Shown: piece after piece, positions 1 through 64,000 of the stretch
How positions within the stretch are numbered: position 1 is the stretch's first letter
Layout: each line of letters opens with the position of its first letter
From: Phoronis australis
Taxonomy: Eukaryota; Animalia; Phoronida
Reading direction: 5' to 3'
Length of the DNA stretch: 64,000 nucleotides
Assembly: GCA_002633005.1 (NCBI GenBank)
Contig: NMRA01000067.1
Span: 914,440 to 978,439, forward strand
The notes under the pieces: generated by a model
What the model saw: only the letters and a program-made list of their open reading frames with translations
Told to the model about the DNA's origin: nothing
Database searches by the model: none
Translations under genes and position numbers: made by a program

Positions 1-109
1 CTGAATGAAACACGCTCTGGTTCAGGTCTACTGCTTGTGCAAATTTCTTTAGACACATTACATTGCCTGTCTCTGGCCAAAAGACGGTCTCTGCTTTGGC
101 AAATGAACT

Positions 110-672
110 CTGGTGACACGCACGCGCTCGCTTACTCGCAGACGAACTTCAAAACAAACGTCACGTGACTACAACATGTGTGTTCGTCCAGACATTTTTC
201 TCGCCGTGTTGCCGATCATACATGTAGATGGCACGATGTTGCACAGATTTGTACTTCAACCTGCCGTTAATCCAGACTCCACGGGAACTTAAAAAAATCT
301 TAGAGACGCTACTTAATGAGGATTTCAGGTATTTGCTTGAGTCGAAACCATTTTTATTCAAGCATAGAAGTCGCCATATCGAAGACGGCGATTTCGAGGC
401 AGTCAGTTGGCGAGTTTTCGCCCTGGGATTTCAGCACAATTTTCTGTAAAATGATCATAATTTAGCAGCAAAGTTTGATAGCAATGCACCACAGTTTTGT
501 TGAAGGTCTTTCATAGATTACATATACGTCACTGAGCGTAAATTTGTTGAATCTTAGCTTCCGATTTCACCCGTTTCGGAGACCGGGTTTCAACCGCCTT
601 GGGTTATAATAAGCGCCCCCCCTGAACCGAGCTTTTCTAAGCGCCCTGGGCGGTTATTACGGCGAATACGGT
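110..672 (-). mobile_element. Non-autonomous Tc1/mariner-pogo-like element end (family A); homologous to 34920-35450, 40352-40870 and 56170-56720
   Basis: Terminus ...GGGCGGTTATTACGGCGAATACGG (reverse complement CCGTATTCGCC...). About 550 bp of clear similarity to three other copies in the window. Confidence 0.7.
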
Positions 673-3600
673 TGTCTCCTGGCTGGGAATAAAAGCATAG
701 ATTTTGAGGTGCAACAAACCCTTGCCTTCAGTAAAAACCAGCAACATTTGATTGAGGCCACTTATCAACTGTTACAATTGGTCTCAATCTTAAACCCAGA
801 TTACAAATGCTCTCTAGACACAGTAAGAAGTGGCCGTTGGCCAATCACTGGCTTACTAAGTTGAGCAAGCTTCTCAAACCTGAGACTTATTAGGGTTTAG
901 CTTCAGAACCAGTTATGTCATCATGTGAGTTCCAGGCATTTCAGCACAAAAAAAATTCAATTCAAACCAAAGAACACAGTGAACTAAACTTGAGCAAAAT
1001 ATGTCTGCAAAAACGGTGTTTTCAGATTCCAGACCAGGGTTTACTGTATCGTTACAGTAAAATCTCACCTATTTACAGCAGAAATAATTGCCAAGATTAC
1101 ATTTTTTTCATTTGCCAAGATCTTCTAATGATTGCTGTGAATGCCTGCAATTTGTCAAAATATCTTTTTACGGTAGCTATGGTACAGAACTTGGTAAAGC
1201 ATTAATTTGATGCTACATTATGTTTTATGAAAAAATGAGAAAATAAAATTTCAGCCGTCTGCCATATTGCGTCATAACTTGTGGAGACTTTACCTTAACT
1301 TATCTCTCCATTTACTCAGGCATTCAAAACCAAAAATAAACAACACTGAAAGCAAAGGGAAATTCAGTTAAAAAACAAAATGATGCTGTATGGCTCATTA
1401 AAACAGCACAACATTTACTCAATTTCTGACAGCTAACTTGGTTTCTGCACCTCAAGCACTCAAGTCTGAGTTTTCAAAAGTTTAACACAATCAAACTTAC
1501 AGGAACTTTTTGCGTAGCGATCTTGTTCTAGCAGTTGACAACCACATCAATGAATAAGATAGTTTTTGTCTAGAGTTCTGGGTTATCTCGTTGACTAGCA
1601 CTGACATATGTCTACATGAATTAGTACAAGCAAAGTAGTCCCCAGTTTGTGTACAATCAGCTCATTAAGCAGATAATAGAACCCATCAATTGACATTACA
1701 TTCTACATACAAGCTGTTGGTAAGTACTATCTGCACTCAAGACAACTCACCAAGTGTTAAACCAACCAGTCACAAGTGTTGTGTAAACAGGCAATAGTGC
1801 CATCAGTGGTCTGCATAGAGAAACGGAATACTTCATCATACTTTTGACCACTTAGTACTTGGAAAAGGTCAGAAAAGCAATCATAATTCTTCAGACTGAA
1901 TGGGCGTTGAACAGCAAATGAATTTGAAAAATATATAAAGCAGGGAGGTCCCTTGAGTGCAACTGAATTACGTAAAATGAGTGACTTCAAGAAGGTTTTT
2001 TAACTAAAAAACACAATCCACTGAGTGCAAAGCATGCACTGACCTTTATAAATGACAGAACAAAGATAGCATATACATACGAAATTATCCAATTTGGGAC
2101 TGTGAAAAATTAATTATTTTGCTCAAGGAGGAAGCACATGCCAAATTCTATAAATAAACAATATTGGTCGTCCCAAATTCAAGAATCACAAAAAGACACT
2201 CTTTTGATTAAAAAAAACTTAATGTTTGAAATTTGAGAAGTATTGTGAATGCAAGTCTTCTTTGTTCCAAATTCCAGAATCAAGAAAATTAAATTTCGTG
2301 GGAGTTTCAGTGTCCCAAATTCTAGAGACTGTGCCAAACTGGAGAATTTTTACCATAACAAGATGAAGACTGGGATACCTACCTAACATGGGAGAAATAA
2401 GGAAAAGCACCATTCATTTAAGATATTGAAAACCATGTTTTGGTGTGAAAAATGATTTACTTCACTGAAGTGAATTTGCTCATCCAAAGCAATGTCACCA
2501 TCTTCTTACCTCTTGCTTGAACTGAAGTTGGTAATGTAGCAATAAAATGCGTGGAATTCTAATGATTGGAATCCCAGGCACAGTTACTAGAAACTTGGCC
2601 CCTTGATGGCACCACTTTGCACTTCCTCAATAGATTTGTATAGGAGTCGCTGTTGTCTAGAGGCCTGTTTATCAGAACACTCATCTAAGGTTTATTTGAG
2701 TGAAACAGCAACATTACCAGCCAATTTAACCGAGTTAAAACACTAAAAAAATATACTGAATTTCGTGGACTAAAACTGGTGATTTTGCACTGCTTCATTC
2801 TAAATTTGACTTCCTTGTGAAAAGTTAGTTTAGGATCACTTTTACCAGAATTAATAATACAATAAAACTGAGCCAAAACCAATGAATTATGTTTTGGAAG
2901 ATGCAGGTAAATTACCCGGCCATTTGGTTTTACTCATCCTTTGAACCATGGTAGATATTGGCCTCCAAGTGCTGATGCCGGAGAAAAGACCACAGCAACA
3001 CTTAACTTGCAATGGACTATATTCAAATATCAAGATTTCCTCAATTTAGAATGTTGTCGTCTGTCGAATTGTAGCCAAATGGGACGTTTTGTAATGGTTT
3101 CCCAGAATTGACGAGCAAACTTTGTGAGCAAGGTCTGGAGCAATAACAACTTGCCAGTTCTTTTCAAGAGAAGAAATCACTTCAATCCTCAGAGTCTGAA
3201 GGAACAAAATAAGATCAATTCTATAATGGAAAGGGGACACAAACAAAAGTTATTTTTCGACAAAAGGCACAATTCATTGCCACTTTAACTATATTTGGCA
3301 TCAACAAGGAACAACAGTCCATTGGTCTACTGTAAATTCATTCAAGGTGTGTGCTTATTGAATGCTACTAAACAGTATGAGTTGTATTTTTCTATACTCT
3401 TCCCATGTACCTACATAATGGAGTCTTAGACTCTTTTAGTCAAATGCCATGAGATTATGCCACTTTTGATCCGATATTCTGCTAAGAAAGCAGCAGCTTT
3501 CCTCAGACTCCACTCAAGTATGTTCCCATGAGAGACAAAATCACTAGATAACAATGCTTAAAGAGAAAACTTTAGTGCTTTAGCCAGACAGTCAAGCTGA

Positions 3601-4969
3601 CAGAGAATGGGTCATTTTTGCCAGCAGGTAATTTATTCCCTTACCAGCAGAATCTCAATTTTAAGTGAAAATTGATGCCAAAACAGTGCTCATTCTCTGT
3701 CAATTGATTAACACCATGACAAACAAAGGTATCTTACCGCTGCACACTTGTCTTTTTGAGTAAGTGTCATACCGAAAACGAAAGCATTTTGGCCCGAGTT
3801 TTGAATGGGATACAGAACATCATCATTCATCCTAATTCCAAAGTTTTATTCATTATGGATACAACCAGAGTTTTAGTTTCTCTGCTTCATGTGCAGGATT
3901 TCAATTGCATGTCCGAATGTCCTCAATAATTCTACAGTATCCCTTGTTTGACTTTTTATGCAAAAACAACAAGGATATCATAGAAAAAGTGCTGCTGGTC
4001 AGTACATAATTACAAAAATGCTGATGAAAAAGGAGCACAATCGCAATGGAAGAATCTATTCACCTCAGTTTGTTTACCATTGACAGAATACTTAAAAATA
4101 ATCTTGAAGATTAAGGACAAAACACAAAACCATGAGTTTCAAATTTCATTGCACCCTAAAACACCGTGCCTGAAATGTAATTATATTGGTCTTTAATGGC
4201 ACCCTTTTAAAATTTTTATTGTTTAATTATTCGATTTGTACAGTGACCTAATTGGGTGGCTAAAAATGGGTAGATTAGTTTTCAGTTTCCAAAATTATTA
4301 CAAAACTTGATGCATCCCACACCTGGTCACTACCATTTCACCCCTAACTCAGTCCTGATTACCACTAATTTGCATTGGAGGATCTAAAGATGCTGCGAGA
4401 ATACAATTTCTGAAGCAATTGTGCGCACCCAGCCTAAAGAATGGGGGGGCTCGAATTTTTGAGAACGTGGACCTTTTACAAAGGTTCACAGGGTACGTTC
4501 ATAACCACGTTGATTTTGAGATTGCATCATTGCAAGCCAATGTAGGCTACTAAAGAAACCAACTGAGCCCATGTGTTTTTGACCAACATAAATTAATTAT
4601 TGTAAAATTGCCGGTGCCTACGCAGGCGTACTATATGCCTAATAACGTGAGCACAATAAACCCAAGAGGGCATCTTTATAAGCATCTGGCCATCATAAAT
4701 GAGTAAGTTGTTTCATACTTTTATTTACTTAAATAACACCACAAAAACATAACTTCTGACATCAACTTATTGAGAAGTTACATGTACAGTGCACCTACAT
4801 GAAGTAACATGGCTACTGAAACGAACATGGCTAGCTTAATTGTGAGTGTAGCATAACCCTCAACATATAACTATGTTTGGAAACAAAGGTCTCATTTTCA
4901 TTGAACATTAATGTTACAACTAAATGTGATAGCTAAACTGCACATTGAATATGCAGCCCACTTTTTCTA

Positions 4970-7250
4970 CGTCATTTCCTGGTTGAAATTCAAAACAACA
5001 CTTTCAAGTAGAAGTCTTCGTGGATACATTGTGGCAAATCTGGAAACCACTTCTGAGATGTCTATCAGTATGTTGTAACGAATATGTATCAATGCAAGTG
5101 CAGAGAGATGATCTTCATTCATACAAGTGCGTGTGAATGTGTACTGAGACGTCTTAAAGCACTTGCACTGCAATCACATTCATAACTAGTGACAGGTAGT
5201 GTGCATGCAATACGCAATAGCATATGGATGTTGGGATACACCACGTCATTGCATGATTCAAGAACCGTCCTCAGTGTTGAAGGAAGCTGATCTTCAGACA
5301 TGTCCGAAAATTTGATGCACCATCACAGTAACTCGTCATCAACCGTGTCTGGAGAAGGAAGATCTGCAGCGTATTGTGACTAAGGCCCCGATATCTGTAG
5401 GCTCAAGGGTGGTCATAAGAGACGGAACAAGGCTAATCAAACTGGCCACTTTTCTGAGTAGTTCACTGAATGGCATCTCGAGGTCAGGTTTCTAATGTGT
5501 GCAATAAGTGACATCGGCGAGTTGATACTTTAATATTGCTCAGGAAGAAGATCCAACTCTGAGCCACTAATACCCCAGTTGCGCTGGACGCCACAAATGC
5601 ATGGCTTTGACAGTGATATGTCAACTTCCTCAGCCATACTGCAGGCAAATGCATAGACACTGCTGAACGACGAATCCATTTCCAGAGCTATGTGATCGTA
5701 CACAAGACAGGTATTGCTTATCATGTTATAGGCATTTACAATGTCTACTTCGCGACCTTTCAACTTGGTGCTTATCCTGTCTAAGTGGCTCAGAAACTTG
5801 TACACTACTGCAAAAATTACCAAAAAATCAACAGAAGTTATACCATGTAAAATACCGGCTGCTCTACTCTTGTCTTCGCCTGACTAACAAGGATGGAAAT
5901 CGGTACTGTAGCATCCAACGTGTAGATCGAAGGCTACAAGCTCTAGAGCGTGGTATATGACAATGTACGAAGCGGCAAGTTGTTGATATGCAGTATGCCA
6001 CTCAGACCAACCAGTTTTACACAAGTCGATGTGTTTTTTTCCTCCCGCTGTCAGGGATGTCTGCCTGGGCAACATTAACGAGCATTTGTTCCTTTTTTGG
6101 GCTATTCAGGACGAATAAGCACGTTTACTTTAACTTATCAGTCATTTTGCAGATGCTGGTAATGAAACATGACTGTGCTATTACCAGATTCAAACAATGT
6201 GATGAACAGTGGATATAAAATGCTAAGGGGGCTTTCTTTCTTATGAGAGCCTGTGTGCCTTTCTGAGCTCCAGACATATTGGAAGCCCCATCATGCCTTA
6301 TCATGTTGTTTATGTTCACCTTCAAGTCATCAAGTAATACTCTCTGTATTTCACTAGCGATGTGATCATCTGTAATCCGCTGAAGCGCAATGAACGTTAA
6401 AAACTCTTCGCGGATTTGACATCTCATGTCCACGAATCTGACATTACAAGCGGCATGAACGTTTTACTGTGTGCTGTAACTTCGTCTGCAATGAATGCGT
6501 AAAACTTTGCTTGCTGTGTATCTTTTACAATAGCATGACTTATCATGTCTGAGCCAATGATATCTATCAGTTGATGTTGTATTCTCCACGACACGTAAGT
6601 GGCATTTTTTCTTTTGAGACTAGTAAGATGCTCCCGGAGTGTTTCAACGTGGTTCGAAATCGTCCATAAATGAGCCAAGAAGTTGCCCGGGTTTCCACTT
6701 TCCCTGTGGCCGCATAATCCTATGCCCTGTGTGGCGCAAAACAAAACACTCTCAGCGCATCAGCCCAGTATGTGCCTATTTCTGTTCAACAGCTGTTGGT
6801 ACTCTTTGTCTAGTTTAACATCTACGTTTGTGGATGGTTTTTCGACTAATTGGATGTATGACCTATTTAATTCTACACACACTTTCTGTGAAATTGAGCA
6901 GATTCATGGCACTTTGCTTCGCTGTGAATTTTAAAAAAGCGCACAAAGGGTGTATTCACAAAAACTCCAAGACCTTGCCGATCTTCCTTGCAGGCAAAAA
7001 GACTACAATATTTACAAAACCCTCCATCTAAATGTGTGCTATAAACCAGCCATTTACAAGCCATAAGGCACCGGGCTTGAAAAGACCTATTGCAACCGTC
7101 GCGGAAGGTATAAGGAAAAATGTAATCTTCCGTTGGAACAAAATGTTTCGTCAAGATTCCATACTTTTAATCACCATCTGTTAGTTTTGAAACTGCATAG
7201 TTGATCTCTGTAACTGATTTTGTCGCGTCAACCAGTCTTCCAATATCCAT
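4970..7250 (-). pseudogene. hAT transposase pseudogene (52 kDa P58IPK-repressor / ZMYM1-like type)
   Basis: Collinear frameshifted fragments: TTF-type Zn finger (WLVYSTHLDGGFCKYC), DUF4371-like (GHRES..NPGNFL, YAFIADEV), DGASNMSG, YIHCSSHCLNL, and hAT dimerisation domain (YPNIHMLLRIACTLPVTSYEC..S.SALRRL, RTCMNEDHLSALALIHI). Many stops. Confidence 0.9.
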
Positions 7251-8986
7251 CATTATAACAGTGCTGTCATCTAAATAGAAACACAATAAGTTATATTTAA
7301 GAAGCATGTAAGCCTGCTAATAGGAATACATAAAAGAAAAGCAACATACCCATTAGTTGTAACATCGCTTGTAAGATTAAATATATTGCCCCCTTGTTAC
7401 AACTGTGGTATTTAACACTGAAATAATTCCAAGTCATGTTAACTTACCATTTAACCCCATGATTAGATAGTTTGGCGATTCTTTTAGATTTTCATAGACA
7501 AATGCCAAAGCTTAATAACCTAAGTCGCCGATTTTTCACCATGAGGAGAAAATTTTAAAAGATTGATTATAGATGTGCAAAATTCTAATCAATACACATT
7601 TCCTCTAAAATCACAGGCACATACACCTACTGTAGGCAATGTGCTAATGTTGGCTTACTCGGTCACTGTCACTTTGAACAAGTCGATTTGGGCCTATCGG
7701 TGAAACGCGGAGCTATGCTTACCAGTTTTAATACTTGCATCTTGTTCGTTTTCGGATGTTGTCGACTGTTTACTTGTAGTGGGTACATTTTCTCCACTCA
7801 CTGCACCACTGGGTGAATCGCTGACATCACAAGACTTCTGACACTGGTCAATGGGTTCTGTGAATTTATATATACAAAATTAAATGGTGAATATGATATA
7901 CCAAAAATTGTTGTGCATCATCATTGATTCTCTCAGCAATAAAACTAGGAAGTAAGTGAGCACAGAGGGTTCTTCCATAGGTGGGAAGTACTTGGTACAC
8001 ATTTGCCGCGAACTCGGGCTGCCACGAGCATGTTGCAACACAGGTGCGCTTACATGACTCAGCACTGAACCCTATGTGCTAACTTGGAAATAAGTGTCTT
8101 GGCCTGAATGTACATGTAAGACAGATGTGTAGGCCCACATGATATAGGCACGTACATTTAAATTATGAATATTTTTAATTTCTATGAAAAGTAACTCGAT
8201 TCACCGTTTAAGTTGGATTGCTGACAAGAATCGCTAAACTCACCAAACATCTCATTCCCAAACCCACCGAACACGCCGGAAACTTCTTTGTCACAAGGAG
8301 TTTCCTCTGTTAAGTTACGTATCACTGTGTTATTCCAAAAGGAACTTCAACGGGCCCAGCATGACGACAGGAGCGCTGATAACGAAAAGGAGAGAAATGC
8401 CTGGGCCTCCACTTTTAACATCAAAAGTTCCGTAAGAGCAACATTCGCACCCCTCGCAAAATTGCCTGGGTATAGTATAGAGAATACATTACTCCGCAAC
8501 TTGAACCTCGGGCCCAAGATTAAGGCTGAGGAAAGGACACTTTATCTTAAATCAGTTATTGCATGCATAACAAAATTACCATCAGTTTCCCTTTTCTTCG
8601 GAAAAATCCATTAGTCTATGTTGCGGCAGCACTCTCTGCATCTTTTTCTCAGCTTCTCTTCGTGTTCCTTCCTTCCCATGGCAGCGCAAGATGTTTACTG
8701 GAGGTCTAGTGTATTACACTGATTTGATTATAAAAGCGCGCACCAAAGCGTGTGCAACCACCCAGCTAGTCCTCACTCACAAAGTTGTAAATGCCACCCA
8801 CACATTGGCCATCCAAGCACTTGCCACAAGACCTGTGCCGCGTTAAAGATGATCATGAACTTATGTCCATTTTACAGATTTTACCTGATTTTACTTGTCT
8901 CAAAACATGACTCTCCACACCCAAATATCAAATTTAAAATATTGGGTTATTTGTGATCTTATGATATGCAAATAATAAATGTTTTG

Positions 8987-9059
8987 CATGGGCGGCACAG
9001 CACTGAAATATTAGTGGGGGGGCTACAGCTCTCTAGTCCCCTATGGTGCGTTACTCATG
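8987..9059. mobile_element. 73-bp mini-MITE, CATG termini, 5-bp TSD TTTTG, nested in the hAT element
   Basis: TTTTG at 8982-8986 and 9060-9064. Homologous (reverse complement) to 20451-20521. Confidence 0.75.
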
Positions 9060-10064
9060 TTTTGTTGCTGTGTTCACCAAACACTTCTTCCACAACATTG
9101 CTGATCATGTGCACGCGTGGCATCATACAACATAAGCGACACTTGGTGAAAAGGTAATAACACTGCCTGCAAAACTTCAATCGATGTTCGTGGAACCTTT
9201 TTGTAACGGACTGCAAAGCAATGTTCAGGAATCTGAATATGGTAATGTAATAGACGTTTTGGGAAGAAATGAAACGAATTAGAAATCGCTACTGAAAATA
9301 TTCAATACAGGAAACTGAAGTCCACGAACTGCTTTAACATCCAGTGTCTCCTAAGGCGGACCCTTAAGGCGCATTCCAGCACACCGTGGCTCGAGCTGTG
9401 AATTGTGCATTTGTCAAATTTTGGTAGTTCCTTTCTATAGTGGGCTTTTGTCTCATTTTCTAATTTTTTGGGAGCTTTTGTCTTTTTTTCGTTTCTGTGA
9501 GGCAGACCTTTTTGCCCACTTCGCCAAATGGGGGGGGGGCTCAAATGGGGTGCGCGCATGTGAAGCATGACTTCACTCCCTATGCTTAAAAACAGAATTA
9601 TGACAGCTTCACATTTTTCTTTCCCCGCCCCTGGTCCCAGCACTTCCACTTCCCCATCCATGACATCCACCCAATATTCTACATTTCAGCCAAGCTACAA
9701 TTCATTCCTATTCATAAAGAAATAACACTACATTAAACAATTGAAGAGAGGATTCCAGACAGTTATGGCATTACTATGAATAACAATGACCATCAGATGT
9801 GATATTGAATGCCAGCTAATGACTGATTTAAAGGTGACTATTAAGCTATGGTGGTGAACCCATTAGCCTAATTATATCATGACACATGGTAAATGAGCAT
9901 ATACCCTTCACTCAGCTTGCTCCAGCCAATGGTAGAATAAAGGGCAAGATCTGACTAAATGTAGGCCATAATTAGGCCCCTCAACCCAGGCAAACTACAT
10001 AAGTTTGTTAAGACACGACCAAACAAGGAGTTTACTATAATTTGGCAGTAATCTTTCTCATATA

Positions 10065-11199
10065 CATATTTCATTGAAGACATGACTTTGATCTGTTTTC
10101 ACGAGTTTAATTTCAGTTCTTTCAAACTCTCTAAATGGAGATCATCACAACAATGCAATAAAAATCCAATGGACGTCAGTAAGTAACATAATTTACAAAG
10201 CGATATTTTGAGACACATATCCCATCTTCAAGCTACAATTCACAACTAGTTCACAGTGAAATGCACATCAGAAATGTCAAATGCAATATATCACGTGAAG
10301 TTGGCATGCGCAACTATAACAATAAAAACATATAAATATACACGCGTTGCTGTGCATCATACTGCACATATCACCTAAATAATGATAGAGTCCTTCAAGT
10401 TCCAGTTTAAGCTGCTCATTCAAACTGGGTTTTTCAAACATTATTAGACTGTAAGAGTTGTTAATCCTAAAGACAAGCTAGATGTAATTATTTATTACAA
10501 GAATATGAAGACCTCTAATTTAGTGATGAGAAATAATATTAGTCATGAGAAGGTCCGCACTGTTGCTAGATGTAATGTTATTTATGAGTTTACTTAATGT
10601 CCCGCGGTCGAATGTTTTCGTCCTCATCAGTAACAAAATTACATAGGGCACTGGGTCTGTTCCTTGTCTCGACAACTTTCAATGCATTTACAAAGTGGCT
10701 GAGTAAAAGACCATTTTCAAAACGTTCATGGTCGCAAGATAACTCGTCAGGAGATTGTTGACAATACAATCATTCGCTACATTGAAAATGATGTACACAG
10801 GTTACGAACATTAGAGTAATAATGTTTGAAAAACCCAGTTTGAATGAGCCGCTTAAACTGGAACTCGAAGGACTCTATCATTATTTAGGTGATATGTGCA
10901 GTATGATGCACAGAAACGCATGTATATTTATGTTTTTATTGTCATAGTTGCGCATGCCAACTTCACGTCTTATATTGCATTTGTCATTTCTGATGTGAGT
11001 TTTACTGTGAACTAGTTGTAAATAGTAGCCTGAAGATGAGATATGTGTCTCAAAATATGGCTTTGTAAATTATGTTACCTACTGATGTGGACTGGATTTT
11101 TATTTGTGATGTAAAGACAAGATCTCCATTTAGAGAGTTTGAAAGAACTGAAATTAAACTCATAAAAACAGATCAAAGTCGTGCCTTCAATGAAAAACG
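10065..11199. mobile_element. Foldback-type MITE with ~380-bp inverted arms, TA TSD (Tc1/mariner-like)
   Basis: 10065-10445 is the reverse complement of 10818-11199 at high identity. TA flanks at 10063-10064 and 11200-11201. Confidence 0.85.
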
Positions 11200-11939
11200 T
11201 AAACTAGGAGTTAGGTGATGTTTCGATGAGTTTGCCAACCGGTCCACACTAACAAACTAATTCACACAATGAACAGAGGTTAAGGACATCTCAAACTTCA
11301 TTCACAAAAATTGGCCATTCTTGCAATTATAATTCACAAATGTCTAGCAAAATACCATATCTTCATTCTCGGGGAACTTCAAATACGAAATATATACTGT
11401 GTAAGTGAGACAAAAAGATTTAACAGAACCACCTTGGAACTGCACAACCGTAGGGAACTTTGTTTATTACTTATCCGAGGTCAAAGGTTACAGCGCTGTC
11501 ACTCAAATCAAATATCCCGCCAGGCACAGAGCAGCTCCGTATGTACCTTCAGCCCTTTCATTCACAGAGTTACCATAATATTGCATCAATGACATGTACA
11601 TATGACAGAAAGATGCCGGAAAAAATGGAAACAGAACGTAGCTTTGAGAGAGTTGTGTGTCTGCATGCATACGACTGTTGAGAACAAATGCTACGAGGTG
11701 CCTCACACCTGTGTGACTTTGTCAGCAAATTGTGAAAAGAGATAAATGCTTACTCAAATTCCAATGACATTCAAATATAACATTACAAAAATTAATGTTA
11801 ACGATAGTGTTGAGGTACTTAATTTTATATGGCACACATACACATTGTCAGTCACCCAGTGCAGGCCCTATTCATATTAATTTTAAGTACGTGATATATA
11901 CATGTATCAGTGATTGGAACTTAATCGGCAAAAATAGAC

Positions 11940-12940
11940 TCCCACGGTTTCCACGGTTTCCAGAATTCCTGTAGTTCATCTGAAGTTTTTTGCTTAAGAA
12001 TATACTTAGCGGTAGAATTAATTTTCAAATAATTAATTAAAAATTTAAAGTAAAGGCATTCTTTTTAAAATTTGAAACGTATATGTAATATTTTGCATGC
12101 AATAGAAACCAATGTGAGTACTTTGTTTTCTTTTCTGAACGGAGTTCCAAAAAGTATTGTCTTTTTTCAAATAGAGTTTGGAGACGACCTTTGCTGATAA
12201 GAGACTCAAAATGATGCACCAAAAAGAGTGCCTGATGCAATCTACAAATAAGTGTTCAATTGTCTCACATTCGTTCTTATAGAAAGTACAAGAATTAGAA
12301 ACAACATAATTAATTTTAAATAACCAAGCATTTGTAGGAGGGATCCTATGCAGCACTTTGTATTGAAACTAGTATATTTTTGTATCGTTTACACTTAAAA
12401 GAGGGATTTTATAAAACTTACTCCACATACAAGATTATCAAAAATGTATCCTACATCTTCAAACTTCTTTTGAGCACTAGACTGCAGAGAATTCTTATTT
12501 AATACATTATAAATAAGTTTACATCCATGTTGATCAACAAGTAGAGTGGACAATGAAAAGGGAATATTGATCCGACAACTTTTTCAATTGGTAGTTGGGA
12601 CAATTTTTTTTAAGAAAGGCCTTTACTGAACTGACCAAAGGTATTGCAAAAAATTAACTTTTATTTTTGTTGTTCAAATTAAAGTGATTATATGAAAGGA
12701 ATACACCGTTACTATCCAAAATGTCCGTCAAACAAAATATATTTTTTATCAAAAAGGATTCCACGTAAAAAGGTTGCTTGCCTACTAGAACTTTACTGTA
12801 GTGTAAAATATTTACAGAAACAATACTGCATTCATGCTTGTCCACATCATAATACTGTTTTCTACTTAAAGATGCCCAATGTTGTAAGACTAAATAAAAT
12901 GAATAAAAAGAAGTTATTCAGACAGCCTATTGAGAGGACT
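11940..12940 (-). pseudogene. 3' fragment of an L1/Tx1-like LINE ORF2 (zf-RVT region), degenerate
   Basis: LHRIPPTNAWLFKI...SNSCTFYKNECETIEHLFVDC resembles the C-terminal Cys/His zinc-binding region of L1/Tx1 ORF2. Multiple stops and frameshifts. Confidence 0.75.
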
Positions 12941-15900
12941 AAATGAGAAGCTTGCTTATTGGGAACATCCAGGTTTATGGGTACCTTAAATGATAAAATT
13001 TAACACTGTTCTGATGTCTGTTTGTTTAGATTATTACGGTAAACATTCTCCAGTTTGGTACAAGGAAAATTAATTACTTTTTTTTCTGAACAAGGCCAGA
13101 ACTAGAACCAAACTTAAGAAATTCCCACAGACACCTATGTGACAGTCATCAGCCTGTAGGAACCAGGAGCTGGCCAAATTCAAGGCATGTGATAACATAG
13201 ACCAATTAGAAGGTTGGGAAAAAGCGTTGTGTAGCACTGCACAAAGAAATTAGTGGAGCAGTCCGAACTGAGGAAAGGGGGAGGGATTTGAAACAAAGAT
13301 GGGTCCATACGCACGCACAAAAGTTGAACAAGTAAAATACCATATTTGCTAAACAAAAGTTCAAGAATATCAATGACAAAACCTCATTCTCCTCCATGTT
13401 GTGCACTGGGGCATGCTTGAAACTGTTGCATCGGAAGCTATTTTTGACAATTTTATGAACTGCCAAGCCTCTCGAGACTGCATATACAACACAATACATT
13501 TGAGATAAACTCTGAATGCAAAACTATCCCATGTCGCAATCTTCGGAACCAAGGCAATTCAAATTTGGTTTGAATTTCAGTGCACCAAATTTTAGATACT
13601 TTCCAAACTTGAGAGCTTTTTCCCTCCCCTAAAATTCGCAAACTCCCAGGTGTTGGGAAGACAATTATAAAAACTCAATGGGTGGATGAAACAAAACAAA
13701 ACAAAACAAATTGAAGACACATTGCTTTAAACAGTAAATCACCATGGTCACACCTCCGGCTTAGATGCAACAAGCATGTTTTAAGAGAACTCTTAATTGA
13801 GAAATAACAAGAAAATTTGAAACTATTTTTGCGTTGTATAGTAATGGATGGAAGAAGCTATAACTAAGAGTTGAGCCAATACTAAGGGGATGCTTTGTAG
13901 AAAAAATGCAGCAAGACAATTAAATACATGTTTGTGTTGAATATTCATCCAATGGAATGGGTCTATATTTCAGCTTCCGAAAACCCATAGAAAATTAATT
14001 TAGTAATTACAGCATTTACATTTCAGAAATAATAATAATAAACTCATACATTGGCAGGAAGTGTAAGTCATGATTGAGTAGCAACATACGGCCTCCCTCA
14101 GGTCACTGGTCGGTTGGGCGAGACAGTTGGAACCCCGATTAAAAGTGCAAATTTGTGGGTCACGGTTGTTGCTTCGATGTATAAAAACTTCATGTGTGTT
14201 CACAGCTCAAAACTGATTGTAAATCACAGAACACCAGCAGAATGAAAGTAATAAAACAATTAGTAATGCTGCCTCCTGTAACAATGGACAGAGATTCATT
14301 TTCAAAAGCAAGAAAGTGACGCTGAAGGGGAATAACTTTCGCAAAAAACATCACCAAGAAAATTTTGATTAGTAATATTTTGTCAAAAAACAAATTGGAC
14401 ATTTGGGATGTGATCTCGAAGTGTCAAATCCACTCAAAAATCAACTGGAGTCGGGACACTGTCATGACAATGATACAGGCAGACATACCATAAGTCACAA
14501 AACTCAACATAGCAGCTATTACCAACCCTTGCTAGAGCTGATAACCCCTTTGTGAATCAGCCATATGTAAGATTTCCCAATTAGTGGTGACCTGGGACTA
14601 TTTTCAGTGAATAGCCAACTAATGTAAGCTGAAAGCATTGCATGGAGTTCAATATGAAATCTACCAATCTGTTTTCTAGATGCCAGCTGGAAAGCTGTCC
14701 CTCCAAAACTACTGTACAAACCTTCACCCCCCTCCCCCCCTGCAAGTTTAGGAGGCATGCATTGCCTCCACGCCAATTTTTTTAAAAATGCGATCAGGGC
14801 TTATTAAAATATGCAGTGGACTACAGGATAACCAGACAAAAAGGCAGTATGCACACATACATATATATGTGGGAGCAAGTGACTGTGCTCTCAAATATTG
14901 GCTTTTGGTCGGTTGTTTACATAGGCTGGAAAAGGACAAACTTCACACCTCAAGAAACATATTACATTTTCACCAAAATTTGCCCCAGCATAACAGCAAA
15001 TTCTGTAGTTCTGTCTCCTGAATTTTAAATCTCATTTGCTAATCTTCAATTCTCACCTATATTTCTAATGGAGAGCTGATGGCAAGAAATTAAGCTCATG
15101 CACGGTAGCACATATCAATTCTAACAATTTCTTCATACTGTTTGTGATTCTTTGGAAATTCACAAAAGTTCAGTTGTCCATCACTTGAGTACTACTGCAG
15201 TGAAGTACTTTGGGTGAAGGGCTGTCATGCACTTTGCTAGTGTTCCAAAGTATCTAAAAATCAGAAACAGCCAGAAAAAATAACTTGGCCACTGGTTTCC
15301 AGACTTTCATAAAAACACCAGAAATGCAATAAAACATATCCTGCTGACAAGAAAAAACAGGATTGTGCAATAGTAGATTGACACCTGTCACTCAAACACA
15401 GTAGTTCACACAGCACTGCTGGTGAAGGAATTTCAACTTCTTCCATTAGCATTGCAATGTAATCCAACGTGCTGCTTGTGGCAGACATTTCAGCAAATAA
15501 ACAGCACATCGTATATATTTATATTTTACAAAATTCTTCCTTAAATCGCACCACCTCACCCATACCTAGAGACTTGGTATAAGGCCTGAGCAGCAGCGAA
15601 AATTTCTAGATTGCACTTTTTTTTGAAGGAGTTCGAGTTACGGAAATTGAACTTTATTTTCTTCCAAGGTATCACCAAAATTTAAGATGATAAAACTACA
15701 TGCACTGAACCACAACTTTCATGCAGCCAGTAACTTGACAATCAATTGACTCAGGGTTCTGAGTGTACCTTGCCTACCCACATCACAAAAACTTGCCACT
15801 TGAGCCATGGTACACTGAGATGGTACACCTGTGCTACAAGTAAGCACTCTGACTTAGCTCCACCTTTAGTACTAACAACATAAATCTTCATATTCATTGG

Positions 15901-17329
15901 TTAATTTGAACAAGTCATTTAGAACCCATATCCATAATGGAAAATGGTGTAACAAGTTTGGTTTTCAAGCCAAAGCTCCAGGCGACAATACTAAAAACGG
16001 AACCTATTGAAAAATGAAATCATACTTGAAGAAGGAATTGTTTACACCTATGCTGACAGAGGTCTCTGAACATCTAAAGAATGCTCAGGTAAGCCACCAA
16101 TTACCAAATATTGACAGACTGGCAATTGTTTTTATATAAAGCATCAGTATATAAAGAAGGTAACCATAAGCGACTATAAATTACATCATCAAGCCCCCCA
16201 GGTGTGCCATTCTTGATTTTTCTGTCACTCAAATTTCATCAGGGCAAACCTTTCTCGGCATCAAACCAACATTCAACCCTCAAAGTTTGTTATTCTCCTT
16301 GGAAACTAAACTGTTACCAGATTCTCCCCATCACTGCACGTAGTTGTTTTCTCCTCCATGAGCAGCACTTCTGCTGCCTTCGACATTGATCTCTTAATAT
16401 CCAAACTTATACTCCGGAGGTCTCTCTAGCAAATGAAAACCAAACTGTAGAACATTTCCGTTTTCTTGCCTTCAAGAGCTCGGGGACTACACTAACATTA
16501 GTAATAACTCATTAGTAAATTTTCTATGTAATCTAGATGTTGAGAAAATATGATAAGTGTTAATATTGAATTATCAAAAGGTTGGGACAAAGCAGTGATT
16601 AAACACAAGGGACAACAAATTAAAATTCATAGAAAACTTGCACAAAGCTATTTCAATGGAACTAATTATGCAACAAATACCTGAAGTGGATACCAGAGAA
16701 ACAGATTGATGGCGTTACAATACAAGTTGCCTCAGTGTAAAAGTACAGCATGCGCGACAACAAGGATAGTGACCAACTGCTGGGCTGCACAGACAGGCTG
16801 TTAACAAAAAATAAGACGTTTACATGACTCTGTGTGTATGGGTCATTAATTACTGTTCTTTGACTGTAAGGAAGTCATTATTGAATAAACAGGGTATTTG
16901 TGATTAACAGCTTCAAACTAGCTCTTAAAATTCAGGCAGTTCAAAAAAATTCCCATCAAATGCATACAAAAATTTCACATTTCAAATGAAAATTATAGTA
17001 CATGTATCAGGGAAGAGTGAACTTAATATCACACCACCTGGTTAATTACAGCTAGAATTACTTGATTAATATAATGAATTCTCACCAGCCGAAGCCTACA
17101 GTAAAGTTAACTGTTGCCACACAGATAGACAAGTCAGTCGTTACAGTGAGGGCAATGGTTTACTTTGTCATACAAGTATATCTGACACTCTCCAAATGAG
17201 TTAAAACATAAATAAAAGTCAGAAGCAATTAGGACATGAGGACCCATTATGAAACAACTCTGTTCTTCCCCTCGACCATATCCCTTGGAATGTTCTTAAA
17301 GTGGATTCACCCAATTCAGAGTTCTTCAA

Positions 17330-17830
17330 AGGCCCTTTCATATTGACTTAACTCCGGTCTGAGCGGAGTGTCCACGTAAACAGCGCAGTTAACTGGACCA
17401 TTCACACTGGCTTCGGTAGTTAATGAACATCAAAGTAAGCGGTTGGTGCCACTGTCGTCATCGAAGTTATCGCAAGATAGTGTTGCACGCTAAGATTTTT
17501 TTCAATGTTTCAATTTGGAAATATTTACATGTGCTAAGTGACATTAAACTTATTTTTAAATCGATTGGTTATTATTAGAGCAAAATATAAGCAGCTAATA
17601 GTGACGGCACTACTCTGTAACTGTTGACGATTACAGTGGCACCTGGCGATTTCGATTGGACCGGAGTTAAGTGTTCATACTGCACCGCAGCGTCGACGCT
17701 GCGGTCTTAAATCCACCTAACTGCGATGTTAACTGGAGCTGTTAACTGCGATCCAGGACCGGAGTTAAGCGTTCATACTGACCGCAACTCCCCAAACCAT
17801 CGACGCATTGTGGTTAGTATGAAAGGCCCT
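17330..17830. mobile_element. PIF/Harbinger-like MITE (~500 bp)
   Basis: Imperfect TIR AGGCCCTTTCATATTGAC / GTTAGTATGAAAGGCCCT. Internal repeats AACTCCGGTC / GACCGGAGTTAAG. Confidence 0.65.
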
Positions 17831-18681
17831 TTAGACCAGACTCCAATCAGCTAATGTAATACATGCCATAACATATCAGTTTTTTCCGATAAAGTGCTGA
17901 GGGGTGCTTCTTTGGAAATGATGAAAGAAAAGGCTTTTTAGAAGGTCAGGATGTGACTCAGATGATGGTTAGATCACATTCTTCCAAAATGTTTGTCGTT
18001 AACTTTTGTGCAAAGTTGGCAGTTTTAGATTCACAAATGATGCTCAATTTGTTTAAAGGCAACCAAATGACCTGACAAAATTATATCGAGATGGTATCAT
18101 GGTGATAGTTGTACACATTGGCCAGAGTATTTCCAGTCATCATGCAAGATACAGTTCAGCCTCTTCCAAAAATTGCTGACTGTGCTCAGCTGACACAAGT
18201 AATATCTTTGTACCCCTAACAAGGTCAACAGCAACAGTAAATGATCAAAATATCACGTTTGACATGTCCCAACGATTTGTTTCAGTTTCAATCATTACGG
18301 TTTGCACAACAAATGGTTATGATTCTCTTTTGAAATGACTTAACCTTGAACTGTCAGGCCATACTGAAAATTAAATATTTTCAACGGATATCATTCTGTG
18401 CATGCCATGTTCGGAAGGCAGAATTCAATAATTAAATCCTCCCAACAGACCAGCCCCGCAGGCGCTATTACAAGACTCGTAATGACAGGTTGCATGTTAT
18501 AGAGTGCATAAGTCATCAGTGTCCAGTAACAGTAGGTAATGTACGCCAGTATCTATCTTAAAGTTTCCGGAAAAAAACAAAAAACACTCTCAATGAGGGG
18601 GGGGGTTTAGGGAACAAAAAGTGGAAATGCCCTGTACCGCTTACAACGCTTATGGTGACTCCACAACACTTTAGCCATATA

Positions 18682-19422
18682 TAGGGTGTCACAGAAGAAC
18701 AAGTATAAGAAAATGGTTTTATTAGGAATTAGTGGTGTTTTTTTATTCCAGGAATCCCAAAGAAGAATGACAGTTGACTAATCACAAAGAAATGATGAAC
18801 AGATTTTTTTCAGACTCTGCACAGCTGACTCTTCATTACAGCCTTCCCATGTTTCACAGAGCAAACACTCTATACTACATTCTGTATTGGAATTGAACAA
18901 TTTCTACTGTAGTACGCATAGAAAGTTTTTTAAAAACATTTTTGGACACAGACGCATCAATTTTATCTACACCGGAACCATGAAACCCGATGCTCATGAA
19001 ATTGAAATCTGAAATTTGGGTTTAAGTTGTCTCTCTCCAATTACCATGTATAATCGGGCATGAACAACATCACTCTTAAAGGCCGCACAGGATTAAGACT
19101 TTAATCACCAATGCATTCATTACGTCATAAGCAAAATGGTAAATAAATGAACATAGCAACTAAAAAAGCTTTTTTTTAAATGGTCAGTTATTTTCTCACT
19201 GCTTTAGTTTTGTTTTGGTTAAAAGACAAATCCTGCCATCTGGCCTCTCATGGAAGTTTGTAGGCATTTTGAAACACAAAAACTGTTTTAAGAGTCAACT
19301 GGCGCTTTTTCCAACATCTAGGCATTGCAAAACAAACTTTGTGGTTATAGTAAAAAACATTTATTCCAAGTAAAATCACAATCCCAGGACTTATACTTTG
19401 TTAACATTTGTGGGACACCCTG
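18682..19422. mobile_element. Tc1/mariner-like MITE
   Basis: TA|TAGGGTGTCACAGAA ... TTTGTGGGACACCCTG|TA imperfect TIRs with TA flanks. Confidence 0.55.
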
Positions 19423-20450
19423 TATTACCAAGACTCAGTAATTGGAATCAAGGCCCATTCATGAATGTAAATGCCCAGCACCTAATATAATGAACCATTA
19501 ATTCAAAAAATCAAAACTTGGATATCAATCTTAGCTTAACTAACTTCATGGTTCAGCACTACATTGACTTTAATGCAGGGTCTTCAAATGAACAGAAAAG
19601 CTCAATATCCAACTACTGTAGCATTCATAACGAAATTATTGCTTGGCAATTACCATTTTACAATTTTTAGCCAATAAACTACAAACCAATAAATTATGCA
19701 TACTCCCTTAAAAGAAACACCTCCATGCCAATATTGAATATACATTAAGTTTGTAAGATTCAAACTCCCAAAAAGAACCCTTTTGCAGGTAAGTTTGATG
19801 GAAATGCTGCTTTTCTAAGGGAACCTAGTTGTGAAAGTCACCCGTTAGAGTAACACACCCAATTTTTTATGGGAGTACCTAACTGGGCTAGAAATGGTAG
19901 GTCATTCAGGTCTGTTGATTCAGGACATCAAATACACAGGAATTCTGCACTAGAAAAACCCTGAACTGATGTTTTAAAACAGGTGCCATGTTACTGCCAA
20001 GTTATCCTATACCACAAGTTTGCTTAGAACTGAAAACTCAAACATAAACAAAGGATGCTGAATGTCAAACTGTCAGGATTAAGCAGACTGAAATATTATT
20101 TACAGGGGCTGCAGCATACAAACTGAACAGTAGAGCACCATCACTTTCTTGGTTGATCCCAATGCACAAACCCAATTCCAGTTCACCGAACATTGGACAA
20201 ACAACTCTTTAGCACTGCCAAAAATATAAAAGGCACTTTCGCTTGACCAAATTTGTAATTGCGGTTTGCATGTTGACCAAGACTAACAACTCAATGTCTT
20301 TCATGCATAGACATTTTGATCATTGCATTGAACATTTTCTGCACTGTTTGATTATTCCATCATTTCACAACGGCCATTTAATGACATCATGATGGTCACT
20401 ATGCATGTATAAAAAAATCATAGGAAATCATTGTTGTGTTAAACACCCAA

Positions 20451-20521
20451 CATGGGCGGTGCACCATAGGGGGCTGGGGAGGCTAAAGCCCCGCTCATTT
20501 TTCAGTGCTACGCCGGCCATG
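20451..20521. mobile_element. 71-bp mini-MITE, CATGG termini, 5-bp TSD CCCAA
   Basis: CCCAA at 20446-20450 and 20522-20526. TIR CATGGGCGG/CCGGCCATG. Same family as 8987-9059. Confidence 0.8.
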
Positions 20522-22013
20522 CCCAAACAACAACACAGAATGCTGTCCACTGTTCTATTACCATCTAGTGTCAACATGTAGTTCATTAAGTCTCTGCAGA
20601 AATGGCATTTAGAATCAGCTGATTGCTGACTTACATTTGGCACCAAGAGAATGTCGAGGTGGTGAATACATGATGTCATTAAGTAGAACAATCACCAGTG
20701 GCAAAACTAATAAAAGTGGGAAAAAGACAAAATAGCATAAGGTTCATTTAACAGTCGTCGTCAGTTAGGAAATTAGCAGCTTTCACTTGTTTTCCTTACA
20801 AATGAGCTGTGTAGAAGGGAAATTAACATGATTTGTTAATTGAAATTCAACGATGTACGATGTACGTGACGACTTTCAGTCAAGGTTACTCCGGTGGTCA
20901 ATGGGTGAAACTACTACAAAAACACCAAATACATAATCGACTTTTTATACAACTCACGTCATAATCTCTATGACAACTCAGAGCAATAGAGCTACAACAT
21001 GAGCAATTTTTGCAACTGCATTTCTGCAACTTTTCATATACTTCTTGTCCCTTAAAGGCAAAGCTCACTTAAAAAATTCAAAGTTTCGGTTATTTAAAAA
21101 ATAAGAATCTCCACTTCCACCCAAATAAATTTGTTGGACATGACTCCAAACATCAAAAAATGTTTTAGTCATTCATTTTTATAAAAACCTTTTTTTGCTT
21201 TTTCAAAAGGCTCATTTCTCATGCTTTTCCAAAAACACTGCCACAATGTCCTAAACACATCTCATAGTCTTGTTCAAGTCATCAAAAATAACAATCACAA
21301 ACCAATTATACTTTAATGCTTTTTACTGTGTCTTTTGAGACTTAGAAAATACACAATCACTTTTACATGAAAAAATGCCAGAAACTTAGATAACAACCAA
21401 CACACAAATTAGAAATTCACTGACTTGCAGTAGATTTCATATTGTGTGATTTCATTAAAATCAACCAAAGCATAGCGCAGCAATAAACTTCAGTGCATTG
21501 CTACCATCAAGAAGTTATGAACTCACTAAAGACCTAAAACGTTTTATAGTCACTACATAACTGCTTTTGGTCAACTTTCCATTGAAAATAATTTCCAGCT
21601 CCAGTTTTACTGACAGAGGAACAAAACATTCTATAATAAAATAACTGAACTAATGTCTCTGTGTGTATGTGTGTGCAGCAAAAGTTTGAACTTTTTCTTA
21701 AACTTTCAAGGTATCCTACATGACTATTGTTCTCTATGACAAAATCATTTTGTGCAGGGATGAGATAAGAGAGCATATTTGTGATTCAAGCTGATGTGTT
21801 ACCCAGGGTTCTGTATAATCAGCAACCACTCAAGTGTAAGCTGTGAAGAGATAGTGTTAGTTTCAGGGACAGCATCAAAATCACACCTTTGAAATTTCTT
21901 AATTCATTTGATTTTTTCACTCAGTGTAAATGATTCATTAAAGGCTAAAGCTGTATCAAGACGGGCAGGAAAACTGTTCACCTGAATCTAGGACCAATAT
22001 CATTACTCCCAGC

Positions 22014-22504
22014 CAGGCCTTCATCCAGGATTTCGAAAATAGGGTGTCCAAAATGAGGTTCCCAATATTCCAGGGCGTCCATAATTCCGATGCGTAACCC
22101 CCCATCCCCAGTAATCCCCCCAAACACACAGATTTTTTTTACAAAAAAATCCATAGACCAAGGTTTTTCATCTAAGTTTACAAAACAGCCTTCTGTAGTG
22201 AGCATTTTTAATAAAAAATTGGTGTAGACCAAGACTTTTATAATGCTATCAACCAAGTGTGAGCATAGCAACATTGTATATACTTTGTATATACAATGTA
22301 TATTTCTTCCTGCTTTGAAAAAGAGCCCCCACTGTGAGCCTTCAGAGGCTTCCTAGTAATCATTACAATGTGTGTGTCCAAACTTGAAAGGTTCCTATTG
22401 ACAGTGGGCGTCCAAATGATACATTGGGCGTCCTTGCCAGGGCGTCCATATTAGTGCTGGGGCATCCATTTGGACGCCCAGGACGTACGCTGCATGAAGG
22501 CCTG
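22014..22504 (+). mobile_element. hAT-type MITE (491 bp), 8-bp TSD CTCCCAGC
   Basis: TIR CAGGCCTTCATCCAG / CTGCATGAAGGCCTG. Perfect 8-bp TSD at 22006-22013 and 22505-22512. Subterminal GGGCGTCCA repeats. Confidence 0.9.
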
Positions 22505-22564
22505 CTCCCAGCCTGAATGTCTACACAACAACACAAGTATATAATTGTGCTCTTAAAAATAAAT

Positions 22565-22782
22565 GCCCCAGGTTTGTAGCCACACAGGAATTCAGATGTG
22601 GCGCAAGCAACCCAAGAACAAGTTACCCAAGTACAAGTTACTCTACCTCAATAAGGTGAAGTAAGTTGTCACAAGTGTGGGTAAGTTGCACTAGTTTAAA
22701 TAGCACCCACAAAGGCTAACTCCACACCTAGCGAAAACTTGTTCCAGGAGTAACTTGTTCAAGTTTAAGTCTGTGTGTGGAC
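22565..22782 (+). repeat. Short dispersed repeat/MITE with ACAAGTTAC motifs; inverted homologue at ~32905-33070
   Basis: GCCCCAGGTT(T)GT(A/G)GCCA start and GAACAAGTTAC / GTAACTTGTTC motifs are shared with the reverse complement of 32905-33070. Confidence 0.55.
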
Positions 22783-25700
22783 AGTATTTTACTGAACACA
22801 TCCAACTTCATGACAATGACTGATGACTGCTGACGAATGCACCACCCCCATGTGCTATATACTGACAATAGACCCCACAAGCTGCATTGAAGAGCATCTG
22901 CACATTCTTGAATCAGAAGTCAACAATTATATTACAACTAAGGTGGTGGCTCCTGCCAATATTCATTTCCTTGTCTCAATTCACTTTGAATCTGATGCTT
23001 TGCGACTTGTTTTTTGCCTCACTGGTATGTTTTTTTTTCCACTCGTGATGTTTTGAATCATAACCATAGGTTTGGAAGTGTTTGTGTATATTGTAAATAT
23101 AATATTGATTAACGACAAACTGCTTGTTTTCTATTTCTGTTAACTTTGGCCTAAAAATAAATTTGCTGATTGATGCTTCACTCTAGAAATGCATAATGCA
23201 TGATAATTAAAATGGCAAGTTACATAAGTTCTTGCCTGATAAAGCCACTTTAGAGATTAATACGCATTAAGTTTGGCATTCAGCAAAATCTCTACAAGCA
23301 GCACATTAGTATTTGAATAGCAGTCAGTTTAACTTCATGTTGTGAACAATACGCAAAAACCTAGAAGCAGGAAAAGTGTGCATATTATAGGTGCATGGAA
23401 CACCTACTTGCCAAATTTCCTAAAAATCTGTTAGAGGAACATTGAGGCAAATCTTAAAAAAATAAAATTGCCAGTAGGGAACACACCAGTAGTCAGATCC
23501 GTCCGAAAATTTTTTTCATGCCATCTTATCCATAATAGGAACACACCCACAAAATTTCATGAACATACATCAAGGGGTTTTGGAGATAAAGCAGTGGACG
23601 CCACCAGACGGACAGAGATGATGACATATTGCCAACACATAAATACGTGGGCGCGTAAAAATCATCCTGACTATTGGATGGGCAGACGCAATCTTTATGA
23701 TGTAGCTCGGTGCAGACGTCAACGTGGAAATGTGAGTATATTGCCTACGCTTGCTGGATTGAAATGCACAGTTAAAATATGGTCCAGCACACAACACGGA
23801 CGAACCTCGCCTTCCAGCCTCATAGCCCAACACTACAAAGTTTTCTTAAGTAACCCAGATTGCTACATCAACTGAAAGTATACGCGAGAGAAAAACTCTC
23901 AACATATGAAACAAAATATATCTCCTTATCACATGCCAAATGCAGTGGAAGATGATCATAAAAGTTGTTTTTCTGGAAATTGCATTTTACGGGTGTGGCT
24001 GAATACGCACTGTTGATGTAAAGTGAAGTGAGGAAGCTGCTGCTTACAATGACACTACTATGACACTTTAGTGAAGTTTCCTTGGATGCATCAGAAGAGC
24101 AATTACATTATTGTGAAGTTGAACTACATGTATTTACATGTATCAAACACATCGTGATGGTATCCTTCTCTGTGTCTTGAAATTTTCCATCCGCATAAAT
24201 CAGACAAAATAACTGTCAGTCAATATTACCTCAGTGATATTTTTAAAATTTTTGATTTACCTTCAAACAAAAAAATACCAGCTTTTTAAAAAAATTCTAA
24301 ATATTCACAGGTATTTGATCACCCAGATGTTTGGTTGAAAACAAACATCTATTTCACATCCTTCCCTGAGCCATAGACAACAAAAGTGCGCAGTTTTTGA
24401 AAAACTACCCAAGTTAACAAATTTGGTACAAGCTACGACCTTGGGTGAAATAATTATTTTCCACTGTTCCAAACTGGAGTTTTTACCATATTTTTTTGAA
24501 ATATTTCTGGGATTTCGAAATACAAAGGATTAAGCAGTTTATTGAGACCAAGTTAAAAGCTTCATGAGCAGTTTCACAAGGAATTATATTTAACAGACAA
24601 CTACAGAATCATTAACATACTTGTTTGGTAATAGCAAATCCTAATTCACCGTTCTACATGGATGACTACAAACAAACTCCCCAGATGGCAGTGCAGTCTA
24701 GACAACAAGAACTTTACTTATTACAAACCAACAATAATCGATTTCTATCTGCAAACAATTATTTTGCCTGACCATTTATCTGTACGCAAAATGAAGTTTT
24801 GTCGAAAAACAATTGTTTTATCAAGCAATTCATATGATGTTTCCTTATTAGTCTTTAACCGACAAGCTGACAATAGGGTTTTGAGGGTCAGACATAAAGA
24901 CTCTGCAGTTGATTAAATAAAAGTTAAGCAAGGCAACTGAACTAAGTGCACTGTGGGAGTTGTTACAGAGGTGAATAACCTTACTATGAAGAAAATGCGT
25001 CACAAACAAGAAAATAGTGTCCTTGACATTGGGTGTGACTGTTTTCAAGGACACCAAAACTGGAGACACCCAGAGCATTGTTATGAGTCCACCGTGTCCA
25101 TCGCCAACGTTTAAAATATAAGCTGAGCTCATATTTTTTCAAACCATATCCATTCTGTAGTCAGGTCCATCTGAAATATCAACAACAGTTGTGCTTCCCT
25201 GCTTAAGGAAACACAAGTCAAATTTCATGTAGACTTGTGGACAACTGTACATATTGGGCACTGACTATAACAACTAATGCCGTATTAAGGAACGTCACAA
25301 TTTTCAGATTTTCCCAAAAAACCAAACAGGCAGTGCTTTCCTCAATATCAGCACATATGCCGCCAATTTTCATGTAGTTCCATTAACCCAAGTAACGCTT
25401 TGAACTGAGCCACAATAGGTTTGCACAAGAACTTGTCATTGAGAAGTCTTTTTATCAGGAACACTGATTTAAGGTCATTACGGGAGAATTAGAGCAATTT
25501 CACATTAAGCGATGACATCACAGCAATAAACGACTAATTTTAAAAACAAGTTGACATATCGTGGACTAACACTGGTGATAATTCGAACTGTTTGGTTCAT
25601 GAAATTAAATTCCTAGTAAAATAATAAGGTTAGGATAATTTTTATGCCTAGATATGGGATAAAAAATAGCCAAAGTTTTGTTACAGTTTTAGTCATCAGG

Positions 25701-28699
25701 TACTCGATGACAAAAATGATTCCATTTGGCTTTTGAGCTTGGTAGATAATTGGAACCTGCGAGTTGTGCGGCTGGAAAAAAGACCATGGGAATGCTGAAC
25801 ATTGGACTAGTCTGATTCTGAATTTAGCTTCGATTTTGAAACTGCTGTAGTCTAACAGCTGAAACCAAACCGGAGGTTTTTGTAATGAACGAGGCGTGAC
25901 CAGTCAGTAGTCAGATCCACCCAAAAATAAACAGCTGTGGACTCATCTCTGAATTCGGGAGCACATGTACTAAAATTCATGAAGATTCACCAACGAACTT
26001 AAGTTGGCAGTTCAGTTACGAGCAATGGAAAACAAAATTGCCACTAGGAGCTGATATAATTATAGTTAAACCTGTCCAAAAACTAACCACAGTCAGCTTG
26101 CTTCAATAGCTGCAAATTTGCCATATTTCATAAAGAATCATAAAAAACTACAAGTATTGAGGTAGATGCAAAGAAAACTTAAGCGTAGATATATCCCAAA
26201 ATAAATACCAGGTGGAGTTGCTTCTATTATAGAAACCGAAGTGCCAAATTTCAGGAACTTGGTAGAAATTTAGGCAAAAGCAAAAAAACAAAACTTCCAT
26301 TGAGGGGTGCCAGAGTAGTTGGATTCATCGCAAAACATCACCAGCCTCAATAGCAACACATCTGCCCAATTAAAGAATAACATATTGAGTGGTTTGGTAG
26401 ATTAAAGCAGTGTTTTTACACTGGGAACAGTGGCATTGTGCGAGTTGTATGGCGCGAGTTGTGATGGTGCGATTTGCTCAGTCATGTTCACACACTTACA
26501 CCCAATCAGATGTTCCGTGTTAGTTGTCTGTCTGCCATGTAAATGCAACAGAGAGGTAGATGCCAGCACAAAAAACAACTCGATTTAATACAAATATCTA
26601 CTAAGGGAGCATAGAATATGCCGAATTCACCCCAAATTGTTGAAATGTTGTGTTGCTTGAATAGAAACATATTTCCCAAATTTCATAAAACTATGGTAGA
26701 TACAGCATCAAACATAAAAATTAAACTAAAGGAGCCGTAGAGGTTATGTAAGATCCGAAAGGCATAGCCATCCTTCATCAGCTTGACAGGAACAGTATCT
26801 GCCAAATTACATGAAGATCCTACAGCGGACACCATAAGCCAGACTCCTAACAGATATGACTGGTAATATGCACCCACACGCCAACAATTACAATGGGAAG
26901 AATCTCAAGGATCTGCAAGGTTGCCCACTGTAATACTTAAGATTCCTACTCAAGGTTGTAACATGTGTAGCAGCTGGTGCAAATTTCTGCCCATTAAGTC
27001 CCTACATATCCCTACAAACTATTGCTATGAATACCCCCAGGATGACAGACAACATAACACGGTGAAAGCTTTTTACAAGTCCAACTGAATACACACAAAT
27101 TATCCTGAAAAGCACCATTTTTATTAATCATGTGTAAATAAGTACTAGTATCAGTGTCTCAGTAAGGAAACATTTATTAGCAAACTGAGTAAACTCTGTG
27201 ATTGCCCTCAGAAAGTTGAGTTCATCAAAAAATTTAAGATTTGCAACCATGCGAGATATTTCTTATTTCAAGGCAACACTTACTTGACTGGAAACAAACC
27301 ACGACAAGCTGAAATCAACATTTTTGGACAAAGTTTTGCCACTTTTCCTCAGGATGCACTTTTTCTCAGAAAAATTATTGTAAAATATTCAGAAGTAGGA
27401 AATAAAATCCATGAATTATGACAAATTATTGATTTTAAATCATTTTCACACAGCGAGTTTCCCATGAAAAATCTAAATTTCGAGAGAAACTTCAAAAATA
27501 CCCTTAAAACGACAACGACTGACAGAACTTCATGTTTTTAATCTTTGCTGATAATGTTTATATATCTCTATTGGTTATCATGTTCGAAATGAGGATGTTT
27601 TGTGCTGCATCATGAATGATACCTGTGGCTAGCGAGATTTTCCCCACTTCTGATTGGACACCATAGTGTCTTTATTCCGCTGCACACTCAGCAATGCTAA
27701 ACACCATTTCACCAAACATACAGCAAAGGCTAGACTTCCCTGCCTAAACGTGCGGGAAAAGTTCAAAATTGATAACACGTTTTTAGGCAACATAGAAGGC
27801 AATGAAAATGTAGCAATTTGAGGAGTGTTCGGCTTCTGAACGGCTAAAACTTTAATTTGAAGTCAAGTTTGGAGAATGACATCCAGGTTCCAGATGAAGT
27901 TGAATATTGTTTTTCATTTTGTAATTCTGTTTTTGTCTTACTATATTACAATAATAAATAAATTATAAATAAATAAATAAGTTGACACGGACTTTAAATG
28001 AATTTTGAGAGCTGGGCGCCAAATCATACCCTATGCTGTGATTCTCAAGGTGTTTCCGTCACAACAAAGTCAAGTGATGGAGAAAATATTCTGCGGTAAT
28101 TGTGCTTGCGCTGTTCTAGGGATAAAAATGAAAAAATACAAGCAAGAACCATAGTTGTCACATGAAACCGGGGACAACTAGAAACTTTGCCAAAAGCTGT
28201 AGACCTATTCATCAAGCTGGGCCCTCTCTTCTACTGAAATATTTGGTACTATGACGCAGACTGGGTCACAGGGTTATCTGAAGCAACAGAGAACATCCAA
28301 GACTGTTATTACAGTACCATCTGAATTGACATAAAATCAACTCTGAGGATGTTTTCACACAGCCAAGCCATTTTCACCAATAAACACTAAAGAACCATAG
28401 ATCAACTGAATGTAACAGTTTTGCAGACAGATTTAAGCAGTTTTAACAATTAGGATTAAAATCAATTTTGGTTAGCTAAACATGTGGAAAAGCATTTCCC
28501 ATGATCAGAGTAAGGCATTCAGTATCAGGAACATTCTGGAAAGTTATGTGTGATTAGAGCCAGGTATTTTATCAGAATAAAATGACGTTTTCATGAGCAA
28601 TTGGCACCAAGCATAAATGAACTGTGTGGTGTAATCAAAGGGATCCAATTGTAAACAATCTATGCATTAATATCATAAAATTACTGAATTATGTGCGTT

Positions 28700-29110
28700 A
28701 ACCCTGCAAAACATACTGTAGCCGTGGATTGCTTCCAATGGCTGACTGCAAGAAAACCTTTCAACAAATACCCTCTGCAGACTATAATAGTATAACCACA
28801 GGCTAATAGGGATACTGCAACAAGATTTTTCAATAAGTGTGCTCTGCAAAACATACTACAGCAGTGGGTTGATTTAGATATTATACCTGAAGGAAGACAT
28901 TTTAACAAATGTACTCTGCAAAATAAATTATAACCACAGGCCGATTCCGATACTGGAAGAAGACTTTTCAACAAATGTGCTGCACAAAACTTACTATAGC
29001 CGTGGTTGAGATGGACGAGATGACTGCAAGAAGACGTTTTAGCAAATACGGTCTGTAAAACATTATGGTTGCGAGTTTATTTGAATACTACGGCTGCAAG
29101 AAGACAAATG
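28700..29110. repeat. Degenerate minisatellite, ~6 units of ~66-72 bp
   Basis: Recurring ACTGCAAGAAGAC.TTTCAACAAAT...TCTGCAAAAC units with alternating tails (TATAACCACAGGC / TA.AGCCGTGG.TTG). Confidence 0.7.
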
Positions 29111-32100
29111 CTGGATTGCACATAAAGTGAAAAGGAGCTAAACGAAGGCAGCTTCTTGACAGTGAACACACAATAATATGAACAACATTATGAAGGTACA
29201 CATCTATCTGGTGAATTTGCGAATTCTGATTACAGGGTGAAACAATGCCTAGTCAGAGATTAAGGACATGTTCCAAAGGACATATCGGTAGGCTGTTCTA
29301 AACAATATTTAGAGTATATTTACCCCTTTGCACTCCATGGCTTGGCTTGCATCTGCTGGCTTCAGGACCCTTAGACTGGTCTTTTTTAGGTGACACATGT
29401 TCGACTAAATAAAGTAGCAGTCAACCTCACCGTGCCTAATTGTTTAACTATTAGGCTGATAGCAATGTCTGGCAAGTATGTAAGTCCACTTGCTCACACT
29501 TTAATAGATGCATTTGTCTTGCAGATCAGTTCAAAATCACTGGCAGGGTAGACAAGGCCGATGGGTCTGGGTATTAATAGACAAGTAGTGCTCTTAGCAC
29601 AATGTTTCGTCCTTTTTACTTGTCCTGTTTTTTTGTAAGCCTCACTATTTACAGGAAACCTTTGACGCAGGATTTAAACAGAGGTTTATCTCAACCAAAT
29701 CCCTCAGGTAATCAAAAGTGAACAAAATATTGTAGGAAGAAACGAGCACAGCAGAGAATAAAATTCAAGGAAAATATCCTTCAACAAGCTATGCTGGGGT
29801 CCAGTATTGAGGCTGAAAGCTGAACTATTAATTAAAGTGCTTCAAAATTAAGTTGAGTCTAGGAGAGCACTAAGGGTCAATTGGAAACCCCCTTGGAAAA
29901 CAGATAAAAACATACGGTAAGTTTGCAGACGTATTGAACTGGGAAGGCAAAGCATTCATTAGTTGGAATCCTGGATTTCGGCATCATTCAAGTTTCCTGA
30001 CGCAAGGACACATGCTGTGATATGGTAGAATCACACAAACTAAAATGAAATGCTAAATCATCATGAGGGACCATCTGGAATTGGCGCATGGGGCAACTCC
30101 GGACGGTCTGGGGTCAACAGGTAACCAGATATATTCCGCCGATTACATTTCATTGATTGTAAAGCCGATGGTTTGATGATAAGAGCTGCCAGAAGAAATA
30201 TGATGCGTTTACAATTTCCCCCTTTTCATATACGTAAATAAAACAACAAAAATGGATCACTGAAATTTTCGGATATGATAACATCCTTTGTCAACAGAAA
30301 CAGAAATAAAGTAAAATCAAACACTACATGACAACTGACATCTGATATATGGGGTAATGAGCATGATACATTGTTGCAGAAAAAAGTAAAGGATATAATT
30401 TAAGAAGTCTTTATGTTCAATCCATTAGATTCAAGTGTATTGAACAATTTTGGATAAATAACCTGCGTGGTACATATTTGCTCTCCATTTTTAACAATAA
30501 TCGTTGTGAGCACAGCAGTCCCTTCAAGAATCGTGCATCGTCGTTGCGCACACGACACTGAAAACTAGAGTCTCCCAAAACAAGTTGACAGTTGGATGGT
30601 TTAAAAGTGCATCATTCTTAAGTTCTCCTGTGAGTCTGCACTAGTATGATAAACGAGAGTGGTTCTGCTTGCTGGGTCAGCTGTAGGTATCATTATCTCT
30701 TTTATGACACACAACATGTGACTGGACAAAGCCTTTCATATTAGTATAGATAAGCCAGTGAAGCCTGTGACCGTGACGCACCTGTCAAGTCCTCACAACA
30801 CTGCACGTTATGAACTGACAAAACCGACCTTTTTCATTTTTTGAAAGCTCCTAATGTTCTTACGAAGGCCCACAAGTTCTAAAAAAACTTTCTGATGGCC
30901 ACTACTGTATAGCACTTACAAATGATAAAGTAGTTATTTGGTGTAAATTCTTTAGAATTTATTTTATTATTTTAACAACAATCATTACTTGTCAGCATTA
31001 TATTCAATTAGTCACCAAGTACAATATATTTGATCTCATTAGCTATCTGAAAATATACTTGAAAATCTTCACATAAAAATTGCATTTAAAAGCATAAGCT
31101 TGCACACTTCCATGATCATAGCACCACCTGGCAATAACATCAATATCACATAAAGACCAAAGCTAATTTGAAAGCTCAATTGAACTTCACTGACATGCCC
31201 CTTTACCACTCAGATTTAAATGATGGTAAAGGATATCAATACACACATGCTTTCTAGTGTTTGACACACTTGGATTTCTAATGAATGTGGATTGGCAATT
31301 ATCTGTGCCTTTCATATTGCCCAATAAATTACAAATTAAACCAGTAGGAGAATCAATTTCATTCAAATACCAATTGACAACCAATTGCTGCATTCCCATA
31401 TAGTGATGACATAACAAAAATACATCTTGTCATTTAGGATGAAAACTGTGTAGTCTGTGCTAAGCATCCTTGGCCACTAGGTGGGGGGTCTGGCTGTTAT
31501 GCTTAGAAGCCAGCCTCCCCTCTGAGAGAAGCAAAATAATGTGGAGTCAAATCTGAGACATTTTGCAAGAGGCCACAGACAAAGATTAGCAATTCCTTGT
31601 TTCAATGTATCTGATCAAATTTCAAAGTTGAAGTCCATAAAATTGTAAACTATGATATGAATTTTCATCTAGCATCAGTTTTGTACCAACAAGCCTGCAA
31701 TTTTTGTGACAATTGGAAATTATTTATCATACCTACCAAATAATTTCATCTGTGGTAAATACACTGGATGCCAATGACAGCAGTTTTTGTCAGTGTGAAA
31801 AAGACCCTACTCACTAAAACAGTTTCAGGAAATGTAATTCGTAACAAAGTGTTCAGTCAACAAAGGAGTCCAAAGATAAAATACGAAACTATTTAAGACA
31901 TTTGTAAAACAACAAAACTTTAGCAAACCTCTTTATTTGTCAGTTAACCCAGTTTTTTTAACTTCACTTTCTGTAACAGTCTATAAATAAAGAAGCATTG
32001 ACTGGTGTTGGCTATTGCCCAATGAATGTTGTTGGAATAGCCTGTTTCTTGCTTAATAACATTTCTGTGGTATAAACTGAACATGAAAAATGTTGTAGCA

Positions 32101-34919
32101 TTACATAAAGGCTAGAGAGAAAAAGGAATGCCAACCTTGTTCAATAATTTCTCTGCCTGGTATTCCTAAGAATCAAAAGCTGAATTTTAAAATAACACTC
32201 GTTTTCTAGACATTTGTAAGACTGCATGCGTATGTTTAGGCCCATGCACTAGCATGAGCAGGCGGATTAGTTTGTAATATGAAAAGTAATATATATAAAC
32301 AGGGTCAAGCACATTCACTGTGCCACTAGATATGCCTGACAAACTTTTTGACTTCTGCACAACAATTAGCACTAGCAGTTTTACTTGTTTGTAATTCTTT
32401 TCACTTTTTAAAGGCATTCTGGCATTGGAAGAAAAACTGAATTATCTAATTAAAAACAACTTCTCAAAGTACTCGTCTTAGAAAGTAGACTAGTTTGATA
32501 AAAAAATCCGTTAGGTATATTGTGTTCTACAAATACAAAACTTCTGCCTCCCCCAATGCTGTTAATATTGTACATTGAATTAAAGGACCTTCAGCTGAAC
32601 CCAAGCCCACAGATTGATTCTGTCATGAAATGAATACGTCAATTAACTTTGATTTTATTACACTCAACTGTCAGATGATCAAGCCATCTTAGTGCGGATA
32701 AATTTGAGGCAAATTAATTAGAAAGCAAAGGTTGCTCAAAATTAGCGTCCAAGGAAAACATTTAATGTGATTGTTTGTCTTGCAATAGTGGAGAAAACTG
32801 TCTAGGCGGGTGGGCTAATCAGAATGATAATTTGTAAGGCACAATGGTTTCACAAGAATTTAATTGAGGGATTTCATCTATAGTGCTCCTGTTAAGCATT
32901 TAGTGCCATACACACACAGACTCATGGTATACTAGAACAAGTTACTGCTAGAACGAGTTGTCGCTAGGTTTGAGGACTGGGTGGATGCCAGTGCTACTTA
33001 CTCCGCCTTATAGAAGTGGAGTAACTTGTTCAAGGATGACTTGCACTACTTCTGGCCACAACCTGGGGCAAGGCGGAGTTAATTATAAGCTGCAGCTACA
33101 AACAGAAGGGTTTCCTTTTGCGCACCGTACTCGCATTAGGTGTCACACTGTCACATTAAAGCGGCAACTTCCGCCTTCTATCCCAGATATCGGCTATGTG
33201 TGTGTGTGTGTGGGTGTGTGCACGTGCGTGGGCGCTCTGCTTAAAAGTGGGGTAGCATGTACCCAGTGCACGTAGTTCTAAGGTAGGCTGTGTTTGGATG
33301 GGACAATGTCAGCTTATTATAAAACATCTGGTGACAACACAATGTTCAGTAACTGGAGTGCAACAGAATGGAAGCCAAGGGTACAATACAACATGCTGTC
33401 AGGTGCCAGTAGTCATGATGAAACAACTATCAAAAGATTGAAAATGAACCTCAAAATGCATCAGAGTAAAGATAGCTAAAATCTATTGCACAAAAATTTT
33501 TGAGGCATGAGCCATACGATCACCATGAAGTCAAATCTCCTCATAAAAACAAATTATAAATCAGGCTAAACATCCTTAAACTAGTTTGTGACATCACTGT
33601 GGGTGGATGCATTTGGAAGTGACCAAATTGTTGACATGCTTATACCTAAAGCAATAAATTAACTGTTACTACTCCAGAAAACAGCATTAGTGCAAATTTG
33701 TCACTTGTGCTCAGAAGCTTTTAAAATTAGGATTACTGTGCAGTCCTAAATGAATGAGTTTGAACAATAGTCTTTACCTCGGGTGTCCTCTTTTACACAC
33801 CATGGTTTAGACACAACAGATATGACAGGGTAAAAAAGCTGGACTTGGTTAGCTCTACAATGTCTTGAACCACGCGTTCCAACTTTTTAAAACATATCTA
33901 TAGCGTTGATATGCACCCAGCGTGTGCACTGCATACACCACGGATACAAAAGATGATCATTATTTTAAACATTCTCACTAGAGGGAGCAACTCTCTAGGT
34001 GTAGGGGTTGCCACAGCAGGCAGATCCATCCAAAAATTATTGTCAGCCATGCCTTGTTGATCTTTGCCCACTTTGTTTCCAGAAATCAAAATGAAAGTCA
34101 AGGCCCACACATCCATTTCAAAGTAATGATGACCAAAACCAATCATTATTGATATTTTGCCAATCTCCCCCCTCTATGCTAAACATTGAAAACCCTGATG
34201 ACTTGAAGACTGCACCTTTAAGAAACAATGATGTCGACAGTTGTTGGTCAGAAATTGAAATTGTGTACTTGCTAGTAGTCATTATTTTCTCAACCACATA
34301 ATCTAAATTCCAATAACTGGCAGTCTAGATTATTACACTTTCATCATTTCCAAATAGGAGAGAACGTTTCCCATGTTAACTGCCATTTTCATCTTCTCAT
34401 GTAATATATCGTTGCTATCAATTCTTAATTTACTTTCTAAACTTCCTGTTAAGTACCTTTCTCTTATTTCCTATGTTGAACAGCTGATTAACCACTTTAA
34501 TAATACAGTGTTCAGCAGTTCAACAAGCAAATAATCATGTAGCTGGTCATGCACTTACAAACAAAAGTTGGTCATGTACTTGCCTCAGTCTTCAGACAGC
34601 CTGAGGCAACAATGAAAATTCACATTATTCTCGTACATGACGTGGTAGCAAAAAATTGTACGCTGGATAATGACGTCACATTAGCACGCGACGTTGCTAT
34701 TGTCGAAAACTGTGCTTGATGTCATGCAACATTCAAATTTATCCAGTGAATAAGTTCTTGAAATTTCATGCAGCCCTGAGCCCTGGAAAACAAATCTAGA
34801 CTCAGCACATCACTCACATTAAACTTCAATTGTTCAAGGATTATTACTAAGGCAGAAATTTGACTAAAAGAACAACTTACAAAAGATTACAGAAGACTTT
34901 CTCACACAAAAAATGATTA

Positions 34920-36897
34920 CCATATTCACCCTAATATGATAAGCACCCGGGCACTTAGAAAAATTTGTTTCGGGTTGGGGGCTTACTGTAACCTAAGGTG
35001 GATCATTAGTTAAAGCGGGACTCAGAAAACGGGTGAAATTGGAAGTTAGAATTCACCAAACTTATGCTCTGTGACGTATCTGTATAACCTTTGATAGAAT
35101 TTCTCTAAAGCTCAGTGGTGCATTGCTTAATCAAACTTCATTGTTAAATTACGTAAGGCCATTTTACAGAAAATTGGGCTGAAATACCGAGCCGAGTCGC
35201 CAATGCACCACTGCCTCACGATCGTAGATATGGCAACTTGAATAAAAATACAGTTTCAACATAACAAATTTACCTGAAAACCTCACTAAATTTTTCCAAA
35301 GCGTTCTTAAGATTTCTAAGTTCCTGTGGGGTCAGGGATTAACAACAGGTTAAGTCCAAGACTGTACCCTGAAACGCAAGAAAAATCATCTCGGAAAACA
35401 TAATCATGTTGTCGTCACATGACGTTTATGTTGACTGGAATTGTAGCGTGCGTTTCCTGGCCACGTGCTTTTAACACCAAGCTTTCTTATTTGTGAGACA
35501 GAATGAGAACCTGAATCTTCAATTAAAGGCAGCAATGAAATTTGGAATCCTGTTCATGTGGAGAATTTCTCCCTTACACTGGGTCAGGGCTCAGATTCCC
35601 TAAGCCCCAGGCCCAGTCTCTAAACTTTGTACTCGAAACGAATTTCGAAACTACTTTTGGCAATTTCTCTGCTCCTTTTGTGCAAATTTAAGATAATTGG
35701 TTATCAGACTGTGCTCGAATACGTTATAGTTTATGCATAGGAGTTTCTAGTTCAAGTTTGCCCTTGAAGACCCTTATATTCGTGCTACAAACTCGAGTAA
35801 AAACTCGAAATTTCGAGTTCAAACTCAAACTTATTGCTTTAATATTGGGTTTACAAACTGTGAACTAAGGGCAATAAATTATCTACGTAAGTTATTGTGT
35901 ACTCGAGCATAGAATAATAGACACTTATCTTGAGTTCGCCCAAAAGTAGAGTAGAAAATGCCAAACCAAATTTCGAGTTCCACTTCGAGTAAAAAGATTG
36001 GAGACCGGGCCCCAGACAACTTTTATGATCTCTATTCAGCCCACCCTTTGTAATGATGATCTGAGCTAATTAAGCGGTAATAGTTAACACTACTTTCTTA
36101 ACAATGGTGGTCGTTATTACACCCAAATTGTTTTTCTCTGACATTTGCACAGAGTTAAAGCCTGCAATGTGGAGAGCAGTTTTAACTTCTTGGTACATTT
36201 TAAATATTACAAAAAGAATAAAAATTTAATTTGCGTTATCTTGACAAAGGGCCACTTCCCAAAGGAACATTGGTTTTAAGTATGTTTCATACCTGTTTTC
36301 ATTACTTTATTTTAACACTCCTGTCTACTTGCTTTTTTGCGGATGAGGGTGGCTATCTTTTTATTTTGTGTTTAAACAAAGCATCAAACAACTTAGAAGT
36401 CAGTTAATTGTGAACCCATACCTGACTTTTCCAGAGTACAGCTACATGTCACAGCAATACTCCACGTGATACTAGTTCAAGTTCAATATCTTTATTCGAA
36501 CTCAAATCATAAAATATATACAAATGTGCACATATGGTGATAGCCAAACTGTGCTAGATTTGGAACCTCTGGACAATTTTGGTTGCAGTAACTACATAAC
36601 TATTCTAGCTTTTCCCAAGTCATAAAAAATGTAATCAAAGTTCTTGCCCACAGACCAACCTCCTCCACTGATTGCACTCTGTGTGCCACAAGTGCTCTAG
36701 AAATTAGGTGCACAATGATTATTTCAATACTGCCGATCTTGTTTACAAATTGAAGACATTACTGTAGAATTTTAGTACACTGTAGATAAGTCATTTTTAC
36801 ATGTACATGTTCATGGGCTGAGCGCTTGTTTCAGCGAAGTCTGAAAACACGAGGGAGGCGCTTATAAGGGCACGGGCGCTTATTAGGGAAAATACGG
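34920..36897 (+). mobile_element. Family A pogo-like non-autonomous element, both ends present (~2 kb), with a nested MITE
   Basis: TA|CCATATTCACCCTAATA...AAGCACCCG and CGGGCGCTTATTAGGGAAAATACGG|TA. The 5' part is homologous to 110-672. Confidence 0.65.
35610..36011. mobile_element. Harbinger-like MITE nested in the family A element
   Basis: TIR GGCCCAGTCTCTAAACTTTGTACTCGAA / TTCGAGTAAAAAGATTGGAGACCGGGCC. Possible 3-bp TSD CCA. Internal ACTCGA repeats. Confidence 0.7.
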
Positions 36898-37253
36898 TAA
36901 CAAGATTGTTTAGTTTAGATTCAACTAAGTTAAAAACAATCCAAGAGAACTTTTTCAAACATTTTAAAAACATGCTAACTTTCCTAATCTCTATGTTCTT
37001 ACGTATTATGGTAAACTACACTTTAAACAATTTGTGACACTTAAAAATAACTAAACTTTCATAAAACTTTGATCTATATGATTTTGAAATATGAAAATTT
37101 GGTCATAAAGAACTTAACAAAATGAATGTTGTCAAAGTATGGCCTTTTAAAGAATCAAAAAAGTGAGCAGTTGATAATTCATTCCAGGCTCAGCTATTGA
37201 GTTATACATAGGGGGTAATAAAACAATTATCTTCCCAGCCAGGTCCATAAACA

Positions 37254-37729
37254 CAGACCTTTATGCAGTGTACATCCTGGGCATCCAAATGGACACCCTA
37301 GCACTAATATGGACGCCCTGGCAAGGACTTCCAATGTATCATTTGGACGCCCACTATCAATAGGAACTTTTCAAGTTTGGACACACACATTGTAATGATT
37401 ACTAGGAAGCCTATGAAGACTCACAGTGGTGGCTCTTTTTTCAAAGCAGGAAGAAATATACAATGTATATACAATATCGCTATGCTCACACTTGGTTGAT
37501 AGCATTGTAAAAGTCTTGGTCTACAGTTTTTTTTAGAAAAATGCTCACTACAGAAGGATGTTTTGTAAACTTAGATGTAAAAACCTTGATTTATGTATTT
37601 TTTTGTAAAAAAATCTGTGTGTTGGGGGATTGCTGGGGGTGGGGATTACGCGTCGGAATCATGGACGCCCTCCAATATTGGGAACCCCATTTTGGACACC
37701 CTATTTTCGAAATCCTGGATAAAGGCTTA
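37254..37729 (-). mobile_element. Second, inverted copy of the hAT-type MITE at 22014-22504
   Basis: Reverse-complement homology over the full length. TSD CATAAACA/CATAAACC (7/8 match). Confidence 0.9.
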
Positions 37730-39048
37730 CATAAACCCTTTAAGCTGTACTTACACAGGACAACTGGGACAGTTGTATACCAAGAGCAGTGTTCACAAAG
37801 AAACCATGCAGTTGATAATTTTCCAGACTGATAGAAACAGAAAAGCAATTAGTTTTCTTTGAATTCAAAACGTAACCTGAATGCCCTATTGTCTAGAATT
37901 TTTTTAATGTTTTAGTCAGAAGCTGCACATTTCTATGCAAAACCAGGAGAATCCTGTTTGTTTTTCTTTCGAGGGCTTAGACATCTGGTCAATTGTTAGT
38001 TATGCATATTGTTTTATTTACATGAATGAGACACAAACAAGTAACACACATGAAGCAAAGAAGACAAATAAGAACAATCTGAATTCACTTGGGTTTCCGA
38101 GGTCCCAAGAGATACAATAAACATTCTTCAACTCAAGAAGCAATCGTATCTCAGTCTGCAAACAGTGGGTTACATCAGTGGCCAGTGGTACATCCACTGT
38201 TACAATTATAAGCTGAATTTTGGTTTTGATTTTTTACATCATGTTTGTCCATAACACTTTAGCATTATTGAAAACGACTGTGACAGGTTGAAGAATTAAT
38301 TAACATGCCTGAGGAAACGTTTTGGTACATACGCATCACAAGAATAGTTGTACGGGATCTACACTTATGAAATGAAAACAGCTTCACATCCTGGCGTTTT
38401 CCAGAATTAACCAAAAGAGCTCATAATCAAGTTGGCAATACAATCTTCTGACTTTTTGTCTGTATGTTAAAAGTTACAGTGCATTATTTGCACGAGTAGG
38501 CTCAGACATTGAGACACAGCCACGGTTAGTGGCATTTACAGGTCATACCAGTCACACCAGCAGATCATGCAAGTCAGCAAGTTCACTCAAACCACAGATG
38601 CTAATTGAGGTAAATAGTCCCCATCAGGCCTCATGGGAAATATGAAAGTTGGACTGGCGGAATGGCAACAACTAGTATAAGAAGAAGTCAAAATGCTTAG
38701 AAACGATTTTACAAAAAAGGACTTTTATAACTTCTTTTTGCTGAATAAAAAGAAGCACAATTGAAGTCCAAGATAATATGTGCACAGAGCCATCTATTGT
38801 TATTTATGAAACATTAGGTCATTTCTCACTATTTTTAATCCCATGGTAAAAGCACGTGGAAATACTGCTAATTTTCATGAGTTTTCTACAAAGTTTCCCA
38901 CCATCAAAGTAGTCACCATGTACTACTATAAGTTAAATACTCATTCTTTACGAACCATTAAGGCGTTTTCCCATTGATCCCAACTTGTTTGATTCTATAG
39001 TCCAACAACAAGTAGGGATGAACACCTCTGCAATATCTTACACAACTG

Positions 39049-39567
39049 AAGCGTGGGCGCCCGCTAGTGTGCACTCGCGAACACAAGGAACAGCTCCTGA
39101 ACAGCTGTGAGCGCTCACTGTGCGATCCAGTATGGCCACTCTGAAGCAGATAGTGTTGAACGTCTTAGCCGATGAGCTTAACACTAACAGTCCTTCCTAT
39201 GCGTACTGAGCGATAAATATGATTAATCTTTGCCAATAATTATTAATATCGGCAGCCCAAGACAACAACCGTGAAGGCTTCAGCCCGACAAGAATCGAAA
39301 ATTACGTCGAGGAAACTGTTCCTCGCTACAGCGACCCGCAATTTAAGTCGCAGTTTCGGATGAGTCGGTCAACTTTTAAGGTTAGTTTTCGTGTTGCAGA
39401 ACCATAATGGGTTCATATGTTCCAGACGTGAAGCTTTCGCAAGACGCCATCTTGGAAATCTAAGCGAACATGCTCTCGAGGTTGTTCGCGAGCGCTAACG
39501 TGAACACAGCTGTTCAGGACGAGGGCGCTCAAATCGCTCGCGGGTGCTCACTCTATTGAACACGCTT
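39049..39567 (+). mobile_element. Harbinger deletion derivative retaining the first exon of a HARBI1-like transposase
   Basis: Termini AAGCGTG/CACGCTT with CTG TSD. 39132-39380 translates (two stops) to ...RIENYVEETVPRYSDPQFKSQFRMSRSTFK, followed by a GT donor-like site. FRM.R.TF is typical of Harbinger transposases. Confidence 0.75.
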
Positions 39568-40130
39568 CTGATTAACTCCATTCTGGCATTGATGGTTGGA
39601 GGGTAGGCTCTCTTTTGTTCGATAATTGCTCTAACCTCTGATCAGATCCTATCTAGCCTAACTGGGCTGTGCTGCCAAAAATGAAAGTTAAGTTATAACA
39701 TATTTGAACATAAACCAATAGCATTTCTGAATTCCTTGTCAAATGCTGATCATGTTTAGTTTTTGAATTACCAAAATCACCAACTACAACAGAAGTTAAG
39801 ACAATCCATTCTGTCAGGTTTCAGTAACCCTTTGAAGCCTGGGAGACAATAAAAGACTGTGCTGGGCAGTTAACAAAAGAGCCAGATGTTATCAGAACCC
39901 CTCACATCTGGAAAAGTTGCTGAACTGACAGTCGTCATCATGGTTTGCCCATTTCTATGTGACAATTTTATATGCATTACATACAGTAATTGGATCGTTA
40001 ATCTGCATTTTGGATAAATTGAAATCTTAGGGCTATCCTGTCAAAACTGTCGTTATGTGGATTTAAGGCACTGATATTTAGCCAATCATCTCTATTGCAT
40101 CTCCCATTCATTGTATTTAAAATAAGTCTC

Positions 40131-41830
40131 AACATGTTGTGAACACATCCACTACCACAAGAAACTGTAGGAACATCACATTTATCCACCTTCACTCTTA
40201 TCAGGCTTCTATTGTGAGTCAGCATGCGTTAATAATTGGCTGATAAGCCACCTATGGAACTACTTTTGGCTGAATGGATGACCAGGCCATCAAATGATAA
40301 TTAGTCAAGACCAGTTTAAATAATGCAACAACCTTGGTGGAAAGCTGTATACTGTATTGGCTCCAATAAACCCTTAGAAAAATTCATTTCAAGGTTGAGG
40401 GGACTCTTATTGTAGCCTAAGGTAGTTGAAACCCAGTTTCCAAAACCAGTAAAATCGGAAGCTAGGATTCATCAAATTTACGCTTTGTGACGTATTTGTA
40501 GCCTATGACAGTCTTTCTACAAAATTGTGGTGCATTGCTATCACACTCCGTTGTTAAATTACGATCATTTTTCAAAAAATTGTGCTGAAATCCCAGGGCG
40601 AAAACGTGCCGACTGATACGTCGCTGAATCGCGAACGTCGATAGGAAAACTTGAATTCTTGAATAAAAATATAGTTTCGACTCAACAAATTACCTGAAAT
40701 CTTCCTTGTTTTACAATTTTTAAAGTTCGTGTGGAGTCCAGATTAATTGCGATTAAATCCAAATCTGCGCTACATCGTACCCCACAACACGAGAAAAATC
40801 TTTGGATGAACACGAGACGTTTGTTTTGAGCTTCGTCTGCATATGACAGTGAGTGAGCGAACGCGTGCGGGTCATCGACGACAGACAGGCGGAGGATTAC
40901 GCAAGAAAATGGCGTTTATTAGATTGTTTTTCACTTAAACGGCTGCAACGTGCAAGGTGAGTACCGGTTAACTCACAGATTTTGTGTGCACAGGCCGACG
41001 GTCGTTTGCTCTACCGTAGAGTAAAACATTAATAGTCCTAGGCTCGATCTACATGTTGGGGACGAGGTGAACTACCTGGGCTGTGTGCAATTTCTGGGTC
41101 TAACGGAGACACTGACGCAGTGGTCAGCCAGCTCGCTGTATCAAGACTATCGTCAAAATCCAAATTCGTTTTATCGTGTCCATGTCAATAATAACGGCAT
41201 GCTAAAGTTTCTTAATGTTCGTACTTCAGGAACATAACAATCACGTGTTTTGTATACATAAGTACACGCCGCAGATCACATCTCGGAAATTTCCAATTTG
41301 ACGGATGACAATGAATGAGCACAATGAAATTAAACAACATCGTTTTATAGTTTGTAAGAGTTATAATAAACATATTTTGAATATTACAATGCATGTGTTC
41401 CAAAATCTAAATAACGTGGGTGCTATATTTTTGTATTCGTGCGCGCCGACTGAAAGTAATTGTGAGTGTTGCTGTGTTGCTAAATCTCTTATTCTGGCCC
41501 GATTTGAAAAATTCAAAGTTGTACCAACATTATTTCTCTCCTCTTTTCAAATATTACACTCAATACTATGTAAAACGCTGTCCGTAAAAAGTACGTTCAT
41601 CTAGGCTAGATTGTAATCAGCTGATCGTATCCGCATGAGCGAAACCAATTATTCTCGCTCGTGACTCAATGAATAGAGCAGCTAGGCACGATCCCTTTGA
41701 TCGTGAGCTGAGCACGACACAGCCAAGGTGGATAGATAGGATCTAGTTCAATCGGCCAAACCCCACAGTTTTTCCTGATCAGTGGGGTTTGACAAGATCT
41801 CGTTTAGTGGGAGTCTTTATAGCATGAAAT
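40131..41830 (+). repeat. Left arm of an inverted duplication (partner ~55470-56970)
   Basis: Continuous reverse-complement similarity, including ~220 bp outside the family A terminus. Confidence 0.85.
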
Positions 41831-41930
41831 CAGAGTTTGTAAACTTCGAACTTTTAGAAATAGTTCTCTATACCACTACAGTAGTGAGTCTCGCGTTACA
41901 GTAATCTATAATTGTTAGGCTACAATAAAC

Positions 41931-42182
41931 AAGGTACCTAAACTACACGGTCAATGGACTCATCCGCTTCCTGGGTCAGCTGACATCACCATTTTGTCCG
42001 TGACCCGTGTTTGGCGGTCCGTTAACCGTGTTTCCTCGGGAATATGAGTCTGTGTCCCGTGTATTTGGGTGCGTGGATCATGTTTTGTGAGTCAGTGGAC
42101 GGTGTTTGCAGGTCCGTGAGTCGAGTTCATGCGTCCGTGCCCCGTGTTTATGAGCCCGTTGACCGTGTAGTTTAGGTACCTT
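41931..42182. mobile_element. ~250-bp MITE; diverged relatives at ~55085-55310 and ~57130-57300
   Basis: TIR AAGGTACCTAAACTACACGGTCAA / TTGACCGTGTAGTTTAGGTACCTT. Internal CCGTG(T) repeats. Confidence 0.8.
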
Positions 42183-42683
42183 GATAAACGGAGCTTACAT
42201 ATCACAAAAGTATCATAGCAGGTTGGCAATAAGGGGCAGACTTTCGCTTTGGTGATTAAGCCAAATCAGGGCCTAGTGGGCCAGCATTGCGCGGGGGGGT
42301 GGTTAAAATTTCTAGAAAAATAAGGTGAACCTTTTGATATCTTACAAATGACTCAACATTAGTTTTCAGCAAGGCCCTGGACGCTGCTTAATTATGGTGA
42401 AGGGAAATCTGTATCCGTGGCAACGATGGCTCTCAGGTCTATGTTCCAGAGATTAGACGAAATTAGTAATACCAAAAATGAGGATGCCGTGCACGGTTGC
42501 TCACAAAGAACGAAACTCAGAAGTAATGTGGTCCACAAATAGAACACTCTCACATTACCTCCTGCCATATTTTGAAATCAGGCTTTATTAAATGAGTGAT
42601 TACACCTCATTACATACTCGAACGGAAATATTTGGTAGAATGGCTTTGCGTAATTTTTCATCTGATTGCATTTTAGTTAGTTA

Positions 42684-42926
42684 GTGGTGTGGTGTCTTAG
42701 ACACAGGGTTAGATGTGTAGTTAGTGTAGCTTAGTGTAGTTAGTGCTTGCACTTTCTAGCTTTCAGCTTCTACGACCACCTAGTCCTCTGAGACGAATTA
42801 GGAAGGCATATATAAGACCCGCCTTGGTGGCTTTTAACTACCTCTAATCAAGACTCTTGCAGTACCTCCTCGTGGTACACCATGGTAACTGGGCACCTTG
42901 CTGCCCCAGGCTAAATTTTGCAAGGG
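42684..42926 (+). ncRNA. HDV-like self-cleaving ribozyme with long J1/2 insertion
   Basis: P1 GTGGTGT(42684-90)/ACACCAT(42877-83) with G1-U wobble. P2 CTCTTGCAG(42854-62)/TTGCAAGGG(42918-26). P3 ACC/GGT with L3 TCCTCGT. P1.1 CC/GG(42884-85). P4 CTGGG/CCCAG. J4/2 GCTAA, catalytic C42911. Confidence 0.8.
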
Positions 42927-43330
42927 ATCTCGGAAGAGGTTAGGCTCTTAAAGGTGCAACGTGCATGACCCATCGGTGTATGGATATGCTCTGGCGTTCA
43001 CCAACCTAACTCCCAGCTATGGGCAAATAGCACCCTTCATTGGTTGGGCTCAAGACTTACTACCTTGTCCCGTAAAATACTAGCTTTTTGTGGCTGAGCG
43101 GACGTGGTGCCTTTCAGATGCTCTCCACATCCCTGGCACTCAACGGTCAGAAGAACTGCAGGGAGCTGCAGGTGGAGCCGACCCCCCCATCAGAGTGGAC
43201 GAAGTGTCTGTTGGATACCTTACTTGTCCTACGCACTCAACGTTCAGAAGGGCAGGAGACGACGGATTGTCTTCTTGGTCAGGGGTCCGGGAGAGGTCAC
43301 TCCCGGCTGCCACATTGTGTCAGTGAACAT

Positions 43331-43574
43331 ACCGGTGCGTGGCAGTTTACCGATTCTAAGCCATCACCTCATCGGCGTCGGGTGGGCGTCAGGGGCCACG
43401 CATGACGGTGGGAGGGGTTCTTTAACCCTTATTGGTCAGTTGCCGCCCGCCTTAAGCCTGGCAGCCCCAGGCCAGTAGGGAACTGACCCGCCGCGGTTAG
43501 CCTGCCCCTTTGGGCGTAGGGGGCTTAGAGGTTGTTACAACCTCGACAGGCTTATCGTTACTCCATCGCCTGCT
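43331..43574 (+). promoter_or_regulatory. Putative dicistrovirus IGR-like IRES driving non-AUG initiation at GCU 43572
   Basis: SL-IV-like AGGGGTT-CTTT-AACCCTT. SL-V GCCTGG-CAGCC-CCAGGC. Helix GGTCAGTT/AACTGACC. Domain 3 AGCCTG/CAGGCT with 7-nt loop TGGGCGT pairing to CGCCT(43567-71), followed by in-frame GCT. Confidence 0.7.
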
Positions 43575-46500
43575 TCAAGACTTATTACAGAAGTAAACGT
43601 CCATACGGATGCTGGACGGCGCTACTGGGAAAGTGCAGCCGGACAGAACATCCGCCGTGGCGCCAGAAAGCGCGGACCTAGAAAGAAACGTAGAGGTAAA
43701 AGAGCTGGCAAACGAGCCCGTCAACTCAAGTACGAAAGACTTCAACTCAACCGTCTCAGGATTGGTTACTGTAATATACGTGGCATACGGGGCAGCAAGC
43801 ATATACTGGATAAAATCTGTGCGGGCTACGACATTCTCCTGTTTCAAGAAACCAAACTCAAAGACCTAACAGACTTTGAACTCGAAGGTTTCATTTTTCC
43901 TAGAGAGGGCATCACCAATGGCCTGGCGTACGCAATCAACAAACACAGCCACACCATGGTAGAGCTTGTGGATACTCACAGTTTCACTACCACTGACAGG
44001 CAACTACAGATTATAAGTATCACTGATCCTGGTTTCTGCGACCCATTCACACTAGTCAATCTGTATATACGGGGAAACTCCTCCCCTAGTTGCGACCATT
44101 GGAATTTTCTTCACAATCTGCTTCACATCTATCCCGACATTCTCATTGTTGGTGACTTTAATGCTCGTCATTCCAGCTGGGATGTCTACGGTGTGAACCC
44201 AAATGGTAAAGGTCTCGCCGAATGCCTTCCAGAACTAGATTTATATATTCTCAACTCTGGTGAACCCACTAGGATGGCTGAGAGACCGGGTGACAAGGAC
44301 TCGTGCATTGACCTTGCTCTGTGCAGCGACAATCTTCGCGACCGTGCTAAGTGGCGCAGGAGTTGTCAAGCTGGAAGCGATCACTACTTGTGTGAAGTTC
44401 AACTACACCACCAATTAAAGGCTCCAGTAACGACTTACAAACGGCCCTACAATAATACCGAAGGGGATAAAATCTGGAAATCAGTGTGCAGACACGCCAA
44501 AAGCTTACATAAGCACGTATGCCACCACAGGAAGCAGAACCCCCCTACTTGGTGGAATAAAGATGTTGACACTGCCTGGGCCAACAAGCGCTCCAAAGAG
44601 CGGGATTTTGATCGTGCACGTCAAAACTGCACACCGGAAGAGTTCACGGTCGTCAGAACAGCCAGAAACAGGGCCACTGCCCTGTTCAAACGCTCAGCAT
44701 CCGAGGCTGCCAATCGTCGATGGGATGAGCTTTGCAGCCGATCCAACTTGACAGCTACAGATTTCTGGCACTTCCATCGTAACATGGACAAGAGACGTGC
44801 TCCCCCCAGATCCATCCTACTGAATGCAAGCAACACCATTCTCAGGAATGACAGGGAACAGGGTGAGGCTTTTCTCCTGCGTTTCATCCAGCAAAGTGAC
44901 CACAGTGATGAATCTGAAAGAAACCTCCTCATCCAACAACTAGATGGACTTTGCAAGACAGCTGAACAGGACAGTCAATTCTCTGCAGCAGAGGTTGCGG
45001 AGGCTATCAAAACTTGCAAAGAGGGTGCCCCTGGCCCCGATGGCGTGAGAGTCCTGACACTCAAGTCTTTGCCTGACTTTCTGCTGGCCAAGCTTGTGAA
45101 GTCCTACAACGTCAGTTTGGCCACTGGAATCATCCCTCACATCTGGACAGATGCCTTCTTAATTCCTGTACCAAAACCTGGAAAAGACCATCGTGCACTC
45201 AAGGGATATCGCATCATAGTGATGCAGAACGTCATTGGAAAAATCCCTGAAAGGATCATGGCGCAAAGAATCACCAAGTTAATTGAACCCTGGCTCCTCC
45301 CAGGAATGGGTGCTTATCGACCTGGTAGAGATTCATGGGCCAACGCAGCTTCTGTTGCGGATGAGATATGGCAAGGTTTTGAAAACAAAGAAAACACTCT
45401 CCTCGTTGGCCTTGATCTAGAAGATGCGTACAATTCTGTTCAACTTCCAAAACTTGCGGATGGCATGCTTCATCTCGGTATTCCTGTACGATGCATTAGA
45501 TGGGTGATGAGTGCCCTCAACAGCCGGCGATGCATGCTAAAACATCGTACATGGCGTTCAGAATGGGTATCTGTCAACACAGGCTTACCCCAAGGTTCAC
45601 CTCTGTCCCCAGTGCTGTTCAATATCTACACCCTCCCACTCGCCAGACTGAACCGCGCTGACTGCCGACTTCGCACCTTTGCAGACGACATGCTGCTGTC
45701 ATCGCAAGGACAAACACATCATGAGATTCTCCACAAAGCACAGTCTTCATTGATAAAAATATGCGAGTTTTGTGCTACCAGCGGAATGAGCTGCAATGGA
45801 GACAAATGTGAAGCTCTCTTCTGTACTCTGGACAATCGCCTCAGTGTTGATGATTTCCCTTGCCCTACCTACGATGGGAAGTTGATTGCTACATCTGACC
45901 ACATGCGTCACTTGGGTGTAGAACTTGACCGCAGGCTCAACTTCACAACTCAAGTTAACAGTATGATCAGCCGTGCCAACAGAGGAATCAATGCCCTTAG
46001 GGCTGCGGCTGGTCGGAAGGCGGAGGAAAGGCACCTCGTCATGCTTTATAAAGCCCTGGTCACTTCGATCTTCGACTACGCTCTCCCCATGATCAACATC
46101 AGTAAAAATCAAATCAACAGACTTGAGAGGCTCCAGAACATTGGTCTTCGCGTCATCACTGGATGTACGAGAACTACGTCAGTCACAGCATTACGTTACC
46201 TTGTCGGTATTCCCAGCATTGCAGACAGACAATCCCTTCTACAAGGTATTACTGTAGCCAAGGCTGTTCAAAGCCCCTTCCATCCATTACACAGTCAAGT
46301 GAAGACTGCACTTGACAGGTGCGTGAACTCCGTCCCTGCAACAGAAACTTATGGACTTCGTCCTAGACCTTTTCGCAATGCCTCCCACCAAAGACTTAGC
46401 AGGTGCTCGTGGACTGTCGCTGCTGTTAACGCAACCATGGGTCTCATCGGCGAACACATGATCGCGCAAGTTGCTGCTTGGCTGCCAGTACAAGAACTTG

Positions 46501-47273
46501 GTGAGGAACCGAATGTCATCATTGCTTTCAACAGGGAAGCTCGGGAATGGCCTCCTGGAGTAGCCCAAGCATTGTGCCGTCAGCAATGGCGTGATCTTGG
46601 CGGTATTAATGCCATCATTGTAGCAACTGATGGATCCTTCGATGGTGAAACTAATCGTGCGGGATGGGGCTATCAAATACGCTGTGCTAACAACGTCATT
46701 GCAGAAGGTAGTGGCTGCCACCATATATCCACAAGCAGTACGCGGATGGAGTTTGAGGCTATACAACGAGCCCTAACCAAGCTGTCACTCCTAGACCTGG
46801 AGAATCACACCATTATCTTTGCCACCGATTCCATGGCAGTGTTGATGAAAGTTCAATCTGGAAACCTCCCAGCCAACTGGGGTGTCTTCCGATCACGCCA
46901 CCCTCATCATGTGGTGATCTGGTCTTTCGTACCTGGCCACGCCGGTGTCTTGATTAATGAGCGTGCAGATTACCTCGCTGGCTCATGCACCACCAACCAA
47001 CCCCTCTACTTATATTCGGCTGACGTTAAGCTGCTGGCTCGCAAACGCAACCACGAGCAGACTGCATCCCAGCTGGCTGAGTTCAATGATGGCAGCCGCC
47101 TGCTCGAAGCCGGTATTATTTATGGCCATGCTGCGAAGAGTCACAAGAAGGGCCGTGCCCAAGTGCTATCTAATCATATGCTTACAGGCAACGTCAGCCC
47201 TGGAGTTCTGCGCCTTCTGCTGTCACGGGGATGGTCTGGGGAGGGGATTAATGCACCAGCATATCCCCAATGA
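43572..47273 (+). CDS. Retrotransposon polyprotein: basic N-terminus, AP endonuclease, reverse transcriptase, RNase H (~1233 aa from the inferred GCU start; 1105 aa from the first ATG at 43956)
   Basis: Frame is open from 43479. APE: LRIGYCNIRG, DILLFQET, GDFNARH, IDL, SDH. RT: PGPDG, YR.I, DLEDAYNSV, GLPQGSPLSP, FADD, LGV. RNase H: TDGS, E.EAI, TDS, PGHAG..NERAD. Start position is inferred. Confidence 0.93.
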   Translation, partial: ASRLITEVNVHTDAGRRYWESAAGQNIRRGARKRGPRKKRRGKRAGKRARQLKYERLQLNRLRIGYCNIRGIRGSKHILDKICAGYDILLFQETKLKDLTDFELEGFIFPREGITNGLAYAINKHSHTMVELVDTHSFTTTDRQLQIISITDPGFCDPFTLVNLYIRGNSSPSCDHWNFLHNLLHIYPDILIVGDFNARHSSWDVYGVNPNGKGLAECLPELDLYILNSGEPTRMAERPGDKDSCIDLALCSDNLRDRAKWRRSCQAGSDHYLCEVQLHHQLKAPVTTYKRPYNNTEGDKIWKSVCRHAKSLHKHVCHHRKQNPPTWWNKDVDTAWANKRSKERDFDRARQNCTPEEFTVVRTARNRATALFKRSASEAANRRWDELCSRSNLTATDFWHFHRNMDKRRAPPRSILLNASNTILRNDREQGEAFLLRFIQQSDHSDESERNLLIQQLDGLCKTAEQDSQFSAAEVAEAIKTCKEGAPGPDGVRVLTLKSLPDFLLAKLVKSYNVSLATGIIPHIWTDAFLIPVPKPGKDHRALKGYRIIVMQNVIGKIPERIMAQRITKLIEPWLLPGMGAYRPGRDSWANAASVADEIWQGFENKENTLLVGLDLEDAYNSVQLPKLADGMLHLGIPVRCIRWVMSALNSRRCMLKHRTWRSEWVSVNTGLPQGSPLSPVLFNIYTLPLARLNRADCRLRTFADDMLLSSQGQTHHEILHKAQSSLIKICEFCATSGMSCNGDKCEALFCTLDNRLSVDDFPCPTYDGKLIATSDHMRHLGVELDRRLNFTTQVNSMISRANRGINALRAAAGRKAEERHLVMLYKALVTSIFDYALPMINISKNQINRLERLQNIGLRVITGCTRTTSVTALRYLVGIPSIADRQSLLQGITVAKAVQSPFHPLHSQVKTALDRCVNSVPATETYGLRPRPFRNASHQRLSRCSWTVAAVNATMGLIGEHMIAQVAAWLPVQELGEEPNVIIAFNREAREWPPGVAQALCRQQWRDLGGINAIIVATDGSFDGETNRAGWGYQIRCANNVIAEGSGCHHISTSSTRMEFEAIQRALTKLSLLDLENHTIIFATDSMAVLMKVQSGNLPANWGVFRSRHPHHVVIWSFVPGHAGVLINERADYLAGSCTTNQPLYLYSADVKLLARKRNHEQTASQLAEFNDGSRLLEAGIIYGHAAKSHKKGRAQVLSNHMLTGNVSPGVLRLLLSRGWSGEGINAPAYPQ

Positions 47274-48019
47274 TCCTGTCCGTGACAGGTATTACAGGTA
47301 TTACAGGTATTTAGTTATACTTACATTGCTTAAATCACTGGACATGGGAACAGCCCACTATTCCGAAGGTTCGCTACTTCGAAGTTTCGATATTCCGAAG
47401 GTTCAATGACAACGAAAATATCTAAAACTTCTGACTCAGGTGCAACTGTTACACTTTTACATCCAAAAATAAATGACACTTCTGTTAAATAGATGCAAGT
47501 ATACCAAAAATAACGCACGAGTAATAAATCACTTTGTTTGAATTTCATGCGCATGCGATATCGTCCGCATGTCTTAGGAGCACTGAAAAATAAGTACGTA
47601 CTAGCATTTCTGAAAGAATGTGAAGTATTATGTTGATGAATAATCAACCACAATATATTCATCAAATCCATGTCAAGATTGCATCGTTTCACAGCCCGAC
47701 TAAAGAGTTTAGGGCTGACTAAAAAGTTTAGGGCAGCTGTGCTGCAACCTTACCTACCAGAAGTACTCGCACGGCAGGGTCAAAAATAAATGTTAAGTTA
47801 GTAGGCGAATCCTGTCCCTGCCAGTCTTCATGAAAGTCTCATTCAGTCTTCTTAAAAGAGAATGCCACCCGATTTAATTAGTCTTTTTTACCGTCTTAAT
47901 CGGTCTATATCCACATCGCCTATTATAAGGTCAACCTCACCTTGCCGAGAGGTGTCATGTTAACCTGTGAGGAAGGTGAGAAACGACGCAGCGACGTCAG
48001 TGGTTCGTCTGCAGAATGA

Positions 48020-48240
48020 ATGCCGCTATATTGCGGTGCATGATTCCCGCTTGTCCAAACTATGAAGCTGCGAAGAAAGCGGGTATATCATTTTTTCAAC
48101 TTCCTCGAGAGCCCGAAATGCTTAGGAAGTGGCTCGCGATAGTGAAGAATGAAAGGTACGCTGTTTAAATAGCAAGTATGAGGCCGTGAAACATCTCCAT
48201 GTCTGTGGCCGGCATTTTGTCCCCAACAGTGATTTCTCTG
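48020..48240 (+). pseudogene. THAP zinc-finger domain remnant, probably from a DNA transposon (Kolobok or P-element type)
   Basis: MPLYC../..IPACPN...GISFFQLPREPEMLRKWLAIVK...HLHVCGRHF..DF matches the C2CH THAP signature. Frameshifted. TTAA|AAGAG at ~47853 could be a Kolobok-like end. Confidence 0.75.
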
Positions 48241-50639
48241 ATGAATTCCAGCTTACCAAAGAACTATCCATACGTTCCGTTACCTGTGCATGTTCACAGC
48301 GCCAGTCTCTAGTATTTCTTGATCAGTGTATTCCGGTTCGAACTGATAGCCTGTGAAACCTAACGATCCGACCCGTGAAGTCTTCGTCGGATGAGCTCTT
48401 GATTAAGTCGGGATTGGCGCCGGGCGAGTTGCCATGTAAACGTTTATCATTTTGTTTTCTGTTTCAAAATGAATTATTCTCATCCTAACCAATGCTTATA
48501 TGAAACTGAAACAAAGTCTGTCTCATTAGATACAATTTGTAATGCCTTGGAGTGCTCGTGAGTGCAAATGTTTTGAGCAGCCAGCAATGAATAAACCACT
48601 GCGTTACCCGGCCAGCTTTTGATGCCGGCAACAAAGGCAATTGACCGGGCACCGAGGCCAAGTGAGCGCATGTTAATTCAATGTTTGCTGACAGAAACAA
48701 TTACTCGATTTTATATGCTATGGTTACATGTTAATGTTAGGGGAATCTTTATTCAGAAATGCAAAATTAAAATACATTATTCAAATCAACAACCTTTGCC
48801 GTGACGATCTGTGGAAGGGGAACCCGACTTCGCGGCCCCCGACAAGTAAGTAGATTTTCAGTTTCGTGGCTAATTCACCAATTACGTGCACATTATTTCT
48901 TTGGCTCACTCTCATAGTCTTTTTGTGACAGGAGGCTTAGTTTCAAGCTGGTTTATGTTCGTGTCAATCCTGGCAGCCGTGACGGGCCTGATCGTGTTTC
49001 GAGCCACTGGCCGGGATAACGAGCGTTTTGTGTGTTTAGAACTAAAAAAATCACAAGTATAAACAACACAGGTCTAGATTCTCCTGTCTATATTTCACGG
49101 AAGAATACTTCGAATTTATCTCCGAACAGACCCCAAACTCCTGCTACTGACTTTGGTAAATTGGCCTGCCGAACTTTGTAGGCTACGGTGTGTCCAAATA
49201 CCAGTCAATCCGTAACAGCGAAATAAAACAACACAGAGCCAGTTGTCAATCAAGACACGGAAGTTCGAACCACGGCATAAATATGTCATAAAACATCACA
49301 AAACAGCGATGTTTCAATTCATTCTTAAACGACCACCTTACGCAACTTTGAAGTGGAAAACACATTTATTTTACATGCAAGATGTCAGATTATATCCTAT
49401 TACAATATCACCTACACTATCGCACTGCAGCACTGGTCGGTCCCGCTGTTTGCGCGCATCGTCCCGGCAGGCAAGCCTGACTTGGAAAGGCCGTCAAGAA
49501 CTATAACGGCTTCTTTCACTATGCGTCTCATTTTTTATGGCCAAAGATAGCGGTGGGATTCAGCACGCACATAGGGCCTACGTATGAGTAACCTGTCCAT
49601 CATGTTTTGGTGTCAAGGTAACATGCACTCAGAGTGGGAACTTACGCACGTGCACCACTGAAAGTCACACGTCAAAAGAGAACTGCGACAGTCATAAGTA
49701 AAAGAAACCGGCGTGACGCTGTACTTTTAAGCTGTTGTTAGGAAAGACCCAGTGCTTTACGATATTCCTCCCATTCCATTGGTCCCCCAAAACTGCGATG
49801 TCAAGTGTACTTCGATACTTTCCGGCTCCCTGTTGCCAAGGCCCGAGTGTGCCATGTCCGTAGCTAGCTGCGTGCACCTCCTACCAACTATCGCCAATTT
49901 TCAGTCAGTCTGCACCGTAGATATTTTAGGCTCGAATGGTAAGAATTTTGTTCAGGCTGAAACTGTCCAGTGAAGAAACAAAATTTTTCTGGATGGCTAA
50001 AAACGGAATATGGAAGCAATAGGCCTAATTCACAGTCAGGTTGACGCAAGAAATCGTAGTCAAGAACAGCCAGCGACGATGCAATAAGCGAAAAACAAAA
50101 TTTGACTAGAAGTTTTTTATTACTTCAAGATGATACACAAACATACATTAACATATTGCCAACCTTTGAATTCAGAAATCGAGAGGCAGCAAATCGGTAA
50201 CCCATTGAAGCACACTGTCCCTTTGGTCGCTACATATCCTTGATAACCTGGCAATAACATTAATCAAAACAGGGAGAATTTGACATCTTTCTGTTATGGG
50301 AATTAATTCTTCAAAATATGAGAGCTTTCCCATGTAAAGAGAATTTGCAGGGTTGGCAAAACCATTGTCACATTTCTGTGGCCTGATTATTTTGAATATA
50401 TGTTTATCTAGTGCACTGCAGACGGAAACTCAGCGTGGGAGACAGCGTCACTGAAACCGGAGGTATTGACGCCGGTGGGGTTCTTAAACTTTGCAAACAA
50501 TAAAATGACAAAAACGTTCAAGTATTATAATTTGAAGTAATAATTCGTTACTTAATTGTATTGTAATTCACATTGCCAAACCGGCGTCCGGAGGCCTGCA
50601 GCGTCGTTGCACTCGATCGTTGTGACCATCATCTGTATC

Positions 50640-50860
50640 TAAAAGTCGGGAATAGCACGTTTCCTAACACTGGGCGCTAAATCTTCAATCTTAAAAAGTC
50701 GGGGATGGGCGCTTAACCGAGAGGTGGGCGTTTAACTGGAAATCTTCAAAAATCGCAGAGGGGTGGTTAACCGAGCAGTGGGCGGTTAAATCGAAAATCC
50801 ACCAAAAGTAGGGGGTGGGCGGTTAACGGAGCATGGGCGTTAACCCAAACGTTTACAATA
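50640..50860 (+). repeat. Right end of a pogo-like non-autonomous element with tandem subterminal GGGCG(G/C)TTAAC repeats
   Basis: About 7 GGGCG(C/G/T)TTAAC-type motifs ending AAACGTTTACAA|TA. Left end not identified. Confidence 0.5.
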
Positions 50861-51693
50861 GTTTGGCTAGGTAAAAACATTTACTTCTAGACTGACCCTT
50901 ATTACCCTATGGTAGGCGACCACGCACGTTCAATACTGATGAATAACATAACACCTCCTCTGATAGTCTGCACGATCCTGTCATCTACGCAAACACCACG
51001 ATGATTATGTGAAGCACTTTGAATCCGAAGCAGATTCAAAATTAATATCAACTAGTGCAGTGAACACAGCAGGATGCCAAGAAAATGTTCAATCATTCTG
51101 GCGTTCAAGGCCAAATATTAGTATGATTTGCTAAAAAGAGTGTTGCTTGGAAACTTTAAAGAAGTGGCAAGAAGCTTTAGTATGTCTAAAAATTTTTAAA
51201 AAATTGCCGACTGATAGTTTGAATTAGGTTTATTACATAAGAATCACAAAGGGTATAGTAATGCACTGTCTATAGGTGATGGGGGGAGGCGCGGTGGGGT
51301 TTGAGTGGGGTGTAATTTCTAAAGGCAACTAATAAGTCGTGTTTATTTCAAATAAAATATTATTTAGCTTGCCAAATGTTGATTTTTGGTTGAGTTTTTG
51401 TAATTTTGGGTTAGGTTTTGTTATTTTGGGTTGAGTTTTCGTTTAGACATCAAATTTCACAATGACCTCATACCAAACAATAGACAAACATCAGAAGTGA
51501 CTTAATACAAACCGCAATTTTGAATTAATCAAAGAATAAATGTCCGGTCTTGTTCCCATCAACATTTCACAATCCTAACAATATAACATAATAATTCCAA
51601 CAAAATAACACAATAATCATCGAGTGAAATACAGAGTCCCCGGTAAATTGTGGTTTTGAAATACAAGCACTTTTGAGAAGGTCAATGTGCAAT

Positions 51694-53525
51694 CCCGGGT
51701 GAGAATTATACACGTTTGACACGCTTTTGAGCGTGTCAAACGTGTAATACGTGTCAAAATTGCCACGTTAACGTGTAAAACGTGTAAAAACATGACACGC
51801 TAGCGTGTCAAAAGTGTAAAATTTGCCACGTTAGCGTGTCACGAAACGTGTAAAATTTGCCACGTTAGCGTGTCAAACGTGTAAAATTTGCCACGTTAAC
51901 GTGTCAAACGTGTAAAATTTGACACGCTAGCGTGTCAAACGTGTAAAGTTTGCCACGTTAGCGTGTCAAACGTGTAAAGTTTGCCACGTTAGCGTGTCAA
52001 ACGTGTAAAGTTTGCCACGTTAGCGTGTCAAACGTGTAAAGTTTGACACGCTAGCATATCAGACGTGTAAAATGTGACACGCTACGGTGTCAAACGTGTA
52101 AAATTTTGACACGCTAGCGTGTCGAACGTGTAAAATATGATAGAACTCTTCAATAAAGATACAATTTAAATAGGCTTGGCAGTTCTGAAAAGGCCACTGG
52201 GAGGTAATCACCCAATTTGAATGATTAAACATGTTCCCTTAGTAACAACAGAGTTTGCAACAAAAGTTTTCACTGCCTATTCAAATATCCAAATACTGAG
52301 TTAGAGTTGGTTTAGCTGTCAGAGAGTGCAGTTGAGTCAGGAGAGCACTTATGAAGTATGGTTTTCGAGTGTGGTGCAGCTCTAACAGAAGTTTAGTAAC
52401 TATGTATATACTCTGGATGACAGTGGCTTGATAAACTTTTCTTGCAAATGGTCCTTCTTTTTACAGGTAAGTTTGATTGTAACAGAAAACAAGAGTCAGT
52501 AGAAACTGTTGACTACGCAGTTAATATATGAAGTTGGAACGCCTCTCATCTTCAGTAGTATATCAATTCATAATATTGTTGTTATTGGATCAACTCACAT
52601 TTTGTGTCAGCTTGAATGAGGATAAGACATTGTGTTTAGAGGTTTGGGCTGCAAAATCAACATGAACTCAATGTTATGACAAATGTTGAATCACTCTTGG
52701 TAATTCAAAGATGTTACAAAGTGCGTCTGTTCTTTACTTCATAAACTGTTTTCAAGCAACTGGCCTGACTCAAAAGCTTAGACTTATATGCATATATATA
52801 GCAGCTTAAGCACTTCAAATTTGTATGTTGAACCATTTTCTTATTTCTGTGTTAATGTTATTCTAGATGAAATGAAATTTAGTGACAACAGTATGTGGTA
52901 AGAGTTGGATAGTTACATTATCCTTTTAATGATTCTATATCATTATCACATTTTGGATTATTTACATCAACAGTAACAATAAACTGTGACTTAAAGAAGA
53001 AATCCCTTTATACATTTGCTTTCAGTATGGATTCCCATGGTGGATGGTGAGCTGCTATAAACAAGAACATTATGGCTTGTACACGGCCTCAGGCTAAATG
53101 TAGGGTCGCTACCATGGCAATGACACAGATTACAGGCTAGGTGTCAAAAGCGCCACGTTTGACACGCTAGGGTGTCAAAAGTGCCACGTTTTTGCCACGT
53201 TTTGGCAAGCCACATTCGACACGCTATCGCCACATTTGACACGCTAGCGTGTCAAAAGTGCCACGTTTTTGCCACGTTTTGGCACGCCACGTTCGACACG
53301 CTATCGCCACGTTTTACACGCTTATCGCCACGTTTGACACGCTAAGCGTGTCAAACGTGGAGTATTGGAACGAAAATTACACGTTTTTGCCACGTTCTTG
53401 ACACGTTTGACACGCTACATTTTACATGTTTGACACGCCACGTTTTACACGTTCGACACGTTTTTAGAGCGTTCCAATACTCCACGTTTTTAGAGCGTGT
53501 CAAACGTGTCAAATTCTCACCCGGG
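51694..53525. mobile_element. Non-autonomous EnSpm/CACTA (CMC)-like element with subterminal tandem arrays
   Basis: TIR CCCGGGTGAGAATT / AATTCTCACCCGGG with AT on both flanks. ~31-bp units AACGTGTAAAATTTGCCACGTTAGCGTGTCA at 51770-52135. GCCACGTTT/GACACGCTA units at 53140-53510. Confidence 0.85.
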
Positions 53526-55469
53526 ATCTCTTAGGTTACTTTGTATAAGTCAGAGAACCCATAATTTTACCTTCTTGTTTCATACAAAATGCGACAGGCA
53601 TCATAATAAAACATCAAAGAAACACAACCTTAATGCATTAACCAATTACGAGGGCAAGTTCTATTTGACTGTTACAATCTGATCCATTGTTTGATTTGAA
53701 ATTTATTATAATAAAATCTGTATTTTCCTTGGCGGTCCTACTGCCTTGATCCTGGCTGAAACTGACCCTTCTTGATAAGTAACTTAATTGGCCTGGTCAG
53801 AAGCAAAATTGAACTCAGTCAATTTTTCTATAGTACAACAACCATTTACAGAGTGATTAATTAATGGAAGGAGACTGATTTTATTGCAGTATTAAGTAAC
53901 CTAAATTATGGTGGTTTGTTGTAGATTCGTTTTATGTTTTGTAGACTAAATTGTACTTCCTGGTTAACTTAGTTTTTATGTCAACAAGAACATTTTTCTG
54001 GATTTTGAGTGCGTGGAGTAAGGATAAACATCTCCTGCATATGGGACATATGTGCATGCGATGCAGATGGTGGGCACATATCAACGACCGCTCCCGTTTC
54101 TCGTTATATGTGTTAATTAGGATCAACATAGCATACTTACCACTTATTACATCTATTTATTTGGGATATCTTATTCTTTTGTTTACATGTGGGGAAAGGA
54201 GTGACCTGGATGAGTACCATTGCCGCTCAGGGTGGTGTGGTATACTCATAACAGTGTTTCACCATTGATGGGATGAAGTATTCATTGTGTAACTGGATAA
54301 ACTAAGCTTAATTAATTACTGATAATTGGAAACCTGTAGGCTGCATTTCGTTAATTTATTACAAGGGCAGTTGGCAGGTGTTGGTTTCTTGCACAACCAT
54401 CAACTACCAAATTTTATGTATTCATTTTATTTGGCACATCCCAATTATCAGGCAAATATATTTGATTTATTTTTTTTGCGAAATAAGTGGAGAATTACCA
54501 TATTCAAATTGTACAATGTCTCGTCGGTTTTGTTCTTGAGATAATGGTTACATTACTAGCAGAGACGATCAGGGCCCTCATTAGCAACAATAGTCTCTAT
54601 AAACCCAATGTATTGGCATTATCCATGGGGGAGTTATTGACATGCCTACCTTTTGAGTTTAATGCTCGTTATTCAGAAGAGAAAATTAGTTCTCATTCAA
54701 ACATTTAATGTAGTACATTAAAATTATGAACACTGACTGAAAAAAATATAAAAACATCAAGTAAATTCAGAAGTTTTCAACAAAAGTAAATGTATGCGAT
54801 CGGTACATGGCACAGTCAAAACCACGAAAGTCAAAAACGTCTGAAAACACACATTATATCGAATAGATAAAAATTGAAATTCAGTGCTTTTATTCAAAAT
54901 GATCCTGATGAATCTGTTGAAGAGGGAAGTTGTATGCCCTTCTGTGCTACATCATCACCAGTAATTGCTGATCTTATGCCTGTAGAGCTTTACAATTAGT
55001 TGCAATGCAGGTATAAAATTTAAAAAGTTGAGTGTTGTCCATTAAGTGTCCACTTATTAAAGACAGCAATGTGTTAGCAACCCATGGTACCTACACTAAA
55101 CGGTTAATGGACTGCTAAACACAGTGTCAGACGCAAAAACACGACTCCCGCATGTGCCGGCAAACACTGTTCACTGACTCACATACATGGGTTCGGACTA
55201 AAAAACATGATTCGTTTACCCAAAATACAGTCACGGACTCACATTCATGTAGAAACACGGCACACGGACCGTCAATCACGGTTCATGGATGAAATATGGA
55301 AATCAGCTTCGACAGCAGTGTAATGGGTGCGAGATTAAATATAATTTTGATCCTATGTGTGTATGTAATGTGATATAATTGTTGTGAATTGGACACTATA
55401 AACATTATAACTGTTTATTTGTTCTACAATTTACTGGTGTCCAAAATCTTTTTGTAACGTCAATTTTCA

Positions 55470-56970
55470 ATTCTGATACATGCTATGAACATTCCCACTA
55501 AATAAAATTGGTTCTAACCCCGGTGTTTAAGGTAAACGGCGGGGTATGGAAAATTGAAGTAGACCGTATTTATCCACCTTGGCTGAGACGCGCTCGGCTC
55601 ATGGTCAAAGGGATGCCGCCAAGCTGCTCTATTCATCGAGTCACGAGCGAGGATAATTGACTTCGCTCATGCGGATATGATCAGCTGATTACAGTCTAGC
55701 CTAACCACTGTACTTTTTATGGAGAGAATTTTACGTAGTTTTTACTGTAATATTTGAAAAGAGGAGCGTAAACAAATACGAATACAACTTTGAATTTTTC
55801 AAATCGGCCCAGGATAAGAGATTTTGCAACACAGAAACACTCACGATTACTTTCATTCGGCGCGCACGAATACAAAAATATAGGACCCAAGTTAGGATTG
55901 TATAAATGTAGAACTACTCCGTGTGTTATTTAGGTTTTGGAAAAAATGCATTTTAATACTCAAAATACGTTTTGTATAGCTATTACAAGCTCTAAAACGA
56001 CTTTGTGTAATTTCATTGAGATCGTTCTTTGTCATCCGTCAAACCGGAAACTTCCGAGATGTGACTCTGCGAGCGCACTCACCTTGCACGTTACAGCCGT
56101 TTAAGTGAAAAACAATCTAGTAAACGCCATTTTCTTGCATAATCCTCCGCCTTTTGTAACAAAAAAGTCTATCGTCGATGACCCGCACACGCACGCTCAC
56201 TCACTCTCATACGCAGACGACCTTCAAAACAAACGTCACGTGACAACAACATGTGTGTTCATCCAGAGATTTTTCTCGTGTTGTGGAGTACGATGTAGCG
56301 CACATTTGGACTTAATCGCAATTAATCTGGACTCCACAGGAACTTTAAAAATTGTAAAACATCAGGAAGATTTCAGGTAATTTGTTGAGTCGAAACTATA
56401 TTTTTATTCAAGAGTACAAGTTTTCCTATTGACGATCGCGATTCAGCGACGCATCAGTCGGCAAGTTTTCGCCCTGTGATGAGCACAATTTTTTGAAAAA
56501 TTATCGTAATTTAACAACGGAAGTTGATAGCAATGCACCACAATTTTGTAGAAAGGCTGTCATAGGCTACAAATACGTCACAGAGCGTAAATTTGATGAA
56601 TCCTAGCTTCCGATTTTACCCGTTTGGGAAACCGGGTTTCAACTGCCGTAGGCTCACTACAATAAGCGTCCCCTCCCCGTGAAATGAATTTTTCTAAGCG
56701 TTTGTTTGAGCCAATACAGTATACAGCTTTCCACCAAGGCTAGGTGATGCAAGACATTATTACTTGTTCTTTGTTGCATTATAGTAACTGGTCTTGGCTA
56801 ATTATCATTTTATGGCCTGGTCATCCATTCAGCCCAAAGTAGTTCCAGAGGTGGCTTATCAGCCAATTATTCACTCATGCTGACTCACAATAGAAGCCTG
56901 ATAAGAGTGAAGGTGGATAAATGCGGTGTTCCTACAGTTTCTTGTTTTAGTGGATGTGTTCACGACATGT
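55470..56970 (-). repeat. Right arm of the inverted duplication (partner 40131-41830)
   Basis: Reverse complement of the left arm. Lacks ~300 bp corresponding to ~40963-41265. Confidence 0.85.
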
Positions 56971-57376
56971 AGTGAGAGTAGCGACTTCGGTTATCTTCTG
57001 CATTCTTCTCAAAATGACATGGACCGTTCCAACTCCCTAAAAACCTTTGGTTTCAATTTCATTCATGCATAGCAATAATTACTATTTCGCGCTAATTACC
57101 TGGAAAGCCAATGCTTTATCGGAGTGAACCATGTTTGGCGGTCTATGTGTCATGTTTGTGAGTCTGTGACCGTATATTTTGGGTGAATGAATAGTCTTGG
57201 TGTTGTCCGATTGCACGTATGCAAGTCAGCGAATAGTGTTTGCAGGTACATGAATTGTTTTTGTGTGCGACATTGTGTTTAGCAGTGTAGTAGCTACCTT
57301 GCTATTAGATGATCATTGCGGTTGTCTACCCCCACAAAAGAGGAAAGTTGATTTCAGGATGTGAACTTGCTTACAA

Positions 57377-57800
57377 CCCTGATGAAAAGTAGTTCATGAA
57401 CTTTGAAATGTTCAAGAAGATTCATGAACAGGGTCGTGATCATTCATGAACAGTTCATGATCAGAGTTCATGAATTGTTCATGAACATAAAGTTCATAAA
57501 AAAGTTCATGAAGTCTATGAATGTTCATGAACTATTCACACTGATTCATGAAATCATGATCACAGTTCATGAACATGCGAGAATTATTCATGAATTCTGT
57601 GGACAGTTCATGAACTGTTTTTAAGATCATTTACTTTTGATTCCATGAATTCATGAACCATTCCACTTTTTGATGAACTTCCTGACGGTTCATGAACCGC
57701 CTTGAGTATTTCATGAACTGTTTATAGTTCATGAATTTCTCAAACCCAGATGACCAATCAGTTCAAGACCTTTAATGCAGGTAATTCATGAACTTAGCGT
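57377..57800 (+). repeat. Cluster of TTCATGAA palindromes; probable end of an EnSpm/CACTA-like element
   Basis: Begins CCCTGATGAAAA, followed by more than 15 (T)TCATGA(A) motifs. The matching opposite end was not found. Confidence 0.6.
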
Positions 57801-59299
57801 TCACCCGACAGATTTCTTTCTTGGTGCACTTATGAAGTTCCCTTCAGGGTCATGATTATTGAAGAACGTAGACTAAAATTCATCAACTTAACAAAAAGAA
57901 AATGTCACTAGTAACTGCAGTACTCAATGTGATTGAATAATAATGAACATGTTATGAAGAGGTATCATTGACATATTTTCAATATCTTAACGACTTTAAT
58001 TGTGTTATTTACAACTTATAACCATTCATTCAGCAAGATAAGAGTACACAATCACCATTCAAAAATTGTCCAATCAAATATATATGCATAGGCAGAAAGT
58101 AGTTTTTACATGGTCTGGTCTTAAATTTCATGGCTTTCTCAGTTCACAGCCAACCTAATAGAAGGACTTCAGTAAACAGAAATTGCAGTTCAAACACCTT
58201 GGAAATAAAACATTATAATACACACACCATCACATCAGTTATCTGATAGTATATCGCTCAGGGTAGATTTCAGTACCTGTCTCGCAACTAGAAAAATCAC
58301 CAAAATCACGGATTCTTATTTAAAATACACGGCTTGAATATCTTGCATAATCTCGCTCTTGCATTTAGCCAGGTCCCGGCATTACTGAACTCTACCCAAA
58401 TTTTGAGTGATGCAAAAATATGATTCATACTGATTTCAGATTTAGTTGTCAAACAATAGAACCAAATTTTTAATTCATAGGTTGGAAACTCAGTAACATG
58501 CAAATTTACTCACAGGTGTCGCAAAGTTCACTACATCAAGAGCAAGTATTTAGAATTCTTCTTTTTTACTGAACATGCCTATGAATAGCATTAGCCTAAC
58601 AAAAGTTACTGGGGATATGTTCAAGAAGTTTTATGAAACATGATTCCACCCAACTATTTCTGAAAAATAAGTGAATCCCATTTGCTTGAATATACAAATT
58701 CTCTGAGAATAAACACAAAACTTGTAGTTACTGAGATTTTTATACATTATGTCTTGACCATGGCGTTTTAATTCAGATGGAAAAAATATGGCAGATTATC
58801 AGTAGTCCAGACAGCTTTAAGATGAGCAACAAAATTAACAAACTGTTGGCTTGGTTAAAGTTATTGATTTGCAAAAGGTGACCGAAGAAAGTGTTCCTAA
58901 AGACAAACTGGAGAAGAAATGCACGCATTGAATAAATTTACTTCTCGTCAATAACTTCACTTAGTGATGGCTACATAGAAAAGAAAAGTAAATAAATGAC
59001 AAAGGTATGTCAAGGTGTGGCATGGGATTGTGTGGACGGTAGAGAAAAGGTAAAAACTCAATTAAGGCTTGGAAAATTATTAATTTCTTTCCAATGGAGA
59101 GAATTTCTAGCTGGTAGCCCAATTTGCAACACATGTTGTTCAAAGAAAGACAATTTTCTGATAATTATCAAATTGAGTTTCAATTTGTTTTTGCATCCTC
59201 TCTCATCTTTGCCACATGATGATTGACATTAGTTCACACATGCAAAAACATTAACAATCCTACCACTTTCAAGGATTGGCAATCAATAATACCTGAAGT

Positions 59300-61032
59300 G
59301 AAGTAGAATTGAATATAAACATGGCAGTATTTTCGTGATCCAAAATCACATTGGTAAACTAATATAGGCATCATGATACTACAAGCACATTGATCCAGTC
59401 GAACCAGTGCCAAACAGCACTGAAAACACTTCCAATACTAGGGATTATCTTCATGTCAAATGACGTAACTCTGTTTCAGTTAGCCAGCTTCTAAAGTTTG
59501 TGAAGGAGTTCCACAACAGACCTAGAGACCTTGCTTTTCTGGGAAAACAGAGGGAATTCGCAAGATCTGATTTATTTCACGGAATTGGAGATTTCATAGT
59601 AAAATGTCCATACTTCAGTAGCAGATACTACAATTCTAGAATCTGGTTTTTAATCATCAAAAAATAAGAATATTATCCATCAAATTTTACATGATGTGGC
59701 CACAAATCGAGCGTGGATTGATTTGTGACAGACATGCTCTTCATTCCTTCTGAAGGTGGCACTGTAGGTATGCAGCAAGTCATCCGTGAAACGGCGCTGC
59801 ATTATAGTTCATCAGAAATATTAAGGTAATTTCCAGATAATTACTGTTATTTATCACTTGAAACTAGTAAAACACAACTGCATAATAAGCAGAATTCTAT
59901 GTTTGCTTCAATGTATTTCTGTTTTTAACTCTTTCACCTCCAAGTAACTGTCGGCCATTGTGTCCCTGAACCCCAAGTAACTTAGTACACATGGGCTGAA
60001 CTGAGGTGCTTGTTTTCAAAATTCCATAAACAGTCCATTTATCATTGAATTTCAAAGTGTAATACACCAAAATGTAGAGAACAGAATGAACTTTATCTAC
60101 AAATTCACCAAAATTAAAAAATCCCACTCTCTCATGTGATGCAGGTAAGTAACACCTGAAATGCCGGTGTTTGTTTGCCAATTTGCCAATTCAATGTATC
60201 GTTTAAAGAATAAAAATGATTTATGAGTAACAGTGTCGTGAATATTCTTCAGTAAAATTTCTTAAGATACGTTTTTAATCACATTTCACATCTTCTATTT
60301 ACATTTGAAGTCCATAAAGTGACTTAAATTAGGCGATCGTTAAGTTCAACGATTCAAATTTGTCCACTTCCGGTTGTGACTCGCGCTTCCTTTGGGCGTT
60401 CAAATTAATTACCCTGACAATTTCACCGAATATTTCATCAATATAGAAATTTTTAAAGTACTCAACTTGCTTATCGTAACCATCGTAAACTCTAGAAGAC
60501 TCCACATGTTCAGAAAATTTGCGAAGATGTCGAAGTTCAACGGCGTTTGTTTGACCCAATTGCGAAATTCGCGACCTGCAAAGTTTTCCTCCGGTTCAAA
60601 GCCATGTAATTCAACTTCTTTGTCGTAATAGTCAACAAAATCTGGCCAGATTTATAAGAATTCCTTTTTGGGTTATCTTGTATATTAATTAAGTAAAAAG
60701 TATACAAATTATTGCCAATTTCGTCATTTGAAAAGTCTACGTCTGAATCGCCGTCGGCCGACATTTTGTTTTCGCGAGTCATCGATCTAAATTCTTGGAA
60801 AACCCCTTCAATAACTCACGTTACCTCTCAGCAACGAATCAGAAAAGCTGTTAGAAATGAAGGTAAGGCTATATTTAAATTTGTGACGTACACAAAAGAA
60901 TTCCCCTAATCAACCAATCAAATATTCTGTTGCTTGGAAGTTCGGCATATCGTGAGACCGATAAAGCGGTCCACGGTGTTGAATGGAGGTAAGTTTCAGA
61001 GACCGCTTAAGCGGTCTGCGGTGTTGAAAGGG
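59300..61032 (-). mobile_element. Decayed piggyBac transposon (5' end plus transposase remnants)
   Basis: Terminus ...GTTGAAAGGG|TTAA (61033-36) with a duplicated 30-bp subterminal motif GAGACCG.T.AAGCGGTC..CGGTGTTGAA. Minus-strand acidic N-terminus MSADGDSDVDFS and EYFKNFYIDEIFGEIVRVINLNAQ...FKSLYGL resemble piggyBac transposases. The left boundary is approximate. Confidence 0.75.
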
Positions 61033-61585
61033 TTAAACAGAAAACCGGGGTCTCTGGAGACTGTATGGCGTAAGCACACATTTGTTGCAATGGATTGTCT
61101 AAATCTGGTTTTTACCTGCTAAAGGATGTGGATTGTCCTTATTTTAGGTAAACGTTACCCCTGATTTCTGGTTTCACATTGAAATTAATCTCACATCCAT
61201 TAATTAAAATGGGAAATAGGTTCTTCAGCTCAGACAACAATAGAAACGATGTCTTCAAGGGAGGCTGCTAAGAAGAAAGATCTCAACCCTAATGGGATCA
61301 GATCATTCTTTTCTTTTTGAGGATAACAGGCAATTAAAAATACTTCATCAATGCATCAATTTTTGAAAAAAATAGAGACAAGAAGCTCATGTTATCATGT
61401 CGTAAGTCCATTTGCAGCTAAGATAGTCGTGCACACAGTATTACAACTACAACAGAATGTTTTTTAGAAGAGCAAAAATGTCAATTGGATAATTATTCAT
61501 ATTCAAATATAATGACCACCTTCACGATCCACATTGAAAATTCAAATAAATGTTGTGACTGCCTTAGCTAAGATCATACGTACTA

Positions 61586-62640
61586 ATATGTGGTCCTAGT
61601 CAACATTTGATAAAACAAGTCAGTGGAACCATTGCGCTACTTTATTTTAAGTGCTTAATAATTTTTGAGTGAAAATTAAATAATTTTAAATGTAAATAAA
61701 AGGCTTCAGATTGAAAATACACTCTATCAAATTCAAACTCCACAGCTTGCTGAACACAAGAAATAGTGACTATAATTAGACACATACAGCATTCTAACAC
61801 AAAACAGCATTGCTAACAAAACAAAACAAAAATATCATCACTTGAAGAAAGTAGTCTCACAGCATGCACATAAGTCCAGGGATATTAGCTTCCACCAAGC
61901 TAAAAGTCATCAAAACAAAAAGTCATTACATAGCAGCTAGAAACGATTAAAAATGTGACATTCGCAAAATCCTGGGTGCCTCAAGTAAGCATTACAAAAT
62001 AATTTTTCAAAAGCCACTGATAATATCTTTCTTGGTTTTTCATATTCAAACTTATTCCAACTCAATTTTCTCTACATCAATGCCTAGTAATCTCAATTTC
62101 ACTAACTCATTGACTCATCTTTACAATTTGGATATATTCTGCTAAAACCACTTTTTAATGACTGAAATATTTTAATTCAAACACTTCATTTTTCACTTTC
62201 AATGCTAACCTGAACAAAAGTCTTAAGGTAAAAGGTTTGCATGCATGAGTAGTTTAACTCCTTCTTTGAGTAGTCATAGTTCTAAATCATATGTATTATC
62301 ACAAACACATTTCATAAACATCTCCTACTAATTAGTTATATCACCAGTGCAGAAAGAGGGCAGAACACAGCCCCAAGCAAAACTTTTTCGGGAAAACAAC
62401 GAACAATAAAATCTGTTATTATAAAGCAATAAATTCAGCACAAACCATTCCCGATGCTATAGGAGCAACTATCATCTTCAGACCATCCATCCTGCTCCAG
62501 GTCCAGCACCACTCACTCTGCCAACATGTGCATGATTGCAGGTCAGATGGCAGCGCCACCAGTTGTACGGTGGACAAACACAGCAGTATATTGATTGTTA
62601 GTCATTGTTTAATTGTTTCATGTTGACTAGGACCACATAT
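61586..62640. repeat. Perfect 21-bp inverted repeat pair ~1 kb apart; probable old MITE
   Basis: ATATGTGGTCCTAGTCAACAT (61586-61606) and ATGTTGACTAGGACCACATAT (62620-62640). Confidence 0.55.
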
Positions 62641-64000
62641 CAGCGTTTGGTTTAGTTCAAGAAGTGTATTGACAATTCATCAAGTGACAGTGTTATTGAT
62701 TTAAATAAATCCAACAGTATTAATTTATCAGGTAAACAGATATATCACCCGCACAGTGGAAATAACCATGGCATTACATATTTTTGAATTACCTAATTCA
62801 CTTGAAAAAATCTAAAGATGTCAATACCATCAAGTTCTCTTACTTTAAAAGCACAATTGGATATTGCCAAAGACAATACCATCATTCTGGTTTACCTTTG
62901 GTGAGCCAATCAAAATCAAGGTATTGGTTTACCAGTGATTAAACGTGTAAAATCAATCTACTTTTTCAGGAACTAAAATTGAGATTTTATGAAGAGTTAA
63001 AGAAACATTAAACAGAAAAAATTTGTAGAGTTAACATTACTGGAGACAGCACATTTTAAATATTAACAGTAAATTTCTTGGCTTTGAAGATTTATAGGCC
63101 ATTATCAAGCAGTCTGTGCACATTAAAATTAAAAAAAAAAAAAAAACAAATTCATATCAAAACAATGGTATCAATAACAAGATAAATTTAGTTTCAATGC
63201 AAATATTGAAGGTGAAATCTTAAGAATGTTGTCACAGTTTTCTAAATGACAATTTCATTACCACTTAAATAACTTATGATTTTTCACAGAAATACCTAAC
63301 AGTCCCAGTTTCGACAGTCCCTCACCTAAGAGTGGGACAATTTAAAAAAAATTATTCCAAACATCGTTTTGGAAACTAGAGCATTTACGTTATCTGAAAG
63401 TTTTATTAGAATGCAATGGGCCAGTTCTGAAATATGATATTACCAAATTTGGATATCTTATCTTCAGTTATGACATTTACTTAAAGTCCGAAGCGAAATC
63501 AAGGTCAATTGTTGCCAATGAGTAATAATTTTCTGATTTCAGACAAGTAAGGACAAAGGTCTAAGATCCATTGCCTTACCTTACAAACAGTTTGTAGAAG
63601 AGTTAACTAAAGCAAAAAGTACATCGGAACTGGGTTTTGATAAACAAAAGGCAACTTGCCTATGGACATTTGTCCTGGAGCAGGTGATGATTCAGACTGT
63701 GCCTGACACTTGGACATTAAAGTGGTAAAAAATGACACTCAGTGCATGCGCAGCAGATAAAGTGTGCCTGTAAGATGCATATTGTGTAGGTACGTAATGT
63801 GCTATTAATGTCTATGTCATCAAATCTGTGGTATATTCATCGTTCATGATATATTTTACTAAGTATGTTGGTTCAATAGACGTATTATTGATATTATTAC
63901 TTAAAGTTTATTACAAAACTATAGTTACAAACCTAGATATAGAAACTCAGTAACTGCTAAAGTCAAAGGACAACAGTATTAATTTGAGGTTTGTTACATA

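Follow-up and report, generated by a model that had tools for sequence, protein, structure and literature searches.

A predicted type 6b-like intergenic-region IRES in the 5′ leader of a non-LTR retrotransposon lineage

Introduction

How LINE RNAs that are uncapped and carry no AUG at the head of their reading frame are translated is an open question. A concrete non-viral case is offered by a locus in a 64,000-nucleotide stretch of Phoronis australis DNA (contig NMRA01000067.1, positions 914,440 to 978,439; hereafter, the window), to whose forward strand all coordinates below refer unless another locus is named. According to the accessible parts of PMC6765202 and PMC3708506, L1Tc/Ingi and R2 likewise have a single ORF, a 5′ HDV-like ribozyme and an uncapped RNA that needs cap-independent initiation, and L1Tc likewise encodes APE, RT and RNase H; those parts report no defined type 6 fold for either group.

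The initial annotation of the window had proposed that an RNA fold of the dicistrovirus intergenic-region (IGR) type precedes the ORF of a non-LTR retrotransposon, and that such a fold was not known from retrotransposons. The literature agrees with the second point. A search of freely accessible paper listings and abstracts turned up no description of a type 6 IRES in any retrotransposon, and the words retrotransposon and transposon are absent from the main texts of PMC12221177 and bioRxiv 2024.04.17.590008; TSA entries in the supplementary tables of the latter may include such elements. What exists is speculation: in the accessible part of a 2013 commentary (PMC3894237), it is remarked that the occurrence of IGR IRESs in non-LTR elements would call for a revised view of what their ORF2 comprises. 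Recent IRES surveys regard the origin of type 6 IRESs as unknown and know of no similar cellular RNA. Here we propose that a triple-pseudoknot RNA like a type 6b IGR IRES likely starts translation of this LINE without AUG, initiator tRNA or initiation factors. This function is read from the structure of the RNA and from its position.

Results

The locus contains a full-length non-LTR retrotransposon of about 4.63 kb with a single ORF (42684..47310). Contig matches begin at 42684, and their ends are loose before this position. Empty-site joints (42679 to 47326) were found in DNA and RNA runs of the same species, and the 7-bp target duplication TTAGTTA is present at 42677-83 and 47311-17. The 3′ tail consists of three ACAGGTATT units (47285..47311). 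The insertion sits within another repeat (42500-42683 and 47311-47500). The ORF at 43479-47273 is the sole long ORF of the window, and Pfam assigns APE, RT and RNase H domains to it. The predicted first codon, GCT at 43572-74, is in frame with this ORF, as the initial annotation had stated; from this codon the product (43572..47273) has 1233 amino acids, comprising a basic N-terminus, APE, RT and RNase H. The first in-frame ATG (43956) is codon 129 counted from GCT and lies inside the endonuclease, of which the APE match begins at residue 68. The ATGs from 42700 up to 43956 all lead into short ORFs or ORFs in other frames.

The organisation is Ingi-like, namely one ORF with APE, RT and RNase H and without ORF1. 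Ingi uses 2A peptides (accessible part of PMC3708506); in contrast, a 2A motif was not found in the N-terminus of the ORF translation. Neither EDAY nor DLEDAYN, the RT signature, occurs in any RTclass1 entry of PMC3708506 (supplement file 2), so that the RT motif differs from those of the Ingi entries there, and the RT tree described below took in no named Ingi protein. We treat the element as an unnamed APE-RT-RNase H lineage and do not file it as Ingi. In three RNA runs from the same species, reads map thinly, on both strands and mostly at the 3′ end. Many RNA reads start at 47085 and 47172 with host sequence before them, and represent 5′-truncated copies in transcribed host regions.

At the 5′ end, an HDV-like ribozyme fold is predicted (42684..42925), whose helices we checked by coordinates. 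P1 (42684-90 with 42877-83) has 7 bp, the first of which is G-U; a second register beginning at 42689 (42689-95) fits equally. P2 is formed by 42855-61 and 42919-25, P3 by 42864-66 and 42874-76 with TCCTCGT in L3, and P4 by 42890-93 and 42905-08; GG at 42884-85 and GGCTAA in J4/2 complete the core. Thus P1-P4, P1.1, L3 and J4/2 are all present, and the predicted cut site is the 5′ end of the element. The match to Rfam drz-agam-2-2 is weak (13.9 bits, E 1.7, under the gathering threshold). The same core with a changed P3 is found in the related locus L003. Self-cleavage would follow from this predicted fold at the element end and, because such a ribozyme stands at the 5′ end, the element RNA is probably uncapped, by extension from the accessible part of PMC6765202. 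In one family (L026 4370-4560, L039 2350-2560 and L005 at about 600-780), the 5′ part is unlike the window ribozyme and has a ACCTTATCGTGGT core, so the 5′ ribozyme may have been swapped or be of another kind. Directly upstream of the L039 copy lies a fragment of another LINE (L039 1905-2340), which by eye we take to be Vingi/Ingi-like.

Between the ribozyme and the IRES-like fold, the leader (43012..43303) aligns with those of L002, L003, L026 and L039 through short motifs: CCCAGCTATGG at 43012, CAACGG at 43141 and GGAGAGG.CACTCC at 43290. The motifs CCAGCTATGG, CAACGG (twice) and GGAGAGG.CACTCC are kept in four of four families and possibly belong to another structured RNA module.

The IRES-like fold has three domains, and the eight helices listed by the initial annotation all pair at their coordinates by Watson-Crick or G-U pairs, with the loops CTTT, CAGCC, TGGGCGT and TTA. 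Domain 1 (43335..43403) contains P1.1 (43335-43/43395-403) and P1.2 (43360-68/43381-87), L1.1a with TTACCGAT (43347-54) and L1.1b with GTCAGG (43388-93), the last partly paired; the loop of this domain supplies the 5′ strand of PKII, CGGCG (43373-77), the 3′ strand being 43489-93. Domain 2 (43407..43493) contains PKIII (43407-12/43446-51), SL-IV (43413-30), P2.2 (43434-41/43481-88) and SL-V with the CAGCC loop (43456-72). Domain 3 (43499..43571) is closed by P3.1 (43499-504/43547-52), which encloses an anticodon-like hairpin (43505-23) and SL-III (43528-44); a variable loop (43553-66) leads to PKI, in which GGGCG (43512-16) pairs with CGCCT (43567-71). The initial annotation had warned that the PKII and PKIII pairings have alternatives. 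For PKII this holds, as CGGTG can form a nested pairing with the PKII 3′ strand.

The stability of these 244 nt is unremarkable (z -1.02; 29 of 200 shuffles are as good), and the MFE fold of the window sequence lacks domain 1. Therefore, one sequence alone would not prove the fold. The proof of the fold is comparative, made by covariation in four families and by the descriptor described further below.

Protein searches found eight clusters with 45-55% identity; a sister group, which includes a member from Aplysia californica, reached 30-32%. The metagenome scan gave 61 loci. Among loci whose 5′ part is intact, the whole fold is present in three families besides that of the window, represented by L002, by L003, and by L005 together with its decayed kin; from L036 only the 3′ end is available. 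Between the four families, the fold region is 55-70% identical. We aligned five rows, two of which are related, so that only four families are independent; in this alignment, pairing holds in 94.1% of the 290 cells and both sides are changed in 17 of the 58 pairs, a result reached by none of 500 shuffles, and slid controls pair at 45% or less. It should be mentioned that the structure was partly selected on the same sequences, which biases the count toward the fold. Two-sided changes affect six of nine pairs of P1.1, four of eight of P3.1 and one in the SL-V stem. SL-IV, SL-III and the inner part of P1.2 differ in length and stand outside this count; checked by coordinates in each family, all of them pair. 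The SL-IV stem (5-8 bp) differs in every family and carries a T-rich loop (CTTT, TTTT, GTAT/TA or ATTTT), SL-III has 5-7 bp in the four families, and P2.2 is uninterrupted over 7 bp in the alignment.

The initial annotation had proposed a covariation test of all three pseudoknots, and they behave differently in it. PKII covaries: its sequence differs per family and pairs with its own partner by 5, 5, 7 and 7 Watson-Crick bp (shuffle p 0.14, 0.09, 0.006 and 0.011, respectively). In the MAFFT set, L002 PKII lies one column off and the count above takes it as unpaired; in two decayed copies, the PKII pairing was not found. PKI and PKIII are invariant among the retroelements: together with CAGCC, they do not vary in intact copies of the four families, and the 3′ strand of PKI is identical in the fifth (L036). 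This invariance indicates constraint without giving a covariation signal. Thus GGGCG/CGCCT and CAGCC are kept in all intact relatives while other helices covary, the outcome by which the proposal had been meant to stand or fall.

A covariance model of the retroelement RNA was run on 66 sources and gave 15 full, two partial and one cut-off match, five of the matches being its own training rows. The distant loci L049-L066 gave no match; in many of these, the 5′ end is missing. A GTDB scan returned mostly bacterial RTs and a few stray LINE contigs; L063, L064 and L065 are eukaryotic LINE contigs inside bacterial MAGs, likely by binning contamination. In a quick RT tree of 44 of 75 rows, the IRES-bearing rows fall within one 14-row clade (SH-aLRT 99), in which eight rows are without DNA.

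In five of five families, the CCT with which PKI ends shares the frame of APE, and this frame is open without a stop in eight of ten copies (L005 and L027 are frameshifted). Because CCT is in frame over 59-76 codons across the families, indels in this region keep the frame. The codons after CCT are GCT, ACA, GCA, GAA and ACT; this agrees with viral type 6 IRESs, for which Ala and Thr first codons are reported (PMC12221177, accessible part). An in-frame stop lies 6-7 codons upstream of CCT in three families, and protein similarity of the N-termini begins about 10 codons past CCT. In the basic region upstream of the first Met, variability by codon position is 0.40/0.44/0.63, the third position being highest; in the first block it is 0.29/0.21/0.35, with a weak third-position excess. 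The first N-terminal block, HTxxGxRxxVxAAG (43602-43646), is unusually conserved also at the DNA level, and an RNA signal may thus lie here, downstream of PKI. Sister proteins have a related RRSYGxRA motif.

These data bear on a rival reading, in which a genuine fold, derived from or shaped like an IRES, now has a different role (for instance, binding of the element's own protein or protection of uncapped RNA), while an AUG or near-cognate codon farther downstream is used to begin translation. In R2, a pseudoknot in the 5′ part of the element RNA is a binding site for the R2 protein (PMC6765202), and a tombusvirus-like genome has a type 6 fold that binds ribosomes and does not translate (PMC12221177). 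Several relatives do possess a Met just before APE; Met residues ahead of APE lie at codons 44-74 in L002, L036, L026 and L003, past the start of the conserved protein, and at codon 3 in L039. However, no ATG precedes APE in the window, L021 or L033, and no AUG or near-cognate codon common to all families was found. Moreover, the CCT frame survives indels in all five families, and what stays invariant is the loop that contacts the ribosome, along with the tRNA-mimicking part. We therefore judge such a role improbable as the explanation of the fold.

Six related proteins outside the 14-row clade have a Met 9-13 codons before the shared motif RRx[YD]G, which the IRES start precedes by 14-16 codons. 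Three of these Mets are internal and three are first residues, which may be gene-caller starts; only P0169 is in the tree. Because the Met of the sisters, which are known as proteins, lies at about the same position, this result suggests that the fold replaced an AUG.

For comparison with viruses, viral contigs were scanned for motifs, giving 120 stretches, 80 of them with flanks; the search pattern itself required GGCAGCCCCA, TGGGC and GCCTG. Five viral loci are dicistrovirus IGRs, judged by the downstream capsid. Among loci with a dicistrovirus capsid downstream, L145, L160, L162 and L205 have the parts in the same order as the retroelement; L145 is presumably Israeli acute paralysis virus and L205 Taura syndrome virus. 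Two features are free of the search pattern. The L1.1 strings are GTTACCCAT/GTAAGG in the viruses and (G)TTACCGAT/GTCAGG in the retroelements, and the fifth (last) PKI pair is A-U or U-A in the former and G-C in the latter.

A descriptor of the three domains, whose ranges were chosen with knowledge of both sets and relaxed once (the first version gave no full pass among the five viral loci), was passed in full by the window, L002, L003, L005, L145 and L173 and in part by L205, L033 and L039, while L160, L162, L026 and L027 failed. Thus it wholly fails on two of five viral loci, and four decayed retroelement copies are without a full pass. None of 74 decoy sites with the same motifs and none of 1000 flank shuffles passes, and each full pass points to CCT|NNN in frame.

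The initial annotation had likened the fold to that of cricket paralysis virus (CrPV) as well as to Taura-type IRESs. By the published class criteria (accessible part of bioRxiv 2024.04.17.590008), the presence of SL-III and the continuous P2.2 make the retroelement RNA type 6b-like. The CrPV-type (6a) assignment, with no SL-III, an A/A mismatch in P2.2 and UGUGAUCU/UGCUA loops, was rejected, as SL-III is present, P2.2 is continuous and the loops differ. The likeness to type 6b (Taura syndrome virus, Israeli acute paralysis virus) extends to the order of PKII, PKIII and PKI, SL-IV with a U-rich loop, SL-V with CAGCC, the uninterrupted P2.2, SL-III in domain 3, a GGGC/GCCU PKI core right before an in-frame non-AUG codon and related L1.1a/L1.1b strings. 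The L1.1 consensus had been described as not evident; this needs correction, as 6b-like motifs are present, in their cores only. Against the 6b motifs UGGUUACC (L1.1a) and UAAGGCUU (L1.1b), the retroelements have AG(T)TTACCG, AGTCACCG or AGCTACCG together with GYCAGGG, so that the cores agree and the full motifs differ; in L1.1a, the part ahead of the motif is also reduced in length, and L1.1a pairs in part with L1.1b. Further differences are the location (the 5′ leader of a chromosomal LINE, behind a ribozyme, and not between two viral ORFs), the GC-rich sequence of about 240 nt with a 6-bp SL-V stem, and SL-IV loop letters that vary, whereas the viral loop (AUUU) is highly conserved. The viral 6b examples are shorter than the retroelement RNA by about 40 nt (CAGCC to CCT, 87-93 versus 101-107 nt), but the latter stays within the 260 nt reported for type 6 IRESs.

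This likeness could also have arisen by convergence on the ribosome surface, the IRES having evolved independently in the retrotransposon with its own factor needs. At the level of models, the match to viral IRESs is not significant: our covariance model found nothing significant in the 80 viral loci (best 6.7 bits, E 0.43, noise level). Neither a close viral donor nor relatives of the LINE protein were found in the viral contigs; a search there for SL-V and P2.2 of the retroelement type gave one hit, which was rejected as not IRES-like by eye. In addition, stems and spacers are longer, and the L1.1b string GYCAGG is similar to G(U/A)CAGG, the motif of type 6d, as well (PMC10275262). An Rfam scan gave no IRES hit in the window or L003, and at E up to 1 it gave nothing for the four genuine type 6b viral IRESs (L145, L160, L162 and L205). 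The blank is uninformative because the same scan misses these four real loci. On the other hand, about ten elements occur in the same order, with CAGCC, the GGGC/GCCT PKI core, SL-III and 6b-like L1.1 together, and among the viral type 6 classes, too, identity drops as low as 26% (bioRxiv 2024.04.17.590008). On balance, we regard independent origin as quite improbable.

Flatworms have a spliced leader that ends in AUG. That the AUG comes from cis- or trans-splicing, or that the ribozyme drives initiation, the fold being incidental, is very hard to credit: ACAG|G in P3.1 resembles a 3′ splice site in four of five families and HDV-like ribozymes are reported to promote initiation (cited in PMC6765202, accessible part), but L003 has no AG in P3.1, no splice joint is listed in the leader in the three RNA runs (at a depth of 0-4, too low to exclude splicing), the ribozyme and several out-of-frame ATGs lie upstream, the former by 650 nt, and both ideas leave the covariation unexplained.

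Discussion

We thus return to initiation directed by the triple-pseudoknot RNA itself. By analogy with viral type 6b IRESs, the LINE RNA would be transcribed as part of a host transcript, from which the ribozyme would excise it, leaving an uncapped end. SL-IV and SL-V would contact the 40S subunit at its head, and L1.1 the L1 stalk of the 60S subunit. In the A site, PKI would imitate the pairing of a codon with its anticodon; its shift to the P site would be the work of eEF2, and GCU (Ala) would be the first codon read. It should be mentioned that a fold does not guarantee activity, because four of eight predicted type 6 folds from outside the dicistroviruses gave no translation in reporters (PMC12221177, accessible part).

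As for the origin, one sub-clade may have acquired the RNA, with a dicistrovirus-like virus as the likeliest source, and the RNA would have taken the place of the AUG that its sister elements carry. Type 6 IRESs have moved into Tombusviridae, Marnaviridae, Narnaviridae and picorna-like viruses (PMC12221177, bioRxiv 2024.04.17.590008), where they are likewise mobile modules set in frame ahead of an ORF foreign to them, in some cases within a 5′ UTR; all reported cases are in viral genomes, whereas here the recipient is a LINE. Precedents for exchange between viruses and LINEs, in the accessible parts of the sources, are 2A peptides (PMC3708506) and SF1 helicases (PMC5563155), which are protein parts, whereas here a structured RNA is concerned, one that would take over the task of initiation. 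Capture by a LINE from a virus is likelier than transfer from a LINE to a virus. Taken as a whole, a clade-wide, factor-free type 6b IRES combined with a self-cleaving ribozyme, sharing descent with those of dicistroviruses and being the first in cellular genomes, is in our estimation a probable description of these elements.

The fold is real and conserved, and it is likely a working factor-free IRES in a LINE, which would make it a known RNA machine in a new kind of host. The case offers natural compensatory variants and a predicted N-terminus that gene callers miss. The new GC-rich IRESs may serve as tools. It also provides evidence of exchange of RNA modules between viruses and transposons; if the transfer had gone from LINE to virus, it would bear on the origin of type 6 IRESs. 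If the proposal is true, the element would be translated during shutdown of eIF2-dependent translation in its host.
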